DNA from: Deltaproteobacteria bacterium
Lineage (GTDB): Bacteria > Desulfobacterota > Dissulfuribacteria > Dissulfuribacterales > JALVPX01
Assembly (NCBI GenBank): GCA_027061625.1
Contig: JAMOVF010000147.1
Span: 1-25,667, forward strand
Direction of reading: 5' to 3'
Length of the DNA stretch: 25,667 bases
The position numbers and the translations under genes were made by a program. Position 1 is the stretch's first letter, and each line of letters begins with the position of its first letter. The notes under the pieces are model-generated. The model did not search any database and was not told the DNA's origin. It was given only the letters and a program-made list of their open reading frames with translations. Shown piece after piece: positions 1 through 25,667 of this stretch.

Positions 1-657
1 AATGGGAATTAGAAAATTAAGTGGCACAGAATCTACTTCAAGCCCTTTCAACTCTATGGCCAATTCAATGCGCTGCTCCAAGGACTCACCAAGACCAAGA
101 ATACCTCCAGCGCACACTTCAAGGCCTGCCTCCTTTGCCTGATTAATGGTATCCACACGCTCCTCATATGAATGAGTTGAAACAATGTTTGGGAAAAAAC
201 TTCTGCAAGTTTCTAAATTGTGGTGGTAACGGGTTAGGCCGGCATCTTTGAGCGCCTTGAGCCCAGACCCATCAATAATTCCTAAAGAGGCGCATACCTT
301 TATGCCGACTTCCTGCTTAATTTTGTGCACTATGCTGGCAATTTGGTCCACTTCTTTTTTTGAAGGCCCTTTGCCGCTGGCAACAAGGCTGAACCTGGTA
401 GCTCCTGACTCCTTTGCCTCTTCTGCCCTTTTGAGAATCTGATCAACAGGTGATATTTGATATACAGGGGCCTTGGTTTTATATCTGGCAGACTGGGCAC
501 AAAATGCGCAATCTTCAGAACATGCGCCAGACTTTACATTCATTATGGAACAGAGAGACAAACTATCCTTGCGCTTAGTAAGCTTGGCACCATAAGCTTC
601 TTTAAGCAGAGCATCAAAACTTAAAGTTAACAACTCATGATATCGTTCTTTATTCAT
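1..657 (-). CDS. bioB: Biotin synthase, radical SAM (5' part only; runs off the left edge)
   Basis: Not in the ORF track; translated by hand from ATG at 657: MNKERYHELLTLSF...CSIMNVKSGACSEDCAFCAQSARY (CxxxCxxC) ...YHHNLET...VPLNFLIPI at the edge. Lies immediately downstream of bioA. Confidence 0.93.
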   Translation of the reverse strand, partial: MNKERYHELLTLSFDALLKEAYGAKLTKRKDSLSLCSIMNVKSGACSEDCAFCAQSARYKTKAPVYQISPVDQILKRAEEAKESGATRFSLVASGKGPSKKEVDQIASIVHKIKQEVGIKVCASLGIIDGSGLKALKDAGLTRYHHNLETCRSFFPNIVSTHSYEERVDTINQAKEAGLEVCAGGILGLGESLEQRIELAIELKGLEVDSVPLNFLIPI

Positions 658-660
658 ATT

Positions 661-2046
661 TCAACCTGGCAAAGTCTCATTAAAGGTATCAAAAGTTCGG
701 CCCAAGATGTCATCTATCTCTTTTTTCGTGGTGCACAATGGAAGAAATAGATAAATGACGTCGCCAAGGGGCCTTAATATCACCCCATTTTTTAAGCCTG
801 CCAGATAAATTTGAAAACCAATACGTTTTGATGAGTCAAAGGCCTTTTTGGCTGTCTTGTCCTGCACGATCTCGAATGCGCAAATCATACCAATATGCCT
901 TATATCTCCAATATTTGGATGATTGGAAATTTTTTTTGAGCCGGCAGCCAGGGTATTGATGCGCCCTGGAAGCCTGGTAAGCACCTCTTCTTTTTCAAAT
1001 ATCTCCAAAGATCCAAGGCCTGCTGATGAAGATAGAGGATTGCCTGTAAAGGTATGTCCATGGAAAAAGGTCTTTCCTTTTTCCCAATCATCATAGAAGG
1101 CATCAAATATTTCTTGGGTAGTAACTGTGGCGCCCATAGGCATATAACCACCAGTAAGCCCCTTTGAAAGACAGAGAAAATCTGGCACTATTTGACAATG
1201 TTCAAAAGCAAACATCCTGCCAGTGCGGCCAAAGCCAGTGGCAACCTCATCTAAAATCAAGTGCACGCCATGGTCCTTTGCCATTTTTGCCACCTTTGAG
1301 AGGTAAGCCTTGGGGTAGATTATCATGCCCCCCGCACCAAGAAGAAGGGGTTCCATGATGATTGCTGCGGTCTTGTCTGCCTCTTTCCTAAGGAGGTCTT
1401 CAAGATCCTCAAGACATGCTAGAGAACATGCAGGTTCTGGGTCATCCATATCATGATTCTCAAGGCCCAGGGGGCAACGGTAACAATATGGCGTTGGCAA
1501 CCTGTGGGAATGAAAGGTAAGGCAATCAAAAGGGCCTTTAAACATGGGAACCCCGCCTAGGCTCAACATGCCAATGGTATCCCCATGATATCCCCTTTCC
1601 AAGCTGATAAATTTTTCCTTTTCAGGCCTTCCTGACTGTTTCCAATATTGAAGAGACATCTTTATTGCCACTTCACAGGCAGTTGAGCCATTATCTGAAT
1701 AAAAGACCTTGCAGAGCGGTTCAGGTGTTAGCTCTACCAATTTTTGAGCCAGATTAATGGCAGGGGCATGGGTGGTTCCTGCAAAATGGACCTGTTCCAA
1801 GCGCTCCATTTGAGCCTTTACATGGGCTTTGATAACTGGATGGTTGTGGCCATGCAGAATGGCCCACCATGAGGAAATGGTGTCATAATATCTGTTGCCA
1901 TAAACATCATATAGAAATACACCCTCTCCCCTTTCTACAAAGAGGGGGTCGCGATCTTTATAATCCTTCATCTGGGTATATGGATGCCACACATATTGCC
2001 GGTCTGCATCCAGCAACTTTTCTATCTTTTTTTCTACCTTGCTCAC
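661..2046 (-). CDS. bioA: Adenosylmethionine-8-amino-7-oxononanoate aminotransferase (class III PLP enzyme)
   Basis: VWHPYTQM, DTISSWW, FYSDNGSTACEVAIKM, YHGDT, DEVATGFGRTG, LSKGLTGGY (PLP Lys), HGHTFTGNP. GTG start overlaps the bioD TAG. Confidence 0.96.
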   Translation of the reverse strand: MSKVEKKIEKLLDADRQYVWHPYTQMKDYKDRDPLFVERGEGVFLYDVYGNRYYDTISSWWAILHGHNHPVIKAHVKAQMERLEQVHFAGTTHAPAINLAQKLVELTPEPLCKVFYSDNGSTACEVAIKMSLQYWKQSGRPEKEKFISLERGYHGDTIGMLSLGGVPMFKGPFDCLTFHSHRLPTPYCYRCPLGLENHDMDDPEPACSLACLEDLEDLLRKEADKTAAIIMEPLLLGAGGMIIYPKAYLSKVAKMAKDHGVHLILDEVATGFGRTGRMFAFEHCQIVPDFLCLSKGLTGGYMPMGATVTTQEIFDAFYDDWEKGKTFFHGHTFTGNPLSSSAGLGSLEIFEKEEVLTRLPGRINTLAAGSKKISNHPNIGDIRHIGMICAFEIVQDKTAKKAFDSSKRIGFQIYLAGLKNGVILRPLGDVIYLFLPLCTTKKEIDDILGRTFDTFNETLPG

Positions 2047-2741
2047 TAATCTAGCTCTCCTGAAAATAAAAAGTCAGCGGCTTTTGCTATAGCTGGACAA
2101 TAGCCATTGAAATCGTGTTTATAAGGAATCAAACCGAATATTTTAGCTTTTGGGCAGAACTCTTTGATTATTTCCATATTGTCCTTGACAATTTCAGGAT
2201 CTGAATCTGGTTCTAGATCATTGAATATGATGCCTGCCAAAGGAATGGATCTAGACTCCATGGCCTCTATGGTTAAAAGCGTATGGTTAATAGTTCCAAG
2301 ACCTGCCCTGGCCACAACAATAGTTGGTATAGTAAGCCGTTTTACAAAGTCAGCAAGGAGCAAGCTCCTTGTGATCGGCACCATCAGGCCTCCCACTCCC
2401 TCTATTAGCAAGATATCACATTCTCTAGAAAGTTTATCTGTGGATCTTACAAGAATTTCAGTATCTATTTCCTCTCCCTCTTTTTGTGCTGCCAAATGAG
2501 GAGAAGCTGGAAGACTGAAGGTGTAAGGAGCTTCCAAGGAGCCTTTGCGGCAGGTGCGCTCCCCTTTGCCCATGGTTTCGTAACAAAATGCAAGATCTTC
2601 TGAGACCTCTCCTGTGCCTGATGTCACCCATTTCTGGCACAATACATTGATTTTTCTTGCATTCAATTCTTTTGCAAGACCAGCACAGAAAAAAGTTTTT
2701 CCTACGCCAGTATCAGTTCCAGTGATAAAATAAGTGCCCAT
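2046..2741 (-). CDS. bioD: Dethiobiotin synthetase
   Basis: FITGTDTGVGKT P-loop, SPHLAA, IEGVGGLMVP, LGTINHTLLT; between bioC and bioA. Confidence 0.95.
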   Translation of the reverse strand: MGTYFITGTDTGVGKTFFCAGLAKELNARKINVLCQKWVTSGTGEVSEDLAFCYETMGKGERTCRKGSLEAPYTFSLPASPHLAAQKEGEEIDTEILVRSTDKLSRECDILLIEGVGGLMVPITRSLLLADFVKRLTIPTIVVARAGLGTINHTLLTIEAMESRSIPLAGIIFNDLEPDSDPEIVKDNMEIIKEFCPKAKIFGLIPYKHDFNGYCPAIAKAADFLFSGELD

Positions 2742-2838
2742 TTCTATTCAGCCTTTTAAAGATAGGGAAATATTTAGCATAAGATCATTGGAAACAACCT
2801 GCTATTTTTCATATATTACTTTAATTTAATTATATAAC

Positions 2839-3639
2839 CTACCTGGATACAGTAACAAAAAATATTTGATATGTTACTTTAATAGCACCAAATCTTTGCA
2901 AAAATTCCTGCTCAACTCTAGCAAGCCCTTTTCTGGATCTTATCAAAGGCCTGCGTTTCAGCGGAACAGCAACTCCTGTGTATTTGAGGCTGGACAACAG
3001 CTCTATTAGAGTATCATATTCCTTTTTAATAAGCAGCTCTTCAACTTGGCAGGCGCCAAAAACAGCAGTGACAAGGGCAGTCAATTCTTCCTTGCCGGGA
3101 AACAGGGAAGATATCAGTGCAGTTTTCCTGTCAGCAGCATTTACAAGGGCAGTTTGAAGCTCTTTAAGGGTAGATGGGCCAAAAACAGAAAAGATTATAT
3201 CGCCTTTTTGGCTTAAAATAGTCGAATATACCCCTAAAGCCTTTTTTAAATCTGCAAACCATTGAAAAGTTGCGCTAGAGATAATGAGATCATAAGGGGC
3301 CTTATTCAATATCTTTTCTGGCAGATTTTCACCATCTGCTTTCAATAATGATATGCGTTCATCATCATAAGCGGCCAAGCGGCCTTGCGCCTTTTTAACC
3401 ATGGCTGGGGCCAAATCAATGGCTGTAATTTTGGCTTTTGGATTCAAAGTAGCAAGCCTGGCGGTAAGACGGCCGGTGCCACAGCCTATTTCAAGAATAT
3501 TGCTATAATTCCGCCCTTCTATTTTAGCCGCAAGGCGCTCCTCTGAGATATTTTGGACATTAGCCCATTCTTCATAGGTGGCCGCAGCCTTTGAAAAGGC
3601 GTTTTTTATCTTTTCCTTGTCAACAGGCCTTGTGATCAT
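2839..3639 (-). CDS. bioC: Malonyl-ACP O-methyltransferase (SAM-dependent)
   Basis: IKNAFSKAAATY...VQ N-terminus typical of BioC, ILEIGCGTG SAM motif, YDLIISSATFQW, FGPSTLKEL, VTYQIFF. Start moved from 3744 to ATG 3639 because the longer ORF runs through the upstream terminator. Confidence 0.85.
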   Translation of the reverse strand: MITRPVDKEKIKNAFSKAAATYEEWANVQNISEERLAAKIEGRNYSNILEIGCGTGRLTARLATLNPKAKITAIDLAPAMVKKAQGRLAAYDDERISLLKADGENLPEKILNKAPYDLIISSATFQWFADLKKALGVYSTILSQKGDIIFSVFGPSTLKELQTALVNAADRKTALISSLFPGKEELTALVTAVFGACQVEELLIKKEYDTLIELLSSLKYTGVAVPLKRRPLIRSRKGLARVEQEFLQRFGAIKVTYQIFFVTVSR

Positions 3640-3706
3640 AACCTGTTTAAAATTCCATAGATCCTTATCAAATACAACTTGTGCCTTTTGTAGAAAATTT
3701 TCCAAT

Positions 3707-3730
3707 AAAAAAGGCCCTTGTAAAAGGGCC
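3707..3730 (-). terminator. Rho-independent terminator after the lpxC-cytochrome unit
   Basis: Minus strand GGCCCTT-TTAC-AAGGGCC followed by TTTTTT, about 26 nt after the cytochrome stop. Confidence 0.8.
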
Positions 3731-3756
3731 CGTAGGAGATGCAAATATTTATGTTT

Positions 3757-4104
3757 TTATTTATGGCAAGTCTTGCAAGTCTTACCCTTTTTTACCTTCA
3801 TTTCCACATGACAGGGCCAGCAAAATTTTTTATGAAAGTCATTGGACATACCCTTTAGCTTTTTTATTTCAACTTTAAGCGCTCCGCCCTCAGGACTTTT
3901 GTGGCATTTCACGCACTTCAATTTTTTCTGATGATTCCTATGTGGAAATATAACGGCCTTTTTCTTCCCCTTTATTGAGTATTTTGCCTTAAGATCTATT
4001 GTTTCAGGCCCATTTCCACTGGAGGCAGGCCCGATCTGAGGCATTAATAGAGCAATTGAAACCGAAATAAGTGCAATTATAAGAAATAGCAAACTTTTTT
4101 TCAT
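3757..4104 (-). CDS. Periplasmic triheme cytochrome c, c7/PpcA-like (class III)
   Basis: Signal peptide; three CxxCH motifs (CVKCH, CWPCH, CKTCH) and three further His (FPHRNH, DFH) for bis-His ligation; very Lys-rich; GGGGG Shine-Dalgarno. Confidence 0.88.
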   Translation of the reverse strand: MKKSLLFLIIALISVSIALLMPQIGPASSGNGPETIDLKAKYSIKGKKKAVIFPHRNHQKKLKCVKCHKSPEGGALKVEIKKLKGMSNDFHKKFCWPCHVEMKVKKGKTCKTCHK

Positions 4105-4133
4105 GATTCCCCCTGTTTATGGTTTATTTCTAT

Positions 4134-5066
4134 CTAAATATTGGCTACTGCCGCTGATGCCTGTTTACTGGATACGTTCCAATAACGCCTTTTAACCACG
4201 TTCTTGTCCTGTTCCACTACTTCATAATTATCGGCATCATTTAAAATGGCCTGTAAAAGTTTGCTATGCAGCATATGGCCACTCTTATATCCCTGGACAT
4301 GGGCAATCATGGGCATACCTATAAGATAAAGATCTCCTATCAAATCAAGCACTTTATGTTTTACAAATTCGTCAGGGAAACGAAGGCCTTCTTCATTTAT
4401 TATAGAGCGCTCACTCAACACCACTGCATTTTCCAAAGATCCACCAAGGGCAAGGCCGTTCTTCTGCATCATTTCTACTTCCTTAAGAAATCCAAAGGTC
4501 CTGGCCCTAGCTATTTGATCTTCATAGACCTGTTCATTAATAACACCAGAAAATTTCTGCCTGGCAATCATAGGATGATCAAAATCGATCTCCAGTGTTA
4601 CTGTCATTACATCGCAAGGCTCTGCACTTATAAACGAATCGCCGTTTTTAACAGCAACCGGTTTTAAAATCTTCAAATAACGCCTGGATTGAGCCTGCTC
4701 TTTTTTACCAGCTTTTTTGAGCAAAGCGACAAATGAATAGGCGCTTCCATCTATAGCAGGAACTTCTGGTCCATCCAGTTCAACAATGGCATTATCAATT
4801 CCGACACCTGCAAAGGCTGACATTAAGTGCTCTATAGTAGACACTGTGGAATTACCGATGCCTATTGTCGTGGCGAAACGGACATCTGTAACATATTGAA
4901 TTCGGGCTGGGATCAAGACCTGAGGCTCAACATCCTTTCTTAAAAATCTGATGCCAGAATTTACTGGTGCTGGCTTGATCCTTAACTTAACTTCTTTGCC
5001 TGAATGAAGCCCGATTCCTACCAAAGTTATATTTTTCTTTATTGTATGCTGGAGAGATGAATTCAT
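4134..5066 (-). CDS. lpxC: UDP-3-O-acyl-N-acetylglucosamine deacetylase
   Basis: QHTIKK...GIGLHSG, TIEHLMSA, EVPAIDGSA, IARARTFGF, HKVLDLIGDL zinc motifs, SGHMLH. Confidence 0.97.
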   Translation of the reverse strand: MNSSLQHTIKKNITLVGIGLHSGKEVKLRIKPAPVNSGIRFLRKDVEPQVLIPARIQYVTDVRFATTIGIGNSTVSTIEHLMSAFAGVGIDNAIVELDGPEVPAIDGSAYSFVALLKKAGKKEQAQSRRYLKILKPVAVKNGDSFISAEPCDVMTVTLEIDFDHPMIARQKFSGVINEQVYEDQIARARTFGFLKEVEMMQKNGLALGGSLENAVVLSERSIINEEGLRFPDEFVKHKVLDLIGDLYLIGMPMIAHVQGYKSGHMLHSKLLQAILNDADNYEVVEQDKNVVKRRYWNVSSKQASAAVANI

Positions 5067-5095
5067 TATTATCTCCGTTTTGTTTTCAAATTAAA

Positions 5096-5193
5096 CAGGA
5101 GGGTTCCAAAAAGCAGCTCCCTATCCTAAATGCCATTTGTTTAGTTCCCAATCTCCCCAAAGGCACTGTCTATCTATTTTTGGAGCCCTCCTG
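5096..5193 (-). other. Candidate structured 5' leader RNA of lpxC
   Basis: 17-nt inverted repeat with one mismatch: 5096-5112 CAGGAGGGTTCCAAAAA and 5177-5193 TTTTTGGAGCCCTCCTG. It encloses an inner stem (5131-5139 with 5158-5165) and lies between the predicted sigma54 start site and the lpxC RBS. Confidence 0.45.
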
Positions 5194-5212
5194 ATTTGTG
5201 AATTTTTTATAC

Positions 5213-5226
5213 GCAAATAACGTGCC
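5213..5226 (-). promoter_or_regulatory. sigma54 (RpoN) -24/-12 promoter facing lpxC
   Basis: Minus strand GGCACG-TTAT-TTGC, matching GGCACG-N4-TTGC with exact GG-N10-GC spacing; predicted +1 near 5201. Confidence 0.8.
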
Positions 5227-5254
5227 CTCAACCCCGCAGCCAAAAAAAACATAA

Positions 5255-5267
5255 AATCAAATGGTTA
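5255..5267 (+). promoter_or_regulatory. IHF binding site
   Basis: AATCAA-ATGG-TTA matches WATCAANNNNTTR and is preceded by an A-tract (CAAAAAAAACATAA). It sits between the -24/-12 element and the palindromes. Confidence 0.6.
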
Positions 5268-5297
5268 ACTACAGGGAGAAAAACACATCATTATACG

Positions 5298-5349
5298 TGA
5301 GACATAAAAGCCTCACACATATCATGCAATATGAGACTTTTTTGTCACT
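5298..5349. promoter_or_regulatory. Tandem palindromic sites, candidate upstream activator sequences for a sigma54 enhancer-binding protein
   Basis: TGAGAC-ATAAAA-GCCTCA (5298-5315) and TGAGAC-TTTTTT-GTCACT (5332-5349); consensus TGAGAC-W6-GTCTCA; 34 bp apart. Confidence 0.6.
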
Positions 5350-5434
5350 TCAGGGATCAGCTCAATGAAATCGCGCTTGAACATGGAATAGCTAATTTTG
5401 AGGGATAATTTATGATTAAAATAAAATCCGGAAT

Positions 5435-6373
5435 TCAGCTTGATAGGCCCAGCCTTTTTAAGGCACGCTCATCTTTTGACCAATCCTTCAAGACTTTGAC
5501 CCATAAATCAAGAAAGACCTTTTTATTTAAAGCCCTCTCTAGTTCTTCTCTGGTGAGTTTGCCGACCTTTTTAATAAATTTCCCTCCTTTTCCTATAATA
5601 ATTCCCTTTTGAGAAGGTCGTTCTACATAGATAACTGCCCTTATGCGCAAAAGATTTTTCTCCGGCACTTCTTCTATATCCTCCACCTCTACAGCAGTAG
5701 AATATGGCACTTCCTGTTCAGCCAAAAGGAAGATCTTTTCCCGTATCAGCTCTGCGACCATGTCCTCAAGTCTTTGATCAGAAGTAGTAGAGCGGTCATA
5801 ATATTGCGGACCTCTAGGTAGAAGGCTCAATATTTCATCAAGGACTCTATCTATCCCGCTCATATATTTTGCAGAGATAGGAATTATTGCTTCAAAGGGA
5901 AAAAGCTCTTTAAAAGAATCAATAATAGGCAACAATTCTGTTTTTGGAATCCTATCCACCTTATTCAGAACCAATATTACTGGTGCACCCACTTCCTTTA
6001 AGATGTCAAGGATAGCAAATTCCTGGCCGCGTTTCCTACTGGTTACGTCAACAACAAAAAGCACTATATCCACATCTTTTAAAGCATTGAGAGCACTTTC
6101 TACAATGACCTTGTTGAGCAGGTGTTTTGATTCATGAATACCTGGAGTATCCACAAAGACTATCTGAAAGTTGTCACCTGTTAAAATTCCTCTGATTTGC
6201 CGCCTGGTAGTCTGTGGTTTAGGGGTTGTAATGGCCACTTTTTCGCCTAAGAGAGCATTCAATAGTGTAGACTTGCCCACATTAGGCGCACCAATAATGG
6301 CAACAAAACCAGATCTGAAATTTTCACTAGAATTAGGATTTGAGTCTGGAGGGTAAGGGTCAGATTCTGTCAT
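5435..6373 (-). CDS. era: GTPase Era
   Basis: GFVAIIGAPNVGKSTL (G1), PQTTR (G2), DTPG (G3), NKVD (G4), KH domain SQKGIIIGKGG; follows rnc. Confidence 0.97.
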   Translation of the reverse strand: MTESDPYPPDSNPNSSENFRSGFVAIIGAPNVGKSTLLNALLGEKVAITTPKPQTTRRQIRGILTGDNFQIVFVDTPGIHESKHLLNKVIVESALNALKDVDIVLFVVDVTSRKRGQEFAILDILKEVGAPVILVLNKVDRIPKTELLPIIDSFKELFPFEAIIPISAKYMSGIDRVLDEILSLLPRGPQYYDRSTTSDQRLEDMVAELIREKIFLLAEQEVPYSTAVEVEDIEEVPEKNLLRIRAVIYVERPSQKGIIIGKGGKFIKKVGKLTREELERALNKKVFLDLWVKVLKDWSKDERALKRLGLSS

Positions 6374-6391
6374 GCTAAATATTTCCTCTAT

Positions 6392-7105
6392 TTAAATATT
6401 CTTGTCTTTTAAAGAACCCAATGCCTTTCGTGCAGCATCCTGTTCTGCTTCTTTTTTGCTATGACCTTTTCCTATTGCAAGCTCTTTGCCTTCAAGCTGT
6501 AAAGAGACTGTAAAGTGGCGGTCATGGGCGGGACCGACCACCTCCACTGTCTTATAACTTGGAACAGCATGGAATTTTGCTTGGGTGACTTCCTGGAGTG
6601 TGCTTTTATAATCTTTATCCAGGCCGCCATTTTCCACCATATCTAACAATTCACCAAAAACATCTTCTACAAATTTAAAGGCCTGCTCAATGCCGCCATC
6701 TAGATAGATGGCTCCTATCAAGGCCTCAAAGGCATCTGCAAGGATGGAAGGTTTTTCATGGCCGCCGCTTTTTTCCTCTCCGTGACCAAGCCTCAAGTAG
6801 TCGCCAAGCTTCATTTTCTTTGCCAGGCTGGATAATGTAGATTCATTGACCAGGGAGGCCCTCATCCTAGTGAGTTCTCCCTCTTTGAATTGTGTACCAA
6901 ATCTATCATAAAGCAGCTTACTAATGACTAACTCCAATACTGCATCTCCCAAAAATTCTAGTACTTCATAATCTGGAACATCTGGGCCATGTTCAGCAGC
7001 ATAAGATCTATGGGTTAGGGCCTGTTCAAGGAGTGGCTTATCTGAAAATGTATAATTCAGTTCCTTCTCCAATTGTTTCAAAGGCTGTTTAGAATCATCG
7101 GTCAT
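6392..7105 (-). CDS. rnc: Ribonuclease III
   Basis: ALTHRSY, LEFLGDAVL signature, ADAFEALIGAIYLDGG, dsRBD DYKSTLQE...GHSKKEAEQDAA. Start placed at ATG 7105 (MTDDSK), downstream of GAGGAG. Confidence 0.96.
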   Translation of the reverse strand: MTDDSKQPLKQLEKELNYTFSDKPLLEQALTHRSYAAEHGPDVPDYEVLEFLGDAVLELVISKLLYDRFGTQFKEGELTRMRASLVNESTLSSLAKKMKLGDYLRLGHGEEKSGGHEKPSILADAFEALIGAIYLDGGIEQAFKFVEDVFGELLDMVENGGLDKDYKSTLQEVTQAKFHAVPSYKTVEVVGPAHDRHFTVSLQLEGKELAIGKGHSKKEAEQDAARKALGSLKDKNI

Positions 7106-7268
7106 GTGTCGCTGGCAGATCTCCTCATATGGGAAACATTCAATATCAATTATTTTGTAATTCTTTAACAAAACTATGAAACAGGGACAAGTGCGATATG
7201 GACATCACCTTGATTTCCAGACCAGGTTCTGGCATCCTGGGCTAAATTTATCAGCGAGGTTGTTAAAG

Positions 7269-8927
7269 ATGCGCAGTGACAGAATGAAAAAGGGTGTTGA
7301 AAGGGCGCCGCACCGCTCTTTGATGAAGGCCATGGGATATACAGATGAAGAGATCTCAAGGCCCATAATTGGGGTGGCCAACTCCTTTAATGAGGTCATT
7401 CCTGGCCATGTGCATCTAAGGCAGATAGTGGATGCGGTGAAAGCTGGCATAAGAATGGCTGGTGGCACGCCCATGGAATTTGGAGGAATTGGGGTGTGCG
7501 ACGGCATTGCCATGAATCATCTTGGAATGCGTTATTCCCTTGCCAGCCGCGAATTGATAGCAGATTCAGTGGAAGTAATGGCCCAGGCTCATCCCTTTGA
7601 CGGTTTAGTGCTCATTCCAAACTGCGACAAGATAACTCCAGGCATGGTGATGGCTATGCTCCGCATGAACATCCCAGCCATTGTGATCACAGGCGGCCCA
7701 ATGCTTACGGGCAGCTGGCACGGAAAAAAGGTCAATTTGATAACGGTCTTTGAAGGCATTGGCAAGGTAAAGGCAGGTGAAATGAGTGAAGATGAGCTGG
7801 TGGAGCTTGAATCTGAGGCCTGCCCCACATGCGGCTCGTGCGCCGGCATGTTTACTGCCAATTCAATGAATTGCCTTACAGAGGCCATAGGTCTTGCCCT
7901 TCCAGGCAATGGTACAATTCCAGCAGTTTCAGCAGCCCGGACAAGGCTTGCAAAACAAGCTGGGATGAAGGTGATGGAACTGGTTGAAAAGGAAATAAGA
8001 CCTAGGGATATTGCCACGCTTGATGCATTTAAAAATGCCATTGCAGTGGATATGGCCCTTGGCTGTTCCACCAATACAGTCCTCCATGTGCCTGCCATTG
8101 CCCATGAGGCAGAAGTTGACCTTCCCCTGGATCTTTTTAATGAAATCAGCTTAAAGACCCCCCACTTGTGCAACTTGATACCAGCAGGGCCGCACAGCCT
8201 CTATGATCTGCATCTTGCTGGAGGCATCCAGGCGATTATGAAAGAGCTTTCTTCCTTAGGAGTAATTAATGAATCTTGCCTGACAGTGACTGGAAAGAGC
8301 ACAGGGGAGAATTTTGCCAAGGCCAAGGTAACAGACCACGAAGTTATAAGGCCTGTTGACAACCCCTATCATAAGGAAGGCGGGATAGCCATACTTTATG
8401 GCAACCTTGCCCCAGAGGGCGCAGTGGTGAAGCAATCTGCTGTTGCACCAGAAATGCTCACCCATTCTGGCCCAGCTAGAATCTTTGAATCTGAAGATGA
8501 GGCCTATAGTGCAATCCTAGCAGGAAAGATAAAGGAAGGGGATGTGGTGGTAATCCGTTATGAAGGCCCTAAGGGCGGGCCTGGAATGCCTGAAATGCTT
8601 TCCCCGACTTCTGCAATCGTGGGAATGGGCCTTGGTGCCAAGGTGGCGCTTATTACAGATGGGCGATTCAGCGGAGGCACGCAAGGTGCAGCCATTGGGC
8701 ATGTTTCGCCAGAGGCTGCTGAAGGCGGCCCCATTGCCTTTGTGAAAGAAGGCGACATCATCAAAATTGATATACCATCAAGGAAGCTTGAACTAGACAT
8801 TTCCCAAAAAGAGCTTGAATCAAGACGTGCTGAATGGAAGCCCCCGGAACCTAAAATCAAAAAGGGCTATTTGGCCAGATATGCAAGGCTAGTAACCAGT
8901 GGAGCAAAGGGAGCAATAGTGAAATGA
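7269..8927 (+). CDS. ilvD: Dihydroxy-acid dehydratase
   Basis: [71 protein letters not shown]. Start at ATG 7269 after GAGGT; the track's 7176 start is an upstream extension. Confidence 0.97.
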
Positions 8928-9271
8928 AGGAAATCAAGTTGCTGATTCATGTTGCTTCCAGCAATCGCTGGGATGTAGCGGCAAAAAATGGCTTAAATTT
9001 TTTGAAAAGCAGGGAAGATGGTGAAGAACTCATGGTCCGCATTGTGGCCAATGGAGATGCAGTCACCAGATGCATAAAGTGTGACAGGCCTCTGTTTGAT
9101 AAGCTAAAACAGATAGTCCTTGATGGAGGAGAGATATTTTTATGCAAAAATTCCCTCAGGGATCACGATATTAAAAAAGAAAGGTTGCCGGATTTTTTTA
9201 AAACAGTTCCAGCAGCCATTAGGGTGTTGGCGGAGTGGCAGCAGCAGGGTTGGGTATATGTAAGGCCTTAA
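8924..9271 (+). CDS. DsrE/DsrF-like family protein (COG1416-type)
   Basis: [35 protein letters not shown] are typical of this family; ATGA overlap with the ilvD stop. Confidence 0.78.
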
Positions 9272-9588
9272 CCCATGTTCTGGACAGAATCTTCAGGAAA
9301 CCAGGTAAGGTGCCAAAATCTGTAGAATTCAGAGGCGGTTATATAATCATAAGGCACGCCAACCTTATCACAGAATTCATAGAGGGGGTCTTTCTCCCCA
9401 CAAATGACATGGTATGATTGGCGTCTGCGCGAATGATAATTCTCATGTATCGCAATTCGCCCTCTTTCTGCCCAGGCAACAGCCTGTGGGATCTCCTGCA
9501 ATGTAAAAAAACGCACGCCAAAATCCTCCGCCAGCGGCTCAATAATGTGATCTATTTTAGGTAGTGGCTTTTTTTTTCTACGTGCCAC
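9268..9588 (-). CDS. Hypothetical protein, 106 aa
   Basis: Fills the gap between the DsrE gene and the hisB promoter region; protein-like composition, basic N-terminus; stop overlaps the DsrE stop at TTAA. No family recognised firmly. Confidence 0.6.
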   Translation of the reverse strand: MARRKKKPLPKIDHIIEPLAEDFGVRFFTLQEIPQAVAWAERGRIAIHENYHSRRRQSYHVICGEKDPLYEFCDKVGVPYDYITASEFYRFWHLTWFPEDSVQNMG

Positions 9589-9611
9589 GAAAATATCCTG
9601 ACATCTGTTTT

Positions 9612-9658
9612 TTTTGAGGCGGACTCTAATTAATATTAAAAAGAGCGTGGCCTCAAAA
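9612..9658. repeat. Inverted repeat in the divergent region before hisB
   Basis: TTTTGAGGC (9612-9620) and GCCTCAAAA (9650-9658) are perfect reverse complements, with inner CTCT/AGAG flanking an AT-only core. Confidence 0.45.
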
Positions 9659-9718
9659 GACTAATCGGCCTTGAGCCTGATATGCTTAAACGAAAATCGG
9701 AACTTGGAGGGTATTGCA

Positions 9719-10309
9719 GTGAAAAGACATGCAGAAATACATAGGGAAACAAAAGAAACCCAGATAGAACTTGAACTCACTATTGAGGGCAAAGGCCAGG
9801 CAGATATACAAACCGGTGTTGGATTCCTGGACCACATGCTCACCCTCTTTGCAGCCCATGGCTTTTTTGATCTAAAGATATCAGCAAAGGGAGATCTGCA
9901 CATAGACGCCCATCATACAGTGGAAGATATAGGAATATGCATGGGAAGGGCATTTTCCCAGGCCTTGGGTGAATTTAAAGGTATTGCCCGCTACGGTTTT
10001 TATCTCCTGCCCATGGAGGAAAGCCTTGCACAAGTTGCCTTAGACCTATGCAAACGCCCCTTTTTGGTATTCAATGCCCAATTCCCCTCTTCTAAAATTG
10101 GAGAATTTGACGCTGAACTGGTGGAAGAATTTCTCCGCGCATTTGCATTCAATGCTGGCATCACGCTCCATGTTCATGTAATTTATGGTAGAAACAGTCA
10201 TCATATGGCAGAGGCCATTTTTAAAGGCCTGGGTAGAGCAATGGATATGGCCACCCAGTTTGATACCCGTCTGGAAGGCTCAACAATGTCAACCAAGGGA
10301 GTTTTATAG
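9719..10309 (+). CDS. hisB: Imidazoleglycerol-phosphate dehydratase
   Basis: RETKETQI, TGVGFLDHML, GDLHIDAHHTVED, PMEESL, NSHHMAEAIFK, STKGVL. GTG start at 9719 after GGAGG. Confidence 0.96.
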   Translation: MKRHAEIHRETKETQIELELTIEGKGQADIQTGVGFLDHMLTLFAAHGFFDLKISAKGDLHIDAHHTVEDIGICMGRAFSQALGEFKGIARYGFYLLPMEESLAQVALDLCKRPFLVFNAQFPSSKIGEFDAELVEEFLRAFAFNAGITLHVHVIYGRNSHHMAEAIFKGLGRAMDMATQFDTRLEGSTMSTKGVL

Positions 10310-11001
10310 TGTATATCAACAGCCGCAGCAGAAAGTATGATTTTACAATTATCTTTTTTGCCATAGCAGTCATTCTGTCATCATGCACCGTTATAAAAAA
10401 ATCGCACAAAGAAGCAGGCCCTCCCCTGCCCTCTTTGGATAAAATAGCAGTCCTTCCCATGGATAGGGCTAACCTAAAGCCCCAGCCTGGAGAAGCTACA
10501 TGTGCCTTGAGTGACACCTTTTACGAAGCGAGCGATGTCCCCATAGAGGCAGCACGCAAATTAACAAAACTGCTTCTAGACAGTGTCAAAAATGACCCAA
10601 GATTTGTGCCGGTAGAGGAGAAAAAATGTGTAAGTTTTCTGAGCAGAATGCTTATTACAGAGCCAAATGCACCACAACTGCGTCTTATTCAGGCCTTAGG
10701 CAAAGAGCTTGGTGTTGATGCAGTTCTTTATGGCAAGCTATTCAGGTTTGAAGAACGCATTGGCGGACCCTATGGCGTGGAACGCCCTGCATCTGTTACC
10801 TTTACCCTCTATCTCATAAGGACAAAAGATGGAGCAGTGCTATGGCGTTATGCCTTCAACGAAACCCAGCAACCCCTTACAGAGAATCTTTTCAAGGCAG
10901 GCCTTTACAAAAAAACGGGGTTTAGATGGCTAACTGCTGAGGAGTTAGCCAAGATTGGCATTGAAGAGGCCATTAAAGACCTTAAAAAAAGAATCCAGTA
11001 G
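10309..11001 (+). CDS. Lipoprotein of unknown function (CsgG/LpoB/TolB-N-like alpha/beta fold suspected)
   Basis: Basic N-terminus, hydrophobic stretch and lipobox LSSC (Cys26); KIAVLPM, LGKELGVDAVLYG, VTFTLYLIRTKDGAVLW pattern. GTG overlaps the hisB TAG. Confidence 0.72.
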   Translation: MYINSRSRKYDFTIIFFAIAVILSSCTVIKKSHKEAGPPLPSLDKIAVLPMDRANLKPQPGEATCALSDTFYEASDVPIEAARKLTKLLLDSVKNDPRFVPVEEKKCVSFLSRMLITEPNAPQLRLIQALGKELGVDAVLYGKLFRFEERIGGPYGVERPASVTFTLYLIRTKDGAVLWRYAFNETQQPLTENLFKAGLYKKTGFRWLTAEELAKIGIEEAIKDLKKRIQ

Positions 11002-11014
11002 AAAGTTATTATAA

Positions 11015-13042
11015 ATGGAAATACAACCTGGCCAAGTTGTGGAGTTCTTGGACAGCCAGCGCTTTGTATCTGCTGTCTGCTTAGGTAAAAAAGGGAATAG
11101 ATACCATCTCTTAACCCATCTGGGCAGAGAAATAAATATCCCTTCTGCCAGAATTTTACATGCATCACCCAGCCCTTTTGGCTCTGAACTCCCAAGCAGG
11201 GAGGAAATGCTCAAGACCCTTCAGGCCATTCAGAAACAGAGGGAAAAGCTTGCAGAACAGATTGACTTGAAAGAATTGTGGGAACTTGTGCAGGGTGAAC
11301 ATTATGCATGGCTTCCAAGAGATTTAGCAGAATTGGCCTTTTCTGGCGAAACCACTCCTGACCATGAGGCTGCACTCATAAGGGCCGTTATAGATGAACG
11401 CACCCACTTCAAGTTCCGGGAAGGCAATATTGTGGTGCAAACCCCAGAAGCGGTGGCAAAACTAATGGCACAAAAGGCCCGGGAACAGGAAAAACTAAAA
11501 AGACTGGCAAAGGGCAGCGACTGGATTGAAGGCCTGTGGAGCAATGAAGAGAACAAGAAAGATGAAGCTCTAAGCAGGCTGGAAGATGAGGATATTTCCT
11601 ATTGGACGAATGCCATACAGGATTTCTGTATCAAGGGAGATGATTCTGAACATGCTCCAGCAGTGCGTTCCCTTTTCCGCCAGACCGGCAAAGTTAACCC
11701 TACCGCTCCTTTTGATACCTTGGTGCTTGCTGGTATATGGCATCCAGACCAGAATTTGGAAATCCTGCGCCACGGCCTCAGTAAAGATTTTCCTGAAAAA
11801 GTGTTGAAACAGGCTGAAGAGTTAGCAAAAGTTGAGATCAAACCAGAAGAAGGACGCACTGACTTGAGGCATCTTCACCTGATCACAATAGATGCCCCTG
11901 AAAGCCTTGATCTGGATGATGCCCTACATTTTAAAAGGCTTGAGTCAGGCAACTATGAACTTGGGGTCCACATAACAGATATTGGAGAACTGGTTGAGCC
12001 TGGAACTCCACTTTTTGAAGAAGCTATAACTAGGGCAACATCCATCTATCTACCTGATCTGAAAATACCCATGCTGCCTGAAATCTTGTCTCAACATGCC
12101 TGGAGCCTTCACAAAGGGAAAAGCCGCAGAGGACTTTCTTTCATTATGGAGATAGATCCCAAGGGCAATATAATTGCTTCCAATATTGTAAGGAGCATAA
12201 TCGAGGTAAAAGAGAGATTAAGCTATGATGAGGCAGAAAAATTAATAGAAGGTGAACATTGGCTTAGAAAATTACACACACTATGCATAGAACACCAAGA
12301 ACGAAGAATTGAACATGGCGCCTTGCCCATGCCCATACCTGAACTTAATATTATAGTTGATCCTGAAGGTGAGGTTGAAATAGAGCTTATTCAACCAGGA
12401 AAGGCAAGGTTTTTAATTGCTGAATCCATGATTATTGCAAATGAAGTAGCTGCACAATTCTTGAAGTCCAATAAAATACCAGCATTATATAGGAGCCAGC
12501 CTCCACCAAGGGAACAGATAATGCAGGGAGGAGAGACAGACCTCCTTGAAAACCTGCGCCAAAGAAGGCTCATAAGCAGGGGTGTTCTCAGTATGGAGCC
12601 AGCATTTCATTCTGGTTTGGGAGTGGAGGCATATACCACCGTTACCTCACCTTTGAGAAGGGCCTTGGACCTGGTGATGCAGCAGCAGATCACTTCTTTT
12701 ATAAAGGAGGGCAAGCCGCTTCATAACCATGAACAAGTAGAAAAGATTTCAATTTATATTCAGCAAGGCCTTAATAGTGCAGCAGCAGTCCGCCAGGCAC
12801 GTGTCCGCTACTGGATCTTGAAACACATATTGCAAAGAAAGACAGAAACACTGCCTGCATGGATACTTGAAGTAACTCCGCAAAAGGTTCTGGCCATATT
12901 GGCAGACTATCTTTTGACAGTTGAACTTCCTCCCAGGCGTGACAAAAATTACCCCTCTGATAAACCTGTGGACTTAAAGGTTAAAAAGGTGTCACCCAGG
13001 GAAAATGTATTGAAGATGGCGTGGGCAGATGGAGCGCCATAA
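11015..13042 (+). CDS. RNB-domain 3'-5' exoribonuclease (RNase II/R family)
   Basis: ITIDAPESLDLDDAL with the four catalytic-region Asp, GVHITD, TSIYLP...PMLP, LIAESMIIANE, TSPLRRALDL. Confidence 0.9.
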   Translation: MEIQPGQVVEFLDSQRFVSAVCLGKKGNRYHLLTHLGREINIPSARILHASPSPFGSELPSREEMLKTLQAIQKQREKLAEQIDLKELWELVQGEHYAWLPRDLAELAFSGETTPDHEAALIRAVIDERTHFKFREGNIVVQTPEAVAKLMAQKAREQEKLKRLAKGSDWIEGLWSNEENKKDEALSRLEDEDISYWTNAIQDFCIKGDDSEHAPAVRSLFRQTGKVNPTAPFDTLVLAGIWHPDQNLEILRHGLSKDFPEKVLKQAEELAKVEIKPEEGRTDLRHLHLITIDAPESLDLDDALHFKRLESGNYELGVHITDIGELVEPGTPLFEEAITRATSIYLPDLKIPMLPEILSQHAWSLHKGKSRRGLSFIMEIDPKGNIIASNIVRSIIEVKERLSYDEAEKLIEGEHWLRKLHTLCIEHQERRIEHGALPMPIPELNIIVDPEGEVEIELIQPGKARFLIAESMIIANEVAAQFLKSNKIPALYRSQPPPREQIMQGGETDLLENLRQRRLISRGVLSMEPAFHSGLGVEAYTTVTSPLRRALDLVMQQQITSFIKEGKPLHNHEQVEKISIYIQQGLNSAAAVRQARVRYWILKHILQRKTETLPAWILEVTPQKVLAILADYLLTVELPPRRDKNYPSDKPVDLKVKKVSPRENVLKMAWADGAP

Positions 13043-13073
13043 GACTTAATAAAGAAATGGGGAGAGTTTAGAT

Positions 13074-13748
13074 ATGAACATTAAGAGGAGAATATTTTGG
13101 TGGTCACTCCTGGTCTTTGCGGCCCTGGCAGCAATTTCAGGAGCAGTAGTATATTTTAATCCCGAGCTCATGGAGGAGTGGTATGGAATTGCGCTTCTGG
13201 CAGGCCCTCCACTTGGATGGCTGATATTCCTTGTCGCTGCCACATCAGGCATTCCTGAACAAGTTCCAGAAACAGTGGCACAGCCGCTGGAAGATGAAGA
13301 AGCAGCCGAGACAGAACAAAAAGAGGAAGAGGCTGCTGTAAAAGAGGAAACAAAAGAGGAATGTGTGCCAGTTGAAGTGGTAGCGGCCCAGATATTGGGT
13401 CTGCTTCAGCGTGAAGGACGACTTATAGATTTTTTACAGGAAGATATAGAACCCTATGACGATGCCCAGATTGGAGCAGCAGTGCGGGAAGTCCACCGCG
13501 GCTGCCGGAATGCACTAAAAGAGGTATTTGGCATAGAGCCTGTGATAAATGCCCAAGAGGGCACAGAAGTGGAAATTGATGAAGATTTTGATCCTGCCCA
13601 GATAAAACTTGTGGGCAATGTTAAGGGCAACCCGCCTTTTAAGGGAATAATCAAGCATACTGGATGGAAGTTTAGTGAAGTAAGGCTTCCCAAATGGACT
13701 GGCAAAACCAGCAAAAACATCCTTGCACCAGCAGAGGTTGAAATATAG
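13074..13748 (+). CDS. DUF2760 domain protein with N-terminal membrane anchor
   Basis: Two hydrophobic N-terminal segments, a Glu-rich linker, then LGLLQREGRLIDFLQEDI..YDDAQIGAAVREVHRGC, which I recognise as DUF2760; coupled to the Hsp70 gene. Confidence 0.8.
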   Translation: MNIKRRIFWWSLLVFAALAAISGAVVYFNPELMEEWYGIALLAGPPLGWLIFLVAATSGIPEQVPETVAQPLEDEEAAETEQKEEEAAVKEETKEECVPVEVVAAQILGLLQREGRLIDFLQEDIEPYDDAQIGAAVREVHRGCRNALKEVFGIEPVINAQEGTEVEIDEDFDPAQIKLVGNVKGNPPFKGIIKHTGWKFSEVRLPKWTGKTSKNILAPAEVEI

Positions 13749-15541
13749 TGAGCAGATATCTGATTGGAATAGACTTGGGCACCACAAACACGGTGCTCTC
13801 TTATATAGACACTGAAACAGACGCCAAGGGGGAAATAAAGGTCTTTCCTGTTCCCCAAGTGGTAGCACCTGGAGAAGTTGCAGAAAAGAATCTTCTGCCC
13901 TCATTTATATACATAACCACAGAACAAGAAAAAAAGGCTGGCGGCCTAAACCTTCCTTGGGACCCCTTTGGGGAACGTGTGGTTGGAGAATATGCCAGGA
14001 AGCGGGGAGCAGAAGTCCCTGGCAGGCTTATCTCCTCAGCAAAAAGCTGGCTATGCCATAAAGGTGTTGATAGAACAGCCCCAATTCTTCCCCTTGAGGC
14101 TTCTGAAGATGTGCAGAAGCTTTCTCCCATAGCTGCTTCAGCTACTTTTTTAAGGCATCTAAAGGCTGCCTGGAACCATACAATAGGAAAAGAGACTGGA
14201 CAGAAAATTGAAGAACAGGAAATTTTCCTTACCATACCCGCTTCTTTTGATGCCGTAGCTAGAGAGCTTACTCTTCAGGCAGCAAGAAGTGCGGGCCTTG
14301 AAAACATCACCCTGCTTGAAGAGCCGCAGGCCGCCTTTTATGCCTGGCTCCATGCCAACATGGAGACATGGAAAGATGCCATACAACCTGGTGATCTGGT
14401 TCTCGTTTGCGATGTTGGCGGCGGGACCACAGACTTCAGCCTAATAAGGGTTACCAGCGAGGATGGTGAACTTGGGCTTAAGCGTCTTGCTGTAGGGGAT
14501 CATCTGCTTCTTGGCGGGGACAACATGGACTTGGCTCTGGCCTATTATGTTTCAGAAGAACTGAAGAAAAAGGGTACTAAGCTAGACAGGATGCAGTTCC
14601 AGGTGCTGATCCATGCTACACGCCTGGCAAAGGAACAGCTCCTTTCAGATGATTCACTCGAGCAGGCATCCATAGTAATTCCTGGAAGGGGAACAGGACT
14701 GGTTGGCGGAACCATCAAAACCGAGCTTTCCAGGAAGACAGTAGACGATATATTGGTGCAAGGCTTTTTTCCAGAGTGCAGCCGGAATGACCTGCCTGTT
14801 CAAAGGCCCAAAACTGGCCTTCAAGAACTTGGCCTGCCATATGTGGATGACACAGCCATTACAAAGCACCTGGCAGCCTTTCTGGCCACCAGCCAGGATG
14901 GTGAAGGCGAAATGCCCACAGCTATTCTCTTTAACGGCGGTGTATTCAAATCAAAATTGCTGAGAAGCAGGCTCTTTGACGTAGTAAAGAGCTGGGATGG
15001 CGAGCAGGAAGCGGGCCTGAAGGAACTTTCCAATCCAGATATGGATCTTTCAGTCTCTCTTGGTGCTGCCTATTTTGGCCTGGTTTCCAAGGGAGAAGGC
15101 CTCAAAATTAGGGGAGGAATTGCCAGATCATATTACATAGGCATCGAAAGCAGCCGCCCTGCGGTGCCGGGCCTTCCACCTGAAATAAAGGCATTGTGCA
15201 TTGTGCCCCAAGGTATGGAAGAAGGGAGCTCCATTGAGGTGCCTGGAAAGACTTTTGGCCTTTTAGTAGGGCAGCCTGTGGAGTTTCTATTTCTCGCTTC
15301 CAGGACCAGACAGGATGATAAACCTGGTGATATAATTGATGACTGGGAAGATTCCATTGAGCAAGTGAGCAAGGTTGAAACTGCCATGGAATCAGCAGAA
15401 ATTGAACCAGGCACCATGATTCCTGTTCAAATAGAGGCTGAATTAACTGAAATAGGCACCCTGGCCCTATATTTGGTATCCAAAGAACATAACCAGAGGT
15501 TTAAACTGGAATTTAATGTAAGGGAGGAGGGACAGGCCTAG
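13748..15541 (+). CDS. Atypical Hsp70-family ATPase (not DnaK, HscA or HscC)
   Basis: IGIDLGTTN, LTIPASFD, LLEEPQAAFY, DVGGGTTDFS, LGGDNMD, LFNGG; beta-rich C-terminus with no helical lid; 597 aa. Confidence 0.9.
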   Translation: MSRYLIGIDLGTTNTVLSYIDTETDAKGEIKVFPVPQVVAPGEVAEKNLLPSFIYITTEQEKKAGGLNLPWDPFGERVVGEYARKRGAEVPGRLISSAKSWLCHKGVDRTAPILPLEASEDVQKLSPIAASATFLRHLKAAWNHTIGKETGQKIEEQEIFLTIPASFDAVARELTLQAARSAGLENITLLEEPQAAFYAWLHANMETWKDAIQPGDLVLVCDVGGGTTDFSLIRVTSEDGELGLKRLAVGDHLLLGGDNMDLALAYYVSEELKKKGTKLDRMQFQVLIHATRLAKEQLLSDDSLEQASIVIPGRGTGLVGGTIKTELSRKTVDDILVQGFFPECSRNDLPVQRPKTGLQELGLPYVDDTAITKHLAAFLATSQDGEGEMPTAILFNGGVFKSKLLRSRLFDVVKSWDGEQEAGLKELSNPDMDLSVSLGAAYFGLVSKGEGLKIRGGIARSYYIGIESSRPAVPGLPPEIKALCIVPQGMEEGSSIEVPGKTFGLLVGQPVEFLFLASRTRQDDKPGDIIDDWEDSIEQVSKVETAMESAEIEPGTMIPVQIEAELTEIGTLALYLVSKEHNQRFKLEFNVREEGQA

Positions 15542-15756
15542 TCCTCTCCCTCTACATGAATGCATTTTGTAGGGCACATTACCACTGCCATGCGCACCGA
15601 ATCATCCATTTCCACTTCTTCTTTTGTGACTTCAGGCAGTTGGGTGAATTCGTTCATGGTGAAGGTTTCAGGGCTCTCTTCCATACAGGTGCCGCACATT
15701 TTACAATGAAAGGTGTCTATATATATTGATCTCTTTTTGCCTTTGTTTTCTTCCAT
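15538..15756 (-). CDS. Monocluster [4Fe-4S] ferredoxin
   Basis: C18-x2-C21-x2-C24-x3-SP and distal C61-P (CKMCGTCMEESPETF...MCPTKCI); acidic; 72 aa. Confidence 0.85.
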   Translation of the reverse strand: MEENKGKKRSIYIDTFHCKMCGTCMEESPETFTMNEFTQLPEVTKEEVEMDDSVRMAVVMCPTKCIHVEGED

Positions 15757-15913
15757 TCAAATTTCCCCGCTGTGACTTAATATCTTCAGCTAGTGTCAAA
15801 AAAGATAACCACTTATTTATAAAAACACAATTAATAAGAGCGTTGCAGCATTTGGAAAGATTGCAATTAAAGAAACCAAAAGCTGGAATGTTATGTTTAT
15901 GGCAAAGAAACTT

Positions 15914-17653
15914 TTATACTATTTCCAAAAAGGTATGCTTTTCTGGATCATAAACTAATTCTATATTGAGTGTTACACTGCTGTCAGAAGCACCACTATT
16001 CCATTTCCGCTCCAAGTCACCGCATTTAAGATACAAGATTGCAGAAGGAGCCAGAGAGCCGATAATTTTAAATCTTATTTGACATAGCCTTTCCTCTAAG
16101 TGTTTATACTCCTCATTTACCTCTTGAAGCTCTATGGCCATTTCTTCTTGTTCTTCCTTAAGTGCAACAATTTTAGCCGCCCTACGTCCTATTGCATGAA
16201 GATAGTCTGGAACCTCCTGCATCCAACTAGCCAAAGATTTATACGCCTTCTCTGCCCTCAAGGTGCCTTTTAAAATAGCAGCCAAAAAATGACGAAGCCC
16301 TATTATGGCCTGCATTCCATCCTTGTCTGCAGAGTTCTGGATCTCTTTTAGCCTTTCTCCAAGAGATGCCACTTGATCCTTTAAGGTATTCATGCTGGTA
16401 CGCAGTAAAGCTTCAAGTTCATTTTTCCGTTGATTCAGCCTATGTCTCTTGTCAAAAAGATCTTGGCCGAGCTCAACATCAACTTGATTTCTTAAATCAA
16501 CGCTTATCATATGTACTTTGTTGGCCTCTATTTTAACATGACCCACAAAAATTTGAGAGACACCTGATGGCTCCATAATAATTGTATCAGAGCGCAAACG
16601 GCATTGTTGCACCTCTTTCAAAACTACTATTTCATCTATAGACTCTAACTTTGCTCCACGTGCTGAACCCACTTCAATAGTTTTTCCAGCTCTAACAGAA
16701 GTTCTTATAAATGAAGCATTTACTGACTTGGTTACATCAATATGTTCCCCCTCTATAGCTCCCTTAACCTCTAAATTGCCATCTATGATAGCTGAAAAAG
16801 TTCCTCGTATATCCCCATTGACCACCACGTCAGCTGAACAACGCAATTCATTATCGTCATCTCCAATATTACCTGTGCTAAAGTCTACATCACCTACAAC
16901 AAGTCTATTTTGTACTGACAAAGCTCTCAAATTGGCTGGATCACGTACAGCTTCTGCAAATCTAGTTATTATTATTCCATTTTCCTTAGCAAAAATATCT
17001 TGGCAGTGTCTGTTCCTTTCTTTGTCAAAGGATTGCTTTATCAGCAAGCCATCTCCAAGTTCAATGGGAAATGGAGAACCAGGCTCAGGTTTGATTGGAA
17101 AGCCATTAACATCTGTTCCAGCCATTCCTGAAGTGGGTTCATATAACCGTGCAAGTAATTCCTCCTTTTGGGCCTGAGGGAATTTGTTTATACACCTGAA
17201 ATCTATTTTGCCATCTGGCAATATTTTTCCTGGTTTGGGCGAGTAATCAAAAAACAGCTCCAAGTCACCTGGAATACCATTTTCCGGCGCTTCTCCTTGA
17301 ATCATCAAGGTTCTTACTTGTGGAGTGGTATTGATAATAACGGTTCTAGGCCTCAGCCTCTCTTCTCTGGCAGGAGCTAAGAAAGTCAGTTCTCCAAAAT
17401 CGCCTTTTTCTATTTGTGAAAAAATATCTTTAGGAAGTCTAATATAGTATCTACCCAATACTATAACTAAGGCCTGGGCTAAATTTTCTGGAGATATTGC
17501 CCTTATGGGCGGAAGGTCAGCAATAACTAATATTATATCTTTATCGAATTTTGATTCTTCAATGGAATCAAGGATATCATCGGCAATATCCTGAATGGAC
17601 ATAGGATTATCGTCCATATCTGCGTCGATCTCCAGGGCCTGACTCAAGCTCAT
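15914..17653 (-). CDS. FapA / DUF342 family protein
   Basis: GKIDFRCINKF...LLARLYEPTSGMAGTDVNG..IKPEPG, GDVDFSTGNI, repeated beta-helix-like segments (DVVVNGDI, GNLEVKGAIEG), C-terminal coiled coil. Confidence 0.75.
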   Translation of the reverse strand: MSLSQALEIDADMDDNPMSIQDIADDILDSIEESKFDKDIILVIADLPPIRAISPENLAQALVIVLGRYYIRLPKDIFSQIEKGDFGELTFLAPAREERLRPRTVIINTTPQVRTLMIQGEAPENGIPGDLELFFDYSPKPGKILPDGKIDFRCINKFPQAQKEELLARLYEPTSGMAGTDVNGFPIKPEPGSPFPIELGDGLLIKQSFDKERNRHCQDIFAKENGIIITRFAEAVRDPANLRALSVQNRLVVGDVDFSTGNIGDDDNELRCSADVVVNGDIRGTFSAIIDGNLEVKGAIEGEHIDVTKSVNASFIRTSVRAGKTIEVGSARGAKLESIDEIVVLKEVQQCRLRSDTIIMEPSGVSQIFVGHVKIEANKVHMISVDLRNQVDVELGQDLFDKRHRLNQRKNELEALLRTSMNTLKDQVASLGERLKEIQNSADKDGMQAIIGLRHFLAAILKGTLRAEKAYKSLASWMQEVPDYLHAIGRRAAKIVALKEEQEEMAIELQEVNEEYKHLEERLCQIRFKIIGSLAPSAILYLKCGDLERKWNSGASDSSVTLNIELVYDPEKHTFLEIV

Positions 17654-17671
17654 TTATCCCCTTTAAGCACT

Positions 17672-19402
17672 TTACGTTATTTGTAATAATGAACAGGCAT
17701 TGCAGCGCCTGCATCTCCCTGTATCACAAGGTGCAGTGGAATTTTGCCTGGATGCCTTGCGCCATTCATGCAGCAAAAATTCCTTTTTGACAGGATGTCT
17801 TATAATTTCCCATGGCAACGATGCCGCCACTTGCCTGCCTTTTAAATATTTTTCGGCACTTAATCCAGTTTCCTTCAGCGCCCTGTTGAGTGAAAAACCA
17901 TGCAATGCAAGCAATTCTATAACTCTTGACAGCTGCTGGTCTCCCCTGCTCAACAATCCCTGCAATGCTGCTTCTCTATGGCTTGGAAGGGAAAACTTTA
18001 AATTAGGTATGGAAGAAAACAGCCTTTTCAACAGGCTGATCCGCTTTTTGATCTCTCTTTTAGCAATAAAATCACTCCATTGAAATGGAGTCCAAGGCTT
18101 AGGAATAAATTGATTAACCGATACTGAAAGAGTTCCTATGGAGCCCCTGCTCTTGGCATGATCGAGCATACAGGCGTGTATTTTTTTGACTAAGATTCCT
18201 ATTTGACTTACATCATCTTCTCTTTCAAAGGGTAGCCCTATCATGAAATAGAGTTTGAAGTTTGGAATACCAGAAGATGCTAGCCTTTCCACTCCTTCAA
18301 GAATTTCATCTTCACTCAAGTTTTTGTTGATTACATCTCTCATTTTCTGAGAACCTGCTTCAGGGGCAATGGTAGCTACCTTGGCGCCAGATTTTACCAT
18401 CAATTCTGCAAAAGAAGGGGTTATGAGATCTACACGCAAAGATGAAAATCCTAATTTTTTACCTTTTTTCAACAACAGGTCTGCCAACCTTTCAATATCA
18501 GGTCTGCTGCCATATTCAAGGCCTATCAAACCAATCTTTGATGCCTCGCCTGATTTTGATATTGCATTTTCCACAGCCTCAGAAGGCCAAACTCGGGGAG
18601 GGCGGTAAACAAAACCGGCAGCGCAAAAACGGCAGCCCATTCCACAGCCTCGGGTAAGCTCAATGAGAAAGGTGTTGGGAAAGACCGTGTTTTCGGTAAG
18701 TATGGCGCTGTGAGGGGCAGTATCAGGCGGTACAGTTAGTTTTGCCGGCGCTATTTGGGATGGAAAGATATCTTCCAAAGGTTCATGGCCTTTATAATAT
18801 TTACCTTTGTCATAAAGCACCTTATAGCCCCCTGGCACATAAACTCCAGAAACATTCGTGACAAGGCCTTTCAATTTTTCAGCTCTATTAGCTACCTGCT
18901 CAGTCAACAGGGGGAGCTGTTTAGTAAAAGAATGGACTATTGACTCAAATTCTCCAATCAAAAAGGCATCAATAAAGGGGGCCAAGGGTTCAGGATTGAT
19001 AAAAGTGGCAACTCCGCCTGCCAATATCAATGGTGCGTCATCTGAACGCTCATGTGCATAAAGGGGAATATTGGCTAAATGCAGAAATTTTGCACAATTT
19101 ATGTAGTCAGTCTCAAAACTTATCGTAAAAAGGATTATATCAAAGTCCTTGGCAGGCCTATTGCTTTCAAGCGACCTTAACTGTGAGGGGGAAACATGTC
19201 CCTTTGGAACGAAAAATCTCTCAGCAACTATCTCTTCTTTGGAATTAAGTAAAGAATATAGGGTGTGCATGCCCAAGTTGGACATGCCCACCTCATAACT
19301 GTTGGGAAATACTAAGGCGACCCTGAATCTCCCTGGCCACCTCTTTTTGATTGCCCCTTTCTCAGTCGTCTGAGTCTTGTTCCATTTTGGCGAGGTCTTC
19401 AA
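17672..19402 (-). CDS. Radical SAM protein of unknown function (TIGR03960-like, with N-terminal B12-binding-like domain)
   Basis: RVALVFPNSYEVGMSNLG, IELTRGCGMGCRFC (CxxxCxxC), APEAGS, KLYFMIGLPFE, FIPKPWTPFQW, C-terminal Cys cluster CDTGRCRRCNAC. TTG start overlaps the upstream gene by 41 bp, so the exact start is uncertain. Confidence 0.85.
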   Translation of the reverse strand: MKTSPKWNKTQTTEKGAIKKRWPGRFRVALVFPNSYEVGMSNLGMHTLYSLLNSKEEIVAERFFVPKGHVSPSQLRSLESNRPAKDFDIILFTISFETDYINCAKFLHLANIPLYAHERSDDAPLILAGGVATFINPEPLAPFIDAFLIGEFESIVHSFTKQLPLLTEQVANRAEKLKGLVTNVSGVYVPGGYKVLYDKGKYYKGHEPLEDIFPSQIAPAKLTVPPDTAPHSAILTENTVFPNTFLIELTRGCGMGCRFCAAGFVYRPPRVWPSEAVENAISKSGEASKIGLIGLEYGSRPDIERLADLLLKKGKKLGFSSLRVDLITPSFAELMVKSGAKVATIAPEAGSQKMRDVINKNLSEDEILEGVERLASSGIPNFKLYFMIGLPFEREDDVSQIGILVKKIHACMLDHAKSRGSIGTLSVSVNQFIPKPWTPFQWSDFIAKREIKKRISLLKRLFSSIPNLKFSLPSHREAALQGLLSRGDQQLSRVIELLALHGFSLNRALKETGLSAEKYLKGRQVAASLPWEIIRHPVKKEFLLHEWRKASRQNSTAPCDTGRCRRCNACSLLQIT

Positions 19403-21191
19403 AACGTATATCTATTCCAAGGACGCCAACAATCTCATCCTTTTCATTGAAAATAGGGCCTGAAACAGTAATACACAAGGCGTTTGTTATGCGCGACGTA
19501 TAGAAGTCTGACACATGGATTTTTCCATCTTTCATTGGGGCGATGAACCAAGGACGTTCAGAAAAGTCGTCATCAAGCTTGTAATTGGAATATTTAGGCC
19601 TGTCCTCCAGCCTAGTAACATTTTTGGTAATCTTTTCTCCATCAGCATTTACCACATAGAGGAATTGTATAAATGGATTATCTTCCAGCACTTTCTTGAG
19701 TACCGGCTCTATGCGCTCTGGGTCCATTGATTTGATTTCTTCGGTCTCAACAAGGTCTTCCACCAGGTGGTAGGCCAAGTCATATGCCTTCTGCTTCAGC
19801 TTCTCAAATCCAGAAGTGAAGAGCTCTGGCAAATATAGCCTGGTCAAGTGCTCCATCTCCTCATGGGAAATAGAGGTCACCCTGCCCTGCTCATACATTT
19901 CCATCACCTTTTTGTAGATCTTGACTATTCCCGGATGGCGTTTGCTGATCTTGTTTTCACCTGTAAGCTTGAGATGGGTGTTTACCCAATGTGCGATGCC
20001 TGCAGTTCCTGAAGTGCTGGATATAATAACAGATACAGGCCTTCCAAGAATTTTGTTGGTATCAAATATGTTATAGATTTCCTCATTTTTAAGCAGGCCG
20101 TCCGCATGGACTCCAGCACTGGTTGAGTTGAAGTCAGCCCCAACCAAAGGATAATTTTTGGGTATATGCACCCCAAGTTCTTTTTCAAAGTATCTTGCCA
20201 TTTCAGTAATGGCTTTAGTATTTACACCATCTGTAGTGCCGCGCAGGGCAGCCCTCTCTATTAAAAGCGCTTCAATAGGAGTATTGCCGGTCCTTTCACC
20301 AAAACCCAGAAGGGTTGCATTAATTGCATTACATCCATAGAGCCATGCAGTAGTAGCATTTATGACCACCTTGTGAAAATCATTATGGCCGTGCCATTCC
20401 AGCAGCTCACCAGGCACACCTGCTTCTTCAATAAAGGCGCGCACAAGTTTATCAACGGCCCTAGGAAGGGCTGCACCTGGATAGGTGACTCCGAAGCCCA
20501 TTGTGTCGCAAAGCCTGATCTTTATGTCTATTCCACTTTCTTCCCTAAGCTTCATAAGTTCAATTGCAAAGGGGATACAAAAACCATAAATGTCCGCCCT
20601 TGTAACATCTTCAAAATGGCACCTGGGCCTTATGCCAAGGGAAAGGGCCTCTTTTACAATGGCCAAATATGATTCAAGCGCCTGTGATCTGGTCTTTTTC
20701 AGTTTTAAATATATATGATAATCAGAAGCAGAGGTCAGGATGCCTGTCTCTGGCAAACCAGCCTCTTTCACCAATTTAAGATCCTCTGCCTTTGCCCTGA
20801 TCCAACCAGTAATTTCTGGATATGTGTAGCCTTTGGCACGGCACACATCCAACGCCTTTTTATCCTTATCAGTATAAAGAAAAAATTCAGATTGGCGAAT
20901 CACACCCTTGGGACCAGATAGCTCATGCAGAAAATCAAAGATTTTACTGATCTGCTCTACAGTATAGGGTGGCCTGGCCTGCTGGCCATCCCTGAAGGTG
21001 GTATCTGTAACGAGCATATCTTTACAAGGGGTGGGTGCCACATACTTGTAATCAAAGTCTATTTTAGGCACCTCTGTATAAGGGTAAATATTTCTCATCA
21101 AGTTGGGTTCTTTAGGATCCCTGAGCTTATACTTCCAATGGTCTGAGTGCGTGTGATCCAGCAAACCTTTATTAGGATTCCATTTGGCCAT
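19362..21191 (-). CDS. Probable Re-citrate synthase (HMGL-like/DRE-TIM family) fused to a C-terminal Cache/PDC-like domain
   Basis: TDTTFRDGQQARPPY, SEFFLY, SDYHIYLKL, RPRCHFEDVTRAD, EWHGHNDF, GERTGN, GVHADGLLKNEEIYNIFDT..ILGRP match my recollection of clostridial Re-citrate synthase. The last ~140 aa contain RPWF...FYTS...CITVSGPI...GVLGIDI. TAAGGAG RBS overlaps the aspS stop. Confidence 0.85.
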   Translation of the reverse strand: MAKWNPNKGLLDHTHSDHWKYKLRDPKEPNLMRNIYPYTEVPKIDFDYKYVAPTPCKDMLVTDTTFRDGQQARPPYTVEQISKIFDFLHELSGPKGVIRQSEFFLYTDKDKKALDVCRAKGYTYPEITGWIRAKAEDLKLVKEAGLPETGILTSASDYHIYLKLKKTRSQALESYLAIVKEALSLGIRPRCHFEDVTRADIYGFCIPFAIELMKLREESGIDIKIRLCDTMGFGVTYPGAALPRAVDKLVRAFIEEAGVPGELLEWHGHNDFHKVVINATTAWLYGCNAINATLLGFGERTGNTPIEALLIERAALRGTTDGVNTKAITEMARYFEKELGVHIPKNYPLVGADFNSTSAGVHADGLLKNEEIYNIFDTNKILGRPVSVIISSTSGTAGIAHWVNTHLKLTGENKISKRHPGIVKIYKKVMEMYEQGRVTSISHEEMEHLTRLYLPELFTSGFEKLKQKAYDLAYHLVEDLVETEEIKSMDPERIEPVLKKVLEDNPFIQFLYVVNADGEKITKNVTRLEDRPKYSNYKLDDDFSERPWFIAPMKDGKIHVSDFYTSRITNALCITVSGPIFNEKDEIVGVLGIDIRFEDLAKMEQDSDD

Positions 21192-21200
21192 AACTTCTCC

Positions 21201-22991
21201 TTAATCTTTGCTCTTCCAGTTGGGTTTCAAATATAATTCAGCCAATTGAGTCATATCGACTCTGGCTGGAGCTTTGGTAAGAAGGCATTGGGCCTTCTGA
21301 GTCTTGGGGAAGGCGATGACATCCCTAATGCTTTCCCGGCCTGACATCAACATCACCAGCCTGTCAAGCCCAAAGGCTATTCCGCCATGGGGCGGAGCTC
21401 CATAGGAAAGAGCATCCAGCAAAAAACCAAATTTTTCAACGGCCTCTTCATCTGGGATTGAAAGGGCCTTAAAGACCTGTTTCTGCACCTCTGGCTGGTG
21501 AATACGGATGCTGCCGCCTCCGATTTCAATCCCATTAAGCACAATATCATAGGCCCTGGATCTTACTTTATCCGGAGCCGTTTCTAAAAGATCTGTGTCA
21601 GATTCTTTAGGTGCAGTAAATGGATGATGAAGGGCTACATATCTGCCTTCTTCTTCATCATACTCCATAAGAGGGAAATCTGTAACCCATACAAAGTCAA
21701 AAATTGATTCATCAATCAGGTTAAACCGCTTGGCAAGGTCAATTCGTAGCTCTCCCAAGACCTTATAAACAACCTTGGCCTGATCCGCTCCAAAAAATAA
21801 TATATCGCCAGGGTTCGCTCCAAGGCGCTTCTCAATATCTTTTTTCTCATCTTCAGAAAAAAACTTGGCAATGGGTGACTGCCACTCTCCATCTTCTTTT
21901 ATCTTCACCCATGCCAGGCCTTTAGCTCCAAGGCCTATAGCAAAATTGGTAAGGTCATCAAGGTCTTTTCTTGAAAGAGTAGCCATTCCTTGGCCGCAAA
22001 TCGCCTTGACCACGCCGCCTGATTTGGCAACGCTTTGAAATACCTTCAATGAACAGCCTGCTGCTATATCTGTAATATCTTTAAGCTCTAGGCCAAAACG
22101 CATGTCTGGCCTGTCAGTCCCGAACCTTTCCATGGCCTCATGATAGCTGAGGCGCTTAAAAGGTACTTCCAGCTCTTTGTCCAGGGTCTTCTTGAATATC
22201 CATTTTATGAGCCCTTCCACTATCTCAATTATATCATTCTCTTCAATAAAGGAGAGCTCCATATCGAGCTGGGTGAACTCAGGCTGCCTGTCTGCACGCA
22301 GATCTTCATCCCTGAAGCAGCGTACAATCTGATAATAGCGCTCAAGCCCTGATATCATCAAAACTTGTTTGTACAACTGCGGAGACTGAGGCAATGCATA
22401 AAATTTGCCTGGGTTTACCCTGCTCGGAACAAGGTAATCCCTGGCCCCCTCTGGGGTACTGCGGGTGAGCATAGGGGTCTCTATCTCCAGAAAATCTTCT
22501 TTGTTGAGATAGGCCCGAATCTCCTGGCACACATTGTGACGCAGTATAAGAGCTTCTGTCATCCATGGACGCCGCAGATCCATATAGCGGTATTTAAGGC
22601 GCAAGGATTCATCCACCTCTTTTTCTTCATCCAGTGGAAAAGGAGGCGTCTGGGATTTATTTAAAATCCTCAATTCATTTACAGCCACCTCTATCATACC
22701 AGTCTTCAACTTGGGGTTTTCCATACCCTCTGGCCGCCTTCGCACCTTGCCGCGAACGGCTATGCAATATTCACTTCTCAACTTGTGGGCCTTTTCATGG
22801 GCCTGAGGTTCAATTGAGGGGTCAAACACCACCTGGGTTATTCCTGTCCTGTCCCGAAGATCAACGAAGATCACGCCTCCGTGATCCCGTCTGCGGAGAA
22901 CCCAGCCCATCAACACTACTTCTTGGTCTAATGCTGTTTCAGTCAGGCTGTTGCAGTCATGGGTGCGTTTCAGGCCCTTTATTGTATCCAT
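21201..22991 (-). CDS. aspS: Aspartate-tRNA ligase, probably non-discriminating (Asp/Asn)
   Basis: [76 protein letters not shown]. Confidence 0.98.
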
Positions 22992-23020
22992 AATTGTGTT
23001 ACCTCTCTTTCAAAACCCTT

Positions 23021-24295
23021 TTATTCCTGGGTCTCTTCGGTTTCGCTGCAAATCGCTTTAATCACTGATGCTGTAACTTCATCCAGGGAAATGGCCTGCT
23101 GCTGGCTCGTTTCCATATTTTTCAAAATAGCTTCTTCTTCTTCAAGCTCTTTTTCTCCGACAATCAAGACATAACGGGCCTTAAGCCTATCTGCCTGTTT
23201 TAGTTGGGCCTTTAAGCTTTTGTCTTCATATGATATCTGAACGCTTATATTGTTGTCTCTAAACTCTTTGAGCCACTCAACGGCCTCTTCCCTGGCTTCA
23301 CGCCCCAAGGCAGCAATAAAGAGCTGCAGCCTGTCAGAATAATCATCTTTATCCAGCAGAAGCAACAGACGCTCCATACCCACGGCCATGCCTACACCCG
23401 GCAGGTCCGGGCCGCCAAGCACCTTGGACAAACCATCATATCTGCCGCCAGCTGCTACTGTATTCTGGGCCCCCAACCCTTGAGCAATAATCTCAAAAGT
23501 GGTTCTCACATAATAATCTAACCCCCTAACTAAATAGGGGTTGATGACAAATGGTATTTCAAAAATTTCAAGAAAATCCAAAACTTCTCCCAGGTGTTTG
23601 GAACACTCTGGACACCAGTAATGTTTAATTAAAGGTGCAAGTTTCAAAATGGATCTGCACTTTTCCTGCTTGCAATCAAATATCCTCAAGGGATTGGTCT
23701 TGCTGCGCCGTATGCAATCCTCACACAGCTCTTTGGCTTGATTTTCTAGGAATAGATTTAGTGCTTCCCTATGCAGCGGCCTGCAATCTGGACAACCAAG
23801 TGAATTTATTTCAACACGCAATTCTGCGCTGGTGCAGCGGGTAAGAATATCCCATGCCATCCCTATTATTTCAGCATCTGCCAAAGGAGATTGAGAGCCT
23901 ATAAGCTCGCTGTTTATTTGATTGAACTGCCTAAGGCGGCCTTTCTGCGGCCGCTCATAGCGGAACATCGGACCAATGGTGAAAAGCTTGAGATCCCTAC
24001 CCTGCGAATAGAGTTTATGCTCAAGGACAGCCCGCATGATACCTGCAGTTGCCTCGGGCCGCAGAGTAACCGAGTCGCCTCTGCGGTCTTTGAATGTGTA
24101 CATCTCCTTTTCCACAATATCTGTGTGGTCACCAATACCGCGGGCAAAGAGTTCGGTCTTTTCCAATAATGGCAGGCGTATTTCATTAAAGCCGAAATTT
24201 TTAAAGACCTGACGCGCCTGCTCTTCCATAAATCTGTATTTCTCAGATTCACCAGGCAAAATATCCTTAAAGCCTCTTAGGGCCTTTATAGCCAA
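23021..24295 (-). CDS. hisS: Histidine-tRNA ligase
   Basis: LRGFKDILP, LRPEATAG, FRYERPQKGRLRQF, LVRGLDYY, GGRYDGL; TTG start after GGAGGAG. Confidence 0.98.
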   Translation of the reverse strand: MAIKALRGFKDILPGESEKYRFMEEQARQVFKNFGFNEIRLPLLEKTELFARGIGDHTDIVEKEMYTFKDRRGDSVTLRPEATAGIMRAVLEHKLYSQGRDLKLFTIGPMFRYERPQKGRLRQFNQINSELIGSQSPLADAEIIGMAWDILTRCTSAELRVEINSLGCPDCRPLHREALNLFLENQAKELCEDCIRRSKTNPLRIFDCKQEKCRSILKLAPLIKHYWCPECSKHLGEVLDFLEIFEIPFVINPYLVRGLDYYVRTTFEIIAQGLGAQNTVAAGGRYDGLSKVLGGPDLPGVGMAVGMERLLLLLDKDDYSDRLQLFIAALGREAREEAVEWLKEFRDNNISVQISYEDKSLKAQLKQADRLKARYVLIVGEKELEEEEAILKNMETSQQQAISLDEVTASVIKAICSETEETQE

Positions 24296-24382
24296 AACTC
24301 CTCCTCCGCCCAGGAAAACTATTTAAAGCTGCTTAGACTGGGCGTTTTGTATCTAATTTTGCATTTTTTGTAACGGTGCTCT

Positions 24383-24411
24383 TTTTTAATAGACTTGTTT
24401 AATCATATCAA
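24383..24411 (-). promoter_or_regulatory. Possible sigma70 promoter for the hisS-aspS unit
   Basis: Minus strand TTGATA-N17-TAAAAA; weak -10 in an AT-rich region, so chance matching is plausible. Confidence 0.25.
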
Positions 24412-24456
24412 CTGCCAAAACTTGCTCTGCTGTTTATTTTAGCGCATCGGAATGAA

Positions 24457-25667
24457 TCAAGTGGTAAGTAGCCTGTACATCTCAGGCAGCCTTTTATGCA
24501 GGAAACCAACATCCTTTACCAAGGTATAGTTCACCTCTCCATACATACGGGGCAGATAATCCCTTGCTTCCTTGTCAATAGTAATGCAAAAGGGTCTTAT
24601 ACCGCTGTTTTTTGCCTCTATCAATGCCGCTCTTGTGTCTTCAATGGCATAAGGCCCCTTATATTCATCATAATCTTCTGGCTTGCCATCTGTGAGGGTG
24701 ATCAATAGCTTCAGCTTTGCCTCAACATCACTAAATTTAAATATTGTGTGTCTTATGGCAGGCCCCATTCTTGTGTAATCTTTTGGGGCAATTCCTGTAA
24801 TCCGTTCTTTGACATCTTTTGTATAACCCTCATGAAAATCCTTTATCATATAAAATTGACAGCTTGTCCTCCGCATTCCTGAAAAACCAAATATGGCATA
24901 TCTGTCGCCTAACACCTCCAGGGACTCGCATAAGAGCACCAGGGATTCCTTTATGGCCCTATTCGTCCACCCCTCTGTGCTGGCAGACATATCTACAAGA
25001 AAGGCAACTGCAATATTCCTGTCAGATTTATAGTGGCGCACAAACAAGTTTTCTTTTGGTGTAGTGCCTGCTATCAAGTCTGTATAAGCCTCAACAGCTG
25101 CTTCGATATCTATATCATCCCCCTCTTTTTGCCTTTTCAATATTTTGTTGTCCTGCCTTAGGGCCTCAAACTGCCGTTTCAACATAAGGATCTGGCCTCT
25201 GTACTGTGCCAAAGTATTCTCTATAAAGTCACCAGATGCAGGGGTAGAAAGCTGTTCTTTAAGGGAGCACCAACTCTTTCTATAGGCCTGACGCCGGAAA
25301 TCCCATTCATCATAAACAAAACTTCCTTTAACAGGAGCACCTGGTTCCTCAGGCCTGGTCTCCAGAGGAGAGTAACTTCCAGAGGCAAGATCCGCAGCCC
25401 CTGAAACATATGAAGCTGGCAGTTCACCCATGTCTGCCTCGATCTCTCTTAAAAGTGTTTTACATTCTTCCTGAAGCTCCATTCCTTGGCCTTTAAGTTT
25501 TGTTGACTCTGTCTGCTCTATGCCAGACTTCTCCGCTGTTTTGGCCTTAGGAGCAATCAGCATAGCTATGGCTTCTTGTACATCTGGAGTGGAACATGTC
25601 AGACAATTAGATTCTTCCAAGGCCTCCTTTTGTTCGTGAGTCAAGGAATCTATTTTATGATCTATCA
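24457..25667 (-). CDS. NorD/CbbO-type von Willebrand factor A domain protein (5' end outside the window)
   Basis: YDEWDFRRQAY, RQKEGDDIDIEA, MIDAS LVDMSAST, YTRMGPAIRH, LTDGKPEDYD, FCITID. The frame stays open from the track's TTG at 25644 to the window edge (IDHKIDSLTH), so the gene is partial. Confidence 0.85.
   Translation of the reverse strand, partial: IDHKIDSLTHEQKEALEESNCLTCSTPDVQEAIAMLIAPKAKTAEKSGIEQTESTKLKGQGMELQEECKTLLREIEADMGELPASYVSGAADLASGSYSPLETRPEEPGAPVKGSFVYDEWDFRRQAYRKSWCSLKEQLSTPASGDFIENTLAQYRGQILMLKRQFEALRQDNKILKRQKEGDDIDIEAAVEAYTDLIAGTTPKENLFVRHYKSDRNIAVAFLVDMSASTEGWTNRAIKESLVLLCESLEVLGDRYAIFGFSGMRRTSCQFYMIKDFHEGYTKDVKERITGIAPKDYTRMGPAIRHTIFKFSDVEAKLKLLITLTDGKPEDYDEYKGPYAIEDTRAALIEAKNSGIRPFCITIDKEARDYLPRMYGEVNYTLVKDVGFLHKRLPEMYRLLTT

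Follow-up and report, generated by a model that had tools for sequence, protein, structure and literature searches.

LpxC catalyses the committed, rate-controlling step of lipid A synthesis; E. coli regulates it chiefly through proteolysis. At the glnAp2 promoter, two NtrC dyads lie about three helical turns apart, near -140 and -108, ahead of a -24/-12 promoter. Alphaproteobacterial NtrX is not known to require sigma-54. In Aquifex, NtrC4 is reported, in work by Vidangos et al. from 2014, to bind two sites upstream of lpxC, at -145 and -85 from the gene start; no mention of NtrC4 together with lpxC was found in the literature searched.

The regulators of lpxC have been described in Desulfovibrio as DVU2931/DVU2934 and Dde_3000/Dde_3003 (PMC3333781, PMC4045070, PMC4641369). 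The lpxC gene of D. vulgaris (DVU2917) is the single DAP-chip/EMSA target of DVU2934 (PMC3333781; listed in PMC4641369). Mutation of the kinase Dde_3000 in D. alaskensis G20 raises the expression of lpxC and of no other gene; a sigma-54 site and an upstream activating sequence (UAS) centred at -101 precede this lpxC (PMC4045070). The sequence-only reading of the present locus had mentioned a sigma-54 activator of lpxC in D. vulgaris, which is correct (PMC3333781) and extends to G20 (PMC4045070). Rajeev et al. noted that in S. fumaroxidans the orthologous regulator operon comes immediately after lpxC, and suggested that orthologues in other organisms could recognise this target through another motif (PMC3333781); their Table S9 lists no T. 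yellowstonii orthologue of DVU2934 (PMC3333781). Outside this group, Bordetella PlrP, a DUF4390 protein, acts with the NtrYX-family kinase PlrS as the third component of an NtrYX-type system, as judged by genetics (PMC13001219). In an ntrYX mutant of R. sphaeroides, lpxC mRNA is increased 8.8-fold, an effect that was judged indirect, and no NtrX site was found at lpxC (PMC7240162).

The window, i.e., the whole 25,667-nt stretch of DNA that was analysed, corresponds to contig C147; the metagenome-assembled genome to which it belongs is fragmentary (878 kb in 167 contigs, 45% G+C). The regulated gene is lpxC, encoding UDP-3-O-acyl-GlcNAc deacetylase (4134-5066, minus strand; Pfam LpxC, 363.7 bits). 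Upstream of it lies era (5435-6373, minus; Pfam MMR_HSR1 and KH_2), separated by a spacer of 368 bp and preceded by rnc (6392-7171, minus strand). The longest era ORF begins ~17 codons before the point from which all homologues align, which makes a later start codon probable. A c7-type cytochrome gene (3757-4104, minus) follows only 29 bp after lpxC and may thus share its sigma-54 transcript. Beyond it, bioC-like, bioD and bioA genes are found on the same minus strand.

The era-lpxC spacer carries a sigma-54 core promoter, GGCACG-TTAT-TTGC, on the minus strand at 5226 to 5213, exactly where it had been read from the letters alone, with the -24 GG at 5226/5225 and the -12 GC at 5214/5213. The extended site GGGCACGTTATTTGCG (5227-5212, minus) matches 10 of the 12 specified positions of TGGCACG-N4-TTGCW, and the string GGCACG-N4-TTGC occurs a single time in the 878-kb assembly. 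By the usual convention, with some 12 nt between +1 and the C of the -12 doublet, transcription is predicted to start near 5201. A GG-N10-GC element scoring at least 8/12 against TGGCACG-N4-TTGCW is present upstream of lpxC in all 29 same-order loci with era-lpxC synteny; LpxC itself was found in 40 of 41 related genomes. The phylum was surveyed with 100 sampled genomes of at least 90% completeness, from 80 of which the lpxC upstream region was taken. Of these 80 genomes, 49 have a strong element (at least 9/12) no more than 300 bp from lpxC, against none on the opposite strand (0/80). The genome also encodes the sigma factor on which the sequence-only reading depends: rpoN is complete, as a 492-aa ORF on contig C114 with AID, CBD and DBD domains.

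Two dyads are located further upstream. The proximal one, TGAGACATAAAAGCCTCA (5298-5315, no strand), is centred at about -106 from the predicted +1, and the distal one, TGAGACTTTTTTGTCACT (5332-5349, no strand), at about -140, both inside the range of some 80-150 bp expected of enhancer sites; their centres are 34 bp apart. The description of both as TGAGAC-W6-GTCTCA-like palindromes thus stands as to position and spacing, but the right arm of the second is GTCACT, not GTCTCA, so that TGWGAC-W6-GTCWCA is the better consensus. Nearly all of the 29 loci have dyads of this type ~114 and ~80 bp ahead of the -24 GG, with the members of a pair 33-36 bp apart, and the -114 and -80 distances are fixed across 11 families. 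An alignment of the spacer within the genus places the conserved blocks exactly at the dyads, the promoter and the leader. Both parts of the expectation that promoter and dyad motifs would be kept at lpxC in relatives are thereby borne out for the order.

The motif also proved usable for a regulon search, which was run on the assembly and on 41 genomes and returned almost only lpxC. A weight matrix built from the relatives' dyads ranks 5332-5349 first and 5298-5315 second in the whole assembly, both being among its 55 training sites. The strict pattern GWGACWWWWWWGTCWC, which the distal dyad TGAGACTTTTTTGTCACT fits, has 29 matches in the 41 genomes: 21 upstream of lpxC, five inside lpxC (all from one family) and three elsewhere. 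Its reversed control pattern gave 13 matches in the same genomes. A looser dyad pattern, GNGAC-N6-GTCNC, was dropped as too noisy, with one-off matches elsewhere. With 26 of 29 strict matches at or inside lpxC, and the top two weight-matrix sites in front of it, the regulon defined by the motif appears to be lpxC alone, as a sequence-based prediction. The unique promoter string, the top-two matrix ranks, the conservation in 29/29 relatives and the bias of the strict pattern towards lpxC put the joint motif set far beyond chance, which is excluded as its source.

A separate observation concerns family f4 (loci L027, L031, L035 and L021), where a near-perfect dyad copy, GGTGACAAAAAAGTCACA, lies inside lpxC itself, at about nt 421-441 of the coding sequence. 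It corresponds to the codons for G-D-K-K-V-T and is kept in three genera. This intragenic copy may serve as a downstream activator site, or codon choice may have produced it by coincidence.

Between the promoter and the dyads, an IHF-like site, AATCAAATGGTTA (5255-5267, plus strand), matches all specified positions of WATCAANNNNTTR and is centred at about -60 from the predicted +1. The consensus IHF site that had been read here is therefore exact in the window, but it is only partially conserved in relatives. Perfect matches to WATCAANNNNTTR were found in four of the 29 loci (0.3 expected), and if one mismatch is allowed, 10 of the 29 loci match (4.7 expected), with eight matches at the same offset; most loci are without one. 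Genes of the HU/IHF family are present in the genome, and their best models are IHF alpha and beta, with scores below the NCBIfam cut-offs.

Downstream of the predicted start, the lpxC leader would be 135 nt long (5067..5201, minus) and would contain a long hairpin (~5096-5193) ahead of a GGAG ribosome-binding site. Its predicted folding has an MFE of -35.3 kcal/mol (z -2.7). The hairpin is almost invariant across three genomes of the genus, and no counterpart was seen in other families or in Rfam; an Rfam scan of 4900-5600 at E <= 10 returned sub-threshold chance matches only. Since the hairpin is better conserved in the genus than the LpxC protein (78-86% identity), and far better than the rest of the spacer, its conservation suggests a functional RNA element.

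The activator had been predicted to be encoded elsewhere, and a candidate can be named on contig C149 (23110-24483), its connection to the dyads being a probable one. This protein, EBP1 (P0001), has a receiver domain with D53, a Walker A motif, the GAFTGA motif and a Fis-type HTH (HTH_8). Its best NCBIfam model is NtrX (NF051870), at 519 bits; this is below the 600-bit equivalog cut-off, and the protein is therefore called NtrX/NtrC4-like rather than NtrX proper. Among proteins of solved structure, Brucella NtrX (5m7n) and Aquifex NtrC4 (3dzd, 367 bits) are its best relatives, and the DNA-binding domain matches the NtrC4 DBD entries 3e7l and 4fth with E 7e-10. NtrC4 outscores NtrC1 for EBP1, and the reverse is true of the other two receiver-type EBPs. 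The operon on C149 (L187) has the order mltA, a DUF4390 gene (81 bits), a gene for a 766-aa HAMP-PAS-HisKA-HATPase kinase, and EBP1. This kinase falls below the NtrY_N Pfam model, which an orthologous kinase matches. A search around the activator operon in this assembly gave no UAS-like site, hence no sign of autoregulation here. Because the operon is on another contig and has no UAS upstream, the link between activator and lpxC inside this genome is indirect. Nevertheless, EBP1 is the most likely activator of lpxC, and the comparative evidence that points to its family is as follows.

A clear EBP1 orthologue is present in 72 of 101 phylum genomes, separated from paralogues by E values of at most 5e-146 against at least 7e-129. 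In at least 20 phylum genomes from many families, the orthologue gene follows lpxC on the same strand at a distance of 2.5-6 kb. Six of seven lpxC-orthologue regions that were fetched read cleanly as lpxC, DUF4390, NtrY-like kinase and EBP. The clusters with this order are L182-L184, L186, L188 and L189 (genomes G044, G130, G042, G114, G065 and G048); the sensor system may share a transcript there with the gene it controls, a set-up that would produce positive feedback. The orthologue and a strong sigma-54 site at lpxC also tend to occur together: the site is present in 47 and absent in 20 of the genomes with the orthologue, and present in 2 and absent in 11 of those without it (Fisher p = 3e-4, a figure inflated by relatedness). 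Among the sampled genomes that lack the orthologue, four encode LpxC as a fusion, in which it follows either a receiver domain or a sigma-54-type AAA+ module with lid (L148, L149, L151 and L154, in G070, G123, G047 and G134). None of these four has a strong sigma-54 site upstream. In the G070 fusion, HTH-like residues were read by eye just before LpxC, with no Pfam match.

The recognition helix of the activator varies together with the dyads. It starts with ERRHL in this order, where the half-site is TGWGAC. Family f17 has a TRRNL helix with the same TGWGAC half-site, as predicted before its genes were fetched, and family f22 has ARRNL with GAGAY; the pairing of xRR[HN]L with TGWGAC or GAGAY half-sites is thus seen in three lineages. 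Elsewhere in the phylum, dyad variants of the form TGTGNC-W6-GNCACA are found, and the helix is ERSHL wherever the half-site is TGTGTC, TGTGGC or TGTGCC. An Arg/Ser switch in the helix tracks the half-site, giving a lineage-specific, readable operator code. Family f9 (G011, L024 with L040; G020, L041) has APRHLHRK in place of ERRHLHRK, and in G011, the only f9 genome whose upstream region was read, the dyads are atypical (AGCGAC...GTCTTT and AGGGAC...GTCTTT); these changes are a further hint of co-evolution. Synteny, co-occurrence, helix/half-site covariation, the receiver-LpxC fusions and the reported binding of NtrC4 upstream of Aquifex lpxC together tie the activator family to lpxC.

It is likely, on these grounds, that lpxC is transcribed from an enhancer-dependent sigma-54 promoter that is activated by a dyad-bound NtrC-family protein, probably the one encoded on C149, perhaps with the help of IHF. 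In such a mechanism, RNA polymerase with sigma-54 would sit on GGCACG-N4-TTGC (5226-5213) as a closed complex, and two activator dimers would occupy the dyads. A bend near the IHF-like site would bring the assembled ATPase ring to the polymerase, and ATP hydrolysis would open the promoter for a start near 5201. The membrane-bound NtrY-like kinase encoded just upstream of EBP1 would phosphorylate the activator, and the DUF4390 (PlrP-like) protein, from the gene preceding that of the kinase, would modulate the kinase in turn. The signal sensed is probably the state of the envelope. We infer activator binding, the start site and the role of IHF from the sequence, and this promoter may be the only one of lpxC. 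Against the mechanism stand the 20 phylum genomes that have an EBP1 orthologue and no strong sigma-54 site at lpxC, the two relatives with the UAS and no clear orthologue, the partial conservation of the IHF site and the different motif of Desulfovibrio. The architecture proposed in the sequence-only reading is supported, with the dyads, the IHF-like site and the -24/-12 element in the proper order, and with the dyads and the -24/-12 element kept order-wide.

The promoter and the dyads might be real and yet be served by another EBP, one of the ~15 seen in relatives and unassembled here. Only four EBPs are assembled in this genome, compared with 10-21 in relatives, and a clear EBP1 orthologue was not found in the relatives G028 and G038 (99% complete), both of which keep the UAS. 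G034 and G036, the g21 genomes beside G038, do carry an orthologue, however, and the synteny of EBP1 with lpxC, the co-occurrence, the covariation of helix and half-site and the receiver-LpxC fusions favour the EBP1 family, so that we regard activation by a different EBP as quite improbable. The dyads could also be classical repressor sites, or sites of some other non-EBP protein, or the whole motif set could be a product of chance in an AT-rich spacer. Dyads of the GAC-N6-GTC type are simple, and one-off matches are met elsewhere. Such an origin is close to negligible in view of the distances fixed in 11 families, which mark an enhancer position and not an operator, the near exclusiveness of the motif to lpxC, and its covariation with the EBP helix.

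An explanation of another kind would modify the enhancer-dependent reading and is compatible with it: most lpxC expression might come from transcription running through from rnc-era, or from a sigma-70 promoter that escaped recognition, with sigma-54 providing a conditional boost. As is generally known, lpxC is essential in most Gram-negatives. The era-lpxC order is kept throughout the order, and no terminator-like site was found in the spacer between the two genes; moreover, the Desulfovibrio system has been described as fine-tuning. On the other hand, a simple sigma-70 scan of the lpxC strand gave weak matches only (9/12), the sigma-54 element is universal in the order and widespread in the phylum, and the G20 kinase mutant alters lpxC strongly (PMC4045070). 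Expression mainly by these other routes is considered rather unlikely.

If the enhancer-dependent reading holds, the control point of lpxC, here and across a large phylum, appears to be two-component-gated transcription via sigma-54. What is added to previous knowledge is a lineage-specific operator code, a candidate sensor system (DUF4390, NtrY-like kinase and NtrX-like activator) and evidence for a single-gene regulon. This picture unites Desulfovibrio DVU2934, Aquifex NtrC4, the envelope phenotypes of NtrYX/PlrSR and the essentiality of rpoN in some deltaproteobacteria, and it is testable. As a tentative idea, which we hold to be possible while leaning slightly against it, DUF4390-NtrY-NtrX could be an ancient module dedicated to lipid A homeostasis that acts directly on lpxC first of all, and often on nothing else. 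It may do so via a sigma-54 promoter (in this phylum, in Desulfovibrio and with Aquifex NtrC4) or through a receiver fused to LpxC. If this were true, the failure to delete rpoN in Myxococcus and Geobacter could stem from an essential gene having a sigma-54-dependent promoter, and there would be a pointer to the essential target of Bordetella PlrSR.

Compared with the Desulfovibrio systems, the locus resembles that of DVU2934/Dde_3003 in having an NtrC-family response regulator with a cognate kinase (here a candidate) and a sigma-54 promoter at lpxC. Further features in common are a palindromic UAS some 100 bp ahead of the transcription start (here predicted) and lpxC as the only target (here by motif). 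The order of lpxC and regulator genes that Rajeev et al. described for S. fumaroxidans resembles the phylum clusters found here. The operator itself is different: Desulfovibrio has one validated site of the form GTGTG-N5-CACAC, whereas two TGWGAC-W6-GTCWCA sites are present here. A scan for the Desulfovibrio-type motif in five candidate phylum genomes gave no match, nor did the published G20 promoter and UAS patterns in the scanned genome contigs. The TGWGAC-type dyads at lpxC fit the proposal of Rajeev et al. that the motif may differ at a common target. An HD-GYP regulator has been described in the DVU operon; here a DUF4390 gene precedes the kinase.

The order DUF4390, NtrY-like kinase, NtrX-like regulator is like that of Bordetella PlrP-PlrS-PlrR and Rhodobacter NtrYX, and the NtrYX/PlrSR systems likewise have a physiology related to the envelope. 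Unlike alphaproteobacterial NtrX, the activator proposed here keeps GAFTGA. Aquifex aeolicus NtrC4, as reported, shares the lpxC target and the two-site design in a different phylum. With glnAp2 and the IHF-assisted sigma-54 promoters, the locus has in common the spacing and position of two dyads, the -24/-12 promoter and, as a prediction here, an intervening DNA bend; it is set apart from glnAp2 NtrC by another regulator specificity, and by a target in the lipid A pathway instead of nitrogen assimilation. Control of lpxC through sigma-54 has already been shown by experiment elsewhere, and the present locus has an operator code of its own.
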